In this document: one piece after another, positions 1-64,000 of the stretch | How positions within the stretch are numbered: position 1 is the first letter of the stretch | How the letters are laid out: every line of letters starts with the position of its first letter | Origin: Escherichia coli | GTDB lineage: Bacteria; Pseudomonadota; Gammaproteobacteria; Enterobacterales; Enterobacteriaceae | Assembly (NCBI RefSeq): GCF_002854065.1 | Contig: NZ_CP024147.1 | Strand: one strand, 5' to 3' | Length of the DNA stretch: 64,000 nucleotides | Notes under the pieces: model-generated | Seen by the model: only the letters and a program-made list of their open reading frames with translations | Told to the model about the DNA's origin: nothing | The model's database searches: none | Program-made: the position numbers and the translations under genes

Positions 1-212
1 CTTATCTGGCCTGGCTTGATCTACGTCCATTGAATATTGACGACAACGCGTTGCAAAAAGCGCTTATCGAGCAAGAAAAGGTCGCGATCATGCCGGGGTA
101 TACCTACGGTGAAGAAGGTCGTGGTTTTGTCCGTCTCAATGCCGGCTGCCCACGTTCGAAACTGGAAAAAGGTGTGGCTGGATTAATTAACGCCATCCGC
201 GCTGTTCGTTAA
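1..212 (+). CDS. malY: 3' end of upstream gene (start lies outside window); C-terminal ~60 aa of a PLP-dependent aminotransferase-fold protein, consistent with MalY (cystathionine beta-lyase / Mal regulon modulator)
   Basis: ORF track 30..212 ends ...GFVRLNAGCPRSKLEKGVAGLINAIRAVR; position immediately upstream of add matches K-12 gene order. Confidence 0.7.
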   Translation, partial: YLAWLDLRPLNIDDNALQKALIEQEKVAIMPGYTYGEEGRGFVRLNAGCPRSKLEKGVAGLINAIRAVR

Positions 213-315
213 CCCCAATTGCGCAACGTAAAAAATCGTTGCGCAATCGTGGATTTTTACCCTGCTTTGTTTTTATAATGGTGCGCACTTTTATATCCAG
301 AAAAAGAGTGCGACC

Positions 316-1317
316 ATGATTGATACCACCCTGCCATTAACTGATATCCATCGCCACCTTGATGGCAACATTCGTCCCCAGACCATTCTTGAACTTGGCC
401 GCCAGTATAATATCTCGCTTCCTGCACAATCCCTGGAAACACTGATTCCCCACGTTCAGGTCATTGCCAACGAACCCGATCTGGTGAGCTTTCTGACCAA
501 ACTTGACTGGGGCGTTAAAGTTCTCGCCTCTCTTGATGCTTGTCGCCGCGTGGCATTTGAAAACATTGAAGATGCAGCCCGTCACGGCCTGCACTATGTC
601 GAGCTGCGTTTTTCTCCAGGCTACATGGCAATGGCACATCAGCTGCCTGTTGCAGGTGTTGTTGAAGCGGTGATCGATGGCGTACGTGAAGGTTGCCGCA
701 CCTTTGGTGTGCAGGCGAAGCTTATCGGCATTATGAGCCGAACCTTCGGCGAAGCCGCCTGTCAGCAAGAGCTGGAGGCCTTTTTAGCCCACCGTGACCA
801 GATTACCGCACTTGATTTAGCCGGTGATGAACTTGGTTTCCCGGGAAGTCTGTTTCTTTCTCACTTCAACCGCGCGCGTGATGCGGGCTGGCATATTACC
901 GTCCATGCAGGCGAAGCTGCCGGGCCGGAAAGCATCTGGCAGGCGATTCGTGAACTGGGTGCGGAGCGTATTGGACATGGCGTAAAAGCCATTGAAGATC
1001 GGGCGCTGATGGATTTTCTCGCCGAGCAACAAATTGGTATTGAATCCTGTCTGACCTCCAATATTCAGACCAGCACCGTGGCTGAGCTGGCTGCACATCC
1101 GCTGAAAACGTTCCTTGAGCATGGCATTCGTGCCAGCATTAACACTGACGATCCCGGCGTACAGGGAGTGGATATCATTCACGAATATAACGTTGCCGCG
1201 CCAGCTGCTGGGTTATCCCGCGAGCAAATCCGCCAGGCACAGATTAATGGTCTGGAAATGGCTTTCCTCAGCGCTGAGGAAAAACGCGCACTGCGAGAAA
1301 AAGCCGCAGCGAAGTAA
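316..1317 (+). CDS. add: adenosine deaminase
   Basis: 333-aa ORF; recognised sequence ([21 protein letters not shown]..., metal-binding HxH motif near N-terminus). Confidence 0.95.
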
Positions 1318-1352
1318 CAAAAATGGATGGTGCAAATTGCACCATCCATTTT

Positions 1353-2393
1353 TCATGCAAGGCACAAAGTCGCGCGATGTTTGGCGGATTCAATGCCCAG
1401 CTCAATCAACTCCATTACCTGGATTGCCTGGCTTGCCGGAACCGGATTTTCACCATCGCCATTTAACGCATCACGAATCGCCGCATAGTAAGCCGGATAA
1501 TTCCCAGGCACCGTCAACAGCGTTTCTTCGACACGTTCCTCACCTACCACGCGGGTAAGTACGCCATCACGCATATCGTAGCCCCAGTCTTCCTGCGGCA
1601 GACGCTCGCCACTTTTCAGACGTTCTTCCTGTGGATCGAGGCCATATTTCACATAACTGCCTCGGGATCCATGCACGATATACCGTGCTGACTCAGCGGC
1701 TGCCAGCATGGTACCGTGTAAAATGACTCGCCGCTGTGGATAGGACAAGATGGCGTGGAAATAATCGGTCGACTGCGCTCCGGGCCGTAACTGTGCCAAA
1801 TCTACCGTCATGCTGACCGGTAAACCAAATAGCGTAATGGCCTGATCAAGAAGATGTGGTGCTAAATCGTACCAGATACCGCTGCCTGGGCCGCCCTGTT
1901 CACGCCAACGATCGCGCACCTGCGGACGGAAGCGGTCAAAATGAGACTCAAAGTAAGCAACTTCACCCAGCACGCCTTCCGCGAGCAAACCTTTTAGCGT
2001 CAAGAAATCGCTATCCCAACGACGGTTATGGAATACAGACAGCACACGCCCCAGGCTTTTTGCCAGCGCATCCAGCTCTCGCGCTTGTGACAGTGTCACG
2101 GTAAAGGGTTTATCAACGACCACATGTTTACCCGCCTCAAGCGCCGCTTTGGCTAACAGGAAATGGGTATCGTTGGGTGTAGGAATGACAATCAGGTCTA
2201 TGTTGGGATCGTTAAACAGATGCTTCGGCTCAGAGACAACCGTAACCGTTGGCCAGTCGGCTTTTACTTTTGTTTCATCACTGCTGGAGATTACCGCCAG
2301 TTCCAGCCCGGGCGTGCCCGCAATCAGGGGCGCATGGAAGGTTTTGCTCGCATAACCATACCCAATCAACCCAACACGGATGTTGTCGCTCAT
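1353..2393 (-). CDS. ydgJ: Gfo/Idh/MocA-family NAD(P)-dependent oxidoreductase
   Basis: ORF track 1353..2432; start trimmed to ATG at 2391-2393 (MSDNIRVGLIGYGYASK Rossmann motif) preceded by GAGAGG-like RBS; 346 aa. Confidence 0.9.
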   Translation of the reverse strand: MSDNIRVGLIGYGYASKTFHAPLIAGTPGLELAVISSSDETKVKADWPTVTVVSEPKHLFNDPNIDLIVIPTPNDTHFLLAKAALEAGKHVVVDKPFTVTLSQARELDALAKSLGRVLSVFHNRRWDSDFLTLKGLLAEGVLGEVAYFESHFDRFRPQVRDRWREQGGPGSGIWYDLAPHLLDQAITLFGLPVSMTVDLAQLRPGAQSTDYFHAILSYPQRRVILHGTMLAAAESARYIVHGSRGSYVKYGLDPQEERLKSGERLPQEDWGYDMRDGVLTRVVGEERVEETLLTVPGNYPAYYAAIRDALNGDGENPVPASQAIQVMELIELGIESAKHRATLCLA

Positions 2394-2635
2394 GTCATTG
2401 CCTCTCATTGAAGTATGATGGCTATTTGACACTATCCTTTACCCTCGCTCAACAGTTTAATAACCTGCCAGCAATAAGGGATGTTGTTTAACTTAAGTCA
2501 AAAAAATAGCGATTTTTCCAACGACAAAAGCTAAATATCGCAAAAACCTCAGTAAAAATCTTGCTGGAGCTATTATTGCTAAGTAACATTTACCCCCTGA
2601 AGTTAATGGATCAATCAACAGAGATGTGAGTTGTA

Positions 2636-2761
2636 ATGAATCGTCTTATTGAATTAACAGGTTGGATCGTTCTTGTCGTTTCAGTCATTCTTCTTGGCGT
2701 GGCGAGTCACATTGACAACTATCAGCCACCTGAACAGAGTACTACGGTACAACACAAGTAA
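2636..2761 (+). CDS. blr: 41-aa small membrane protein Blr (beta-lactam resistance / divisome-associated)
   Basis: Hand-translated: MNRLIELTGWIVLVVSVILLGVASHIDNYQPPEQSTTVQHK, stop TAA; below the 60-aa ORF-track cutoff; single hydrophobic helix. Confidence 0.85.
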   Translation: MNRLIELTGWIVLVVSVILLGVASHIDNYQPPEQSTTVQHK

Positions 2762-3033
2762 GCTCTGCGCTTGTAGAGCGACATGCTGCCCGTCCGGGTG
2801 CATGTTTTCACTTGTCGGATATTAAACCAGGAATTTATTATCTTGTTCGGTGTTGTTGGTGATTGTCAGGGATAGTAAAGCGCGTTACTCTTTTCATAGC
2901 AGTTTTTCATCCCTGAATATTTGCCATCAGCGCATTCTTATTATTGTAATAACACAAGCGTTCACTTTTGGTGAAATTTTATCATCACTAATAATACCTA
3001 CCCCTTTGGTATTAATTATTTTATGGACCTTTT

Positions 3034-3249
3034 ATGACTGTTCAGGACTACTTATTAAAATTTCGCAAAATCAGTTCACTCGAAAGTCTGGAAAAACTCT
3101 ACGACCATCTTAATTACACCCTGACGGACGATCAGGAACTGATCAATATGTATCGTGCTGCCGATCACCGTCGCGCAGAGCTGGTTTCTGGCGGGCGTTT
3201 GTTTGACCTTGGCCAGGTACCGAAGTCCGTCTGGCACTATGTCCAATAA
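3034..3249 (+). CDS. cnu: Hha/YmoA-family nucleoid-associated protein Cnu (OriC-binding nucleoid-associated protein)
   Basis: 71-aa [31 protein letters not shown]... recognised. Confidence 0.93.
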
Positions 3250-3334
3250 AGAAAGTAGCGATCGGTTATAAAAGCCTTATAATAACGCCCCTAAAATTAG
3301 ATTTGCCTGTTTGCGTCGCTATTCTGGAGAACCT

Positions 3335-3775
3335 ATGACCACCACAACGCCACAACGTATTGGAGGCTGGTTGCTTGGCCCGTTGGCCTGGCTTTTAGTC
3401 GCTCTGTTAAGTACGACGCTGGCGTTGTTGCTGTATACCGCTGCGTTATCTTCTCCGCAAACATTTCAAACGCTCGGCGCACAAGCACTGACGACACAAA
3501 TCTTATGGGGCGTTTCTTTTATTACCGCTATCGCCATGTGGTATTACACACTGTGGTTGACCATCGCTTTCTTTAAACGTCGGCGTTGTGTTCCTAAACA
3601 CTATATTATCTGGCTGCTTATTTCCGTATTGCTGGCAGTAAAAGCGTTCGCTTTTTCACCCGTGGAAGATGGCATAGCCGTTCGCCAGTTGCTGTTTACT
3701 TTGTTGGCAACCGCATTGATCGTCCCCTATTTCAAACGCTCGTCGCGGGTGAAAGCGACGTTTGTGAATCCGTAA
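3335..3775 (+). CDS. ydgK: inner membrane protein YdgK (DUF2569)
   Basis: ORF track 3311..3775; start trimmed to internal ATG (MTTTTPQRIGGWLLG...) giving 146 aa; multiple hydrophobic helices. Confidence 0.85.
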   Translation: MTTTTPQRIGGWLLGPLAWLLVALLSTTLALLLYTAALSSPQTFQTLGAQALTTQILWGVSFITAIAMWYYTLWLTIAFFKRRRCVPKHYIIWLLISVLLAVKAFAFSPVEDGIAVRQLLFTLLATALIVPYFKRSSRVKATFVNP

Positions 3776-3851
3776 TAACCTTACAGTTAACCTGTTGTCG
3801 CCTGCTCTGGATTAACGGATAATAGGCGGCTTTTTTATTTCAGGCCGAAAA

Positions 3852-4432
3852 ATGACTGACTACCTGTTACTGTTTGTTGGAACTGTACTGGTCAATAACT
3901 TTGTACTGGTCAAGTTTCTCGGTCTCTGTCCGTTTATGGGAGTTTCCAAAAAGCTGGAAACCGCGATGGGCATGGGGCTGGCAACAACGTTTGTGATGAC
4001 GCTGGCGTCTATTTGCGCCTGGCTTATCGATACGTGGATTTTGATCCCACTTAATCTGATTTACCTGCGCACCCTGGCATTTATTCTGGTGATTGCTGTG
4101 GTCGTGCAGTTCACCGAGATGGTGGTGCGCAAAACCAGCCCGGTGCTTTACCGTTTGCTGGGGATTTTTTTGCCGCTTATCACCACCAACTGTGCCGTGC
4201 TCGGCGTGGCGTTGCTGAATATCAATCTCGGGCACAATTTCTTGCAGTCGGCGCTGTACGGTTTTTCCGCCGCTGTCGGTTTTTCGCTGGTGATGGTTCT
4301 CTTCGCAGCCATCCGCGAACGCCTTGCTGTGGCTGATGTCCCGGCACCTTTTCGCGGTAATGCCATTGCGTTAATTACCGCAGGTCTTATGTCTCTGGCC
4401 TTTATGGGCTTTAGTGGTTTGGTGAAGTTGTA

Positions 4433-4433
<1 letters not shown>
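3852..4433 (+). CDS. rsxA: Rsx/Rnf ion-translocating oxidoreductase complex subunit A
   Basis: 193-aa polytopic membrane ORF; recognised; first gene of rsxABCDGE-nth cluster. Confidence 0.95.
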
Positions 4434-7322
<2,889 letters not shown>

Positions 7323-8381
7323 ATGGTATTCAGAATAGCTAGCTCCCCTTATACCCATAACCAGCGCCAGACATCGCGCATTATGCTGTTGGCGTTGCTC
7401 GCAGCCGTGCCAGGAATCGCAGCGCAACTGTGGTTTTTTGGTTGGGGTACTCTCGTTCAGATCCTGTTGGCGTCGGTCAGTGCTCTGTTAGCCGAAGCTC
7501 TCGTACTCAAACTACGCAAGCAGTCGGTAGCCGCAACGTTGAAAGATAACTCAGCATTGCTGACAGGCTTATTGCTGGCGGTAAGTATTCCCCCCCTCGC
7601 GCCATGGTGGATGGTCGTGCTGGGTACGGTGTTTGCGGTGATCATCGCTAAACAGTTATATGGCGGTCTGGGACAAAACCCGTTTAATCCGGCAATGATT
7701 GGTTATGTGGTCTTACTGATCTCCTTCCCGGTGCAGATGACCAGCTGGTTACCGCCACATGAAATTGCGGTCAACATCCCTGGTTTTATCGACGCCATAC
7801 AGGTTATTTTCAGCGGGCATACCGCCAGTGGTGGTGATATGAACACACTACGCTTAGGTATTGATGGCATTAGTCAGGCGACACCGCTGGATACATTTAA
7901 AACCTCTGTCCGTGCCGGTCATTCGGTTGAACAGATTATGCAATATCCTATCTACAGCGGTATGCTGGCGGGCGCTGGTTGGCAATGGGTAAATCTCGCC
8001 TGGCTGGCTGGCGGCGTGTGGTTGCTATGGCAGAAAGCGATTCGCTGGCATATTCCCCTCAGCTTCTTAGTAACGCTGACGTTATGCGCAACGTTGGGCT
8101 GGTTGTTCTCACCAGAAACACTGGCAGCACCGCAAATTCATCTGCTGTCTGGAGCGACCATGCTCGGCGCATTCTTTATTTTGACTGACCCGGTTACCGC
8201 TTCTACGACCAATCGTGGTCGTCTTATTTTCGGCGCGCTTGCGGGCTTATTAGTCTGGTTGATCCGCAGTTTCGGCGGCTATCCTGACGGCGTGGCTTTT
8301 GCCGTCCTGCTGGCGAACATCACGGTTCCTCTGATCGATTACTACACCCGTCCGCGCGTCTACGGCCATCGCAAAGGGTAA
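7323..8381 (+). CDS. rsxD: Rsx/Rnf complex subunit D (membrane, FMN-binding)
   Basis: 352-aa polytopic membrane ORF; recognised. Confidence 0.95.
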
Positions 8382-8384
8382 ACC

Positions 8385-9005
8385 ATGCTGAAAACTATCC
8401 GAAAACACGGCATTACGTTAGCGCTATTTGCAGCGGGTTCAACAGGGTTAACTGCGGCCATCAACCAGATGACCAAAACGACGATTGCTGAACAGGCCAG
8501 TCTGCAACAAAAGGCATTATTTGATCAGGTGCTGCCAGCCGAACGCTATAACAATGCGCTGGCACAGAGTTGCTATCTGGTAACTGCGCCAGAGTTAGGT
8601 AAAGGTGAGCATCGGGTTTACATCGCCAAACAGGATGACAAACCGGTAGCCGCCGTTCTGGAAGCAACCGCACCAGATGGCTATTCCGGTGCGATTCAGC
8701 TGCTGGTGGGAGCCGATTTTAACGGCACGGTACTTGGCACGCGCGTGACAGAGCACCACGAAACGCCAGGTCTTGGCGATAAAATCGAACTGCGCCTTTC
8801 TGACTGGATCACCCATTTTGCGGGTAAAAAAATCAGTGGTGCGGATGATGCGCACTGGGCGGTGAAGAAAGATGGTGGTGATTTCGACCAGTTCACCGGC
8901 GCGACGATTACTCCCCGCGCGGTGGTTAATGCGGTAAAACGCGCCGGATTGTACGCTCAGACGTTACCGGCACAACTTTCTCAACTTCCTGCCTGTGGAG
9001 AATAA
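8385..9005 (+). CDS. rsxG: Rsx/Rnf complex subunit G (periplasmic FMN-binding)
   Basis: 206-aa ORF; recognised. Confidence 0.95.
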
Positions 9006-9008
9006 AGC

Positions 9009-9704
9009 GTGAGCGAAATTAAAGACGTTATTGTTCAGGGGTTGTGGAAAAACAACTCTGCGCTGGTCCAGTTGCTCGGCCTTTGTCCTCTGTTGGCGGT
9101 CACGTCCACTGCCACTAACGCTCTGGGTTTAGGACTTGCGACTACGCTGGTACTGACGCTGACCAACCTGACCATTTCGACGCTGCGTCACTGGACGCCA
9201 GCCGAGATCCGCATTCCCATTTACGTGATGATCATCGCCTCGGTGGTCAGCGCTGTACAGATGCTGATCAACGCCTACGCCTTTGGCCTGTATCAATCAT
9301 TAGGGATTTTTATTCCGCTGATTGTCACTAACTGTATCGTTGTGGGCCGCGCTGAAGCCTTCGCCGCCAAAAAAGGTCCGGCGCTTTCGGCACTGGACGG
9401 CTTTTCAATTGGTATGGGCGCAACCTGCGCCATGTTCGTGCTGGGTTCACTACGCGAAATTATCGGCAATGGCACATTGTTTGACGGTGCAGATGCGCTG
9501 TTAGGTAGCTGGGCAAAAGTATTACGCGTGGAGATTTTCCACACCGACTCCCCTTTCCTGCTGGCGATGCTGCCACCAGGTGCATTTATTGGCCTGGGAC
9601 TGATGCTGGCAGGAAAATACCTGATTGATGAAAGAATGAAAAAGCGCCGTACTGAAGCAGCTGCCGAACGTGCATTGCCAAACGGTGAAACAGGGAATGT
9701 CTGA
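9009..9704 (+). CDS. rsxE: Rsx/Rnf complex subunit E
   Basis: 231-aa membrane ORF, GTG start; recognised ([27 protein letters not shown]...). Confidence 0.93.
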
Positions 9705-10339
9705 TGAACAAAGCAAAACGCCTGGAGATCCTCACTCGCCTGCGTGAGAACAATCCTCATCCCACCACCGAGCTTAATTTCAGTTCGCCTTTTGAATTGC
9801 TGATTGCCGTACTGCTTTCCGCTCAGGCGACCGATGTCAGTGTTAATAAGGCGACGGCGAAACTCTACCCGGTGGCGAATACGCCTGCAGCGATGCTTGA
9901 ACTGGGCGTTGAAGGGGTGAAAACCTATATCAAAACGATTGGGCTTTATAACAGCAAAGCAGAAAATATCATCAAAACCTGCCGTATCTTACTGGAGCAG
10001 CATAATGGCGAGGTTCCGGAAGATCGTGCTGCGCTTGAAGCCCTGCCCGGCGTAGGTCGTAAAACAGCCAACGTCGTATTAAACACTGCATTCGGCTGGC
10101 CGACTATTGCTGTCGACACGCACATTTTCCGCGTTTGTAATCGTACTCAATTTGCGCCGGGGAAAAACGTCGAACAGGTAGAAGAAAAGCTACTGAAAGT
10201 GGTTCCGGCAGAGTTTAAAGTCGACTGCCACCATTGGTTGATCCTGCACGGGCGTTATACCTGCATTGCCCGCAAGCCCCGCTGTGGCTCTTGTATTATT
10301 GAAGATCTTTGTGAATACAAAGAGAAAGTTGACATCTGA
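9704..10339 (+). CDS. nth: endonuclease III (DNA glycosylase / AP lyase)
   Basis: 211-aa ORF; helix-hairpin-helix region and C-terminal 4Fe-4S motif CIARKPRCGSCIIEDLC; start overlaps rsxE stop. Confidence 0.95.
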   Translation: MNKAKRLEILTRLRENNPHPTTELNFSSPFELLIAVLLSAQATDVSVNKATAKLYPVANTPAAMLELGVEGVKTYIKTIGLYNSKAENIIKTCRILLEQHNGEVPEDRAALEALPGVGRKTANVVLNTAFGWPTIAVDTHIFRVCNRTQFAPGKNVEQVEEKLLKVVPAEFKVDCHHWLILHGRYTCIARKPRCGSCIIEDLCEYKEKVDI

Positions 10340-10949
10340 AGAAAAGGGGTAACACCGATTACCCCATTGATAACCTTTCTTTATCCTCTTTTAAAACATC
10401 TTTTTAACGTCAATGATGCCATTGCTTAGCGTTATCATCAGGTAATCCGTTTGCGAATAACCAAAAATGCAGGTTAATTGTTTTTTTAATAGCGAAATTT
10501 TCTATTCATTCGTGATCAAGATCACGATGCTGTGGCAATGTAAAAACATTGCAAGAATCAGGTTAAAATCATTTAAATTTACATACGCAACAAATATTGA
10601 CCTACAAAACATTACACTGGCTATTTTTCAGAAACTGGACTATCTCACTAGGAAAAACGCTAAATAGCAGAACATATCGCCGTCAAGCCATCATCCCCCT
10701 CTCAATGCAGTGAAAAAATCTGCCGTTACGTTTTTTGAAAAATTTAACGCTGGATAACATTTCCCGGAATGGTTGAATTCCCCGCCTCAGTTATATGTAA
10801 CAGATTATTACAAAGGACTTGTCTGAAAGTGCAAGATAGTGAACATTACCTGCCGTTTCCCCTCCCACTATAACAATTGCGCGTATGTTTTTTAGACATA
10901 ACGCGAGAAAGCACCCCCGTTAATATGGGATGTAAAAAAAGAGGTAAAA

Positions 10950-12452
10950 GTGTCCACTGCAAACCAAAAACCAACTGAAAGCGTCAGTTTGAACGCTTTC
11001 AAACAACCGAAGGCGTTCTATCTCATTTTCTCGATTGAGTTATGGGAACGTTTTGGTTATTACGGCCTACAAGGAATTATGGCTGTTTACCTGGTTAAAC
11101 AACTGGGTATGTCTGAAGCGGATTCAATCACCCTTTTCTCTTCCTTTAGTGCCCTGGTTTATGGTCTGGTCGCTATCGGCGGCTGGTTAGGTGACAAGGT
11201 ACTGGGTACTAAACGCGTAATTATGCTTGGCGCTATTGTGCTGGCGATTGGTTATGCTCTGGTTGCCTGGTCTGGTCACGACGCCGGTATCGTTTATATG
11301 GGTATGGCGGCTATTGCGGTCGGTAACGGCCTGTTTAAGGCTAACCCGTCTTCTCTGCTTTCTACATGCTATGAGAAAAACGACCCGCGTCTGGACGGTG
11401 CATTCACCATGTACTACATGTCCGTCAACATCGGCTCTTTCTTCTCTATGATTGCTACGCCGTGGCTGGCCGCGAAATACGGCTGGAGCGTTGCGTTTGC
11501 ATTGAGCGTTGTAGGCCTGCTGATCACTATCGTTAACTTCGCCTTCTGCCAACGCTGGGTTAAACAGTACGGTTCAAAACCAGACTTCGAGCCTATCAAC
11601 TACCGTAACCTGCTGCTGACCATTATTGGTGTTGTGGCACTGATCGCTATCGCCACCTGGCTGCTGCACAATCAGGAAGTTGCGCGTATGGCGCTGGGCG
11701 TTGTTGCCTTTGGTATCGTGGTTATCTTCGGTAAAGAAGCCTTCGCGATGAAAGGTGCTGCGCGTCGTAAAATGATCGTTGCCTTCATCCTGATGCTCGA
11801 AGCCATTATCTTCTTCGTGCTGTACAGCCAGATGCCAACGTCACTGAACTTCTTTGCGATTCGTAACGTTGAACACACCATTCTGGGCCTGGCCGTAGAA
11901 CCTGAGCAGTATCAGGCACTGAACCCGTTCTGGATCATCATTGGTAGCCCGATTCTGGCCGCTATCTATAACAAGATGGGCGATACTCTGCCGATGCCAA
12001 CTAAGTTTGCAATCGGTATGGTGATGTGTTCTGGTGCGTTCCTGATTCTGCCGCTGGGTGCAAAATTCGCGTCTGACGCAGGTATCGTGTCTGTAAGCTG
12101 GCTGGTCGCAAGCTATGGCCTGCAGAGTATCGGGGAACTGATGATCTCTGGTCTGGGTCTGGCAATGGTTGCACAACTCGTTCCGCAGCGTCTGATGGGC
12201 TTCATTATGGGTAGCTGGTTCCTGACCACTGCCGGTGCAAACCTGATTGGTGGTTATGTTGCGGGTATGATGGCTGTGCCGGATAACGTTACCGATCCGC
12301 TGATGTCACTGGAAGTCTATGGTCGCGTATTCTTGCAGATTGGTGTCGCTACTGCCGTTATTGCAGTACTGATGCTGTTTACCGCGCCGAAACTGCACCG
12401 CATGACGCAGGATGACGCTGCTGACAAAGCGGCGAAAGCTGCTGTAGCGTAA
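10950..12452 (+). CDS. dtpA: proton-dependent di/tripeptide permease (POT/PTR2 family)
   Basis: 500-aa polytopic membrane ORF with GTG start; recognised (formerly tppB/ydgR). Confidence 0.93.
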
Positions 12453-12473
12453 AATTCAGGGAAACTCTTTTAC

Positions 12474-12508
12474 AAGCCGCTAACTTTTCGTTAGCGGCTT
12501 TTTTTTTG
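12474..12508 (+). terminator. rho-independent terminator after dtpA
   Basis: GC-rich hairpin agccgctaac/ttttcg/ttagcggct followed by T9 run. Confidence 0.8.
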
Positions 12509-12557
12509 TTCAGCAACGCACTACCATACTTTAAACCACAGACAAAAGGAGTTACCG

Positions 12558-13163
12558 ATGAAATTGTTCTACAAACCGGGCGCCTGCTCTCTCGCTTCCC
12601 ATATCACCCTGCGTGAGAGCGGAAAGGATTTTACGCTCGTCAGTGTGGATTTAATGAAAAAACGTCTCGAAAACGGTGACGATTACTTTGCCGTTAACCC
12701 TAAGGGACAGGTACCTGCATTGCTGCTGGATGACGGTACTTTGCTGACGGAAGGTGTAGCGATTATGCAGTATCTTGCCGACAGCGTCCCCGACCGCCAG
12801 TTGCTGGCACCGGTAAACAGTATTTCCCGCTATAAAACCATCGAATGGCTGAATTACATCGCCACCGAGCTGCATAAAGGTTTCACACCTCTGTTTCGCC
12901 CTGATACACCGGAAGAGTACAAACCGACAGTTCGCGCGCAACTGGAGAAGAAGCTGCAATATGTGAACGAGGCACTGAAGGATGAGCACTGGATCTGCGG
13001 GCAAAGATTTACAATTGCTGATGCCTATCTGTTTACGGTTCTGCGCTGGGCATACGCGGTGAAACTGAATCTGGAAGGGTTAGAGCACATTGCGGCATTT
13101 ATGCAACGTATGGCTGAACGTCCGGAAGTACAAGACGCGCTGTCAGCGGAAAGCTTAAAGTAA
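12558..13163 (+). CDS. gstA: glutathione S-transferase
   Basis: 201-aa ORF; recognised ([22 protein letters not shown]...). Confidence 0.95.
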
Positions 13164-13170
13164 TAGCCAT

Positions 13171-13193
13171 CGGCCCACAGGTCGTTGTGGGCC
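13171..13193. terminator. hairpin between convergent gstA and pdxY (probable bidirectional terminator)
   Basis: cggcccaca-ggtcgt-tgtgggccg inverted repeat, 9-bp GC-rich stem. Confidence 0.5.
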
Positions 13194-13206
13194 GAAATGA
13201 GATATT

Positions 13207-14070
13207 TCAGAGCTTTGTTGCGCTGAAGTAATGTTCTGGTTTGGCAATACGATCCTGAGCAGCCACCACTTGCAGCTCATATTCCTGCATTGCTTTGGTG
13301 GTCACCATGATTTCGTAGACTGCAGCGGTCACATGTTCCAGGGCCTCCTGCAGCGTTGCCCCCTGAAGCAGTTTCACCAGCAGTAAACCGCTCGTCACAT
13401 CACCAACACCTACCGGCTGGCGCATACCAAAATCCACCAGTGGACGGCTGATATGCCAGGCTTCATCGGCGGTGACCAGCAACATTTCAAAACGGTCACG
13501 GCTGTAGCCAGCTCGCGCCAGGTGTTTAACCAATACAATTTGTGGCCCTTGCGCAATGAGTTCGCGCGCTGCCAGAACCGCTTCTTCGACGTTATTTACC
13601 GGATGCTCACAGAGTATTTCCAGCTCAACAAGATTCGGCGCAATGATATCGCTGGCAGGCAAACCGTGCCGCACATGAAACTCTGCGACACCCGGTGCAA
13701 CGATACAGCCTTTTTCCGGATGACCCATTACCGGATCGCAAAAATATTTCGCCTGCGGATTCGCTGCTTTCACCTGACGGACGATACCGAGGATATGTTC
13801 ACCCTGCTCCGCCGATCCCAGATAGCCACTTAATACGGCATCACAGGTGTGTAATTTATCAATGGCGGCAATGCCTTGCACAATTTCGGTTAAATGGCTG
13901 GGCGGCATCACGCAGCCAGTCCATTTGCCGTATTGGGTGTGATTAGAAAATTGAACGGTGTTCAGCGGCCAGACGTTCGCGCCCAGGCGGCGCATCGGAA
14001 ACTCTGCCGCACTGTTACCCGCATGACCATAAACAACGTGAGACTGGATAGCGAGAATATTTTTCATCAT
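13207..14070 (-). CDS. pdxY: pyridoxal kinase 2 (pyridoxamine kinase)
   Basis: 287-aa ORF; recognised; ribokinase-like fold. Confidence 0.93.
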
Positions 14071-14128
14071 GTTCCCTGTATAAAAACCAGGGGGAGTGAT
14101 TTCTCACTCCCCCTTTCCACTTAATGCA

Positions 14129-15403
14129 TTATTTCCAGCAAATCAGACAGTAATTCTTTTTGCCGCGACGCAGTAAGGTAAAACGACCAAACAGACGATC
14201 TTCTTCTTTAAAGAAGTATTCAGGATCGGACTGTTTTTCACCGTTAATGGTGATGGCATTGGAGGCGATAGTTTTACGCGCCTGACCACGGGAAGGTTGC
14301 AGTTCAGAATCGACCAGCGCCTGCATCAGGTCTGCGCCCTTTTCCATCTCAACCATCGGTACGCCGTCCTGCGCCAGCTGTTCGAAGTCCGCTTCAGTCA
14401 GCGCACTCAAGGAACCGCTGAACAGGCATTCGGTAATACGTTTTGCCGCCTGCAAACCTTCTTCACCGTGAACCAGACGAGTCACCTGCTCCGCCAGTAC
14501 ATACTGGGCGCGCGGTGCTTTACCGCTATTTTTATCTTCTTCTTCCAGGGCGTTGATCTCTTCAATGCTCATAAAGGTGAAGAACTTCAGGAAGCGGTAA
14601 ACGTCGGCATCCGCAGTGTTGATCCAGAACTGGTAGAATTTGTACGGGCTGGTTTTCTTCGGATCCAACCAGACTGCGCCGCCTTCAGTTTTACCAAATT
14701 TGGTGCCGTCTGCTTTGGTGATCAGCGGAACGGTCAGGCCAAACACCTGATTCTGATGCAGACGACGGGTCAGGTCGATACCAGAAGTGATGTTACCCCA
14801 CTGGTCAGAACCACCAATTTGCAGCACCACACCGTACTGTTTGTTCAGACAGGCGAAGTCATAACCCTGCAACAGGTTGTAGGAAAACTCAGTGAACGAA
14901 ATCCCCTGATCTTCACGGTTGAGACGCTGCTTAACCGCTTCTTTGTTGATCATCTGGTTAACGGAGAAGTGTTTGCCAATATCGCGCAGGAAGGTCAGCA
15001 CATTCATATTGCCGAACCAGTCATAGTTGTTCGCCGCGATAGCAGAGTTTTCTCCACAGTCGAAATCGAGGAACGGGGCAACCTGCTTGCGGATTTTGTC
15101 CACCCACTCCTGAACAGTTTCTTCGGTGTTCAGCTTACGCTCGGCAGCTTTGAAGCTCGGGTCGCCAATCAGACCCGTCGCGCCGCCTACCAGCGCAACC
15201 GGCTTGTGGCCCGCCTGCTGGAAGCGTTTCAGGCATAACAATGGAACAAGATGCCCCAAATGCAAGCTGTCAGCGGTAGGATCGAAGCCGCAATAGAGCG
15301 CGATCGGGCCTTGCGCCAGTCGCTCTGCTAACGCTTCCTCGTCCGTCACCTGGGCTACCAGCCCCCGCTCTTGCAATTGTTTAATCAAGTTACTGCTTGC
15401 CAT
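14129..15403 (-). CDS. tyrS: tyrosine--tRNA ligase
   Basis: ORF track 14129..15415; start trimmed to [14 protein letters not shown] (424 aa); class I HIGH motif (HLGH) and KMSKS-like KFGKT present. Confidence 0.95.
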
Positions 15404-15531
15404 CAAAATCTCCATGTATATAACGACTGCACCTTTGCCGGTACACGACTTTTCGCCAGATGCGAAAGAGACATAGAATAAAGTGCCAGAATCAGGAGTA
15501 CCAGCGATTAAAGCAAGATTTTTGCATCTTT

Positions 15532-16188
15532 TCAGGGTGCAAGACGATCAATCTTCCACGCATCATTTTCACGCTGGTACAAAAAGCGGTCATGCAGGCG
15601 ATGCTCACCACCCTGCCAGAACTCAATCTGTTCAAGGCTGACGCGAAAACCGCCCCAAAAGCTCGGCAATGGCACTTCGCCCTGTTGAAACTTCTGCTTC
15701 AGCTCCAGGAATTTACTTTCAAGGATACCGCGGGCAGAAATGCGACTGGACTGCTTCGAAACCCATGCACCAATCTGGCTATCACGCGGGCGGCTATGAA
15801 AATATTTCATCACTTCGAGAGTCGAAAGTCGTTCCGCTTTACCGATCACCATCACCTGGCGCTCAAGGGTATGCCACGGGAACAGCAGGCTAACGCGCGG
15901 ATTATTTTCGATTTGATGTGCTTTACGGCTGCCGAGGTTGGTGTAAAACACCATGCCTTTTTCGTCGTAATGTTTGAGTAAAACGATGCGCTGATAAGGC
16001 TGACCATGTTCATCCACGGTAGCGACCACCATCGCGGTAGGGTCCGCCAGTTTGGCTTCACAAGCCTGAGAGAGCCAACGTTCAAAAAGGGTTAATGGAT
16101 CGGCGGGAAGATCGCGGCGGCGTAACCCGCCTTTGGTGTATTCACGGCGCAGATGCGCGATTTGCTGCAATTCGTCGTTATCAGACAT
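15532..16188 (-). CDS. pdxH: pyridoxine/pyridoxamine 5'-phosphate oxidase
   Basis: 218-aa ORF; recognised. Confidence 0.95.
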
Positions 16189-16246
16189 GGTTTTCTTTAC
16201 GGATTGTCAGTGGGTGACGCTATTGTGCGCCGCCCCTGGAAAAATC

Positions 16247-16576
16247 TCAACGCTGTGAATTTTGTAACTGACAGTTATTCAAGACGATGCGGTCGCGTTT
16301 ATAGACAGTCGCTTCCTCGCCTTTCGACCAGAAAACATAGATTCCGTCAGTGTAACGTGCACCAGAGGCTGAAATGCCCTGTTTGAGATGCAGTAGTTGA
16401 TTATCGTAAACAAAACTGACTTCCTGGCGCGGATTATTCAGTTTGACCGTCAACGGTTTTTCATCACACTGGTATTCCAGCGTATCGGTTTGCATGCGCT
16501 CAACCAGTTGATTGAACGCGCTACAGCCGGTGAGAAGCACCGGCAAACAGATCAGTAACAGTTTTTTCATAGACAT
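16247..16576 (-). CDS. mliC: membrane-bound lysozyme inhibitor of C-type lysozyme (lipoprotein)
   Basis: 109-aa ORF with lipoprotein signal [18 protein letters not shown]; recognised (ydhA). Confidence 0.9.
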
Positions 16577-16673
16577 TTCCCGAAGACTTTCCTGGTCTGG
16601 AGGGCAATACGCCCTCCCTAACGTTCCAAGTGTAACGGCAGACGCGGTAAGAAAAATTCAGTTAACTCTGATA

Positions 16674-17783
16674 TCACGGGTTAGCGGGGAAAATAGCCCC
16701 CAGTACCGTCTCCTGGCTTGCGCCAGTGACGGAAGGCAGATTTCCTGGTAATCCCGCCAGCGTCCGCCAGGCAAGCCAGGCGAAAGCCAATGCTTCCATG
16801 TCATCGCCACTAATGCCAACGGCATCGGTGGTGGTGACTTCTGTGCCTGGCAGTAATGCCGCCAGACGCGCCATGAGTAGCGGATTACGACTACCTCCAC
16901 CACATACCATCAATCGTTCGCAGCCACCGCTCAACAAAACTTGTTCAGAAATGGTCACGGCGGTGAGTTCTGCCAGTGTGGCCTGCACATCACGGGGATC
17001 AACACCCGGAAAATGGCGTAAATGGCGCTCCAGCCAGCCGTAGTTAAAGTATTCGCGTCCGGTGCTTTTCGGTGCAGGTTGCGAGAAATATGGGTCGCTG
17101 AGCATATTTTGCAGCAGTGGGAGAATAACTTTACCCGCCCGTGCCCACTCGGCATCTTTATCGTAAGGTTTACCGGCCTGACGCCAGATCCAGGCATCCA
17201 TCAGCATGTTACCAGGACCGGTATCGTAGCCGCCAACCGGCTGCCCAGGAATGAGCAGTGACAGATTGGCGATGCCGCCAATATTGAGCACCATTCGTCG
17301 CTCGGTTGGGTGAGCCAGAAAGGCATGATGGAACGCAGGTGCCAGCGGTGCGCCTTGTCCTCCCAAGGCAATATCGCGACGGCGAAAATCACCGACAACC
17401 GTAATTCCGGTGCGTGCCACAATTTGATTGTTATCGCCAATCTGTAAAGTGTGTGGTGCCACGCCCGTCGGTTCATGCCAGACGGTTTGACCGTGACAGC
17501 CGATCGCAACTATATCTCTCGCCTGCAGGTTTTGTTCCTTAAGCAAGGCATTGACCGCATCAGCAAAAAGTCGCCCGAGTTGAGTATCAAGCTGTCCAAA
17601 CTGCGAAAGTGTAAGCTGCTGGCCCTGGCAAATATCCAGTACAGCCTGTTTCAGAGACACCGGGATCGGCCAGCTCAAACTTGCCAGCTGTGCGACCCGG
17701 TGTTCATCAATTGTCGCCAACACAACATCAACACCATCAAGGCTGGTGCCTGACATAACGCCAATAAAGCGGCCCGATTTCAT
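16674..17783 (-). CDS. anmK: anhydro-N-acetylmuramic acid kinase
   Basis: 369-aa ORF; recognised ([19 protein letters not shown]...). Confidence 0.95.
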
Positions 17784-17916
17784 AGTTCATCCTTTTTCAA
17801 TCTGACGTTTGCGCACCACTCAAACATAAACTTTTCGTGAATACCATGCGGAATGACCGATTTTTACCGTTGGTAGTAAAACATTATCTTCAAATCAATA
17901 ATCATCATGAATGTTT

Positions 17917-17933
17917 TGTTTATAATTGGTTGA
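17917..17933 (+). promoter_or_regulatory. putative PhoP box upstream of slyB
   Basis: tgttta-taatt-ggttga approximates (T/G)GTTTA-N5-(T/G)GTTTA direct repeat; slyB is a known PhoPQ regulon member. Confidence 0.3.
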
Positions 17934-18056
17934 TCCTACTTTCATTATGATTTGCTCATATTTGGTAGAACATATAACCATGGATTCACATATGCCATAT
18001 ACTTTGACCATGAGGGATGCTTGCGTGGCGTTTCATGGTGAACAGGAGATTTTTCA

Positions 18057-18524
18057 ATGATTAAACGCGTATTGGTTGTTTCAATGGTAGGTCTGTCTCT
18101 TGTCGGTTGTGTTAATAACGACACCCTGTCAGGGGATGTTTATACCGCTTCTGAAGCGAAACAAGTACAGAATGTCAGCTATGGAACCATCGTTAACGTA
18201 CGTCCGGTACAGATTCAGGGCGGTGATGATTCCAACGTTATCGGTGCAATTGGCGGTGCTGTTCTTGGTGGTTTCCTGGGAAATACTGTTGGTGGCGGAA
18301 CCGGGCGTTCTCTGGCTACTGCAGCAGGCGCTGTTGCAGGTGGCGTAGCTGGTCAGGGCGTACAGAGTGCAATGAACAAAACGCAAGGTGTCGAGCTGGA
18401 AATTCGTAAAGACGATGGTAATACCATCATGGTGGTACAGAAACAAGGCAACACTCGTTTCTCTCCGGGCCAACGTGTCGTACTGGCCAGCAATGGCAGT
18501 CAGGTGACCGTTTCTCCGCGCTAA
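18057..18524 (+). CDS. slyB: outer membrane lipoprotein SlyB (glycine-zipper)
   Basis: 155-aa ORF; lipoprotein signal ...LVGCVNN; Gly-rich GxxxG zipper region; recognised. Confidence 0.95.
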   Translation: MIKRVLVVSMVGLSLVGCVNNDTLSGDVYTASEAKQVQNVSYGTIVNVRPVQIQGGDDSNVIGAIGGAVLGGFLGNTVGGGTGRSLATAAGAVAGGVAGQGVQSAMNKTQGVELEIRKDDGNTIMVVQKQGNTRFSPGQRVVLASNGSQVTVSPR

Positions 18525-18532
18525 ATAAGTTT

Positions 18533-18560
18533 GCGTGTGGTCAGGTTACTGACCACACGC
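18533..18560. terminator. bidirectional terminator hairpin between slyB and slyA
   Basis: gcgtgtggtcag-gtta-ctgaccacacgc perfect 12-bp stem. Confidence 0.7.
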
Positions 18561-18570
18561 CCCCTTCATT

Positions 18571-19005
18571 TCACCCTTTGGCCTGTAACTCAATGATATT
18601 ATGCTCAAGTTTTGCGATGAGCGTAATCAGTTGTTCCAGTTCCTCTGCGGAGATGCCATGTAAGATTTCCGCGCGGGTTTTGTTAATAACAGCTTCCATT
18701 TCGCTGATCAGTGGCTCTGCCTTTTCCGTCAGTTTAATACGTTTAGCCCGACGATCGCTGGCACAAGTTTGACGCGAAATTAACCCTTTTTCTTCCAGTT
18801 GGTCCAGAGTACGGACCAGTGAGGGCTGCTCGATGCCAATCGCTTTTGCCAGTTGAATTTGCGACTGGTCTGGAGGTAACTGATGGATATTGTGTAACGT
18901 AACCCAATGGGTTTGTGTTAACTCCAGCGGTTTCAGGCGATGGTCTATCAGAGCACGCCATATGCGCACCAACCGTGCCAGATCAGAACCTAGTGGCGAT
19001 TCCAA
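18571..19005 (-). CDS. slyA: MarR-family transcriptional regulator SlyA
   Basis: Recognised; track ORF extends to ATG at 19011, but AGGAG (complement of 19012-19016) is spaced correctly for the TTG at 19003-19005 ([13 protein letters not shown]..., 144 aa). Confidence 0.88.
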
Positions 19006-19021
19006 TTTCATCTCCTTATAA

Positions 19022-19033
19022 TTAGCTTGCTAA
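19022..19033. promoter_or_regulatory. SlyA-box-like palindrome in slyA leader (autoregulatory site candidate)
   Basis: ttagcttgctaa is close to the reported SlyA consensus TTAGCAAGCTAA. Confidence 0.45.
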
Positions 19034-19205
19034 GATATTATGCGGCTTTTAGAATAGTGTGCAGCAATTGTATTGCTAAAACAAATGTATTGCTGCATTT
19101 GGTTACCGTCAGACATATTTTTCAGAAATTGCGCGTAAATTTTTCGCACTTAAAGAATATTTATTAATCTAACGCAATATATTCGGTCGTAAAGGAATCT
19201 ACTTT

Positions 19206-19442
19206 GTGAAGTTTATGCTCAATGCAACAGGATTGCCCTTACAAGATCTGGTGTTCGGTGCGTCCGTCTATTTTCCTCCGTTTTTCAAAGCCTTCGCGTT
19301 TGGATTCGTCATCTGGCTTGTCGTACACCGCCTGCTTCGTGGCTGGATCTACGCCGGTGACATCTGGCATCCCTTGTTAATGGATTTATCGCTGTTTGCG
19401 ATTTGCGTTTGCCTTGCTCTGGCAATACTGATTGCGTGGTAA
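19206..19442 (+). CDS. ydhI: small inner-membrane protein YdhI (DUF1656)
   Basis: 78-aa hydrophobic ORF; divergent from slyA; first gene of ydhIJK. Confidence 0.85.
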
Positions 19443-19444
19443 CT

Positions 19445-20302
19445 ATGTCAATTAAAACAATTAAGTATTTCTCAACAATCATTGTAGCGGTAGTTGCGGT
19501 TCTTGCCGGATGGTGGCTGTGGAATTATTACATGCAATCTCCGTGGACACGCGACGGGAAAATACGCGCAGAACAGGTTTCTATCACCCCACAGGTGTCG
19601 GGACGTATTGTTGAGCTGAATATAAAAGACAACCAGCTGGTTAATGCGGGGGATCTTATGCTCACGATCGATAAAACGCCCTTTCAGATCGCCGAGCTGA
19701 ACGCACAGGCTCAGCTGGCGAAAGCGCAATCTGACCTCGCAAAAGCCAATAACGAAGCGAATCGTCGTCGTCATCTCTCACAAAATTTTATTTCTGCCGA
19801 AGAACTCGATACCGCTAACCTCAATGTTAAAGCGATGCAGGCCAGTGTTAATGCCGCACAGGCGACGCTGAAACAGGCACAATGGCAACTGGCGCAAACG
19901 GAAATTCGCGCCCCGGTGAGTGGATGGGTGACTAACCTTACTACCCGCATCGGCGATTACGCTGATACCGGGAAACCGCTGTTTGCCCTTGTCGACAGCA
20001 ACTCGTTTTACGTCATTGGTTATTTTGAAGAAACCAAGTTGCGCCATATCCGCGAAGGTGCACCAGCACAAATTACCCTCTATAGTGATAACAAAACGTT
20101 ACAGGGTCACGTTTCCAGTATCGGTCGGGCGATTTATGATCAGAGCGTTGAAAGTGACTCAAGCCTTATTCCGGATGTGAAACCTAACGTCCCCTGGGTT
20201 CGACTCGCCCAACGCGTTCCCGTCCGCTTTGCGCTGGATAAAGTCCCAGGCGATGTCACGCTGGTGTCGGGCACCACCTGTAGCATTGCCGTAGGTCAAT
20301 AA
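19445..20302 (+). CDS. ydhJ: HlyD/AaeA-like membrane fusion protein
   Basis: ORF track 19403..20302; start trimmed to MSIKTIKYF (285 aa), 2 nt after ydhI stop; coiled-coil region. Confidence 0.88.
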
Positions 20303-22314
20303 TGAACGCATCGTCATGGTCCTTGCGCAATTTGCCCTGGTTCAGGGCCACGCTGGCGCAATGGCGTTATGCGTTACGCAATACCATTGCCATGTGTCTG
20401 GCGCTGACGGTTGCCTATTATTTAAATCTGGATGAACCCTATTGGGCGATGACCTCGGCTGCAGTGGTTAGCTTTCCCACCGTTGGCGGTGTTATCAGCA
20501 AAAGCCTCGGACGCATCGCTGGCAGTTTGCTCGGAGCCATTGCGGCACTGCTTCTTGCCGGACATACACTTAATGAGCCGTGGTTTTTTCTATTGAGCAT
20601 GGCGGCGTGGCTTGGCTTTTGTACCTGGGCCTGTGCGCACTTCACGAATAATGTCGCGTATGCATTTCAACTGGCGGGCTACACGGCTGCCATCATCGCC
20701 TTTCCGATGGTTAATATTACTGAGGCCAGCCAGCTGTGGGATATCGCTCAGGCGCGCGTTTGCGAGGTGATTGTCGGTATTTTGTGCGGCGGCATGATGA
20801 TGATGATCCTGCCTAGCAGTTCCGATGCTACAGCCCTTTTAACCGCATTGAAAAACATGCACGCCCGACTACTTGAACATGCCAGTTTACTCTGGCAGCC
20901 TGAAACAACCGATGCCATTCGTGCAGCACATGAAGGGGTGATTGGGCAGATACTGACCATGAATTTGCTGCGTATCCAGGCTTTCTGGAGCCACTATCGT
21001 TTTCGCCAGCAAAACGCGCGCCTTAATGCGCTGCTCCACCAGCAATTACGTATGACCAGTGTCATCTCCAGCCTGCGACGTATGTTGCTCAACTGGCCCT
21101 CACCGCCAGGTGCCACACGAGAAATTCTCGAACAGTTGCTGACGGCGCTCGCCAGTTCGCAAACAGATGTTTACACCGTCGCACGTATTATCGCCCCGCT
21201 ACGCCCGACCAACGTCGCCGACTATCGGCACGTCGCCTTCTGGCAGCGACTACGTTATTTTTGCCGCCTTTATCTGCAAAGTAGTCAGGAATTACATCGT
21301 CTGCAAAGCGGTGTAGATGATCATACCAGACTCCCACGGACATCCGGCCTGGCTCGTCATACCGATAACGCCGAAGCTATGTGGAGCGGGCTGCGTACAT
21401 TTTGTACGTTGATGATGATTGGCGCATGGAGTATTGCTTCGCAATGGGATGCCGGTGCCAATGCATTAACGCTGGCAGCAATTAGCTGCGTACTCTACTC
21501 CGCCGTCGCAGCACCGTTTAAGTCGTTGTCACTGCTGATGCGCACGCTGGTGTTACTTTCGCTATTCAGCTTTGTGGTCAAATTTGGTCTGATGGTCCAG
21601 ATTAGCGATCTGTGGCAATTTTTACTGTTTCTCTTTCCACTGCTGGCGACAATGCAGCTTCTTAAATTGCAGATGCCCAAATTTGCCGCATTGTGGGGGC
21701 AACTGATTGTTTTTATGGGTTCTTTTATCGCTGTCACTAATCCCCCGGTGTATGATTTTGCTGATTTTCTTAACGATAATCTGGCAAAAATCGTTGGCGT
21801 CGCGTTGGCGTGGTTAGCGTTCGCGATTCTGCGTCCAGGATCGGATGCTCGCAAAAGCCGCCGCCATATTCGCGCGCTGCGCCGGGATTTTGTCGATCAA
21901 CTAAGCCGCCATCCAACACTGAGTGAAAGCGAATTTGAATCGCTCACTTATCATCACGTCAGTCAGTTGAGTAACAGCCAGGATGCGCTGGCTCGCCGTT
22001 GGTTATTACGCTGGGGTGTAGTGCTGCTGAACTGTTCTCATGTTGTCTGGCAATTACGCGACTGGGAATCGCGTTCCGATCCGTTATCGCGAGTACGGGA
22101 TAACTGTATTTCACTGTTGCGGGGAGTGATGAGTGAGCGTGGCGTTCAGCAAAAATCACTGGCGGCCACACTTGAAGAATTACAGCGGATTTGCGACAGC
22201 CTTGCCCGTCATCATCAACCTGCCGCCCGTGAGCTGGCGGCAATTGTCTGGCGGCTGTACTGCTCGCTTTCGCAACTTGAGCAAGCACCACCGCAAGGTA
22301 CGCTGGCCTCTTAA
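20302..22314 (+). CDS. ydhK: AaeB/fusaric-acid-resistance family efflux protein
   Basis: 670-aa ORF with two hydrophobic membrane blocks; start overlaps ydhJ stop. Confidence 0.88.
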
Positions 22315-22836
22315 TTACTTAATTACACCACAGGCATAGCGTTCACCGCCACCGCCCAGCGGTTTAGGTTGATCGGACATATTATCGCCGCCAACGTGGA
22401 CCATCAGCGCTTTGTCTTTGATTTCATCCAGTGATTTCAGACGAGGCGCGATGACGGCATTGGTAGCTTTGCCGTCATTATTGACGACCAGTGCAGGCAG
22501 ATCGCCTAAATGCCCGGCACCTTCTGGCCCTTCATGTTTACCGGTATTTTGTGGATCAAGATGCCCGCCTGCGGATTCCGCGGCGCTGGCTTTGCCATCT
22601 TTGGTGGCTGGCTGGCAGCTTCCTTTGGCATGAATATGGAAGCCATGTTCACCGGGGGGTAATGCTTTCAGATCGGGCGAAAACTCCAGACCTTTATCGG
22701 TTTCAGTAATGGTGACGCTACCAATTGACTGCCCAACCCCTTGCGACGTGACGAGGTTCATCTCGACTTTTTCACTGGCAGCTTGTGCGCCGGTCGCAAC
22801 AACCAGCGCCAGAATGGCCAGACTAAAACGTTTCAT
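22315..22836 (-). CDS. sodC: periplasmic Cu,Zn superoxide dismutase
   Basis: ORF track 22315..22887; start trimmed to MKRFSLAILALVVATGAQA signal peptide (173 aa); His-rich metal site GFHIHAKGSC. Confidence 0.93.
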   Translation of the reverse strand: MKRFSLAILALVVATGAQAASEKVEMNLVTSQGVGQSIGSVTITETDKGLEFSPDLKALPPGEHGFHIHAKGSCQPATKDGKASAAESAGGHLDPQNTGKHEGPEGAGHLGDLPALVVNNDGKATNAVIAPRLKSLDEIKDKALMVHVGGDNMSDQPKPLGGGGERYACGVIK

Positions 22837-22916
22837 AGGACCTCCGTTCATTGTGCATTCCTGAATAAGTGTAAACCAGTGACACATTTTTGAACGGCGG
22901 CTATTCCTAAAAGTGC

Positions 22917-23813
22917 TTACGGTACGTCGTACCCCAGTGCCGCTTTACGGATACGAAACCATTGTTGACGGGTCATTTTCAGTGTTTCTGCTTCGACAGC
23001 TGCCCGTACGCGCTCAATTTTACCTGAGCCGATAATTGGCAGCGGCTGCGACGGTAAACGTAATACCCAGGCGTAAACCACCTGTTCAATCGAGCCCGCG
23101 TTTAACTCCTCCGCCACCACAGCCAGTTCATCACGCAGCGGCTGGAAATAATCATCATTAAACAGACGACCACCACCAAGGCAGGACCACGCCATCGGAC
23201 GAACACGCAGTTGTTGCAGTTGGTCGAGCGTGCCATCCAGCAGTAACGGCTGATGTACCGGGGATATTTCCACCTGATTAGTGGCAAGGGTAAACGGCAG
23301 ACGTGATTGCAACAGGGCAAATTGCGCAGGCGTAAAGTTCGATACGCCAAAATGACGCACTTTGCCGCTCTGATGCAGATGTTTGAACGCGTCCGCCACT
23401 TCATCGGCATCCATTAACGGGTCCGGGCGGTGGATTAACAGCAGATCCAGATGATCGGTCGCAAGATTAATTAGCGACTGTTCGGCGCTCTTAATGATGT
23501 GATCGCGGTCAGTGATGTAATGACCAATGACGTTTTCTTCACGCGCGGTCGTCGCGATACCGCATTTACTGACGATTTCCATCCGCTCACGCAGGTGAGG
23601 TGCCAGTTTCAGCGCCTCGCCAAACGCCGCTTCGCACTGATAGCCACCATAAATATCAGCATGGTCCACGGTGGTCACGCCGAGATCCAGATGCTCTTCA
23701 ATAAAACTGACCAGCTGGCGGGCGGACATATTCCAGTCCATCAATCGCCAGTAGCCCATCACAAAACGGGAAAACTCCGGGCCTTGCGGCGCAATAGTAA
23801 TACGCTGAACCAT
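22917..23813 (-). CDS. ydhF: aldo/keto reductase family oxidoreductase
   Basis: 298-aa ORF; recognised. Confidence 0.9.
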   Translation of the reverse strand: MVQRITIAPQGPEFSRFVMGYWRLMDWNMSARQLVSFIEEHLDLGVTTVDHADIYGGYQCEAAFGEALKLAPHLRERMEIVSKCGIATTAREENVIGHYITDRDHIIKSAEQSLINLATDHLDLLLIHRPDPLMDADEVADAFKHLHQSGKVRHFGVSNFTPAQFALLQSRLPFTLATNQVEISPVHQPLLLDGTLDQLQQLRVRPMAWSCLGGGRLFNDDYFQPLRDELAVVAEELNAGSIEQVVYAWVLRLPSQPLPIIGSGKIERVRAAVEAETLKMTRQQWFRIRKAALGYDVP

Positions 23814-23861
23814 ATTCGCTTCCTCTTATCAGATATGAGAGGAGTATACGCAAGATTAGGC

Positions 23862-24101
23862 TCAAAAGAGTGATGGTTGCTCCGGTTCGTCTGATGACGC
23901 TGGCTTATTTGCACGTAATTTGCGCATTAATCGCTGCCGACAAAGGCGCAGCACCTCTTGTTTTTCGCCATCGCTCATTTTATTCCAGTTAAAACGCTCA
24001 TCCCGGCTTCGAAAACAGCCGCGACAAAACCCGCGTTCGTCAGACTGGCAAATTCCCCGGCACGGGCTCTGGACGGGAAAGAACTCTAATTGCTCCGCCA
24101 C
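23862..24101 (-). CDS. ydhL: DUF1289 Cys-rich small protein
   Basis: 79-aa ORF with CRGIC...CRGC motifs. Confidence 0.85.
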   Translation of the reverse strand: MAEQLEFFPVQSPCRGICQSDERGFCRGCFRSRDERFNWNKMSDGEKQEVLRLCRQRLMRKLRANKPASSDEPEQPSLF

Positions 24102-24173
24102 TTAGCCCTCCTCAGATAAGATTATTACCATTATTGAAGCTGTTAATGTCCAAAGTAGCAACTTTGCTTGCAC

Positions 24174-24189
24174 TAGACCGACTGGTCTA
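24174..24189. promoter_or_regulatory. NemR operator (perfect palindrome) in nemR promoter
   Basis: tagaccgactggtcta, perfect 6-4-6 inverted repeat 15 bp upstream of nemR start; matches the NemR box as I recall it. Confidence 0.7.
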
Positions 24190-24203
24190 CTACACTCCAA
24201 CAC

Positions 24204-24803
24204 ATGAACAAACACACCGAACATGATACTCGCGAACATCTCCTGGCGACGGGCGAGCAACTTTGCCTGCAACGTGGATTCACCGGGATGGGGCTAAGCG
24301 AATTACTAAAAACCGCTGAAGTGCCGAAAGGGTCCTTCTATCACTACTTTCGCTCTAAAGAGGCGTTTGGCGTTGCCATGCTTGAGCGCCATTATGCCGC
24401 ATATCACCAGCGACTGACTGAGTTGCTGCAATCCGGCGAAGGTAACTACCGCGACCGCATACTGGCTTATTACCAGCAAACACTGAACCAGTTTTGCCAA
24501 CATGGAACCATCAGTGGTTGCCTGACAGTAAAACTCTCTGCCGAAGTGTGCGATCTTTCAGAAGATATGCGTAGCGCGATGGATAAAGGCGCTCGCGGCG
24601 TGATCGCCCTGCTCTCGCAGGCTCTGGAAAATGGCCGTGAGAACCACTGTTTAACCTTTTGTGGCGAACCGCTGCAACAGGCACAAGTGCTTTACGCACT
24701 ATGGCTGGGTGCGAATCTGCAGGCCAAAATTTCGCGCAGTTTCGAGCCGCTGGAAAACGCGCTGGCACATGTAAAAAACATTATTGCGACGCCTGCCGTT
24801 TAG
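24204..24803 (+). CDS. nemR: TetR-family electrophile-sensing repressor NemR
   Basis: 199-aa ORF; N-terminal TetR HTH; recognised. Confidence 0.93.
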   Translation: MNKHTEHDTREHLLATGEQLCLQRGFTGMGLSELLKTAEVPKGSFYHYFRSKEAFGVAMLERHYAAYHQRLTELLQSGEGNYRDRILAYYQQTLNQFCQHGTISGCLTVKLSAEVCDLSEDMRSAMDKGARGVIALLSQALENGRENHCLTFCGEPLQQAQVLYALWLGANLQAKISRSFEPLENALAHVKNIIATPAV

Positions 24804-24839
24804 CAGGCATTTTTTATCACCAGACGACCGGGAGCCTTT

Positions 24840-25937
24840 ATGTCATCTGAAAAACTGTATTCCCCACTGAAAGTGGGCGCAATAACTGCGGCAAACCGTA
24901 TTTTTATGGCACCGCTGACGCGTCTGCGCAGTATTGAACCGGGTGACATCCCTACCCCGTTGATGGCGGAATACTATCGCCAACGTGCCAGTGCCGGTTT
25001 GATTATTAGCGAAGCCACGCAAATTTCTGCCCAGGCAAAAGGGTATGCTGGTGCACCTGGCATCCATAGTCCGGAACAAATTGCCGCATGGAAAAAAATT
25101 ACCGCTGGCGTTCATGCTGAAAATGGACATATGGCCGTACAGCTGTGGCACACCGGACGCATTTCTCACGCCAGCCTGCAACCTGGCGGTCAGGCACCGG
25201 TAGCGCCTTCAGCACTTAGCGCGGGAACACGTACTTCTCTGCGCGATGAAAATGGTCAGGCGATCCGTGTTGAAACATCCATGCCGCGTGCGCTTGAACT
25301 GGAAGAGATTCCAGGTATCGTCAATGATTTCCGTCAGGCCATTGCTAACGCGCGTGAAGCCGGTTTTGATCTGGTAGAGCTCCACTCTGCTCACGGTTAT
25401 TTGCTGCATCAGTTCCTTTCCCCTTCTTCAAACCATCGTACCGATCAGTACGGCGGCAGCGTGGAAAATCGCGCACGTTTGGTACTGGAAGTGGTCGATG
25501 CCGGGATTGAAGAATGGGGTGCCGATCGCATTGGCATTCGCGTTTCGCCAATCGGTACTTTCCAGAACACGGATAACGGCCCGAATGAAGAAGCCGATGC
25601 ACTGTATCTGATTGAACAACTGGGTAAACGCGGCATTGCTTATCTGCATATGTCAGAACCAGATTGGGCGGGGGGTGAACCGTATACTGATGCGTTCCGC
25701 GAAAAAGTACGCGCCCGTTTCCACGGTCCGATTATCGGCGCAGGTGCATACACGGTAGAAAAAGCCGAAACGCTGATTGGCAAAGGGTTAATTGATGCGG
25801 TGGCATTTGGTCGTGACTGGATTGCGAACCCGGATCTGGTCGCCCGCTTGCAGCGCAGAGCTGAGCTTAACCCACAACGTGCCGAAAGTTTCTACGGTGG
25901 CGGCGCGGAAGGCTATACCGATTACCCGACGTTGTAA
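24840..25937 (+). CDS. nemA: N-ethylmaleimide reductase (Old Yellow Enzyme family, FMN)
   Basis: 365-aa ORF; recognised. Confidence 0.95.
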
Positions 25938-26017
25938 TCCAACATTGCGAGCGGCGTAAAGCCGCCGCTATACTAAAACAACATTTTGAATCTGTTAGCC
26001 ATTTTGAGGATAAAAAG

Positions 26018-26425
26018 ATGCGTCTTCTTCATACCATGCTGCGCGTTGGCGATTTGCAACGCTCCATCGATTTTTATACCAAAGTTCTGGGCATGAAACT
26101 GCTGCGTACCAGCGAAAACCCGGAATACAAATACTCACTGGCGTTTGTTGGCTACGGCCCGGAAACCGAAGAAGCGGTGATTGAACTGACCTACAACTGG
26201 GGCGTGGATAAATACGAACTCGGCACTGCTTATGGTCACATCGCGCTTAGCGTAGATAATGCCGCTGAAGCGTGCGAAAAAATCCGTCAAAACGGGGGTA
26301 ACGTGACCCGTGAAGCGGGTCCGGTAAAAGGCGGTACTACGGTTATCGCGTTTGTGGAAGATCCGGACGGTTACAAAATTGAGTTAATCGAAGAGAAAGA
26401 CGCCGGTCGCGGTCTGGGCAACTAA
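26018..26425 (+). CDS. gloA: glyoxalase I (lactoylglutathione lyase)
   Basis: 135-aa [29 protein letters not shown]...; recognised. Confidence 0.95.
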
Positions 26426-26527
26426 TCTCCTGCCGGGCGTGAACTCCTCGCGCCCGCATCTTTACTGCATCGACAAGTAATATTTGTCATAATGCGCGCT
26501 GCAATTTATCCGTATTAAGAGAATCAG

Positions 26528-27175
26528 ATGTCCGATAACGCTCAACTTACCGGTCTGTGCGACCGTTTTCGTGGTTTTTATCCTGTTGTGATCGATGTTG
26601 AAACAGCCGGATTTAACGCCAAAACCGATGCGCTGCTTGAGATTGCCGCCATCACCCTGAAAATGGATGAACAAGGCTGGCTGATGCCGGACACCACATT
26701 ACATTTCCACGTCGAACCATTTGTCGGCGCAAATTTGCAACCAGAAGCCCTTGCCTTCAACGGCATTGACCCGAACGATCCCGATCGCGGCGCGGTCAGC
26801 GAATACGAGGCGCTGCACGAAATTTTTAAAGTTGTACGTAAAGGTATTAAAGCGAGCGGCTGTAACCGCGCCATTATGGTGGCGCACAACGCCAATTTCG
26901 ATCACAGCTTTATGATGGCCGCCGCAGAACGCGCCTCACTGAAACGTAACCCGTTCCACCCTTTCGCCACTTTTGACACTGCTGCACTGGCCGGGCTGGC
27001 ACTCGGACAAACCGTATTGTCAAAGGCTTGCCAGACCGCTGGCATGGACTTCGACAGCACCCAGGCGCACTCCGCGCTGTACGACACCGAACGCACTGCG
27101 GTGCTGTTTTGTGAAATCGTCAACCGCTGGAAACGTCTGGGAGGCTGGCCGCTACCTGCCGCCGAAGAGGTGTAA
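26528..27175 (+). CDS. rnt: ribonuclease T (DEDDh 3'-5' exoribonuclease)
   Basis: 215-aa ORF; recognised ([12 protein letters not shown] motif I). Confidence 0.95.
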
Positions 27176-27267
27176 TCGAGTCGATGCCTGATGACATGCA
27201 ATGATTCAGGCATCTATAGTGAGGCTATTCCACGCATCATGCATGATATTCACGGGGAATAGCGTTA

Positions 27268-30200
27268 ATGGCAGATAATCCAAACCCTTCATCGCCCCTG
27301 CCGGACGTGTTTTCACCGGCGACCCGCGACTGGTTTCTTCGCGCCTTTAAACAGCCGACCGCTGTCCAGTCGCAAACCTGGCATGTGGCGGCGCGAGGCG
27401 AACATGCGCTGGTGATTGCACCGACCGGCTCCGGGAAAACGCTGGCAGCATTTCTCTACGCCCTCGATCGGCTCTTCCGCGAAGGCGGCGAAGATACCCG
27501 CGAGGCGCATAAGCGTAAAACCTCACGCATTCTCTATATTTCACCGATAAAAGCCCTGGGCACCGACGTTCAGCGCAACTTGCAGATCCCGTTACAGGGT
27601 ATTGCCGATGAACGGCGGCGGCGCGGCGAAACGGAAGTCAATCTTCGCGTGGGGATCCGTACTGGCGATACGCCTGCACAGGAACGCAGCAAACTCACCC
27701 GTAATCCGCCGGATATTCTGATCACCACACCCGAATCACTCTATCTGATGCTGACCTCCCGCGCGCGCGAAACGCTACGCGGCGTCGAAACGGTAATTAT
27801 TGATGAAGTCCACGCGGTAGCGGGCAGTAAACGTGGTGCGCATCTGGCGTTAAGTCTGGAGCGGCTCGATGCGCTGCTCCACACCTCAGCACAGCGAATT
27901 GGCCTTTCTGCCACTGTGCGCTCAGCCAGCGATGTGGCAGCATTTCTTGGCGGCGATCGCCCGGTTACGGTAGTCAACCCGCCCGCAATGCGCCATCCGC
28001 AGATACGGATTGTCGTACCGGTCGCCAATATGGATGATGTCTCATCGGTCGCCAGCGGCACTAGCGAAGACAGCCATGCCGGCCGGGAAGGCTCCATCTG
28101 GCCATATATTGAAACGGGTATCCTTGATGAAGTGTTGCGCCATCGCTCGACCATTGTCTTTACTAATTCGCGGGGGCTGGCGGAAAAACTGACGGCACGA
28201 TTAAATGAGCTTTACTCCGCACGCTTACAGCGTTCCCCGTCTATCGCCGTTGATGCGGCCCATTTCGAGTCGACCTCCGGCGCAACCTCTAACCGTGTAC
28301 AAAGTAGCGACATTTTTATTGCCCGCTCACACCACGGCTCCGTCTCTAAAGAACAACGAGCAATAACCGAACAGGCGCTGAAATCGGGTGAATTACGCTG
28401 CGTGGTCGCAACTTCCAGTCTCGAACTGGGGATTGATATGGGCGCTGTGGATCTGGTGATTCAGGTGGCAACGCCGCTTTCTGTTGCCAGTGGGTTACAA
28501 CGCATTGGACGTGCCGGACACCAGGTAGGTGGTATCTCCAAAGGGCTTTTTTTCCCCCGAACCAGGCGTGACTTAGTCGATTCCGCAGTCATTGTAGAGT
28601 GTATGTTCGCAGGCAGGCTGGAAAACCTGATACCACCGCATAATCCACTCGACGTCCTTGCGCAGCAAACCGTTGCCGCCGCGGCGATGGATGCATTACA
28701 GGTAGACGAATGGTACTCCCGCGTACGCCGTGCCGCACCGTGGAAAGATCTGACAAGACGTGTTTTTGACGCCACGCTGGATATGCTTTCCGGGCGCTAT
28801 CCCTCTGGCGATTTTTCTGCTTTTCGCCCCAAACTGGTCTGGAACAGGGAGACCGGGATATTGACCGCCCGACCTGGCGCTCAGCTGTTGGCGGTTACCA
28901 GCGGCGGCACCATTCCGGATCGTGGCATGTATAGCGTGTTATTACCCGAAGGGGAAGAACAGGCCGGTTCGCGACGGGTGGGTGAACTGGATGAGGAGAT
29001 GGTATATGAGTCACGGGTGAACGATATTATCACTCTCGGCGCAACCTCATGGCGGATCCAGCAAATCACCCGCGATCAGGTGATTGTGACTCCTGCTCCG
29101 GGTCGTTCTGCCCGGCTCCCCTTCTGGCGTGGTGAAGGTAACGGACGTCCGGCTGAATTAGGCGAGATGATCGGCGATTTTCTTCATTTACTGGCGGATG
29201 GAGCGTTCTTTTCCGGGACTATTCCCCCGTGGCTGGCTGAAGAAAATACGATCGCCAATATTCAGGGGTTGATTGACGAGCAGCGCAACGCGACGGGCAT
29301 CGTTCCGGGGAGTCGTCATCTGGTCCTCGAACGGTGCCGTGATGAAATTGGCGACTGGCGTATTATTTTGCACTCTCCCTATGGAAGACGGGTGCATGAA
29401 CCCTGGGCGCTGGCGATTGCCGGGCGAATACATGCGCTATGGGGCGCTGATGCATCTGTGGTCGCCAGTGATGACGGCATTGTTGCGCGCATTCCTGACA
29501 CTGATGGTAAATTGCCCGACGCCGCGATTTTTTTGTTTGAACCAGAAAAGTTGCTGCAAATTGTCCGCGAGGCGGTAGGCAGTTCGGCACTTTTCGCCGC
29601 CCGTTTTCGCGAATGCGCCGCGCGGGCATTATTAATGCCGGGCCGCACGCCGGGCCATCGCACCCCGCTCTGGCAACAACGGCTGCGCGCCAGTCAGTTG
29701 CTGGAAATCGCTCAGGGATATCCGGATTTTCCGGTCATTCTCGAAACCCTACGCGAATGTCTGCAAGATGTTTATGATCTTCCCGCACTGGAACGTTTGA
29801 TGCGTCGCCTGAACGGTGGCGAAATTCAAATATCCGATGTAACGACTACTACGCCCTCGCCTTTCGCCACAAGTTTATTGTTCGGCTATGTCGCGGAATT
29901 TATGTACCAGAGCGACGCCCCGCTGGCAGAGCGCCGGGCATCCGTACTGTCGCTGGACAGCGAGTTACTGCGCAATCTACTCGGACAGGTCGATCCGGGG
30001 GAATTACTCGACCCGCAGGTCATTCGCCAGGTGGAAGAAGAGTTGCAACGACTGGCTCCTGGCAGAAGAGCGAAAGGTGAAGAAGGATTGTTCGACCTGC
30101 TGCGCGAACTGGGGCCAATGACCGTCGAAGACCTGGCGCAACGGCATACAGGCAGCAGTGAAGAGATTGCGTCGTATCTGGAAAATCTTCTTACAGTAAA

Positions 30201-31884
30201 ACGCATCTTCCCGACGATGATTAGCGGACAGGAGCGTCTTGCCTGTATGGATGATGCCGCCAGGCTGCGCGATGCCCTCGGCGTACAACTACCAGAGTCT
30301 CTGCCAGAGATTTATTTGCATAGAGTCAGTTACCCGCTTCGCGACCTCTTTCTGCGCTATCTCCGGGCTCATGCTCTGGTCACGGCTGAACAACTGGCTC
30401 ATGAGTTTAGTCTCGGTATTGCCATTGTCGAAGAGCAGCTTCAGCAACTGCGCGAACAGGGTCTGGTGATGAATCTGCAACAAGACATCTGGGTGAGCGA
30501 TGAAGTATTTCGTCGTCTGCGTTTGCGCTCGCTGCAAGCCGCCAGAGAAGCGACGCGTCCCGTTGCAGCCACGACCTATGCGCGATTGCTGCTGGAACGT
30601 CAGGGCGTATTACCCGCCACCGATGGTAGCCCGGCGCTCTTTGCCTCAACATCGCCAGGCGTTTATGAGGGCGTGGATGGCGTGATGCGGGTGATCGAAC
30701 AGCTTGCCGGAGTCGGTTTACCCGCCTCACTCTGGGAAAGCCAGATCCTGCCTGCCCGCGTACGCGACTATTCGCCAGAAATGCTCGATGAATTACTGGC
30801 AACCGGAGTGGTTATCTGGTCGGGACAAAAAAAGCTGGGTGAAGATGACGGCCTGGTGGCACTGCATCTACAGGAATATGCCGCAGAATCGTTCACTCCC
30901 GCCGAAGCGGATCAGGCGAATCGTTCGGCGCTGCAGCAAGCGATAGTCGCTGTTCTGGCTGACGGAGGAGCCTGGTTTGCACAACAAATCAGCCAACGGA
31001 TACGCGACAAAATCGGCGAATCGGTTGATCCCTCGGCACTGCAAGAGGCGTTATGGGCGCTGGTCTGGCAAGGCGTCATCACCAGCGATATTTGGGCACC
31101 GTTACGCGCCCTCACCCGCAGCAGTTCCAACGCACGCACCTCAACTCGCCGCAGTCACCGGGCTCGTCGTGGGCGTCCTGTCTATGCACAACCCGTCTCG
31201 CCGCGGGTATCTTACAACACACCAAATCTGGCTGGACGCTGGTCGTTATTGCAGGTGGAGCCACTAAACGATACCGAAAGGATGCTGGCGCTGGCGGAAA
31301 ATATGCTCGACCGCTACGGCATCATCAGTCGTCAGGCGGTGATAGCCGAAAATATCCCTGGCGGGTTTCCATCGATGCAAACGCTTTGTCGAAGTATGGA
31401 AGATTCCGGGCGAATTATGCGAGGTCGTTTTGTAGAAGGTCTGGGTGGCGCGCAATTCGCTGAACGTCTGACTATTGACCGCTTGCGCGACCTGTCGACA
31501 CAAGCCGCGCAAACGCGCCACTATACACCAGTGGCGCTCTCCGCCAACGATCCGGCTAATGTGTGGGGAAATCTTCTGCCCTGGCCTGCACATCCGGCAA
31601 CGCTGGTACCAACGCGTCGGGCGGGTGCGCTGGTGGTCGTTTCTGGCGGCAAATTGTTACTCTATCTGGCGCAAGGTGGCAAAAAAATGCTGGTCTGGCA
31701 GGAAAAAGAGGAATTACTCGCCCCAGAGGTTTTCCACGCGCTGACTACCGCACTGCGTCGCGAACCACGGCTGCGCTTTACGCTAACAGAAGTGAATGAT
31801 CTACCGGTCCGGCAAACGCCGATGTTTACGCTGCTGCGTGAGGCGGGATTTTCAAGTTCGCCACAAGGGCTGGATTGGGGATAG
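27268..31884 (+). CDS. lhr: large ATP-dependent helicase Lhr (superfamily 2)
   Basis: 1538-aa ORF; Walker A APTGSGKT, DEVH box; recognised. Confidence 0.95.
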   Translation: MADNPNPSSPLPDVFSPATRDWFLRAFKQPTAVQSQTWHVAARGEHALVIAPTGSGKTLAAFLYALDRLFREGGEDTREAHKRKTSRILYISPIKALGTDVQRNLQIPLQGIADERRRRGETEVNLRVGIRTGDTPAQERSKLTRNPPDILITTPESLYLMLTSRARETLRGVETVIIDEVHAVAGSKRGAHLALSLERLDALLHTSAQRIGLSATVRSASDVAAFLGGDRPVTVVNPPAMRHPQIRIVVPVANMDDVSSVASGTSEDSHAGREGSIWPYIETGILDEVLRHRSTIVFTNSRGLAEKLTARLNELYSARLQRSPSIAVDAAHFESTSGATSNRVQSSDIFIARSHHGSVSKEQRAITEQALKSGELRCVVATSSLELGIDMGAVDLVIQVATPLSVASGLQRIGRAGHQVGGISKGLFFPRTRRDLVDSAVIVECMFAGRLENLIPPHNPLDVLAQQTVAAAAMDALQVDEWYSRVRRAAPWKDLTRRVFDATLDMLSGRYPSGDFSAFRPKLVWNRETGILTARPGAQLLAVTSGGTIPDRGMYSVLLPEGEEQAGSRRVGELDEEMVYESRVNDIITLGATSWRIQQITRDQVIVTPAPGRSARLPFWRGEGNGRPAELGEMIGDFLHLLADGAFFSGTIPPWLAEENTIANIQGLIDEQRNATGIVPGSRHLVLERCRDEIGDWRIILHSPYGRRVHEPWALAIAGRIHALWGADASVVASDDGIVARIPDTDGKLPDAAIFLFEPEKLLQIVREAVGSSALFAARFRECAARALLMPGRTPGHRTPLWQQRLRASQLLEIAQGYPDFPVILETLRECLQDVYDLPALERLMRRLNGGEIQISDVTTTTPSPFATSLLFGYVAEFMYQSDAPLAERRASVLSLDSELLRNLLGQVDPGELLDPQVIRQVEEELQRLAPGRRAKGEEGLFDLLRELGPMTVEDLAQRHTGSSEEIASYLENLLTVKRIFPTMISGQERLACMDDAARLRDALGVQLPESLPEIYLHRVSYPLRDLFLRYLRAHALVTAEQLAHEFSLGIAIVEEQLQQLREQGLVMNLQQDIWVSDEVFRRLRLRSLQAAREATRPVAATTYARLLLERQGVLPATDGSPALFASTSPGVYEGVDGVMRVIEQLAGVGLPASLWESQILPARVRDYSPEMLDELLATGVVIWSGQKKLGEDDGLVALHLQEYAAESFTPAEADQANRSALQQAIVAVLADGGAWFAQQISQRIRDKIGESVDPSALQEALWALVWQGVITSDIWAPLRALTRSSSNARTSTRRSHRARRGRPVYAQPVSPRVSYNTPNLAGRWSLLQVEPLNDTERMLALAENMLDRYGIISRQAVIAENIPGGFPSMQTLCRSMEDSGRIMRGRFVEGLGGAQFAERLTIDRLRDLSTQAAQTRHYTPVALSANDPANVWGNLLPWPAHPATLVPTRRAGALVVVSGGKLLLYLAQGGKKMLVWQEKEELLAPEVFHALTTALRREPRLRFTLTEVNDLPVRQTPMFTLLREAGFSSSPQGLDWG

Positions 31885-31891
31885 AGAAAGG

Positions 31892-31921
31892 ACTGACGGA
31901 TGCCCGTTCGCATCCGTCAGT
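31892..31921. terminator. bidirectional terminator hairpin between lhr and grxD
   Basis: actgacggatgc-ccgttc-gcatccgtcagt perfect 12-bp stem. Confidence 0.7.
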
Positions 31922-31934
31922 ATTGCAGGACGGA

Positions 31935-32282
31935 TTATTCCGCGTCCGGCTCTTCAGACTTGTATTTAGCGGCAGTTTCTTTGATCAGCTGCTGCAGTTC
32001 ACCACGCTGATACATTTCGATCACGATATCACAACCGCCTACCAGCTCGCCGTCAACCCACAGTTGCGGGAAGGTCGGCCAGTTAGCATATTTCGGCAGT
32101 TCCGCACGAATGTCCGGATTCTGCAGAATATCAACATAGGCAAAACGTTCGCCACATGCGGCAAGCGCCTGGACTGCCTGGGCAGAGAAACCGCAGCTCG
32201 GCAGTTTCGGTGAACCTTTCATGTACAGCAGGATCGGGTTTTCAGCAATCTGGCGTTGGATTTTTTCGATAGTGGTGCTCAT
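31935..32282 (-). CDS. grxD: monothiol glutaredoxin 4
   Basis: 115-aa ORF with CGFS active site (LPSCGFSAQAV); recognised. Confidence 0.95.
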   Translation of the reverse strand: MSTTIEKIQRQIAENPILLYMKGSPKLPSCGFSAQAVQALAACGERFAYVDILQNPDIRAELPKYANWPTFPQLWVDGELVGGCDIVIEMYQRGELQQLIKETAAKYKSEEPDAE

Positions 32283-32616
32283 TGTCTTGCTTCCTCAAAC
32301 TTCTTTACGGCAGTAATCTGACATTGTAGCGGGTCAGTGCGGCATCGGAAAATAACATTTTCATCACGCTTTTGCTATTTTATCCCTTTGCTCTATTTGT
32401 TGCATTTCAAATGTTCGTTTCTTCCCTGATGCACGGCAAACTGGCGTATTTATGACCATTTTTAGCTTTCACTGCTGCATTTTTTTGCGCTCGCCAACGA
32501 AACGTATTTTTTAACAATAAAAGCTATTAACTTTCTCTTCTTCTATGCATTAGAATCATCAAGTTTTGTAAATCAGACGCAGGCATGATAGACCTGCCTT
32601 AACAGAGGGACGCTCA

Positions 32617-33444
32617 GTGGCGCGGATAAACCGTATTTCGATCACGCTCTGTGCTTTACTTTTTACCACCCTGCCTTTAACGCCTATGGCCCATGCTTCA
32701 AAGCAAGCCAGGGAGAGTTCTGCTACCACTCATATCACCAAAAAAGCAGATAAAAAGAAAAGCACGGCAACCACCAAAAAGACCCAGAAAGCCAGCCAGA
32801 AAACAGCGAAAAAAGCCGCCAGTAAAAGTACGACCAAAAGCAAAACCGCTTCTTCCGTTAAAAAATCTTCCATTACCGCTTCTAAAAACGCCAAAACTCG
32901 CAGCAAACATACCGTCAATAAAACGGCCTCAGCCAGCTTTACCGAAAAGTGTACCAAACGTAAGGGCTATAAATCGCATTGTGTGAAAGTCAAAAATGCA
33001 GCGTCAGGAACCCTTGCCGACGCACACAAAGCGAAGGTGCAAAAAGCCACAAAAGTGGCAATGAATAAACTGATGCAGCAAATTGGTAAGCCATATCGTT
33101 GGGGTGGCAGCTCACCGCGTACCGGTTTTGATTGCAGCGGCCTGGTTTATTACGCTTATAAAGATTTGGTGAAAATTCGTATTCCGCGTACGGCGAATGA
33201 AATGTATCACCTGCGTGATGCAGCGCCAATCGAACGTAGTGAACTGAAAAACGGCGACCTGGTCTTTTTCCGTACTCAGGGACGCGGTACAGCCGATCAT
33301 GTCGGCGTATATGTCGGCAACGGCAAGTTTATTCAGTCACCGCGTACGGGTCAGGAAATTCAAATCACTTCTCTCAGTGAAGACTACTGGCAGCGCCACT
33401 ATGTTGGCGCTCGCCGGGTAATGACCCCAAAAACACTTCGCTAA
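32617..33444 (+). CDS. mepH: NlpC/P60-family peptidoglycan DD-endopeptidase MepH with Lys/Thr/Ser-rich low-complexity linker
   Basis: 275-aa ORF; signal peptide; C-terminal NlpC/P60 domain (GFDCSGLVYYAY... H...); recognised as ydhO. Confidence 0.9.
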   Translation: MARINRISITLCALLFTTLPLTPMAHASKQARESSATTHITKKADKKKSTATTKKTQKASQKTAKKAASKSTTKSKTASSVKKSSITASKNAKTRSKHTVNKTASASFTEKCTKRKGYKSHCVKVKNAASGTLADAHKAKVQKATKVAMNKLMQQIGKPYRWGGSSPRTGFDCSGLVYYAYKDLVKIRIPRTANEMYHLRDAAPIERSELKNGDLVFFRTQGRGTADHVGVYVGNGKFIQSPRTGQEIQITSLSEDYWQRHYVGARRVMTPKTLR

Positions 33445-33571
33445 AACTTTACCCTGTTGTTACGGCAACAGGGTAAGTTCATCTTTTGTCTCACCTTTTA
33501 ATTTGCTACCCTATCCATACGCACAATAAGGCTATTGTACGTATGCAAATTAATAATAAAGGAGAGTAGCA

Positions 33572-34153
33572 ATGTCATTCGAATTACCTGCACTACCATA
33601 TGCTAAAGATGCTCTGGCACCGCACATTTCTGCGGAAACTATCGAGTATCACTACGGCAAGCATCATCAGACTTATGTCACTAACCTGAACAACCTGATT
33701 AAAGGTACCGCGTTTGAAGGTAAATCACTGGAAGAGATTATTCGCAGCTCTGAAGGTGGCGTATTCAACAACGCAGCTCAGGTCTGGAACCATACTTTCT
33801 ACTGGAACTGCCTGGCACCGAACGCCGGTGGCGAACCGACTGGAAAAGTCGCTGAAGCTATCGCCGCATCTTTTGGCAGCTTTGCCGATTTCAAAGCTCA
33901 GTTTACTGATGCAGCGATCAAAAACTTTGGTTCTGGCTGGACCTGGCTGGTGAAAAACAGCGATGGCAAACTGGCTATCGTTTCAACCTCTAACGCGGGT
34001 ACTCCACTGACCACCGATGCGACTCCGCTGCTGACCGTTGATGTCTGGGAACACGCATATTACATCGATTATCGCAATGCACGTCCTGGCTATCTGGAGC
34101 ACTTCTGGGCGCTGGTGAACTGGGAATTCGTAGCGAAAAATCTCGCTGCATAA
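33572..34153 (+). CDS. sodB: iron superoxide dismutase
   Basis: 193-aa [23 protein letters not shown]...; recognised. Confidence 0.97.
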
Positions 34154-34263
34154 TAACTGATGGCAAATGCAGCATTGCCTGATGCGCTTCGCTTACCATG
34201 CCAACGCGGATGAGGCGTTAACAGCGCATTCGGCAAGATAAATCGCACGTTGTCAGCAACTGT

Positions 34264-34295
34264 AACGCAGAAGGTTATCCTTCTGCGTTTTTGTT
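34264..34295 (+). terminator. rho-independent terminator after sodB (abuts convergent ydhP)
   Basis: aacgcagaagg-ttat-ccttctgcgtt hairpin followed by tttgttt. Confidence 0.75.
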
Positions 34296-34298
34296 TAA

Positions 34299-35468
34299 TT
34301 AGCTGTTAGCAACGCAAACTGTTTCAGGTTGTTTTCTGGCTGACATAAACACCAGCAATAATGCCAGTCCCGCGACAATCGCCCCCATCACCGGCACAAA
34401 GCTGTATCCCAGCCCAGCGGAAATTACCGCACCACCAGCGGCTGCTCCCAGCGCATTTCCAAGATTAAAGGCACCAATATTGACTGATGAAGACAGACCT
34501 GGCGCTTCACTGGCGACACGCATCACGCGCATCTGTAACGGCGGTACGACCGCAAAGGTTGCAGCGCCCCACACCACCATGCTAATAGCTGCGCCGAACT
34601 CATTGCGGGCCAGGAACGGGATTGCCAGCATAATCACCATCAGCAGCAACAAAAAGCCTTTCAACGTGCCGTTAACTGAACGATCTGCCAGTTTGCCGCC
34701 GAGATAGTTACCGATAGAGAATCCGACACCAATCAGCACCAGCATTGCCGTGACGAACACCGGTGTTGCGTGGGTAATACTTTGCAGTACCGGAGAGATA
34801 TAGGTGTAGAGAGTAAACATTGCACCAGCTCCCAGTACCGTCGTCAGCAATGCAGACAGCACCTGCGGACGCATTAATACCGCCAGCTCTTTTTTCACTT
34901 CAGGTCGTGCCCCTGCACCACCTTTAGGTAATGAGAAGAACAGACTTACCATTGAAATCACTCCCAGCCCCGCCGTTGCCAGAAATGACATCCGCCAGCC
35001 GATGGTTTCACCCAACCAGGTCGCCGCCGGCACGCCACCGATATTTGCCAGGGTTAACCCCATAAACATAGTGGCAACTGCGCTGGCCTGTTTATGTTTT
35101 GGCACCACGCTTGCAGCCACGACTGAACCCAAACCAAAAAATGCTCCATGATTCAGGCTGGTCAAAATGCGTGAAAGCATCAGGGTCATATAATCCGGCG
35201 CGATGGCGGAAAGTACGTTGCCGAGCGTGAAAATTGCCATCAGGAAAATCAACGCACTGCGGCGGGCACGATGAGAAAGTAGAAGCGTCATCAGCGGCGC
35301 GCCAACCATTACGCCAACTGCATAGGCACTGATTAACATTCCGGCAGCGGGAATCGAGACATCCACACCGCGCGCAATGACGGGCAACAAGCCCATTGGC
35401 GAGAACTCCGTTGTCCCGATACCAAACGCGCCAATCGCCAGCGCCAGCAACGGATAGTTAATTTTCAT
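34299..35468 (-). CDS. ydhP: MFS transporter
   Basis: 389-aa 12-TM-like ORF; recognised. Confidence 0.9.
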   Translation of the reverse strand: MKINYPLLALAIGAFGIGTTEFSPMGLLPVIARGVDVSIPAAGMLISAYAVGVMVGAPLMTLLLSHRARRSALIFLMAIFTLGNVLSAIAPDYMTLMLSRILTSLNHGAFFGLGSVVAASVVPKHKQASAVATMFMGLTLANIGGVPAATWLGETIGWRMSFLATAGLGVISMVSLFFSLPKGGAGARPEVKKELAVLMRPQVLSALLTTVLGAGAMFTLYTYISPVLQSITHATPVFVTAMLVLIGVGFSIGNYLGGKLADRSVNGTLKGFLLLLMVIMLAIPFLARNEFGAAISMVVWGAATFAVVPPLQMRVMRVASEAPGLSSSVNIGAFNLGNALGAAAGGAVISAGLGYSFVPVMGAIVAGLALLLVFMSARKQPETVCVANS

Positions 35469-35632
35469 GCCTTATCTCCACCTCTTCGCGTCATTACGCG
35501 ATATTCATTAAAGTGGCGAAAGCATGCAGCAATCACAAAAAAATGAAAATAACAAAAAGAGAAAACACTTTTGCCATTTTGCTAACAAACAGGAAGGAGA
35601 TGCGAGGGAGAACGCGCTCCCTCGAGAGGAAA

Positions 35633-35722
35633 TCAGTGCAGCGCGGCAGTCAAACCCACGGCTACGATCAAACCGAGGACGATAATCGTTGTTACCAGTG
35701 AAAATTTAAGGTCGGTGCTCAT
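35633..35722 (-). CDS. ynhF: 29-aa small membrane protein YnhF
   Basis: Hand-translated minus strand: MSTDLKFSLVTTIIVLGLIVAVGLTAALH, stop TGA; below ORF-track cutoff. Confidence 0.75.
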   Translation of the reverse strand: MSTDLKFSLVTTIIVLGLIVAVGLTAALH

Positions 35723-35959
35723 CAAGTTTTCTCCTTTTTTATTACCACACAAAAAGTGATATTACGCATTTTTACACACTGTGATGAAAAAATCTCCCGT
35801 CATTTATAATGATAAGTGTTTTTACCACTTCCCCTTTTCGTCAAGATCGGCCAAAATTCCACGCTTACACTATTTGCGTACTGGCCATTGACCCCTTCCT
35901 GACGCTCCGTGTCGTTTTTCCGGCGTACCGCAACACTTTTGTTGTGCGTAAGGTGTGTA

Positions 35960-35975
35960 AAGGCAAACGTTTACC
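35960..35975. promoter_or_regulatory. PUR box (PurR operator O1) in purR leader
   Basis: aaggcaaacgtttacc matches PurR operator core GCAAACGTTT. Confidence 0.6.
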
Positions 35976-36020
35976 TTGCGATTTTGCAGGAGCTGAAGTT
36001 AGGGTCTGGAGTGAAATGGA

Positions 36021-37046
36021 ATGGCAACAATAAAAGATGTAGCGAAACGAGCAAACGTTTCCACTACAACTGTGTCACACGTGATCAACAAAACACGTTT
36101 CGTCGCTGAAGAAACGCGCAACGCCGTGTGGGCAGCGATTAAAGAATTACACTACTCCCCTAGCGCGGTGGCGCGTAGCCTGAAGGTTAACCACACCAAG
36201 TCTATCGGTTTGCTGGCGACCAGCAGCGAAGCGGCCTATTTTGCCGAGATCATTGAAGCAGTTGAAAAAAATTGCTTCCAGAAAGGTTACACCCTGATTC
36301 TGGGCAATGCGTGGAATAATCTTGAGAAACAGCGGGCTTATCTGTCGATGATGGCGCAAAAACGCGTCGATGGTCTGCTGGTAATGTGTTCTGAGTACCC
36401 AGAGCCGTTGCTGGCGATGCTGGAAGAGTATCGCCATATCCCAATGGTGGTGATGGACTGGGGTGAAGCAAAAGCTGACTTCACCGATGCGGTCATTGAT
36501 AACGCGTTCGAAGGCGGCTACATGGCCGGGCGTTATCTGATAGAACGCGGCCATCGCGAAATCGGCGTTATCCCCGGCCCGCTGGAACGTAACACCGGCG
36601 CAGGCCGCCTTGCCGGTTTTATGAAGGCGATGGAAGAAGCGATGATCAAGGTGCCGGAAAGCTGGATTGTGCAGGGTGATTTTGAACCTGAATCCGGTTA
36701 TCGCGCCATGCAGCAAATCCTGTCGCAGCCGCATCGCCCTACTGCCGTCTTCTGTGGTGGCGATATCATGGCAATGGGCGCACTTTGTGCTGCTGATGAA
36801 ATGGGGCTGCGCGTCCCGCAGGATGTTTCGCTGATCGGTTATGATAACGTGCGCAACGCCCGCTATTTTACGCCGGCGCTGACCACGATCCATCAGCCAA
36901 AAGACTCGCTGGGTGAAACAGCGTTCAACATGCTGTTGGATCGTATCGTCAACAAACGTGAAGAACCGCAGTCCATTGAAGTGCATCCGCGCTTGATTGA
37001 ACGCCGCTCCGTGGCTGACGGCCCGTTCCGCGACTATCGTCGTTAA
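36021..37046 (+). CDS. purR: purine repressor PurR (LacI family)
   Basis: 341-aa ORF; N-terminal [26 protein letters not shown]; recognised. Confidence 0.97.
36049..36064. promoter_or_regulatory. second PUR box (operator O2) within the first codons of purR
   Basis: gagcaaacgtttccac; two downstream operators are the known arrangement for purR autoregulation. Confidence 0.55.
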
Positions 37047-37975
37047 TCACCCGTTGCGGGAGTCTCTTCCGGCTCCCGCAGCCACTCCTTATTCAGCGTC
37101 TCACTATCGCCGAGATACTCAAGCAACCAGGTTAACGCAGGCGACATATCATTTTGCTGCCATGTCAGACAACATGCCGAATCCGGAAAGGGGTTTTCCA
37201 GTTCTAATGCTACCCACTTCCCCTCATTAAGCCACGGTTTGGCGAAATGTGTTGGCACCATCCCTATGCATAATCCTGCCGAGATACAGGTTGCCGATGA
37301 TTCCCAGTCAGGCACGACAAGTCTTTTTTGGTTATCCAGCAACCAGGTAATACGCTTAGGTAGCGTTCGCGAGGTGTCTTCGCGCACCAACGACGGCCAG
37401 TTGCGCAACGTATCATCGCTGAACGGGCCATCCATCAACGCCAGCGGGTGATGGCTGGCAACAACGCAACTCCAGCTTAGCATCCCCATATCCCGGAAGG
37501 CATAACGACCGCCTACCGGAATCGCGCGTGTTGCGCCAATCGCCAGTTCCACGCGCCCGTCGGAAAGCGCATCCCAGACACCGTTGAACACTTCCTGAAA
37601 GACAAGAAGTTCGACATCATCAAAATGGCGATAAAAATCAACGATCATCTGCCGTGTACGTTCTGGCCTGACAATATTATCCACTGCAATAGCTAACTGA
37701 CCACGCCAGCCGTTCGCTATCTGCTGACATTGCTGGCGGGTGATCTGCATTTTTTTGACAACAGAGCGACCTTCTTTGAGAAACCACGCCCCGGCAGCGG
37801 TCAGTTCCACATCACGGTGACGTCGTTCAAACAGCGGCACCGCCAGCCACTCTTCCAGCTGACGTACGGTATAGCTGACCGCAGAAGGAACGCGATGCAA
37901 CTCCTGGGCTGCGGCACTAAAACTACCATTACGCGCTACCGCATCAACAACTTCGAGTGAATATTCTGACCACAT
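37043..37975 (-). CDS. punR: LysR-family transcriptional regulator (ydhB/punR)
   Basis: 310-aa ORF; LysR HTH at N-terminus; 4-bp convergent overlap with purR stop. Confidence 0.88.
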
Positions 37976-38087
37976 AGTCTGCCTGCAAAATTTTTGAAAC
38001 CAGTCATCAAATATTACCGTTTCACAACACTAATTTCACTCCCTACACTTTGCGGCGGTGTTTAATTGAGAGATTTAGAGAATATAC

Positions 38088-39299
38088 ATGCAACCTGGGA
38101 AAAGATTTTTAGTCTGGCTGGCGGGTTTGAGCGTACTCGGTTTTCTGGCAACCGATATGTATCTGCCTGCTTTCGCCGCCATACAGGCCGATCTGCAAAC
38201 GCCTGCGTCTGCTGTTAGTGCCAGCCTTAGTCTGTTCCTTGCCGGTTTTGCCGCAGCCCAGCTTCTGTGGGGGCCGCTTTCCGACCGTTATGGTCGTAAA
38301 CCGGTATTATTAATCGGCCTGACAATTTTTGCGTTAGGTAGTCTGGGGATGCTGTGGGTAGAAAACGCCGCTATGCTGCTGGTATTGCGTTTTGTACAAG
38401 CTGTGGGTGTCTGCGCCGCGGCGGTTATCTGGCAAGCGTTAGTGACGGATTATTATCCTTCACAGAAAGTTAACCGAATTTTTGCGACCATCATGCCGCT
38501 GGTGGGTCTATCTCCGGCCCTGGCTCCTCTGTTAGGAAGCTGGCTGCTGGTCCATTTTTCCTGGCAGGCGATTTTCGCCACCCTTTTTGCCATTACCGTG
38601 GTGCTGATTCTGCCTATTTTCTGGCTCAAACCCACGACGAAGGCCCGTAACAATAGTCAGGATGGTCTGACCTTTACCGACCTGCTACGTTCTAAAACCT
38701 ATCGCGGCAACGTGCTGATATACGCGGCCTGTTCAGCCAGTTTTTTTGCATGGCTGACCGGTTCACCGTTCATCCTTAGTGAAATGGGCTACAGCCCGGC
38801 AGTTATTGGTTTAAGTTATGTCCCGCAAACTATCGCGTTTCTGATTGGTGGTTATGGCTGTCGCGCCGCGCTGCAGAAATGGCAAGGCAAGCAGTTATTA
38901 CCGTGGTTGCTGGTGCTGTTTGCTGTCAGCGTCATTGCGACCTGGGCTGCGGGCTTCATTAGCCATGTGTCGCTGGTCGAAATCCTGATCCCATTCTGTG
39001 TGATGGCGATTGCCAATGGCGCGATCTACCCTATTGTTGTCGCCCAGGCGCTGCGTCCCTTCCCACACGCAACTGGTCGCGCCGCAGCGTTGCAGAACAC
39101 TCTACAACTGGGTCTGTGCTTCCTCGCAAGTCTGGTAGTTTCCTGGCTGATCAGTATCAGCACGCCATTGCTCACCACCACCAGCGTGATGTTATCAACA
39201 GTAGTGCTGGTCGCGCTGGGTTACATGATGCAACGTTGTGAAGAAGTTGGCTGCCAGAATCATGGCAATGCCGAAGTCGCTCATAGCGAATCACACTGA
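38088..39299 (+). CDS. punC: MFS transporter (ydhC/punC, purine nucleoside transporter)
   Basis: 403-aa membrane ORF divergent from punR; recognised. Confidence 0.88.
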
Positions 39300-39589
39300 T
39301 CTATATCGATATACTTATACTTAGGCTGCTAACAAAATTTTGTTGTATGATTGAAATTAGCGGCCTATACTAATTTCGAGTTGTTAAAGCTACGATAAAT
39401 ATTATGTTTTTACGGGGACAGGATCGTTCCCGACTCACTATGGATGGTCATTTCGGCAAGGGTTCCTCCTTTCCCTCTGTTCTACGTCGGATTATAGACT
39501 CGCGGTTTTTTCTGCGAGATTTCTCACAAAGCCCAAAAAGCGTCTACGCTGTTTTAAGGTTCTGATCACCGACCAGTGATGGAGAAACT

Positions 39590-40738
39590 ATGAGTTCATC
39601 GTGTATAGAAGAAGTCAGTGTACCGGATGACAACTGGTACCGTATCGCCAACGAATTACTTAGCCGTGCCGGTATAGCCATTAACGGTTCTGCCCCGGCG
39701 GATATTCGTGTGAAAAACCCCGATTTTTTTAAACGCGTTCTGCAAGAAGGCTCTTTGGGGTTAGGCGAAAGTTATATGGATGGCTGGTGGGAATGTGACC
39801 GACTGGATATGTTTTTTAGCAAAGTCTTACGCGCAGGTCTCGAGAACCAACTCCCCCATCATTTCAAAGACACGCTGCGTATTGCCGGCGCTCGTCTCTT
39901 CAATCTGCAGAGTAAAAAACGTGCCTGGATAGTCGGCAAAGAGCATTATGATTTGGGTAATGACTTGTTCAGCCGCATGCTTGATCCCTTCATGCAATAT
40001 TCCTGCGCTTACTGGAAAGATGCCGATAATCTGGAATCTGCCCAGCAGGCGAAGCTCAAAATGATTTGTGAAAAATTGCAGTTAAAACCAGGGATGCGCG
40101 TACTGGATATTGGCTGCGGCTGGGGCGGACTGGCGCACTACATGGCGTCTAATTATGACGTAAGCGTGGTTGGCGTCACCATTTCTGCCGAACAGCAAAA
40201 AATGGCTCAGGAACGCTGTGAAGGCCTGGATGTCACCATTTTGCTGCAAGATTATCGTGACCTGAACGACCAGTTTGATCGTATTGTTTCTGTGGGGATG
40301 TTCGAGCACGTCGGACCGAAAAATTACGATACCTATTTTGCGGTGGTGGATCGTAATTTGAAACCGGAAGGTATATTCCTGCTCCATACTATCGGTTCGA
40401 AAAAAACCGATCTGAATGTTGATCCCTGGATTAACAAATATATTTTTCCGAACGGTTGCCTGCCCTCTGTACGCCAGATTGCTCAATCCAGCGAACCCCA
40501 CTTTGTGATGGAAGACTGGCATAACTTCGGTGCTGATTACGATACTACGTTGATGGCGTGGTATGAACGATTCCTCGCCGCATGGCCAGAAATTGCGGAT
40601 AACTACAGTGAACGCTTTAAACGAATGTTTACCTATTATCTGAATGCCTGCGCAGGTGCTTTCCGCGCCCGTGATATTCAGCTCTGGCAGGTGGTGTTCT
40701 CACGCGGTGTTGAAAACGGCCTTCGAGTCGCTCGCTAA
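39590..40738 (+). CDS. cfa: cyclopropane-fatty-acyl-phospholipid synthase
   Basis: 382-aa ORF; SAM-binding VLDIGCGWGG motif; recognised. Confidence 0.95.
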   Translation: MSSSCIEEVSVPDDNWYRIANELLSRAGIAINGSAPADIRVKNPDFFKRVLQEGSLGLGESYMDGWWECDRLDMFFSKVLRAGLENQLPHHFKDTLRIAGARLFNLQSKKRAWIVGKEHYDLGNDLFSRMLDPFMQYSCAYWKDADNLESAQQAKLKMICEKLQLKPGMRVLDIGCGWGGLAHYMASNYDVSVVGVTISAEQQKMAQERCEGLDVTILLQDYRDLNDQFDRIVSVGMFEHVGPKNYDTYFAVVDRNLKPEGIFLLHTIGSKKTDLNVDPWINKYIFPNGCLPSVRQIAQSSEPHFVMEDWHNFGADYDTTLMAWYERFLAAWPEIADNYSERFKRMFTYYLNACAGAFRARDIQLWQVVFSRGVENGLRVAR

Positions 40739-40749
40739 AGGCTATTCTA

Positions 40750-40770
40750 TCGCCCCCGCTCAGGGGGCGA
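40750..40770. terminator. bidirectional terminator hairpin between cfa and ribC
   Basis: tcgcccc-cgctca-gggggcga stem-loop. Confidence 0.65.
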
Positions 40771-40777
40771 TTTCAGA

Positions 40778-41419
40778 TCAGGCTTCTGTACCTGGTTGAT
40801 TCATGGCATTTTCTCGTGCCGCCAGCACACGTTCTACCGTATCTACCACTGCCTGAGTTTGTGGATCGATTTCAATGTTGACGCGTGCGCCAAGTTTTTT
40901 CTTCCCAAGAGTCGTGCGTTCCAGTGTTTCCGGAATTAAATGGACGCAAAAACGCGTTGGCGTGACTTCGCCGACGGTCAGGCTAATACCGTCGATGCCA
41001 ATAAATCCTTTGTACAGGATATATTTCATCAACTGACTATCCTGGACTTTAAACCAGATCTGGCGATTATTTTCCGAGGTTAATATTTTCGCCACTTCAG
41101 CGGTGGTCATAATATGACCTGACATTAAGTGTCCGCCAATTTCATCACTGAATTTCGCCGCACGCTCAACGTTTACCCAATCCCCCACTTTTAAATCGCC
41201 AAGATTGGTAATGCGTAACGTTTCTTTCATCAGGTCAAAACTGACATGGTTGCCGTTAATTTCCGTCACGGTCAGGCAGCAACCGTTATGCGCCACGGAC
41301 GCACCGGTTTCCAGGCCGTCCAGCATGTGGTCGGGTAACTCCACCACATGCGTACGAAAATTTGGTTTCTCGTCAATCGACACCAGTTTTGCGGTGCCCT
41401 GTACAATCCCCGTAAACAT
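40778..41419 (-). CDS. ribC: riboflavin synthase (alpha subunit)
   Basis: 213-aa [21 protein letters not shown]...; recognised (also called ribE). Confidence 0.93.
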
Positions 41420-41612
41420 ACTTACAACTCCTGAAATCAGTTAAGACATTCTGTTCAGCACAATAGCAGGTGGCAAACGCCCTTACCAGTGAAGGGGTAA
41501 GAATGACTATTTTTTCACTGGAGAATTAATAAATCCTCGCTACAATAGACTGAATTTCCCCTGCTTCTTCTTTTTGCTGCCCATTCAGGCGGCTTTTTAG
41601 TCTCTCATATAA

Positions 41613-43007
<1,395 letters not shown>

Positions 43008-43016
43008 TAAAGACAA

Positions 43017-43047
43017 GGCGCAACCTTCACGGGTTGCGCCTGTATTT
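43017..43047 (+). terminator. terminator after mdtK
   Basis: ggcgcaacc-ttcacg-ggttgcgcc hairpin followed by tgtattttta. Confidence 0.7.
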
Positions 43048-44304
43048 TTACGCAGGCTGGAGCGTTGCGCCAATCCCGTCTTCGTCTGGCTGTAGTTTCA
43101 GTGCATTACACAGAGTTTGCCGACTGGCATCTGTTATCTCAACGCGTATATCCCCGGTAACTTCCCCTTTCACATTGATGAAGTCAGGTGAAATTTCTTT
43201 CGCACTGGTTTGCAGGCAAATCGCTCCCTCTCCGCGCAGGCGTTTCACTTTCAGTTGCACATGCGTTGCCGCACCAGTGATCAGCCACAGTTTTCCGCCA
43301 TTCAGATTGATGTTACCAATACTGAAAGTGACACTGTCACCTTTTACCGTACTGCCGTCGAGAATCAATACACCGCCCTGCTGTACAGTAATCGTTGATT
43401 GTTGCAGATCTGCGCCATAGCCAATAATCATTGAAGCGCCGTCCAGTAATGCAACACTCCCGGTCAGTTCAACCGGTGCGCGATCTTCCTCTACGACAAA
43501 ATTTTCGTCCGCGCTGGTGGGTGACAACAGGATCACTGTTCCACCTTGTATTACCGCATTTTCCAGCGTACCGGCATGCACTTCAGCCCGACCACCCACA
43601 TTAACGGACAGGTTTTGCGTCTTACCGGAACTGTAGAGCTGAAGACCATCCGTCCCCAGACGATAGATGGCTCCATTCTCAACAATAGTGTCAGAGTCTT
43701 CACCACCGAGATTATTCATGGTGCCACCAGCAAGCAACGTATCATTGGCTTTCCCCGCCAGCATAAAAACGCCGCCCTGATTAATCTCACAATTGCTGGC
43801 TTCCCCACCTGGATACACCAACAATTCACCACCTTCATCTACCACGACCGCTGAGGTTGTCCCATTGACCAACAGGCCGCCCTCTTGATCGAGAATAATT
43901 TTTTCCGCGCGATGGCCTTCCAGTACACGCAGGTTGCCGCCATTTTCCAGCAACAAACCGCAGGCATAACCTTTATCAACGCTGAATTCACCTTCGGGAT
44001 GGCGGCCATTAACCGTAGCGAGCGTAGAGAGACTAATTGCGCCTCCCTCGGACTGAACAATATCTGTGGCAATGGCACCGTCGCTGACCGATAGCGTGCC
44101 ATTGTTATCGTACTGTGTGCATTTGGCGATCCCACCGGTTGCCACTTTCAACCAGCCAGCCCCCGTGACCACGGTATTTTCGGCTCTTCCGCCAGCTTCA
44201 ACAATCAACTCGCCTTCAGTAAGTTGCGTCGCGCCAATGACCTCGCCGGTCTTAACAATTTGCACATTCCCGTCGCTCATCAAGTTTTTCGCATCAGATC
44301 CCAT
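43048..44304 (-). CDS. ydhQ: autotransporter-passenger-like beta-helix repeat protein with no recognisable translocator domain
   Basis: 418-aa ORF, Gly/Thr/Asn-rich degenerate repeats typical of pertactin/AIDA-like beta-helix; no N-terminal signal peptide evident. Confidence 0.85.
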   Translation of the reverse strand: MGSDAKNLMSDGNVQIVKTGEVIGATQLTEGELIVEAGGRAENTVVTGAGWLKVATGGIAKCTQYDNNGTLSVSDGAIATDIVQSEGGAISLSTLATVNGRHPEGEFSVDKGYACGLLLENGGNLRVLEGHRAEKIILDQEGGLLVNGTTSAVVVDEGGELLVYPGGEASNCEINQGGVFMLAGKANDTLLAGGTMNNLGGEDSDTIVENGAIYRLGTDGLQLYSSGKTQNLSVNVGGRAEVHAGTLENAVIQGGTVILLSPTSADENFVVEEDRAPVELTGSVALLDGASMIIGYGADLQQSTITVQQGGVLILDGSTVKGDSVTFSIGNINLNGGKLWLITGAATHVQLKVKRLRGEGAICLQTSAKEISPDFINVKGEVTGDIRVEITDASRQTLCNALKLQPDEDGIGATLQPA

Positions 44305-44611
44305 GATTTATTCCTTTGCTGCATCTGTGTGCCTTTATTGCTACCTAAGTGTAAAGGCTACGGAGGATTTATCCACGACAGATTTGAGATGGTGGCAAAC
44401 AACTCTGTTTAAACTCTGATACACGAATTATTGGGTTGTATCAGATGTAAATGCGATCCTGAATAAAAATCGCCCTTGCAAATCAACAAAATATAGCCAA
44501 TTTGCTTAAAAGCTCTGCAAACGGTCGAAATAGCGCAGAAAATTACGTTTTGCCTCTTGCCACCTTCCCACTCTGCCGCTAATATTCGTCCCCGTTGTCA
44601 CCTACAACGTT

Positions 44612-44688
44612 GCGTTCATAGCTCAGTTGGTTAGAGCACCACCTTGACATGGTGGGGGTCGTTGGTTCGAGTCCAATTGAACGCACCA
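44612..44688 (+). tRNA. valV: tRNA-Val (anticodon GAC)
   Basis: gcgttcatagctcagttggttagagcacc...cttGACat...ggttcgagtcc...acgcacca; cloverleaf with encoded CCA. Confidence 0.95.
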
Positions 44689-44692
44689 TCCT

Positions 44693-44769
44693 GCGTCCGT
44701 AGCTCAGTTGGTTAGAGCACCACCTTGACATGGTGGGGGTCGGTGGTTCGAGTCCACTCGGACGCACCA
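44693..44769 (+). tRNA. valW: tRNA-Val (anticodon GAC), second copy
   Basis: Near-identical copy 4 nt downstream of valV; differs in acceptor/T-arm bases. Confidence 0.95.
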
Positions 44770-44876
44770 GATTTTCTTAATCTGGTCTTCTCCTTTTTCC
44801 CTCTGCTTCTTCTCTGTATCCAATACGTTAAAAGATTTACACTGTCTTCGTATGCGTTATCAGAAGGAGAATCGCT

Positions 44877-45182
44877 ATGGCAACTTTGTTACAACTTCAT
44901 TTTGCTTTTAATGGCCCATTTGGCGACGCAATGGCTGAGCAGCTTAAACCACTTGCTGAGTCGATTAATCAGGAACCTGGTTTTCTGTGGAAGGTATGGA
45001 CAGAAAGTGAAAAGAACCACGAAGCCGGCGGGATCTACCTTTTCACTGATGAAAAAAGCGCCCTTGCCTATCTGGAAAAACACACTGCCCGACTGAAAAA
45101 TCTCGGCGTTGAGGAAGTTGTCGCCAAAGTTTTCGATGTCAATGAGCCACTGAGTCAAATCAATCAGGCAAAACTCGCCTGA
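44877..45182 (+). CDS. ydhR: putative monooxygenase YdhR (dimeric alpha/beta barrel)
   Basis: 101-aa [27 protein letters not shown]...; recognised. Confidence 0.9.
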
Positions 45183-45196
45183 CAGAATTTAATCAA

Positions 45197-45218
45197 GGGC
45201 GGTTAGCGCCCTTTTCAT
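45197..45218 (+). terminator. small terminator hairpin after ydhR
   Basis: agggcg-gtta-gcgccct followed by tttc. Confidence 0.5.
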
Positions 45219-45307
45219 CCCTGTCTGAAATTTCTCAAATTCTAAAAATCTCAACCAAACTTATCTGATAACACTAAATTCGAAAGAATGCGTACAGGTA
45301 AGTAACA

Positions 45308-46912
45308 ATGAAAAAAATTGCTATTGTGGGTGCCGGGCCTACGGGGATCTACACCTTATTCTCGCTTCTACAGCAACAAACTCCACTTTCTATTTCTATC
45401 TTCGAGCAGGCTGGCGAGGCCGGTGTCGGGATGCCATACAGTGATGAGGAAAACTCAAAAATGATGCTGGCAAATATTGCCAGTATTGAAATACCACCGA
45501 TTTATTGTACGTATCTCGAATGGCTACAAAAGCAAGAAGCCAGCCATCTCCAGCGTTATGGCGTTAAAAAAGAAACCTTGCACGATCGTCATTTTTTACC
45601 GCGAATTCTGCTGGGCGAATATTTCCGCGATCAATTTTTACGATTAGTAGACCAGGCACGAAAGCAAAAATTTGCAGTGGCTGTTTATGAATCATGCCAG
45701 GTTACCGATCTGCAAATTACAAATGCTGGCGTCATGCTCGCTACAAATCAGGATTTACCCAGCGAGACGTTTGATTTAGCGGTGATTGCCACGGGTCACG
45801 TCTGGCCTGATGAAGAAGAAGCAACCCGAACGAATTTTCCCAGCCCGTGGTCAGGCCTGCTGGAAGCAAAGGTCGATGCGTGTAACGTGGGTATTATGGG
45901 AACATCCTTGAGCGGACTGGATGCGGCAATGGCAGTGGCTATTCAGCATGGTTCGTTCATTGAAGATGATAAACAACACGTCGTTTTTCACCGCGATAAC
46001 GCAAGTGAAAAGCTAAATATCACGTTGATGTCGCGCACGGGTATTTTACCCGAAGCCGATTTCTATTGCCCTATTCCCTACGAGCCCTTACACATCGTCA
46101 CCGATCAGGCATTAAATGCTGAGATTCAAAAAGGCGAATATGGCCTTTTGGATCGGGTATTTAGATTGATAGTAGAGGAAATCAAGTTTGCTGATCCAGA
46201 CTGGAGCCAACGCATAGCCTTAGAGAGCCTGAATGTCGATTCCTTTGCTCAAGCCTGGTTTGCCGAGCGCAAACAACGCGACCCATTTGACTGGGCAGAA
46301 AAAAATCTCCAAGAAGTCGAACACAATAAACGAGAAAAACATACTGTTCCCTGGCGTTATGTCATTCTGCGCCTGCATGAAGCAGTACAGGAAATTGTTC
46401 CACATCTGAATGAACACGACCATAAACGGTTCAGTAAAGGCCTTGCCCGGGTTTTCATAGATAATTATGCCGCAATCCCTTCAGAGTCTATTCGTCGGCT
46501 GCTGGCCTTACGTGAAGCGGGAATCATTCATATTCTCGCTCTCGGTGAAGACTACAAAATGGAAATTAACGAGTCGCGCACCGTCCTGAAAACGGAAGAC
46601 AACAGCTACTCGTTTGACGTTTTTATTGATGCCCGCGGGCAGCGTCCGCTTAAAGTGAAAGATATTCCTTTCCCTGGACTACGCGAACAATTACAGAAAA
46701 CAGGGGATGAAATCCCTGATGTTGGTGAAGATTATACGTTACAGCAACCCGAAGATATTCGTGGGCGCGTAGCGTTCGGCGCGTTGCCCTGGTTAATGCA
46801 CGACCAGCCTTTCGTTCAGGGACTTACGGCATGTGCAGAAATTGGTGAGGCGATGGCTCGGGCGGTCGTAAAACCTGCATCCCGTGCTCGTCGGCGTCTT
46901 TCGTTTGATTAA
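45308..46912 (+). CDS. ydhS: FAD/NAD(P)-binding protein YdhS
   Basis: 534-aa ORF with N-terminal Rossmann motif IAIVGAGPTG. Confidence 0.9.
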   Translation: MKKIAIVGAGPTGIYTLFSLLQQQTPLSISIFEQAGEAGVGMPYSDEENSKMMLANIASIEIPPIYCTYLEWLQKQEASHLQRYGVKKETLHDRHFLPRILLGEYFRDQFLRLVDQARKQKFAVAVYESCQVTDLQITNAGVMLATNQDLPSETFDLAVIATGHVWPDEEEATRTNFPSPWSGLLEAKVDACNVGIMGTSLSGLDAAMAVAIQHGSFIEDDKQHVVFHRDNASEKLNITLMSRTGILPEADFYCPIPYEPLHIVTDQALNAEIQKGEYGLLDRVFRLIVEEIKFADPDWSQRIALESLNVDSFAQAWFAERKQRDPFDWAEKNLQEVEHNKREKHTVPWRYVILRLHEAVQEIVPHLNEHDHKRFSKGLARVFIDNYAAIPSESIRRLLALREAGIIHILALGEDYKMEINESRTVLKTEDNSYSFDVFIDARGQRPLKVKDIPFPGLREQLQKTGDEIPDVGEDYTLQQPEDIRGRVAFGALPWLMHDQPFVQGLTACAEIGEAMARAVVKPASRARRRLSFD

Positions 46913-46923
46913 AGGTAAAGCTA

Positions 46924-47736
46924 TCAGCACTCAACAAACTGATGCTGTTCATTAAGACGATAGCGGACTCCGGCTCGAATATTGTTTTCACCTTCAATGG
47001 CGACGGCGAAACGAACTCTTTCGCCGTCATGATATGCCAGTGCGGCGCTTCCTCCTGGCCCGAGAATAATTGAGTCGACCACGCCCGTGCTCACTACCGT
47101 TGAATTTTCACCGCTGGCAATGATGTGTACATTGTCGCCGCTGTTGACAATTTTGGCGTTTGCGCCAAAGCTGGCGATTTGCACCAGGTCACCATTACTG
47201 GCGACATGACATCGTTCACCCAATGTACAAACGCGTACTCGCATTCCGGTATTCGCAATCCGACTGCTATCTCCAGCGCTGCTTATCCGCGAAGAATTGC
47301 CGGTTACAGCAACCCGTGCGCGCTCACCGGAGCTGCCAATGTGACTGTTAAAGCCGACACTTCCAATCCGCACGCTATAACCCATACTGGCAATTTGTAC
47401 AGCATACCCAGCGGTTGCGATTCTGGCGTTATCCTCACAACAGCCGATGCGAGCATGATCGTCGCTGCGGGCAAACTGACTGCAAAATGCTCTCTCTCCG
47501 GGATCTGTGGCCAGTTTTTGCATAGAGGAAACTTCCTGATGCGCGAAGTTTTCATCCGCCAGCCATTTTTTCCACGCATACTCAACAAGACTCTCCGCCC
47601 AGTCCGTATATCCTTCCTCAATCAGTGCATGATGAATATCAGCATAACTACCGCCGCGCGGGAAATGGCGCAGGAACCAGCGATACATCACCGCTCCGAT
47701 ACGCCATTCTCGCAGGTCTGCTCGTGTAATGATCAT
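46924..47736 (-). CDS. ydhT: YdhT (FhuF-like / unknown function), last gene of ydhYVWXUT
   Basis: 270-aa ORF; recognised by position and sequence. Confidence 0.85.
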   Translation of the reverse strand: MIITRADLREWRIGAVMYRWFLRHFPRGGSYADIHHALIEEGYTDWAESLVEYAWKKWLADENFAHQEVSSMQKLATDPGERAFCSQFARSDDHARIGCCEDNARIATAGYAVQIASMGYSVRIGSVGFNSHIGSSGERARVAVTGNSSRISSAGDSSRIANTGMRVRVCTLGERCHVASNGDLVQIASFGANAKIVNSGDNVHIIASGENSTVVSTGVVDSIILGPGGSAALAYHDGERVRFAVAIEGENNIRAGVRYRLNEQHQFVEC

Positions 47737-47739
47737 TCG

Positions 47740-48525
47740 TTAGTGCCGGTGATAGCCATCGACCATGCTTTTAAAGGTTTCGTGTGGCGTACGCCCCGTG
47801 GTGCAAAGATAAAGATGACCGAAGATAAAAAAGAGGCTTATAAATGCCAGAGCAAAATGCGCCTGCAATAACCAGTATCTTACGCCAGGAAACACATCTC
47901 CCACGGCTTGCGGATAGAGACACAGCAGCCCCGTCAATAGTAACAACGGCAGCAATCCATACATGACACCAACATAGGCAACCTGCTGTAAGGGATTAAA
48001 TTTAGACTGGGTTGTTGCCGGGAAAGGATGTTCTTCCCCCTGCATAATGCCAAACAAATAAAATCGCGTTTGTTTTGCCGCCCGCTCCAGCCAACCCTGA
48101 CGACGAATGCGATAGTGGTGGCCATTACCCCCAACGGCATTGATCAGAACAAAGCCGTGCCAGCATGCCAGTAACAAAAATCCGCAAACTTCATGCACCG
48201 CAACCAGACTTTTAACCGCAGTTGCGCCCACCAGCGCAAAGTGATTTATCAGCCCACTTGCCAGCAACAATACAAAGAGTAACGCATTCGACCAGTGCCA
48301 TAATCTGACCGCTTTGCTGTAAAGATAAATCTTCTCACCATGATCGGTGGCTGATTTCTTCACGCCACGAGCACGAAGCAAGGCGTGCAGCCCCAGCACC
48401 AACCACATCCCAACCAGCAATACTCCGGCAATGATCAACCACACCGGCCAAAATTCGGGAGTGAACTGTGGCACATAGTTCGCTAACTGGCTCTGAAACT
48501 GTTCAGCATGTTGCGACGGGTTCAT
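47740..48525 (-). CDS. ydhU: PhsC/NrfD-like membrane cytochrome b subunit
   Basis: 261-aa polytopic membrane ORF. Confidence 0.88.
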   Translation of the reverse strand: MNPSQHAEQFQSQLANYVPQFTPEFWPVWLIIAGVLLVGMWLVLGLHALLRARGVKKSATDHGEKIYLYSKAVRLWHWSNALLFVLLLASGLINHFALVGATAVKSLVAVHEVCGFLLLACWHGFVLINAVGGNGHHYRIRRQGWLERAAKQTRFYLFGIMQGEEHPFPATTQSKFNPLQQVAYVGVMYGLLPLLLLTGLLCLYPQAVGDVFPGVRYWLLQAHFALAFISLFFIFGHLYLCTTGRTPHETFKSMVDGYHRH

Positions 48526-49190
48526 ACATTTTCCTTTTTAATCAAATGTTGACCGAACCGGCGATACAGATGCGGTTTCCCGGCACCAGGTAGCTGATAT
48601 TGATAGTATTTATTATCCTGCAACCACACCTGAATTTCTGGGCTATCTTCGCGACCAAAGATCAATGCGTGTTCCGGGCAGGCGCTGACGCAAATGGGCG
48701 GAAAGCCTTTTGCCAGTCGGGACTCAGCGCAGAAATCACATTTATCTGCCACTTTAGTGACAGGGTTAAGGTAGCGAACCTGGTACGGACAAGCGCCAAT
48801 GCAATAACTGCAGCCGATGCACTGCGATTTTTCTACCCGCACGATCCCCTGCTCATCACGCCACGACGCCCCTGTCGGGCATACGTCGATGCACGGAGCA
48901 TCTTCGCAGTGCTGACATGACTGGCGAAAAAAGTGATACTGCGTTTCGTTGTCGTTATCGGTGACTGGAATGTGTGCTATCGATAAACGGCTTCCCTGAG
49001 CGGGGACGTGGTTAGTTTTACGGCATGCGCGGGCGCAAATATTACAGCCATTGCACCGTGACTCGTCATGAATCATGGCATACCGAACTTCCTTTTCTTG
49101 CCTCGTGTTCGCTAACAGAGAAGACGCAGAACCAGTAAAAAAGATTACTGTTCCCATCCCCAGAACAAATTTGCGTCGAGTGAAGGACAT
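48522..49190 (-). CDS. ydhX: Tat-exported 4Fe-4S ferredoxin-like protein
   Basis: ORF track 48522..49241; start trimmed to MSFTRRKFVLG twin-arginine signal (222 aa); multiple CxxCxxCxxxCP motifs. Confidence 0.88.
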   Translation of the reverse strand: MSFTRRKFVLGMGTVIFFTGSASSLLANTRQEKEVRYAMIHDESRCNGCNICARACRKTNHVPAQGSRLSIAHIPVTDNDNETQYHFFRQSCQHCEDAPCIDVCPTGASWRDEQGIVRVEKSQCIGCSYCIGACPYQVRYLNPVTKVADKCDFCAESRLAKGFPPICVSACPEHALIFGREDSPEIQVWLQDNKYYQYQLPGAGKPHLYRRFGQHLIKKENV

Positions 49191-49253
49191 CTGATTATCC
49201 CCTAATGCAGTGGCTGCAACTGTCCACCCTATCCATGACATCTCCCTGAAATT

Positions 49254-49901
49254 TCAGGGGTTCTGAAACTGCTCTACCTCGAACCATTCGCATAAGCCAT
49301 AAGCCTTGCCATAGGTCATAAATCGCTCGCTAAACAAGTACAACACCGCCGTCGATGACTCCACCTGCCGTATATCGGCATATTCAGGTGCAACATCCAT
49401 CGCGGCGATCGCGGCTTCAATCTGCGCTTCCTGGAAGTAATATGGCGCTTGCATCAGCATGGCGACTTTGTAAGGACGAGGATACGTCTGGCACTCAAAA
49501 CGAACGGCGTGTGCAATGGCGCGACAAATGTCCTGCTCCACAACTTGCAAAGACATCGCCGCGTAGTTTTCACTCATGGCCTGCGTTGAGTAATAGTAAT
49601 CATCCTGACTTCCCGTCATACAAGCGATATCCGCGTAGTCTCCGTTCTGCTTAATGCTTTCCAGCAAAACTGACAGTTCCTCTTCTGCAACTGAATAGGG
49701 TGGCGAGAGAAACACGGCGCGCGCCACCAGCTGCCCAGCCACAGAATGCTGGCGAATGAACTCTGCCAGGATTTCAGCCGGTTCTGGTTCGGTTACCGTA
49801 TCAACGGGGTGACGCATCCCCTGCAACCATTGCCGCTTCGCCTCGTCAACTTCGCTGACTTTCGCTAACGGCAATTCATCCTGATGGTTCATCTTACCCA
49901 T
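49254..49901 (-). CDS. ydhW: YdhW (unknown function; possible maturation factor for YdhV)
   Basis: 215-aa ORF. Confidence 0.85.
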   Translation of the reverse strand: MGKMNHQDELPLAKVSEVDEAKRQWLQGMRHPVDTVTEPEPAEILAEFIRQHSVAGQLVARAVFLSPPYSVAEEELSVLLESIKQNGDYADIACMTGSQDDYYYSTQAMSENYAAMSLQVVEQDICRAIAHAVRFECQTYPRPYKVAMLMQAPYYFQEAQIEAAIAAMDVAPEYADIRQVESSTAVLYLFSERFMTYGKAYGLCEWFEVEQFQNP

Positions 49902-49904
49902 TCC

Positions 49905-52091
<2,187 letters not shown>

Positions 52092-52504
52092 TCACCGCAT
52101 AACACACATTTCGAGGATTTTTTACTTTCGGTATTTACGGTGGCCATCATCCACGGGCATGCCGTAGTACAGGCGCTACAGCCAATACAACGTTTATGAT
52201 CGACGGTAATACAGCCTTCTTTCTGCTGCCAGGTAATCGCACCAATCGGGCAGACGTTCATGCATTGCGGCTCTTTGCATTGACGGCAGGTGTCCGCGGT
52301 ATAGTTGAGATCGCCATACAGGCCGCCGCCAGAGCCAACCCCGTTGTCGCCAAAGAAATAATTGCGATGGATTTTGATACGGGAGAAGAATGTCCCTACT
52401 GAGCCATCGTTGAAGTTGGTACAAGAGATTTCACAGCGGTGGCAACCCGTGCATCGCGCTCGCTGGGTCACCAGCTCCCCTTTGGGTGTATTTATCAACC
52501 CTAC

Positions 52505-52512
52505 TGTGCCGC
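52505..52512. repeat. left copy of the target-site duplication flanking IS1
   Basis: tgtgccgc immediately 5' of the IS1 left end. Confidence 0.85.
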
Positions 52513-52567
52513 GGTGATGCTGCCAACTTACTGATTTAGTGTATGATGGTGTTTTTGAGGTGCTCCA

Positions 52568-52843
52568 GTGGCTTCTGTTTCTATCAGCTGTCCCTCCTGT
52601 TCAGCTACTGACGGGGTGGTGCGTAACGGCAAAAGCACTGCCGGACATCAGCGCTATCTCTGCTCTCACTGCCGTAAAACATGGCAACTGCAGTTCACTT
52701 ACACCGCTTCTCAACCCGGTACGCACCAGAAAATCATTGATATGGCCATGAATGGCGTTGGATGCCGGGCAACCGCCCGCATTATGGGCGTTGGCCTCAA
52801 CACGATTTTCCGCCATTTAAAAAACTCAGGCCGCAGTCGGTAA
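52568..52843 (+). CDS. insA: IS1 InsA (transposition inhibitor / N-terminal part of transposase)
   Basis: 91-aa [43 protein letters not shown]... Confidence 0.95.
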
Positions 52844-53265
52844 CCTCGCGCATACAGCCGGGCAGTGACGTCATCGTCTGCGCGGAAATGGACGAACAGT
52901 GGGGATACGTCGGGGCTAAATCGCGCCAGCGCTGGCTGTTTTACGCGTATGACAGGCTCCGGAAGACGGTTGTTGCGCACGTATTCGGTGAACGCACTAT
53001 GGCGACGCTGGGGCGTCTTATGAGCCTGCTGTCACCCTTTGACGTGGTGATATGGATGACGGATGGCTGGCCGCTGTATGAATCCCGCCTGAAGGGAAAG
53101 CTGCACGTAATCAGCAAGCGATATACGCAGCGAATTGAGCGGCATAACCTGAATCTGAGGCAGCACCTGGCACGGCTGGGACGGAAGTCGCTGTCGTTCT
53201 CAAAATCGGTGGAGCTGCATGACAAAGTCATCGGGCATTATCTGAACATAAAACACTATCAATAA
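52762..53265 (+). CDS. insB: IS1 InsB (expressed as InsAB' transposase by -1 frameshift at A6C, 52819-52825)
   Basis: 167-aa ORF in -1 frame relative to insA; ttaaaaaac slippery run present. Confidence 0.9.
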
Positions 53266-53280
53266 GTTGGAGTCATTACC

Positions 53281-53288
53281 TGTGCCGC
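53281..53288. repeat. right copy of the target-site duplication flanking IS1
   Basis: tgtgccgc immediately 3' of the IS1 right end. Confidence 0.85.
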
Positions 53289-53631
53289 TATCAATATCTT
53301 CCTGTTTGCAACCCAAAAGTGACAGTAACGCAGGGGCAATTGTTAGACCAGCAAGGCCTTTTCCTGATATACGCAAGAATTCTAATCGCGTTAAGCCAAT
53401 ATCTAATAGTGGACGATCAACCGGGTTCATTTATTTCGCATCCTCTTCGCAAACACAGTGCTGACAATTCAGCAGCCTGATATTAAGCATTCAACTAATA
53501 CGCTGCTGACTCTGTCCTCAACACCAGATATTTTCCCTAACCCGATAGTGTATGAGAAAAGATTTAACGCCGATAAACTAATCCTTTATGGTTAGGAGAA
53601 AAAATAATGTGGTTATTCTGGGCTCTTAACA

Positions 53632-53645
53632 TTGATCATTATCAA
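53632..53645. promoter_or_regulatory. FNR box (TTGAT-N4-ATCAA) upstream of ydhY
   Basis: ttgatcattatcaa is a perfect FNR consensus, ~200 bp upstream of the ydhY start in an AT-rich intergenic region. Confidence 0.65.
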
Positions 53646-53885
53646 TTAAAATTACAAAGCAAGAAATTATAAGTGAACTGATATTTATTATCATTTGAAA
53701 TGAATTTAACTTAAGCGACAATTATTTGTGACGGTCATTGCAGAAAATAAAAATAATATTATCGTTATAAATTAAAACACATATCGAAATTCGTATAATT
53801 TCAGCAGTTGTTATTTAGAATGATTAACTGGACCGCAACTGAAGCAAGAATATCAGGATGAAGCTTATCGCCTCATCCTGAATGG

Positions 53886-54095
53886 TCATTTTACCAGTGC
53901 GTTAATGACGGTTTCCATCGCCTGCTTTTCCAGCTCACTGCGCTGAATGCGTTTATTGGCTAATGCTGTACGTAATACGCCTGCGATAACAATATGCTTT
54001 GGTTCCTGCCCCAGATCGCGCATTTCCAGCACAACTTTACCGACAACTCTGCACATTTCTCGGTACAGTTCATCCTCTTTTGTCCGATTTCCCAT
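53886..54095 (-). CDS. fumD: fumarase D (YdhZ)
   Basis: 69-aa ORF MGNRTKEDELYREMCRVVGKVVLEMRDLGQEPK... Confidence 0.85.
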   Translation of the reverse strand: MGNRTKEDELYREMCRVVGKVVLEMRDLGQEPKHIVIAGVLRTALANKRIQRSELEKQAMETVINALVK

Positions 54096-54409
54096 TCTTT
54101 ATACCTATTTATCATGCCAACTATCAGCATATATCAATCTAACCAATTAAACAAAAATCAAACAAAATCAGACAAATAACGCGATAAATTATTTTAACTG
54201 TAGCAATTGAGCGATGATGTATTTATACACCGGATGAACTTTCGCTTATCCTCACAGTGACAACCCCGGCACCAGACGTTGCGCAAACAGCGAAGTTTTT
54301 GCGTAACCTTTTCCCTGGAACGTTAAATCTTTGATAACAATTTATTGTCTAACAAGTTGTATATTTTTTGAAACGCTGTTTTTGTTTTCCTTTTGGATTA
54401 ATTTCAGCG

Positions 54410-54444
54410 TATAATGCGCGCCAATTGACTCTTGAATGGTTTCA
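54410..54444 (+). promoter_or_regulatory. pykF promoter -10 (tataat, 54410-54415) with Cra/FruR-like operator (tgaatggtttca, 54433-54444)
   Basis: Consensus -10 hexamer; immediately downstream palindrome resembling the Cra half-sites TGAA-N4-TTCA; pykF is a known Cra-repressed gene. Confidence 0.4.
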
Positions 54445-54651
54445 GCACTTTGGACTGTAGAACTCAACGACTCAAAAACAGGCACTCACGTTGGGCTGAG
54501 ACACAAGCACACATTCCTCTGCACGCTTTTTCGATGTCACCTATCCTTAGAGCGAGGCACCACCACTTTCGTAATACCGGATTCGCTTTCCGGCAGTGCG
54601 CCCAGAAAGCAAGTTTCTCCCATCCTTCTCAACTTAAAGACTAAGACTGTC

Positions 54652-56064
54652 ATGAAAAAGACCAAAATTGTTTGCACCATCGGACCGAAAACCGAATCTG
54701 AAGAGATGTTAGCTAAAATGCTGGACGCTGGCATGAACGTTATGCGTCTGAACTTCTCTCATGGTGACTATGCAGAACACGGTCAGCGCATTCAGAATCT
54801 GCGCAACGTGATGAGCAAAACTGGTAAAACCGCCGCTATCCTGCTTGATACCAAAGGTCCGGAAATCCGCACCATGAAACTGGAAGGCGGTAACGACGTT
54901 TCTCTGAAAGCTGGTCAGACCTTTACTTTCACCACTGATAAATCTGTTATCGGCAACAGCGAAATGGTTGCGGTAACGTATGAAGGTTTCACTACTGACC
55001 TGTCTGTTGGCAACACCGTACTGGTTGACGATGGTCTGATCGGTATGGAAGTTACTGCCATTGAAGGTAACAAAGTTATCTGTAAAGTGCTGAACAACGG
55101 CGACCTGGGTGAAAACAAAGGTGTGAACCTGCCTGGCGTTTCCATTGCCCTGCCAGCACTGGCTGAAAAAGACAAACAGGACCTGATCTTTGGTTGCGAA
55201 CAAGGCGTAGACTTTGTTGCTGCTTCCTTTATTCGTAAGCGTTCTGACGTTATCGAAATCCGTGAGCACCTGAAAGCGCACGGCGGCGAAAACATCCACA
55301 TCATCTCCAAAATCGAAAACCAGGAAGGCCTCAACAACTTCGACGAAATCCTCGAAGCCTCTGACGGCATCATGGTTGCGCGTGGCGACCTGGGTGTAGA
55401 AATCCCGGTAGAAGAAGTTATCTTCGCCCAGAAGATGATGATCGAAAAATGTATCCGTGCACGTAAAGTCGTTATCACTGCGACCCAGATGCTGGATTCC
55501 ATGATCAAAAACCCACGCCCGACTCGCGCAGAAGCCGGTGACGTTGCAAACGCCATCCTCGACGGTACTGACGCAGTGATGCTGTCTGGTGAATCCGCAA
55601 AAGGTAAATACCCGCTGGAAGCGGTTTCTATCATGGCGACCATCTGCGAACGTACCGACCGCGTGATGAACAGCCGTCTCGAGTTCAACAATGACAACCG
55701 TAAACTACGCATTACCGAAGCGGTATGCCGTGGTGCCGTTGAAACTGCTGAAAAACTGGATGCTCCGCTGATCGTGGTTGCTACCCAGGGCGGTAAATCT
55801 GCTCGCGCAGTACGTAAATACTTCCCGGATGCCACCATCCTGGCACTGACCACTAACGAAAAAACGGCTCATCAGTTGGTACTGAGCAAAGGCGTTGTGC
55901 CGCAGCTGGTTAAAGAGATCACTTCTACTGATGATTTCTACCGTCTGGGTAAAGAACTGGCTCTGCAGAGCGGTCTGGCACACAAAGGTGACGTTGTAGT
56001 TATGGTTTCTGGTGCACTGGTACCGAGCGGCACTACTAACACCGCATCTGTTCACGTCCTGTAA
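54652..56064 (+). CDS. pykF: pyruvate kinase I (FBP-activated)
   Basis: ORF track 54436..56064; start trimmed to [23 protein letters not shown] (470 aa); recognised. Confidence 0.95.
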
Positions 56065-56094
56065 TATTGCTTTTGTGAATTAATTTGTATATCG

Positions 56095-56120
56095 AAGCGC
56101 CCTGATGGGCGCTTTTTTTA
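56095..56120 (+). terminator. rho-independent terminator after pykF
   Basis: aagcgccc-tgat-gggcgctt hairpin followed by T7. Confidence 0.85.
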
Positions 56121-56362
56121 TTTAATCGATAACCAGAAGCAATAAAAAATCAAATCGGATTTCACTATATAATCTCACTTTATCTAAGATGAATCCGATG
56201 GAAGCATCCTGTTTTCTCTCAATTTTTTTATCTAAAACCCAGCGTTCGATGCTTCTTTGAGCGAACGATCAAAAATAAGTGCCTTCCCATCAAAAAAATA
56301 TTCTCAACATAAAAAACTTTGTGTAATACTTGTAACGCTACATGGAGATTAACTCAATCTAG

Positions 56363-56611
<249 letters not shown>

Positions 56612-56625
56612 TAGTACCTGTGAAG

Positions 56626-56657
56626 TGAAAAATGGCGCACATTGTGCGCCATTTTTT
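56626..56657 (+). terminator. lpp rho-independent terminator
   Basis: aaaaatggcgcac-attg-tgcgccattttttt. Confidence 0.9.
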
Positions 56658-56673
56658 TGTCTGCTATTTACCA

Positions 56674-57678
56674 CTACTGCGTCGCGCGTAACATATTCCC
56701 TTGCTCTGGTTCGCCATTCTGCGCTGACTCTACTGAAGGCGCATTGCTGGCTGTGGGAGTTGCTCCACTGCTCACCGCAACCGGATACCCTGCCCGACGA
56801 TACAACGCTTTATCGACTAACTTCTGATCTACAGCCTTATTGTCTTTAAATTGCGTAAAGCCTGCTGGCAGTGTGTATGGCATTGTCTGAACGTTCTGCT
56901 GTTCTTCTGCCGATAGTGGTCGATGTACTTCAACATAACGCATCCCGTTAGGCTCCACGGAATATTTCACCGGTTCGTTGATCACTTTCACCGGCGTTCC
57001 CGTCCGCACGCTGGAGAACAAGGCTTTAATATCCGGTGCATTCATGCGAATACACCCTGAACTAACGCGCAAACCGACGCTGTCCGGCGCACTGGTGCCA
57101 TGAATGAGGTATTCGCCATTACCATGCGCGAGGCGCAGTGCGTAACGTCCTAGTGGATTATTTGGCCCGGCAGGGACGACTGGCGGTAATTTAATGCCAC
57201 GCTCCAGCGAACGCTGACGAATGCCTGCCGTAGGCGTCCAGGTTGGGTTAGGGATTTTCTGCCCAACACGCGTTTCCATCACCGGCGTTTCCAGCCCCTG
57301 CAAACCAATACCAATCGGATAAACCTGCACGATATTTTCTCCCGGCGGATAATAATAAAGGCGCAGCTCTGCAAGGTTAACGATAATCCCCTGACGCGGC
57401 GCATCAGGTAATAACAGTTGCGAAGGAATAGTTATCGTCGTACCGGGTTTTGGCACCGGGGCGATAGTGTTATTGGCTTCAAGGATCAACATTGCCGCAG
57501 TATCAAAACGTCGGGCGATGGCCTGAAGGTTTTTATCCCCTTCCTGCACCGTATACGTTTGATTTTGCCCAACCAGTCGGCTTCCGGTTGGTGGTAGCGG
57601 ATAATCAACTGCCCAGGCAGCCTGGATGGCGCTAAAAGCGCCGATAAGCGTGAGTGTAAGCAAAGACGCGCGTTTCAT
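56674..57678 (-). CDS. ldtE: L,D-transpeptidase (YkuD domain, LysM) LdtE
   Basis: 334-aa ORF with signal peptide; catalytic SSGCIRM motif; recognised as ynhG. Confidence 0.92.
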
Positions 57679-57826
57679 TGTAAACCTCCTGTATTTGCCG
57701 GAGACTCACGCTGAAACGTCGGATGGCGCTTATGTTCACCTGAAACCGAAACACTCCTGTGCAGGTCAGTGTAAACATTGACCATCCGGCAATGTGAGCC
57801 AACCGGATGAAAGCTGTCCCTTTAGT

Positions 57827-58243
57827 TTAGCTAAGTGCAGCGGCTTTGGCGCGAATTGCGCGAATCATCGCTTCCAGACCTTGTGAACGAGATGGGGTGA
57901 GATGTTGGGTGAGCGCCATTTTTTCAAACCACGGACGCACATCGAAATTGACAATATCCTGCGGCATCATCTGATCGTAGAGAATAAAGACGACCGCAAT
58001 AAGCCCTTTCACAATCGCCGCATCGCTGTCGCCCTGCAATTCAATAATTCCCTGCGCATTCTGGCGCATGACAATCCACACCTGACTCTGGCAGCCCTGA
58101 ATGCTATTTTGTGGGCTTCTGTCTTCGTCGCGTAATTCTGGCAGACGCTGGCCCAGCTCAATAATGTAGAGATATTTCTCTTCCCAGTTGGCGCAGCGTA
58201 AAAAATTACGCAGCAATTTTTCTTTATCCGGCAATACAGCCAT
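57827..58243 (-). CDS. sufE: cysteine desulfuration sulfur acceptor SufE
   Basis: 138-aa ORF; recognised. Confidence 0.95.
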
Positions 58244-58255
58244 AGTGCCTCCCTG

Positions 58256-59476
58256 TTATCCCAGCAGACGGTGAATACGTTGTAATCCGGTCACCAGACG
58301 ATCCACTTCTTCATGGGTGTTATACATGGCCAGCGACGCCCGACACATCGCAGGGACGTTGTAATAGGCCATTAATGGCATAGCGCAGTGATGTCCGGTA
58401 CGCACAGCAATGCCGTAATTATCGAGAAAACTGCCAACATCATAGGCGTGGTGTTTACCGAGATTAAAAGCAATAACGCCAAGCCTGTTTTGTGGGCCAT
58501 AGAGAGTGAGATCCGGTACAGATTCCAGCTGTGATAGCGCGTAATGCATCAGATTCTGTTCATACTCGGCTATGTTATTAAGCCCCAGCGCCGAAACATA
58601 CTCCAGCGCCGCGCCAAGACCAATGATGCCCCCGGTATTGGGTGTACCGGCTTCAAACCGCCATGGTGCTTTGGTCCAGGTAGTGCCTTCACTCAGGCTG
58701 ACGGTGGCGATCATAGAACCGCCCCCTTCCCACGGCGGCATCTCCTGCAACAAGGCTTCTTTCACATAAAGAATGCCAATTCCGGTGGGGCCATACAGTT
58801 TATGCCCGGAGAACACGTAAAAGTCGCAATCCAGCGCCTGAACATCCACCGGATGATGCATCACCGCCTGAGCGCCATCCACCAGCACTTTTGCGCCATG
58901 CTGGTGCGCAAGCGTGATCATTTCCGCCAGTGGATTTTCTGTGCCAAGCACGTTGGAGACATGAGTAATTGCCAGCAGGCGAGTTTTCTCATCAAACAGC
59001 GTAGGCAGCGTCTCCAGTTGCAACGTACCGTCGGGATTGAGCGGGATCACACGCAGCTCTGCGCCAACGCGTGCGCAAAGCATCTGCCAGGGAACAATGT
59101 TAGCGTGGTGCTCCATCTGACTTATGATGATGTTATCGCCCGCCCGCACGTTGCTGTTGCCCCAGCTATTGGCGACCAGATTGATCCCTTCCGTCGTGCC
59201 GCGGACGAACACCAGCTCTTCTGCCGAACGGGCATTAATCAACAGCGATGCCCGCTTGCGCACGTTCTCCATTTTCTCGGTCGCCTGGGCGCTTAAGGTA
59301 TGAATACCACGATGCACCGCCGCGTAGCCATGACGATAAAACTCGGCCTCGGCGTCAATCACCTGGCTCGGTTTCTGCGCACTGGCGGCGCTGTCGAGAT
59401 AAGCCAGCGGCAAACCGTTTACCTCACGCGAAAGCACCGGAAAGTCGGCCCGCACTTTGTCGACGGAAAAAGTCAT
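58256..59476 (-). CDS. sufS: cysteine desulfurase SufS (PLP-dependent)
   Basis: 406-aa ORF; recognised. Confidence 0.95.
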
Positions 59477-60744
59477 CTTGCACCTCCTGGCAGCCGTTGA
59501 CCGATTCGGGCCAGCACCTGCTGTTTAAGCCCCTCATCACGCAGTGCTTCCGTCAGTTCGGCAGCAAAGGCGTAAATGATCATCTGCTGGGCATCCTGCT
59601 GATTGATCCCGCGCGAGCGCAGATAGAACATCTGTTCATCATCAATACGCCCCACCGTCGCGCCGTGGCTGCATTTCACATCATCTGCATAGATTTCCAG
59701 CTGCGGTTTCGTATCCACTTCCGCCAGTTTGCCCATCAGCAGATTATTGTTGGTCATCTGACCATCCGTTTTGATGGCGTGCTGCGCGACGTTGATCAAA
59801 CCGTTAAATACCGCGCGGCCTTTGTCGCTGACGATAGTTTTGTGCAACTGTCGGCTGTTACAAAAACCTTTATTGTGTTCCAGCCAGGTACGGGTATCAC
59901 ACACCTCGTTTTTCACCGGCATCGCCAGGCTATTGATCCGCAACATGCTGTTTTCGCCATTGAGTTGCGTACTGGTGTTGTGTCGTAACACTGCGCCACC
60001 CAGCAGGAAACTGTGGCTAAATGCGGTGGCATCGTCAGCCAGCAACAAATCGTTATGGGCAAAGTGGTGACTGAGCGGGTTTTCAAACGCCAGCTTGATA
60101 TGCTGCAAGTGGGCATTCGCTGCGACGTTGATAGTGAACCGTGCCCCGGTAAAATGACGAGCATCATTAAGGCTGACAAAATGTTCGATCACCGTTGCTT
60201 CGGCACCTTCCGCCAGATCCAGATGATGTCGGTAATGGGCAGTGTTCACCTCTTCACCTGCCACGCCCTGGGTGATATGCATTAACAGCAATGGCTTTGC
60301 CGGCCGTTGACCGCGCTTCACGGCGATATGCGTCACGCTTTGTGCCAGGCTTTCCGTCAAATGCAGAAACACTTCCGCCTGAATAGCGTCGGGTAACCCC
60401 TGACGGTCGTCGTTAATGCTCACTTCATATCCGCTGCCTTCAGTTGCATCGCTCAGCGCAGGCACGTAACGTCCATCGACAAACACCAGCCGCACGGCGT
60501 CTAACGTTAACGCTAAGGCATCACGCTGCTGTGGGGATATCTCCCCCGCAATGCTGACAAACTGGCTATTGGTCAGCCCTTCCAGCGGCGTATATTTCCA
60601 GTTTTCATGTTTACGTGTCGGCAGTCCGGTACGCAGCAATTGTTGTAAATGCTGTTGTGCTTGCGGGGAACGTTTCACCCCTTCAGCTTCAAACAAATGA
60701 TGCCACTGTTGCAGTGCGTTACTGCTGTTCGGTAAGCCAGCCAT
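59473..60744 (-). CDS. sufD: Fe-S cluster assembly scaffold protein SufD
   Basis: 423-aa ORF; recognised; overlaps sufS start and sufC end. Confidence 0.95.
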
Positions 60745-61465
60745 AACCCTGCTCCTCCAGTTGTTTGACCAACGTGAAATCGCCGGATTTCACAATTCGT
60801 CCCTGATATAGCACATGGACGTAATCAGGCTTGATGTAGTCGAGAATGCGTTGGTAGTGCGTAACAATGATGAATGAGCGCTTGCCGTCACGCAGCGAGT
60901 TCACGCCATCGGCAACCACTTTTAATGCGTCAATATCCAGCCCGGAGTCCGATTCATCAAGAATGCATAACCCCGGTTCCAGCACCGCCATTTGCAGAAT
61001 ATCGTTGCGCTTTTTCTCGCCGCCGGAAAAGCCAACGTTTACCGAACGGGTTAATAAATCTTCCGGCATCTTCAGGAGAGCGATTTTCTCTTCCATCAAA
61101 TCCTGAAAATCAAAGCGGTCGAGCGTTTCCTGGCCGCGATAGCTGCGCACCGCATTAAGTGCCGTTTGCAGGAAAAACTGGTTACTGACACCTGGAATCT
61201 CCACCGGATACTGGAAGGCCATAAAGATGCCTTCGCCTGCACGATCTTCCGGCGACAGTGCAAGCAAATCTTTGCCTTTGAACTCAACCGTGCCGCCCGT
61301 CACTTCATAATCTTCTCGCCCGGCAAGCGTTGCCGATAAGGTACTTTTGCCCGAACCGTTTGGCCCCATAATGGCGTGAACTTCGCCGGGACGAACGTCG
61401 AGGCTTAATCCACGCAGGATAGTTTTATCTTCCACGCTGACGTGTAAATCTTTAATACTTAACAT
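60719..61465 (-). CDS. sufC: Fe-S cluster assembly ATPase SufC (ABC-type)
   Basis: 248-aa ORF; Walker A GPNGSGKST; recognised. Confidence 0.97.
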   Translation of the reverse strand: MLSIKDLHVSVEDKTILRGLSLDVRPGEVHAIMGPNGSGKSTLSATLAGREDYEVTGGTVEFKGKDLLALSPEDRAGEGIFMAFQYPVEIPGVSNQFFLQTALNAVRSYRGQETLDRFDFQDLMEEKIALLKMPEDLLTRSVNVGFSGGEKKRNDILQMAVLEPGLCILDESDSGLDIDALKVVADGVNSLRDGKRSFIIVTHYQRILDYIKPDYVHVLYQGRIVKSGDFTLVKQLEEQGYGWLTEQQ

Positions 61466-61474
61466 GTTTATTCC

Positions 61475-62962
61475 TTATCCGACGCTGTGTTCAAGACTGA
61501 TGGCGAGGAGTTTTTGTGCTTCAACGGCAAATTCCAGCGGCAGTTCTGAGAACACGTCTTTGCAGAAACCGTTAACAATCATCGAGATGGCGTCTTCTTC
61601 GCTGATCCCGCGTTGCAGGCAGTAAAACAGTTGATCTTCACCAATACGTGATGTCGTTGCCTCGTGCTCCAGTTGTGCGCTGTTATTGCGACATTCGACA
61701 TACGGGAAGGTATGCGCCCCACAATTAGCGCCAATCAGCATTGAGTCGCACTGAGTGAAATTGCGCGCATTGGTTGCCGTCGGCATGATTTTCACTAAGC
61801 CGCGATAACTGTTCTGACTATGTCCGGCAGAGATCCCTTTCGAGATAATGGTCGATTTGGTGTTTTTACCGATGTGGATCATCTTGGTGCCGGTATCAGC
61901 TTGCTGATGACCGCTGGTCAGCGCCACTGAGTAAAACTCACCAATGGAGTTATCGCCGCGCAAAATGCAGCTGGGATATTTCCACGTAATCGCTGACCCG
62001 GTTTCTGATTGCGTCCATGACATTTTGCTGTTTTTGCCTTCGCACAAAGCACGCTTGGTGACGAAGTTGAGAATACCGCCGGTGTTGTTATCGCCAGGGA
62101 ACCAGTTTTGTACCGTGGAATATTTCACCTCGGCGTTTTTATGGATGATGACTTCCACCACTGCCGCGTGCAACTGATAGCTGTCACGCACCGGAGCGGA
62201 ACAGCCTTCAATGTAGCTGACGTAGCTGTCTTCGTCGGCCACCAGAATGGTGCGCTCAAACTGCCCGGTTTTTTCCGCGTTAATGCGAAAATAGGTGGAA
62301 AGTTCCATCGGGCAGCGCACGCCTTTAGGCACATAAATAAACGTACCGTCAGAGGCTACCGCCGCATTAAGCGCGGCAAAGAAGTTGTCATTCCCCGGCA
62401 CCACGGTGCCGAGATATTTACGCACCAGTTCCGGGTGATCGTGGATCGCCTCACCAAAGGAACAGAAAATAATTCCCTGCTCCGCCAGTTTTTCGCGATA
62501 AGTAGTGGCAACCGAAACTGAGTCGAAAATGGCATCCACCGCCACCTCTTTGCCTTCCCGCACGGGAACGCCCAACTGCTCAAACGCCGCCTCCACCTCT
62601 TTACTTAAAAAGGCGTTCGCGCCAGTTTGCTGCACCGCGCCAGGTTCAGACGCGCAAGTGTCGTCACAATTACCGCACGATGGTGCTGAGTAGTAGCTGT
62701 AATCCTGATAATTCAGCTTGTCGTAGTGCGCTTTCAACCAGTGCGGTTCTTCCATCTCCAGCCATGCGCGATAGGCGTTTAGACGAAACTCCAGCATCCA
62801 CTCCGGCTCATTACGCTTCGCCGAAATTGCGCGCACCACCTCTTCGTTTATCCCCTTTGCCAGCTCATCGGTGGCTAACTGGGTGAAGAATCCTTCTTTA
62901 TAATTCAGCGGGCCGCCGGTCCAGGTTTTGACATCATCAGTTGCTTCAGTATTACGAGACAT
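61475..62962 (-). CDS. sufB: Fe-S cluster assembly scaffold protein SufB
   Basis: ORF track 61475..63001; start trimmed to [14 protein letters not shown] (495 aa); recognised. Confidence 0.95.
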
Positions 62963-62970
62963 AGTACCGC

Positions 62971-63339
62971 CTATACCCCAAAGCTTTCGCCACAGCCACA
63001 TTCATTCTGGGCTTTAGGGTTGTGAAATTTGAATATCTGATTAAGTCCTTCACGAACGAAATCGACTTCCGTGCCATCAATAAACGGCATCGCTTGCAGC
63101 GGGACAAACAGCTTCGCGCCGTCGTGTTCAAACAGCAGATCGTCTTTGTCCGGCTCGCTAACACTGTCGAGCACATAGCCAAAGCCCGCGCAGCCCGTTT
63201 GCTTCACACCTAAGCGCACGCCGACCATACCTGGCTGCTTTGCCACCAGCTCGCGGATGTGGACAGCGGCTGCGGGTGTCAGCGTTAAGCCTTGCCAGGC
63301 GAAATCCTGTGGATTAAAGGTTCCTGAATGCATGTCCAT
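62971..63339 (-). CDS. sufA: Fe-S cluster A-type carrier SufA
   Basis: 122-aa ORF; C-terminal CGCGESF motif; recognised. Confidence 0.95.
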
Positions 63340-63384
63340 CGATTTACCTCACTTCATCGCTTTCAGCGTATAACAGCATGTTAG

Positions 63385-63399
63385 TGATAATGATTATCA
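63385..63399. promoter_or_regulatory. Fur-box-like palindrome in the suf operon promoter region
   Basis: tgataatgattatca approximates the Fur consensus GATAATGATAATCATTATC; ~50 bp upstream of sufA start. Confidence 0.55.
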
Positions 63400-63613
63400 G
63401 TTCAACCCAGCAAACGCAGGGGCTTTACCGTAAAACATGCTTTTTGCCTGCTTTTAATAAGCATAGACCCTGATGTGTGGGTTAACAGGCACGCTAAGAA
63501 TTAGGTATCTCATTGTTAGATAATGATTATTATCTAAGGAGCATTAAGGCTGTGATGAAAAAGAAAAAGTTGTATTGAAAATGACTATTTAAGAGATAGG
63601 TAAAAAAGTGCAG

Positions 63614-64000: not shown

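Follow-up and report, generated by a model that had tools for sequence, protein, structure and literature searches.

Organization of the ydh locus

The window, a 64-kb (64,000-nucleotide) stretch of Escherichia coli DNA, contains ydhYVWXUT, which is the already well-known anaerobic molybdoenzyme operon of this species, not a new one. Among the membrane-associated enzymes of the AOR/WOR family, it represents 'Class V / clade 41' in E. coli. The six genes span 46924-53430 on the minus strand, confirming to the base the cluster named in a preliminary description of this DNA:

46924-47736, minus strand: ydhT, intact, 270 aa
47740-48525, minus strand: ydhU, intact, 261 aa
48522-49190, minus strand: ydhX, intact, 222 aa
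49254-49892, minus strand: ydhW, intact, 212 aa
49905-52007, minus strand: ydhV, intact, 700 aa
52028-52512, minus strand: ydhY 3' fragment, nt 143-627 (codons 48-208 plus stop)
53281-53430, minus strand: ydhY 5' fragment, nt 1-150 (codons 1-50)

The five uninterrupted genes (ydhT, ydhU, ydhX, ydhW and ydhV) match NCBIfam equivalog models end to end. ydhX and ydhU overlap by 4 bp (ATGA); a longer alternative ORF for ydhX extends to 49241. Synteny of the cluster is kept in at least 5404 of 5426 complete E. coli genomes, so chance association is of no concern.

Insertion of IS1 into ydhY

The cluster had also been described as perturbed by IS1, and a complete copy of the element indeed splits ydhY, flanked by a target-site duplication:

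52513-53280, plus strand: IS1, complete, 768 bp, ends and length determined
52568-52843, plus strand: insA, intact ORF within IS1
52762-53265, plus strand: insB' ORF, intact; the A6C frameshift site is present in IS1
52505-52512: target-site duplication, left copy, 8 bp, TGTGCCGC
53281-53288: target-site duplication, right copy, 8 bp, TGTGCCGC

The element is bounded by terminal inverted repeats (GGTGATGCTGCC... and ...GGAGTCATTACC), matches the Pfam families Zn_ribbon_InsA, HTH_Tnp_IS1 and DDE_Tnp_IS1, is transcribed in the direction opposite to the ydh operon, and is the sole IS1 copy in the window. It breaks ydhY after codon 50. When IS1 and one copy of TGTGCCGC were removed in silico, the exact 208-aa YdhY was restored, and the IS1-free sequence showed 0 differences in 6225 bp (100% identity) to E. 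coli CUWW06, in which the site is empty and TGTGCCGC occurs in single copy. The insertion is therefore recent. IS1 has repeatedly hit both ydhY and ydhV, and in ydhY the independent insertions of other strains cluster within the same short run of bases.

The 5' fragment comprises a Tat-like signal (TRLEFLR), the h-region, the lipobox Cys41, and 9 mature residues, and its reading frame continues into IS1, giving a 76-aa product. The 3' fragment keeps all four [4Fe-4S] motifs, while its start codon and signal peptide are gone. The ydh operon of this strain is a fresh knock-out, inactivated at the promoter-proximal gene ydhY. Of this Fe-S subunit, which accompanies the catalytic one in all lineages examined, the allele leaves only the signal peptide.

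Promoter and probable polarity

53632-53645: FNR box TTGATcattATCAA, the single perfect match in the window (0.11 expected by chance)

ydhYVWXUT is listed among the operons that FNR activates from a class II site, here at -42.5 (PMC3688515); this position places the transcription start near 53596 and yields a leader of ~166 nt. IS1 leaves both the ydh promoter and the FNR box untouched. Repression of the operon by NarL/NarP has reportedly been observed as well.

Through its polarity, IS1 would separate ydhV-T from the FNR promoter. It is quite improbable that the allele is not null, with ydhV-T expressed by read-through or from an internal promoter and YdhY replaced by its signal-less fragment or by YdhX. 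None of the five downstream genes is truncated or disrupted, and a possible source of the fragment begins 14 nt from the IS1 end:

52028-52498: TTG-initiated ORF in the YdhY fragment, 156 aa, with all four Fe-S motifs

However, a G-rich stretch directly abuts the TTG instead of forming a spaced Shine-Dalgarno sequence. IS1 insertions can create hybrid promoters, but in and around the junction the minus strand showed no promoter-like site reading from IS1 toward ydhV. Moreover, the antisense IS1 RNA, ~700 nt long and untranslated, favours termination by Rho, and a YdhY with its signal occurs in all lineages examined.

A core of three genes conserved across phyla

Details of conservation were drawn from 45 related loci. 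In the genome scan, a YdhY-like gene was located at most 1.5 kb from ydhV in 41 of the 44 YdhV-clade loci, nearly always immediately 5' of it; 38 of the 44 were found to have a YdhW-like gene. The core conserved across phyla is thus YdhY-YdhV-YdhW, to which YdhX and YdhU are a proteobacterial add-on. YdhW and YdhT had previously been lumped together as two proteins without a known role. The two differ in distribution: YdhW is a partner of YdhY and YdhV across phyla, whereas YdhT is an addition confined to Enterobacterales.

YdhW is cytoplasmic, lacks a signal peptide, and is very acidic (pI 4.4, net charge -18). It is predicted to consist of two tandem winged-helix domains, a fold unlike those of known Tat chaperones (TorD/DmsD/NarJ, NapD, HyaE); co-occurrence alone would suggest a chaperone role. 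YdhT has neither a signal peptide nor a transmembrane segment, and an N-terminal helical domain (residues ~1-77) followed by a beta-solenoid of 9-residue repeats (~87-270) is predicted. Genes adjoining Y-V-W elsewhere include those for the maturation factors FdhD (5 loci, in each of which it comes after ydhW), MoeA-like proteins, XdhC and MoaA, as well as TatC (5 loci) and TatA (3 loci). In five Coriobacteriia loci, Y-V-W is flanked by LuxR-type membrane regulators.

The catalytic subunit YdhV

The assignment of YdhV as an AOR-family pterin enzyme, as well as the poly-ferredoxin content of the cluster, was borne out by the domains found with Pfam and NCBIfam. YdhV matches AFOR_N and AFOR_C and scores 1373 bits against PRK09849, and is thus an AOR/WOR-family catalytic subunit; its cofactor is bis-Mo-MPT according to the literature. 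The [4Fe-4S] ligands are Cys307, Cys310, Cys314 and Cys558, and Cys336 is a putative metal ligand. All five cysteines are conserved without exception in 15 orthologues, the most distant of them 55% identical. In the literature, Cys336 is a metal ligand common only to YdhV and the benzoyl-CoA reductase BamB, and the AOR second-shell residues are absent from YdhV, which belongs to the Cys-ligated, BamB-like clade.

Hence, of the earlier aldehyde-oxidoreductase framing, family membership stands, but the implied chemistry is probably misleading. Oxidation of aldehydes by YdhV is doubtful because of the Cys336 ligand, the missing second-shell residues, and the inactivity of the Cetobacterium somerae homologue on 46 aldehydes, although this last result is weak evidence, since the recombinant proteins assayed were single subunits and possibly inactive. 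The preliminary description had also stated that no substrate was firmly established. This agrees with the literature searched up to June 2026, which gave no defined substrate and physiological role for the complex; a 2022 paper wrote of the functional substrate that it 'still remains to be identified' (PMC9103625).

YdhY and the proposed export of the Y-V module

YdhY had been regarded as a poly-ferredoxin-like protein. Its Fe-S motifs agree with this, and mature YdhY contains 17 Cys, but with its conserved Tat-like signal and lipobox it is not a plain ferredoxin. Canonical [ST]RRxFLK was present in all 32 complete YdhY N-termini from operons lacking ydhX, often ending in a lipobox, and the ancestral Y-V arrangement thus clearly seems to be Tat-exported. 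In all 12 operons containing ydhX, E. coli included, the R-R pair has given way to R-L or R-Q, so that Tat export of Y-V is not assured there.

This replacement (12/12 operons with ydhX versus 0/32 without) could point to an inverted topology in Proteobacteria, in which YdhY, lacking the twin arginine, is signal-anchored and cytoplasmic, Y-V stays in the cytoplasm, and electrons cross the membrane by way of YdhU and periplasmic YdhX, as in DsrMKJOP or Hmc. Matches of YdhX to the DsrO and HmcB models would fit, as would the published recovery of over-expressed YdhV from the cytoplasm and an earlier survey that predicted cytoplasmic YdhV in some genomes. We nevertheless consider this arrangement unlikely: it leaves YdhX without a periplasmic catalytic partner and departs from the exported ancestral state, and conservation is higher at the lipobox Cys41 and throughout the signal segment than in the Fe-S domain, a pattern consistent with a lipoprotein signal that is processed.

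YdhX, YdhU and the proposed link to quinone

YdhX carries a Tat signal (MSFTRRKFVLG) and 16 Cys in four [4Fe-4S] motifs, and its nearest families among the NCBIfam models are NrfC, DsrO, TtrB and DmsB. Judged by these features it is a periplasmic ferredoxin, with NrfC the nearest named family (249 bits against TIGR03149, under the family cut-off). The sole Pfam match of YdhU is PF01292 (cytochrome b561 family, E = 1.5e-30). Against the PhsC equivalog PRK15006, YdhU scores 457 bits (cut-off 204), versus 26 for FdnI and 48 for HyaC. It has about five hydrophobic segments, and His77, His111, His223 and His237, sited in transmembrane helices, are invariant in 10 orthologues. YdhU is thus a cytochrome b of the PhsC/FdnI/HyaC type, integral to the membrane and presumably di-haem. 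Of the earlier label 'PhsC/NrfD-type', the first half stands on these matches and histidines, while the second is wrong: neither Pfam nor NCBIfam gave an NrfD match for YdhU.

Proposed function of the intact complex

Taken together, the best explanation overall, which we hold to be reasonably probable, is that the intact operon encodes a periplasm-facing, quinol-linked Mo-bis-MPT reductase that is inactivated here. The membrane-associated electron-transfer module around an AOR-family enzyme proposed earlier is supported. We infer four steps in the working of the intact system: assembly, export, quinone link, and direction. (i) In the cytoplasm, YdhV would be loaded with bis-Mo-MPT and [4Fe-4S] and pair with the four-cluster ferredoxin YdhY, with YdhW as a dedicated escort or assembly factor, or possibly a third subunit. 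(ii) Signal-less YdhV would be carried out on YdhY by means of the Tat-type lipoprotein signal, placing the Y-V module on the periplasmic face. (iii) YdhX would dock to YdhU, and a wire of about nine clusters would join the (mena)quinol pool to Y-V. (iv) Electrons would most likely flow from quinol to substrate, making the complex a low-priority anaerobic terminal reductase with a probably low-potential, non-aldehyde acceptor; trans-membrane di-haem YdhU would allow assistance by the proton-motive force, as in PhsABC. YdhT may be an accessory beta-solenoid specific to Enterobacterales.

The reductase direction is favoured because YdhU is far nearer to PhsC than to FdnI/HyaC, YdhX is nearest to NrfC, DsrO, TtrB and DmsB, activation is of class II at -42.5 with the FNR box intact, LuxR-type regulators flank the Coriobacteriia loci, and BamB, the sole other Cys-ligated family member, is a reductase. 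Regulation itself leaves the direction unfixed, since hydrogen-oxidising enzymes are likewise repressed by nitrate.

A dehydrogenase, in which a donor of low potential in the periplasm (either an aldehyde, in line with the annotation, or some other compound) passes electrons through YdhY, YdhX and the YdhU haems to reduce menaquinone at the cytoplasmic face, in a proton-motive redox loop like that of formate dehydrogenase-N, seems rather doubtful. Apart from BamB, the characterised members of the family, whose AFOR domains YdhV shares, all oxidise aldehydes; PF01292 di-haem cytochromes also serve the quinone-reducing FdnI and HyaC, both of which YdhU matches weakly; and ydhU was recovered in screens for furfural and other chemical stress. 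Against this reading stand the Cys ligand and missing second-shell residues of YdhV, the failure of the C. somerae homologue on all 46 aldehydes, and the affinities of YdhU and YdhX to PhsC and reductase-side ferredoxins.

The RefSeq name of ydhU, 'phsC, thiosulfate reductase cytochrome B subunit', would instead imply reduction of a sulfur compound of the thiosulfate, polysulfide or tetrathionate type. The PhsC score of YdhU exceeds the equivalog cut-off, and YdhX and YdhY match the TtrB and DsrO models, but the TtrB and DsrO scores lie far under the cut-offs, and the operon lacks the defining PhsA/PsrA/TtrA subunit (Mo-bis-PGD, DMSO-reductase family), having an AOR-family catalytic subunit instead. 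The sulfurtransferase FdhD encoded after ydhW in five loci indicates cofactor sulfuration, not a sulfur substrate. Altered sulfur-source phenotypes have reportedly been seen, but E. coli is classically H2S-negative on thiosulfate, and we regard such an activity as highly improbable.

Comparison with known systems

As in other IS1 insertional pseudogenes, ydhY contains a 768-bp element with a short target duplication (8-9 bp in such cases, 8 bp here) and has an empty site in a near-identical relative; nothing is unusual except the clustered independent insertions in other strains.

For the quinol-linked reductase that we favour, the Class V (clade 41) W/Mo oxidoreductases, e.g. C. somerae CsWOR41 (PMC13328260), belong to the same family and are built alike. 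WorL is the counterpart of YdhV (which is 58% identical to a Cetobacterium homologue) and WorS, with its Tat-type signal, that of YdhY; a YdhW-like gene comes next, and many loci have FdhD, MoeA and Tat genes close by. E. coli differs by the addition of YdhX, YdhU and YdhT, the preference for Mo over W, the absence of TupABC, and a WorS-type signal with R-L instead of R-R; in this window, moreover, the operon is interrupted by IS1.

Class II benzoyl-CoA reductase BamB-BamC (PDB 4Z3W) likewise pairs an Fe-S subunit with an AOR-family pterin subunit that has a protein Cys metal ligand and no aldehyde-type second-shell residues. The YdhV profile aligned with BamB without a break over residues 8-331, cluster motif included; with AOR and FOR, the alignment was confined to the N-terminal domain. 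BamBC is, however, cytoplasmic, W-dependent, and part of the bifurcating BamBCDEFGHI machinery; ydh is not flanked by any Bam(D-I)-like genes, YdhY has an export signal, and the ydh module would be quinone-linked.

The Salmonella thiosulfate reductase PhsABC resembles ydh in its three layers: a catalytic module in the periplasm, a ferredoxin with four clusters, and a menaquinol-oxidising di-haem cytochrome b of the PhsC type. In contrast, ydh has no Mo-bis-PGD PhsA, two ferredoxin subunits instead of one, and the additional cytoplasmic YdhW and YdhT. The E. coli anaerobic reductases NrfABCD, DmsABC and YnfEFGH are, like ydh, FNR-activated, Tat-dependent and quinol-linked with an NrfC/DmsB-type four-cluster subunit, but use haem-free NrfD/DmsC-type membrane subunits and haem c or Mo-bis-PGD catalysis.

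Organization of the ydhYVWXUT locus

Three sources identified the operon: the ORF listing, a BLAST comparison with 5,426 complete E. coli genomes, and the RefSeq annotation of the best matches. The 64-kb window corresponds to the E. coli add-rsx-...-ydhQ-valVW-ydhRS-ydh-pykF-lpp-suf region, with ydhYVWXUT flanked by ydhS on one side and by fumD-ynhH-pykF on the other. The genes are arranged as follows:

46924-47736, minus strand, ydhT (270 aa)
47740-48525, minus strand, ydhU (261 aa)
48522-49190, minus strand, ydhX (222 aa)
49254-49892, minus strand, ydhW (212 aa)
49905-52007, minus strand, ydhV (700 aa)
52028-52512 and 53281-53430, minus strand, ydhY, split by IS1

Gene packing is tight: ydhX shares 4 bp with ydhU, and the ydhU-ydhT and ydhV-ydhW gaps measure 3 bp and 12 bp, respectively. 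The five uninterrupted genes (ydhT, ydhU, ydhX, ydhW, and ydhV) each matched an NCBIfam equivalog model over the full length and thus show no secondary decay. ORFs, BLAST, and equivalog matches confirm the six-gene ydh cluster that the preliminary description had placed at 46924-53430; the system is a known one, and the earlier interpretation of it is supported, given some corrections. Across the 5,426 complete genomes, ydhYVWXUT is an otherwise conserved core locus of E. coli. No RNA family was returned for 46500-54500 by Rfam (E ≤ 1), so the 166-nt ydhY leader contains neither a Moco nor any other riboswitch. This leader folded only marginally more stably than shuffled sequences (z = -1.9).

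A recent IS1 insertion in ydhY

A complete IS1 (52513-53280, 768 bp) interrupts the first gene of the operon, ydhY, in the orientation opposite to ydh. The element has canonical ends with terminal inverted repeats, carries intact insA and insB′ ORFs (Pfam) with the frameshift site, and is bordered by an 8-bp direct repeat, TGTGCCGC; length, ends, ORFs, and duplication are all those of IS1. When IS1 and one repeat copy were deleted in silico, the exact 208-aa YdhY was regained. The IS1-deleted sequence was identical at 6,225 of 6,225 positions to that of E. coli CUWW06, which has an empty site with a single TGTGCCGC, and another 24.5 kb of IS-free flank showed 100% identity to both CUWW06 and strain 100416 (relatives compared over window positions 28000-57000: NZ_CP182139.1, L102, and NZ_CM128593.1, L103). 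Given the empty site and 100% identity in CUWW06, the insertion is strain-specific and recent. The earlier view that IS1 perturbs the operon is thus borne out by the complete element, its target duplication, and the empty site. Among complete E. coli genomes, the best BLAST match reached only 99.4%. This value and the IS1 could have pointed to a Shigella origin, which is rejected on the 100% identity of the IS-free flank to two E. coli genomes; the source is E. coli. Strain 100416 has no IS1 in ydhY and instead carries one in the fumD-ydhY intergenic region; the window strain, CUWW06, and 100416 form a natural near-isogenic series.

The truncated YdhY product retains residues 1-50, made up of the signal peptide and nine more residues, and ends in 26 residues encoded by IS1; it has none of the four Fe-S motifs. 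An exact-protein look-up of this 76-aa YdhY′-IS1 fusion gave one short read-assembly contig as the sole match. An FNR box, TTGATcattATCAA, lies at 53632-53645 and is the only perfect match within the 64-kb window, in agreement with the class II FNR site of the ydh operon at -42.5 (PMC3688515). The promoter is therefore intact, and transcripts must traverse approximately 770 nt of antisense IS1. The ydhV-facing end of IS1 was searched for outward-reading and hybrid promoters and showed none, the sole junction match being the insA promoter of IS1 itself. We infer that the allele is a polar null; the window copy of ydhYVWXUT is recently inactivated.

A TTG-initiated 156-aa ORF (52028-52498, minus strand) begins 14 nt from the IS1 end. 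It would give a signal-less YdhY retaining all four Fe-S motifs. No properly spaced Shine-Dalgarno sequence precedes it, and the upstream search showed no promoter-like site.

IS1 insertions at the ydh locus of other strains

IS1 was found at practically the same place in ydhY in only one of the 5,426 complete genomes, STEC388. There, the duplication is a 9-bp sequence, ACTGTGCCG, shifted by one to two bases from that of the window, and 11 of the 768 positions distinguish its IS1 from the one in the window. Both the offset duplication and these differences indicate an independent event. Further independent insertions are (i) an IS1 in the C21 group, ~10 bp away from the site of the window; (ii) VG12A2, with IS1 at the same site in reverse orientation; (iii) ES7, with IS1 in the first codons of ydhY; and (iv) Res13-Lact, MS15047, FDAARGOS_1077, AVS0542, THO-003, and 100416, with IS1 in the ydhY leader or promoter region. 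At least four independent events, in both orientations, fall within ~12 bp of the site in the window. About nine genomes have IS1 in a second cluster, made up of at least four positions within the 5′ part of ydhV. Overall, ~20 of the 5,426 complete genomes (roughly 0.4%) have an IS1-affected ydh locus.

An IS1 target preference may lie behind this recurrence, as may selection that now and then favours loss. Higher fitness of ydhU transposon mutants has been reported for 10 of 12 chemical stresses (PMC5064937). In E. coli MS15047 (L094), the IS1 upstream of ydhY goes together with loss of fumD, and ydhV has an internal stop, a pattern suggestive of a second decay at this locus that has progressed further.

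Comparative genomics of the YdhY-YdhV-YdhW core

A YdhV profile scan with one genome per species yielded 80 loci, and 44 of them, at ≥40% identity, fell in the YdhV clade; four extra loci came from a look-up of four further homologues. Of the 44 loci, 41 have a YdhY-like gene no more than 1.5 kb from ydhV, in nearly every case directly upstream, and 38 yielded a YdhW-like gene. Taxa with this Y-V-W core include Firmicutes, Spirochaetota, Coriobacteriia, Desulfobacterota, Chloroflexi, and Shewanella. Among the loci examined, YdhX and YdhU occurred together only in Enterobacterales and one related group of alphaproteobacterial-type operons, and YdhT only in Enterobacterales. The core is now more cleanly separated from its lineage-specific additions, first X-U and then T.

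FdhD directly followed ydhW in five loci, TatC was near in five and TatA in three, and MoeA-like, XdhC, and MoaA genes were further recurrent neighbours. LuxR-type membrane regulators flanked the Y-V genes in five Coriobacteriia loci (L023, L026, L027, L029, and L030). As a clue to the substrate, recurrent catabolic or transport neighbours were sought and none was found; only maturation, Tat, and regulator genes recurred. A classification paper of June 2026 agrees with much of this comparative picture.

Some lineages displayed particular arrangements. In the five Coriobacteriia loci named above, the YdhW-like domain is C-terminal in far longer proteins (259-459 aa) with low-complexity N-terminal extensions. 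Two Eggerthellaceae loci (L023 and L026) have a DMSO-reductase-family enzyme nearby, with its own YdhX-like ferredoxin. In two Desulfobacterota MAGs (L036 and L045), a gene for a YdhU-like cytochrome b lies between ydhY and ydhV, ydhX is missing, and YdhY retains the twin arginine; this arrangement is an alternative membrane attachment of the module.

The catalytic subunit YdhV

YdhV comprises the AFOR_N and AFOR_C domains (PF02730, E = 1.2e-67; PF01314, E = 7e-48), and E. coli YdhV is 55-60% identical to its counterparts in Clostridia, Fusobacteria, and Spirochaetes. Cys307, Cys310, Cys314, and the distal Cys558, ligands of the [4Fe-4S] cluster beside the pterin, were invariant in 15 of 15 diverse orthologues, as was Cys336. 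The CxxCxxxC motif aligns with its cluster-binding counterparts in P. furiosus AOR and in BamB, a class II benzoyl-CoA reductase subunit. These domains and cysteines substantiate the assignment to the AOR-family pterin enzymes made in the preliminary description, which had also held the substrate of the complex to be not firmly established; the literature likewise assigns none to YdhV. Papers citing Reschke et al. (2019) state that YdhV binds bis-Mo-MPT, and a preference for Mo over W has been described. The database name of ydhV, 'aldehyde ferredoxin oxidoreductase', is applied without demonstrated aldehyde activity.

A PDB search returned no structure of YdhV itself; the nearest solved chains were AOR, FOR, BamB, and WOR5, with mainly the N-terminal domain matched. 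Residue-level alignment of YdhV to BamB or AOR through PDB sequence searches failed in the central domain, which is too divergent. Judged by spacing from the cluster motif (+22 vs. +18), Cys336 would fall at the place of AOR Glu313, the central domain being unaligned by HMM to AOR and FOR. Its spacing from the motif is similar to that of BamB Cys322, where the HMM alignment stops, ~5 residues out of register. According to the literature, Cys336 is an extra metal ligand common only to the YdhV type and BamB, and the AOR second-shell residues (Glu313 and His448 in P. furiosus) are absent from YdhV.

Electron-transfer and accessory subunits

YdhX and YdhY each contain four [4Fe-4S] motifs, and the YdhX N-terminus, MSFTRRKFVLG followed by a hydrophobic stretch, is a canonical Tat motif. 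Both had been described as poly-ferredoxin-like, with a Tat signal on YdhX, and both points stand. The nearest named family of YdhX is NrfC. The description of YdhU as PhsC/NrfD-type stands for its first half only: YdhU scored 457 bits against the PhsC equivalog PRK15006 (cut-off 204), compared with 26 bits for FdnI and 48 bits for HyaC, but NrfD (PF03916) had no Pfam match and no NrfD-type model was among the NCBIfam matches. The sole Pfam match was PF01292 (cytochrome b561 family). Four invariant His residues within hydrophobic helices would fit two haems b. Through PRK15006, RefSeq/PGAP names ydhU 'phsC, thiosulfate reductase cytochrome B subunit', in an operon with neither PhsA nor PhsB. 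The database names of ydhU and ydhV are family labels rather than functions and could mislead.

Neither YdhW nor YdhT had a match in the Pfam search. Precomputed annotations list newer families, YdhW_C and YdhT_N, that carry no functional information. For YdhW, a TorD/DmsD/NarJ-type chaperone was rejected on the predicted fold (the TorD fold, PF02613, is all-helical), and a DNA or RNA binder on charge. YdhT has no signal peptide or TM segment; its model (pLDDT 93) places a beta-solenoid of 9-residue repeats after a small helical domain, with generic fold matches (curlin, antifreeze, and RTX beta-helices, SufB/D). Relatives numbered 588 among 1.84 billion representatives, some of them bearing unrelated N-terminal domains (DUF7666, Macro, PcfJ-like). 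A role of YdhT as redox subunit is unsupported, given the generic solenoid, the lack of cofactor motifs, and invariant residues restricted to Gly, Asp, and Tyr.

The YdhY signal and export of the module

YdhY signals were compared between operons with ydhX (L010-L015, L024, and L098-L101) and the remaining loci (L016-L052). Without ydhX, a canonical [ST]RRxFLK was present in 32 of 32 complete YdhY N-termini, often with an h-region ending in a lipobox. With ydhX, the second arginine was replaced in all 12 cases, by Leu (TRLEFLR, Enterobacterales) or Gln (TRQEFLR). E. coli YdhY accordingly reads T-R-L-E-F-L-R, a Tat-like R-L variant with a hydrophobic h-region and lipobox that lacks the twin arginine. 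In the ydhX operons, lipobox Cys41 is kept, and residues 12-41 exceed the Fe-S domain in conservation (80% vs. 74% mean pairwise identity). Since the ydhX-containing operons form one clade, the change from R-R to R-L/Q may be a single evolutionary event, and its correlation with ydhX calls for caution.

Tentatively, the gain of X-U in Proteobacteria could have gone with a rewiring of export in which Y-V is targeted non-canonically, (i) by co-export as a Y-V-X assembly on the signal of YdhX, (ii) by a YdhW-dependent single-arginine signal, or (iii) as a signal-anchored cytoplasmic unit fed across the membrane by YdhU. If true, Tat targeting and topology of a multi-subunit enzyme would take a new form here, in a class that is widespread among gut bacteria. 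A Y-V unit that stays in the cytoplasm and is fed across the membrane would suit the missing second arginine; with the conserved signal region and lipobox on the other side, we regard it as improbable.

Proposed mechanism

The following scheme joins gene anatomy to what is established for PhsABC, Nrf, Fdn-N, and Tat hitch-hiking. Mo-bis-MPT and the cluster would be inserted into YdhV in the cytoplasm. YdhV would then join YdhY for export on the Tat-type lipoprotein signal of the latter, with YdhW as a putative escort or assembly factor dedicated to it in the cytoplasm. Coupling of the module to the menaquinone pool would fall to YdhX on YdhU.

Given this topology, we lean slightly towards the reductase direction, for five reasons: (i) YdhU is PhsC-like rather than FdnI-like, (ii) the nearest relatives of YdhX serve reductases, (iii) the operon is FNR-activated and reportedly nitrate-repressed too, (iv) coriobacterial homologues adjoin LuxR-type sensors, and (v) BamB, the sole other Cys-ligated family member, is a reductase. 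The nitrate repression, like that of dms, ynf, and frd, was reportedly seen by Partridge and colleagues in 2008. A donor:quinone dehydrogenase could use the same link to the quinone pool; with YdhU much nearer to PhsC than to FdnI, it appears less likely. For the favoured reductase, a trans-membrane di-haem subunit would, by analogy with PhsABC, suit the very low potentials of the family, with the membrane potential assisting electron flow.

Significance and comparison with known systems

Few E. coli molybdoenzyme systems still lack a substrate, and ydhYVWXUT is one of them. According to the literature, clade 41 (Class V WOR, the YdhV type) outnumbers all other AOR/WOR types by a wide margin in protein catalogues of the human gut, a figure inflated by E. 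coli sequences. Its reaction, once found, would close a gap in what is known of how enterobacteria and many anaerobes of the gut respire anaerobically. The window gives no direct handle on the substrate, but it does provide a natural null allele and a sequence-identical wild-type relative, CUWW06. The predicted folds of YdhW and YdhT, the change from R-R to R-L/Q, and the clustering of IS1 are useful additional leads; the signal change bears on expression and localization of the complex in biochemical work.

Three known systems bear comparison. PhsABC has a PhsC-type cytochrome b in common with the ydh operon (YdhU), a likeness that would speak for a sulfur-compound reductase, but its PhsA carries Mo-bis-PGD, whereas the ydh operon has no PF00384 Molybdopterin protein; we consider a sulfur-compound reductase very unlikely. 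BamB is the only solved chain that aligned with YdhV continuously through the cluster motif. It works in the cytoplasm with BamCDEFGHI, which form Hdr-like and Nuo-like bifurcating modules, whereas the YdhV partner YdhY carries an export signal; BamCDEFGHI-like genes were found neither in the E. coli locus nor among the recurrent neighbours elsewhere. Finally, Class V (clade 41) WORs consist of WorL, WorS, and one or more further subunits, with a Tat signal and/or TM segment in WorS, and the Y-V-W loci match this composition.

Follow-up and report, generated by a model that had tools for sequence, protein, structure and literature searches.

The known IS1 elements, including the K-12/R100-type IS1A, IS1B and IS1R, have in common a length of 768 bp, imperfect terminal repeats of 23 bp, an insA/insB' pair joined by a −1 frameshift at A6C, and a 232-aa InsAB'. 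The production of InsAB' by frameshifting, its binding to the element ends, the staggered cutting of the target and the repair of the resulting gaps are established IS1 biology, and the insA promoter of IS1 is located in the left terminal repeat (IRL). Insertions of IS1 are classically polar in either orientation, through Rho-dependent termination. An IS1 insertion hot spot in pBR322 was reportedly found by Gamas and co-workers in 1987 to be associated with an IHF site. Target duplications of 8–10 bp have been reported for IS1 (PMC3031569). As for the operon concerned here, ydhYVWXUT is described as FNR-regulated in a passage of PMC10845959 that cites Partridge et al. (2008). YdhV is a bis-Mo-MPT enzyme (PMC9103625), and YdhY is described as its small subunit partner in a complex that has no assigned physiological role (PMC13328260).

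In the 64-kb stretch of Escherichia coli DNA analyzed here (hereafter, the window), ydhY is interrupted by an IS1 element. We consider it very probable that the source was an IS1B-type copy that this E. coli clade already carried, and that it moved into the gene very recently. The event is an ordinary IS1 transposition with target duplication, the kind of which is already known, and a routine strain-specific mutation whose one unusual feature is its position at what is probably a small, recurrently hit IS1 target. On the evidence of its sequence, its inverted repeats and its identity to annotated copies, the element is a complete IS1 of the IS1B-type variant, occupying 768 bp at 52513..53280 on the + strand. 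Its left and right terminal inverted repeats, IRL (GGTGATGCTGCCAACTTACTGAT; 52513..52535, +) and IRR (ATCAATAAGTTGGAGTCATTACC; 53258..53280, +), pair with each other at 18 of the 23 positions, which is the usual IS1 pattern. The insA gene (52568..52843, +) encodes 91 aa with a zinc-finger N-terminus and scored 41 bits against NCBIfam NF050000, the IS1/IS1595 zinc-binding domain (cut-off 28); InsA is both the repressor and the N-terminal part of the transposase. The insB' frame, the catalytic part of InsAB', is open for 167 codons at 52762..53265 (+), and the programmed −1 frameshift site from insA to insB', AAAAAAC (A6C), lies at 52819..52825 (+). When the −1 frameshift at A6C was modelled, a predicted InsAB' of 232 aa was obtained with no internal stop, and this modelled protein scored 243.8 bits against NCBIfam NF033558 (transpos_IS1; cut-off 100) over profile positions 1–199 of 199. 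Pattern matching further located a promoter-like sequence, CTGCCA-16-TATGAT (52520–52547), that overlaps IRL and faces insA, and, overlapping IRR, a sequence that fits the IHF consensus fully, TATCAATAAGTTG (53257–53269).

Copies that match the element with 100% identity over all 768 bp occur on many E. coli chromosomes and plasmids, where they are annotated as 'IS1-like element IS1B family transposase', and the element is IS1 by every sequence criterion tested. A second IS1 end was not found in the window with up to three mismatches allowed; a composite transposon or a second IS1 is thus ruled out there, the window containing a single IS1 only. The original prediction had described a complete 768-bp IS1 with terminal repeats, insA, insB and the A6C site, running opposite to the operon; reading of the sequence, a script and the profile score all agree with the first part, and the strands of insA (+) and ydhY (−) with the second.

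The element is flanked by two copies of the 8-bp sequence TGTGCCGC, the left at 52505..52512 and the right at 53281..53288. Both flanks and the first 25 kb of the window were compared by megablast with 5,426 complete E. coli genomes, among which two near-identical relatives were found: CUWW06, from wastewater in Thailand, and 100416, from human stool in the Gambia. At this position, the empty sites of these two strains and of K-12 MG1655 carry exactly one copy of TGTGCCGC; in the CUWW06 record, the match to the left flank runs up to position 2545543 and that to the right flank resumes at 2545552, with one 8-bp copy between them. The direct repeat that had been predicted at these two positions is therefore no chance repeat, being single in the nearest relatives. 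Since base 52504 is a C, as is the last base of IS1, a 9-bp repeat, CTGTGCCGC, around a 767-bp IS1 would also describe the junctions. We favor the notation of 768 bp plus 8 bp, since 768-bp copies elsewhere agree with the element at every base and duplications of 8–10 bp are documented. A length of 8 bp is nevertheless the minority: the other nearby IS1 insertions with a readable duplication all have 9 bp (17/17).

The structure of the interrupted gene was then read on both sides of the element. IS1, on the + strand, interrupts ydhY, on the − strand, after codon 50. The 5′ fragment, codons 1–50, lies at 53281..53430 (−), and the 3′ fragment, which extends from the second base of codon 48 to the stop and contains all the Cys-rich 4Fe-4S motifs, lies at 52028..52512 (−) and is severed from the promoter and the start codon. 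Translation from the native start at 53430 would run through 50 native codons and, via IRR, 26 IS1 codons to a stop at 53200–53202, so that the disrupted gene specifies a product of 76 aa without any Fe-S motif. On these reading frames YdhY is inactivated, as had been claimed, since the only product predicted from the native start has no 4Fe-4S cysteine motifs; the Ydh complex (class V WOR / YdhV) is accordingly deprived of its ferredoxin-like small subunit. When IS1 and one repeat copy were deleted in silico, a ydhY ORF of 627 nt (208 aa plus stop) was restored. This agrees with the original prediction, and the restored protein is identical to YdhY of CUWW06. It scored 432.9 bits against NF007382, the YdhY equivalog (cut-off 213), over residues 1–208 of 208, and differs from MG1655 YdhY in one residue (V60E). 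Within the 3′ fragment, an ORF of 156 aa with a TTG start (52028–52498) keeps every Fe-S motif and might conceivably be translated, if transcribed. By eye, codons 1–50 (53281–53430, −) have a signal- or anchor-like look: TRLEFLR resembles a degenerate twin-arginine motif and is followed by a hydrophobic stretch and by LLSLLGC, which resembles a lipobox. IS1 parts this N-terminus cleanly from the Fe-S domain.

The genes behind the element were also inspected. Transfer of the CUWW06 annotation placed ydhV at 49905–52007, ydhW at 49254–49892, ydhX at 48522–49190, ydhU at 47740–48525 and ydhT at 46924–47736, all on the − strand. These five genes (46924..52007) are intact ORFs with zero internal stops and at most one amino-acid difference. 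The first gene, ydhY, lies upstream of ydhV-W-X-U-T on the same strand, beside fumD and pykF; the locus is collinear with those of CUWW06 and MG1655, whose annotation confirms the predicted gene order ydhY-V-W-X-U-T. Operon transcripts from the FNR-dependent promoter, which we take to lie upstream of ydhY, would meet an early stop and then approximately 690 nt of untranslated antisense IS1 RNA. Because of this arrangement, the expression of ydhV-W-X-U-T is probably strongly reduced by polarity, as inferred from the sequence alone, and the Ydh module as a whole is likely to be lost or strongly reduced.

Alternatively, the insertion may be non-polar: read-out from IS1 or an internal promoter would keep ydhVWXUT expressed, possibly together with the 156-aa C-terminal YdhY fragment, and only the signal-like N-terminus of YdhY would be lost. 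This reading is unlikely, but it survives better than the other alternatives considered below. The TTG ORF at 52028–52498, with its complete set of Fe-S motifs, is in its favor, as is the ability of IS1 ends to form hybrid promoters with adjacent DNA, which was reportedly described by Prentki and co-workers in 1986. Against it, a consensus scan of the − strand detected no outward promoter-like site across or near the IRL junction, and the polarity of IS1 is classically seen in both orientations. The scan was a simple one, and a weak promoter, whether internal or carried by IS1, could have escaped it and could drive ydhV-T.

We next consider how singular the insertion is. Twenty-two loci were retrieved, and their IS1 junctions were mapped onto the empty-site sequence. 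Approximately twenty independent IS1 events were found between the 5′ half of ydhV and fumD in complete genomes, including 17 insertions with a readable duplication. Four of the neighboring cases deserve individual description. One is the IS1 shared by C21 and HZDC01, whose duplication TATCAACCC (52493–52501) places its insertion point 10 bp from that of the window. Others are the IS1 of STEC388, with the duplication ACTGTGCCG (52503–52511), and that of VG12A2, in the opposite orientation and with the duplication CTGTGCCGC (52504–52512); the insertion points of both are 1 bp from that of the window. The last is the IS1 of 19KM1778, which lies in ydhY approximately 70 bp away. In all of these genomes ydhY is split by a full IS1, as in the window. 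However, the elements are other IS1 variants (6–45 nucleotide differences), the duplications are of 9 bp and the host lineages are different; these are therefore independent events and not the allele of the window. A further case came from outside the complete genomes: the 76-aa junction-specific fusion peptide is also encoded in a Logan contig, SRR23253413, which has the identical IRR-ydhY junction. That contig carries an IS1A-type element, with 7 differences from the IS1 of the window, and the common C allele at 53518, and it therefore represents an independent hit in another lineage. With this contig included, four or more further independent IS1 insertions lie within 20 bp of that in the window; they belong to different variants and run in both orientations.

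An apparent orientation bias among the neighboring IS1 copies was rejected. It arose because the search joins pieces on one strand only, and a query with inverted IS1 gave six further genomes, including VG12A2 at the same site. Three IS1-adjacent deletions, each without target duplication, were also seen in the region: ydhY and the 5′ end of ydhV are gone in ESDR8 (empty-site 51738–52722), the deletion in G47-1 extends from just beyond ydhR to the 3′ part of ydhY, and fumD is gone in MS15047 (empty-site 52774–53561). In the literature, no link between IS1 and ydhY was found, the two terms co-occurring in one paper only, in unrelated table rows.

These counts were compared with the mean density of IS1, for which 59,329 chromosomal places in the 5,426 genomes were used and the chromosomes were assumed to be of approximately 5 Mb. 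For the 2.4-kb region, the expectation is approximately 28 genome-occurrences, against approximately 26 seen; a region-wide IS1 enrichment in the ydh locus is thus unsupported, and only a cluster of 5–20 bp stands out. For an interval of 5–20 bp, approximately 0.06–0.24 occurrences are expected, while 2–3 independent events (six genomes) were seen even with the window and the Logan contig excluded. Because of this excess, the local cluster at 52493–52512 is probably real, and it fits the known non-random target choice of IS1.

The sequence at the cluster suggests one way in which the site may be chosen. The 60-bp ydhY segment at the insertion has the empty-site sequence GGTGTATTTATCAACCCTACTGTGCCGCTATCAATATCTTCC and holds TATCAATATCTT, the stretch that is relevant to an IHF-directed model. 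Directly adjoining the target duplication is TATCAATATCTTC (53289..53301, +; 52513 in empty-site coordinates), which in pattern matching agrees with the IHF consensus WATCAANNNNTTR at 8 of the 9 specified positions and resembles the full consensus match TATCAATAAGTTG at IRR. We tentatively suggest, as a possibility that we hold to be rather less probable than its opposite, that the 20-bp stretch at ydhY codons 46–51 (52493–52512) is a sequence- or structure-directed IS1 hot spot, possibly directed by the putative IHF site TATCAATATCTTC mimicking the right end of IS1.

Selection offers a different account of the recurrence. According to it, the insertion was fixed because the loss of Ydh is advantageous, and the repeated IS1 hits in ydhY and ydhV reflect this advantage and not target preference. 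The approximately twenty independent IS1 insertions or IS1-adjacent deletions that affect ydhV, ydhY or the upstream region in complete genomes would suit such an account. However, the number of genomes with IS1 in the 2.4 kb is close to what the mean density leads one to expect, many hits fall outside the operon, in fumD or between genes, and clustering within 20 bp or less in both orientations is what target preference predicts, whereas selection would scatter the hits over the coding sequence. We therefore regard selection as improbable, more so than a non-polar insertion, and a local target preference of IS1 is the reading retained here.

The age of the insertion can be judged from the close relatives. 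Base-by-base comparison showed that the window minus 776 bp is collinear with CUWW06, with 8 SNPs and 0 indels in 35,720 bp. In a three-way comparison, 6 private SNPs were counted in the window, 2 in CUWW06 and 7 in 100416. With so few private SNPs each, the three strains are very close, and the insertion is later than their split. The six SNPs private to the window are at 40762, 44108, 45592, 45860, 59222 and 59240. One is intergenic (cfa/ribE), four cause the replacements G66D in ydhQ, Q95H and M185L in ydhS, and F79L in sufS, and one is synonymous in sufS; they are too few to interpret, and sequencing error is possible in any of the three assemblies.

The empty site itself is widespread. 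The 400-bp empty-site reconstruction is contiguous in 5381 of the 5426 complete E. coli genomes, and CUWW06 and 100416 are both empty at the insertion position. K-12 MG1655 has an intact ydhY of 627 nt and the same target sequence, and no IS1 was found in the 12 kb examined around its ydhY. The exact filled allele was not found among the 5,426 complete genomes. A Shigella origin, which this absence and the closeness of the flanks to O55:H7 might suggest, was rejected because the window contains one IS1 only and hardly differs from E. coli CUWW06 and 100416. The statement, in the original prediction, that ydhY is intact in MG1655 is correct, the alignment against MG1655 and other E. coli that it had proposed as a check confirms the empty site, and its view of a clean, probably recent transposition agrees with the 8 SNPs and 0 indels that separate the window from CUWW06 after the removal of 776 bp. 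Its description of the event as strain-specific holds in that both sister genomes are empty and this allele is absent elsewhere in the complete genomes, but the event is less singular than was implied, in view of the approximately twenty independent IS1 hits in ydhY, ydhV and the ydhY-fumD spacer.

The same data bear on whether the insertion might be old or imported, that is, whether the ancestor already had it and it was then precisely excised in the relatives, or whether the filled allele was brought in by homologous recombination from another lineage. A donor allele does exist in nature, as the strain of SRR23253413 has IS1 at the identical right junction. However, the site is empty in both sister strains and contiguous in nearly all of the complete genomes. 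Moreover, the flanks belong to the clade of the window, with T at 53518 and not the C of the Logan strain and most other lineages. The element is also the clade's own variant, with 0 differences from the copy in 100416 and 7 from the Logan copy, and precise excision of IS1 is rare. Either form of this scenario is hence very improbable. Equally so is an assembly artefact, in which an IS1 copy was misplaced into a gene that is really intact: IS1 is multi-copy in E. coli (a median of approximately 11 places per genome) and repeats are a classic cause of mis-joins, but a perfect 8-bp duplication that, once removed, leaves an exactly restored gene is not what a mis-join would yield; an independent assembly of a public read set from another strain contains the same IRR-ydhY junction, and genuine IS1 insertions exist 0–2 bp away in complete genomes.

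A very recent transposition from within the clade thus remains the preferred explanation, and the sister strain 100416 (NZ_CM128593.1) provides information on its source. This strain carries a 768/768-identical IS1 approximately 0.5 kb from the insertion in the window; this copy lies in the spacer between ydhY and fumD, is inverted relative to that of the window and has a 9-bp duplication, AATTTCAGC, corresponding to 53797–53805 of the window. Its sequence and position indicate that the same IS1 variant jumped twice in the clade, independently and at sites within 0.5 kb of each other. The identical copy at a different site in a sister strain, together with the presence/absence polymorphism, implies that this exact variant is present in the clade and appears to be mobile there. 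Intragenomic transposition would be the simplest source, with the donor copy lying beyond the view of the 64-kb window. In the proposed course of events, InsAB' would have been produced via the −1 ribosomal frameshift at A6C, would have bound both 23-bp terminal repeats and would have joined the ends of IS1 to staggered cuts in the target DNA. With the cuts 8 bp apart, gap repair would then have generated the duplication TGTGCCGC. The choice of the site would probably have been due to local IS1 target preference rather than to selection.

For annotation and strain genetics, where the practical value of the finding lies, the isolate is best regarded as naturally ydhY-null and as a probable ydhYVWXUT-deficient strain. 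Two near-isogenic relatives with an uninterrupted ydhY exist, namely CUWW06 and 100416, the latter with its own IS1 upstream of the gene. Since the physiological role of Ydh is unassigned (PMC13328260), such natural strain pairs are usable for phenotype comparison. IS1 insertions in E. coli number in the tens of thousands, and this one leaves the view of IS1 or of the operon unchanged; the clustered independent hits provide a small, testable example of IS1 target preference. Elsewhere in the window, Rfam searches at the gathering threshold detected STnc550 at 35630–36020 (−), overlapping cydH upstream of purR; the rydB sRNA at 63661–63721 (−), between sufA and ydiH; two tandem tRNA-Val genes at 44612–44766 (+); and HPnc0260 at 44731–44893 (−), in antisense orientation, where it overlaps both the second tRNA-Val and the 5′ end of ydhR. 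All of these are expected in this region of E. coli.

Compared with the known systems, the element itself is no different from the known IS1, and only the duplication length differs, being 8 bp instead of the usual 9 bp. With respect to the operon, the situation resembles the classical polar IS1 insertions in the gal and lac operons, in which IS1 likewise lies in a promoter-proximal gene and the distal genes are expected to be silent in either orientation; polarity is established for gal and lac, whereas for ydhYVWXUT it is an expectation from the sequence. With respect to the target, the resemblance is to the pBR322 hot spot, in that independent IS1 insertions cluster beside a sequence resembling the IHF consensus and an IS1 end. 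As a difference, the putative IHF site in ydhY agrees with the consensus at only 8 of the 9 specified positions. If the ydhY hot spot is true, it could explain the insertion of independent IS1 variants 0–10 bp apart in five or more lineages, of which two share the identical, unusual 8-bp junction, and it would be a natural chromosomal counterpart of the hot spot in pBR322.

Follow-up and report, generated by a model that had tools for sequence, protein, structure and literature searches.

Two Fur-Like Palindromes Upstream of sufA in Escherichia coli: The Known Fur Operator and a Sequence Overlapping the IHF Element

The sufA Upstream Region

The window analysed here, that is, the whole 64-kb stretch of DNA to which all positions refer, ends in the sufA–rydB–ydiH intergenic region of E. 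coli, its last kilobase being 100% identical to E. coli chromosomes across the annotated sufA and ydiH genes. The annotated features that frame the region of interest are the following:

62971..63339, minus strand: sufA coding sequence, first gene of sufABCDSE (an ORF of 122 aa; identical DNA is annotated as sufA)
63661..63721, minus strand: rydB small RNA gene, the upstream neighbour of sufA, which bounds the regulatory region (Rfam RF00118, 81.6 bits, E = 1.6e-19)

In an Rfam scan of the region rydB was the sole hit. The layout of MG1655 is the same, with sufA at 1764018-1764386 and rydB annotated at 1764713-1764780 (positions in NC_000913.3 are obtained by adding 1701047 to those of the window); the DNA upstream of sufA is the control region of the E. 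coli sufABCDSE operon, which has been characterised before, and nothing in it is structurally different. A base-by-base comparison with MG1655 falls out of register from 63802 onwards (63802-64000), which points to an insertion or deletion with respect to K-12 towards the ydiH end of the window.

Conservation was assessed on sufA loci from 80 genomes, from which the 450 bp upstream of the gene were aligned for 48 species of Enterobacteriaceae, five of Escherichia and 43 others. Five conserved blocks emerge from the alignment: the Fur box with the promoter hexamers, the IscR site (63402-63427), a block at 63459-63481, the IHF site and the OxyR site (63569-63600). Outside Escherichia, rydB with its terminator hairpin can be recognised upstream of sufA in some Citrobacter and one Leclercia only (alignment columns 100-270), unrelated sequence being found at this place in the other genera.

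The Core Promoter and the Proximal Fur Operator

The transcription start of sufA was placed with the help of two anchors from the literature. In a 2025 paper of the Kiley laboratory (PMC12594620), the Fur site of sufA is mutated by changing -26ATA-24 to TAT and the IscR site by deleting -56 to -51 or by changing -50C to G, and an upstream OxyR site is told apart by means of reporters. Only a start at 63371 gives a sense-strand ATA at -26 to -24 (63397-63395) together with a C at -50 (63421); with this start, TAACAT falls at -12 to -7 and TTGAAC at -34 to -29, both hexamers being conserved in the alignment. The promoter-proximal elements are then as follows:

63371..63405, minus strand: sufA core promoter (+1 at 63371; -10 hexamer TAACAT, 63378-63383; -35 hexamer TTGAAC, 63400-63405; 16-nt spacer)
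63383..63401, no strand assigned: proximal Fur box AGTGATAATGATTATCAGT (centre 63392, that is, -21), identified by its score of 20.9 bits, a perfect 7-1-7 repeat, conservation and a published mutation
63402..63427, minus strand: IscR type-2 site region (ORE-III), which holds the published IscR-site mutations and the conserved block AAnnCCCCTG...GGGTTGAA

The earlier note had placed a Fur-like 20-mer at 63381-63400 and had related it to the known Fur repression of sufA. Both statements hold: the 20-mer ttagtgataatgattatcag is found at exactly that place, and the published mutation -26ATA-24 falls exactly on the box. The Fur 19-mer covers -12 to -30, between TTGAAC and TAACAT, which is the classical position for occlusion; it agrees with the classical 19-bp consensus GATAATGATAATCATTATC at 16 of 19 positions and contains a perfect 7-1-7 element, TGATAATnATTATCA, at 63385-63399, with the repeat TGATAATGATTATCA. 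A Fur site of 18.9-27 bits is present at this place in 48/48 Enterobacteriaceae, and the five Escherichia species do not differ within the box, which, together with both hexamers, is nearly invariant over the 48-species alignment. In the literature, sufABCDSE is a Fur target both by ChIP and by expression, and Chen et al. 2007 (PMC2189734) report a Fur cluster of 21.3 bits at sufA -53, which corresponds to 63392 in the window. Sequence, conservation and literature together identify the proximal box as the Fur operator already known for sufA.

In Intestinirhabdus alba an insertion of about 96 bp lies directly after the Fur box (alignment columns 569-664), so that the Fur site is now at -151 from the ATG and is split from the segment CAT..GCCAT, the counterpart in the alignment of the -10 region of the other species.

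Position and Strength of the Distal Box

The second of the two palindromes had been described in the earlier note as a 20-mer at 63495-63514, about 165 bp upstream. The sequence in question, ttagataatgattattatct, is in fact at 63516-63535, 21 bp away from that place and 177-196 bp from the sufA ATG (63339), the distance between the proximal and the distal box being 133 bp. The distal element is best described as a 9-4-9 palindrome, TTAGATAAT-gatt-ATTATCTAA:

63516..63537, no strand assigned: distal Fur-like palindrome (Fur 19-mer 63516-63534, centre 63525, that is, -154), overlapping the IHF core by 3 bp

The two boxes share the 12-mer GATAATGATTAT, which occurs exactly twice in the window, at 63386-63397 and at 63519-63530, against an expectation of 0.01 copies from shuffled sequences. 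The shared core proposed earlier is present at both boxes. Identity is limited to it, the flanking bases agreeing at no more than 1/12 and 3/12 positions, which indicates similarity at the level of the motif and not duplication.

The shared core, moreover, is polymorphic in E. coli. Alleles at 63526 were counted as exact 60-mer matches among 5414 complete E. coli genomes:

63526 = A (source window): exact 60-mer in 1977 of 5414 genomes; distal core GATAATGATTAT; 15.8 bits
63526 = G (K-12 MG1655): exact 60-mer in 3259 of 5414 genomes; distal core GATAATGGTTAT; 12.9 bits

Thus, A is found in about 36% of the genomes, including O157:H7, and G in K-12 and about 60% of them, and C is carried by the E. 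coli genome L002. The majority allele, that of K-12, abolishes the shared 12-mer at the distal box; from the allele counts, the shared core belongs to a minority allele.

For quantitative scoring, a 19-bp matrix of 9-1-9 form was built from 19 experimentally supported E. coli sites in NC_000913.3, drawn from the footprinted and gel-shifted Fur sites whose genome coordinates are given, along with a 9-1-9 model named "M9", by Chen et al. 2007 (PMC2189734; NAR 35:6762). The matrix agrees with that work, whose sufA and ydhY entries are reproduced: the site centred at 63392 scores 20.9 bits (21.3 in the paper) and that centred at 53686 scores 19.5 bits (19.9 in the paper). The claim that both boxes resemble the Fur consensus, for which position-weight scoring had been suggested as a check, is borne out. 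The proximal box (20.9 bits, centre 63392) is the top Fur site of the window, and the distal box, with 14/19 matches to the classical consensus and 12/14 on the 7-1-7 model, reaches 15.8 bits (centre 63525), the third best score in the 64 kb. The training sites span 11.4-28.5 bits; the distal box scores above the footprinted sites of tonB (11.4) and fur (12.4) and below 16/19 of the set. A second Fur-like site, of 7.9 bits, lies 3 bp from it (4.0 bits with the K-12 allele). Sites of at least 15.8 bits are expected 0.004 times per 300 bp of the composition of the region, and for the K-12 allele (12.9 bits) the chance expectation is 0.017 per 300 bp; the resemblance of the distal box to a Fur site therefore exceeds chance and, judged on sequence alone, it would pass as a moderate Fur site.

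A further strong Fur site in the window, ACTGATATTTATTATCATT (53677-53695, centre 53686, 19.5 bits), corresponds to the "ydhY -255" cluster of Chen et al. 2007 (PMC2189734), where it is given at 19.9 bits with neither experimental data nor a reference.

The IHF and OxyR Elements and Their Relation to the Distal Box

Upstream of the IscR site, two further elements are recognised in the alignment, IHF and IscR sites having been judged by consensus matching and phylogenetic footprinting:

63506..63518, minus strand: IHF core of ORE-II, TAACAATGAGATA in E. coli, aligned with WATCAANNNNTTR in other genera
63569..63600, minus strand: OxyR site (ORE-I) CCTATCTCTTAAATAGTCATTTTCAATACA, strongly conserved, with the family consensus CTAT-N7-ATAG-N7-CTAT

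The coordinates of the three elements relative to the start, reportedly given by Lee, Yeo and Roe in 2004, are -236 to -197 for ORE-I/OxyR (63568-63607), -156 to -127 for ORE-II/IHF (63498-63527) and -56 to -35 for ORE-III (63406-63427); once +1 is set at 63371, each of the three lands on a conserved block. In reviews, the order of the elements is ORE-I/OxyR, ORE-II/IHF and ORE-III/IscR, with a single Fur element, and the secondary literature describes IHF at ORE-II as looping OxyR to RNA polymerase.

The IHF block reads WATCAANNNNTTR, with an invariant TCA and an invariant T. In the 43 species outside Escherichia the 13-mer is perfect in 23 and carries one mismatch in 14 more; in all five Escherichia species it carries two. 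These are an A at 63516, where 43/43 of the others have T, and an A at 63508, where T is found in 39/43, so that the IHF core is degenerate specifically in this genus. Within Escherichia the core shows one change, at an unconstrained position. The sufA strand of E. coli reads TTAGATAATAATCATTATC-TAACAATGAGATA, and its last 13 bases (63518-63506) are those that align with the IHF core; it follows that the Fur-like box is the A/T-rich 5' arm of the IHF site, for which E. coli has TTAGATAATAATCATTATC and the family consensus is AAAnnCATTATTT. The complete IHF site (63506-63537) is located between the OxyR block at 63569-63600 and the promoter at 63371-63405.

A second candidate for the IHF core, AATCATTATCTAA, lies within the palindrome; it likewise shows two mismatches, acquires a third in K-12 and was rejected as the main core, the orthologous alignment favouring TAACAATGAGATA and the extra mismatch arising in the very strain where IHF dependence has been shown. 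For ArcA and NsrR sites at the distal box, comparison by eye with the consensus sequences gave weak matches.

A third Fur-like sequence, ATTGAAAATGACTATTTAA, with a score of 12.0 bits, is found at 63574-63592 (centre 63583, about -212), inside the conserved OxyR site; this indicates that A/T-rich palindromic sites of other proteins gain Fur-like scores in this region.

The remaining conserved block, CAGGGTCTATGCTTAnTAAAAG, occupies 63459-63481 on the sufA strand, roughly -88 to -110 relative to the sufA start. It matches none of the four known regulators of the sufA promoter and gave neither an Rfam hit nor a promoter match. The sequence GGTCTATGCTTA within it is conserved in 44/48 Enterobacteriaceae, the other four showing one G-to-C change, and an inverted repeat, CCCTG-N13-CAGGG, adjoins the block on its upstream side on the sufA strand.

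What the Distal Box Represents

Two possibilities had been offered for the distal box in the earlier note, namely, a second Fur site or coincidence with the region reported for IHF and OxyR. As to the latter, the box does coincide with the IHF element ORE-II, while the OxyR site is located further upstream, at 63569-63600; as to the former, the sequence test is passed, and the position relative to the promoter and the conservation speak against it. Coincidence with the IHF element is the better supported of the two.

We consider it probable that the region contains one real Fur operator and, on the A/T-rich arm of the IHF site, a sequence that resembles a Fur box. The proximal box fills the spacer that separates the -35 hexamer from the -10 hexamer, and iron-loaded Fur thereby blocks RNA polymerase as well as the adjacent activator IscR; IHF would bend the DNA at ORE-II, and OxyR at about -213 could then contact the polymerase. 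The Fur likeness of the distal box probably has two components: the general build of an IHF site, in which WATCAA comes after an A/T-rich arm and which in itself resembles a Fur half-site (ATTATCA), and substitutions of the Escherichia lineage which, with the A at 63526 in the source strain, happen to have raised the match. The low scores outside Escherichia, the overlap with the IHF core and the polymorphism of a central base suggest that the distal box is not under selection as a Fur site, and it would be dispensable for Fur repression. Counter to this reading, the box scores above some footprinted Fur sites (tonB, fur) and is unlikely to arise from base composition alone; in addition, the presence of non-consensus IHF bases in all Escherichia means that the element has changed in the genus, and something beyond plain IHF conservation may operate.

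The distal box might instead be an auxiliary operator at which Fur, bound at -154, competes with IHF for ORE-II; it would keep OxyR off suf when iron is plentiful, or help to hold Fur at the promoter, and its effect would be stronger with A at 63526 (O157:H7 and the source window) than in K-12. We regard this as unlikely, despite a score that is the third best in 64 kb and exceeds those of the weakest footprinted training sites, its rarity by chance, the 7.9-bit site 3 bp away, the physical overlap with the IHF core and the persistence of 11-16 bits in all five Escherichia species. Overlapping sites at 3-bp spacing, as at the distal box, are seen in real Fur clusters (Chen et al. 2007, PMC2189734), and promoters with two separate Fur-protected regions do exist, fhuF1 and fhuF2 being an example. 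Conservation is, however, confined to the genus: at the aligned place the five Escherichia species have Fur scores of 11.2-15.8 bits, whereas the 43 others reach 11.6 bits at most, with a median of 3.4. Even inside the genus, the 19-mer has substitutions that reduce its score in E. albertii, E. whittamii and Escherichia sp. E1V33, three of the four species other than E. coli, and within E. coli a core position is polymorphic. The distal box lies at -154 from the sole supported start, with no overlap with the core promoter, and the centre-to-centre distance of 133 bp corresponds to 12.7 helical turns, so that the two boxes are not on the same face of the DNA. From the side of the literature, the Fur site of sufA is removed in published work by a single mutation, in the proximal box (PMC12594620), and sufA is entered only once in the table of Chen et al. 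2007 (PMC2189734), which lists sites scoring over 17 bits; the distal site (15.8 bits; 12.9 in K-12) is under that threshold, and 363 further clusters are not listed in the paper.

A related and rather doubtful proposal is that in Escherichia an ancestral, perfect IHF site was partly remodelled into a dual IHF/Fur element, through which OxyR induction would be gated by iron in a manner dependent on 63526. Should the distal box bind Fur, it would provide an iron-dependent veto on the activation of the stress Fe-S assembly system by OxyR and IHF, and the A/G difference at 63526 would constitute a natural allele pair for testing it.

It is very improbable that the distal box marks a second, upstream promoter of sufA, with GATAAT as -10, ATCACA as -35 and the Fur-like box overlapping it, in the manner of ordinary Fur-repressed promoters. 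A scan does find ATCACA-N16-GATAAT on the minus strand at 63556-63529, with 9/12 matches; but two such matches were found versus a mean of 1.3 in shuffles of the region, which is not significant, the GATAAT half is not conserved outside Escherichia, and the promoter and terminator scan of the region returned hits at chance level only. The gene is not known to have an upstream transcription start.

An origin of the distal box by duplication of the proximal one, suggested by the identical 12-mer, is scarcely credible and is refuted by the non-matching flanks; besides, GATAATGATTAT conforms to the Fur consensus in its own right and is found in the Fur site of nohA as well, CATTAT, which forms the 3' half of the distal box, is aligned in every genus with the IHF arm, and K-12 is without the full shared 12-mer.

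Comparison with Known Systems

The region corresponds to the known architecture of the E. coli sufA promoter in locus, in elements and in their order, the difference being that the known K-12 promoter has G at 63526, in the IHF arm, where the source strain has A. This architecture was reportedly worked out by Lee, Yeo and Roe in 2004, by Outten, Djaman and Storz in 2004 and by Lee, Yeo and Roe in 2008. Both the sufA Fur box and the IHF element were already known, and the present finding re-identifies a textbook promoter.

Canonical IHF sites consist of WATCAANNNNTTR and an A/T-rich arm on its 5' side. In most genera the orthologous sequences are perfect matches, and the sufA element shares with such sites the position between a remote activator and the promoter; the E. 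coli core differs by its two mismatches, which fall at the positions where T is nearly or fully invariant in the other species.

The fhuF promoter resembles that of sufA in having two Fur-like regions about 80-130 bp apart, one strong and one weaker (fhuF1 and fhuF2, 22.3 and 14.6 bits; Chen et al. 2007, PMC2189734). At fhuF, however, both regions have been footprinted, whereas the weaker region of sufA is known from sequence and coincides with the site of another protein. At the sufA promoter, the IHF and OxyR sites score 12-16 bits with a good Fur matrix, an illustration of how genome scans may mistake A/T-rich sites of other proteins for Fur boxes.
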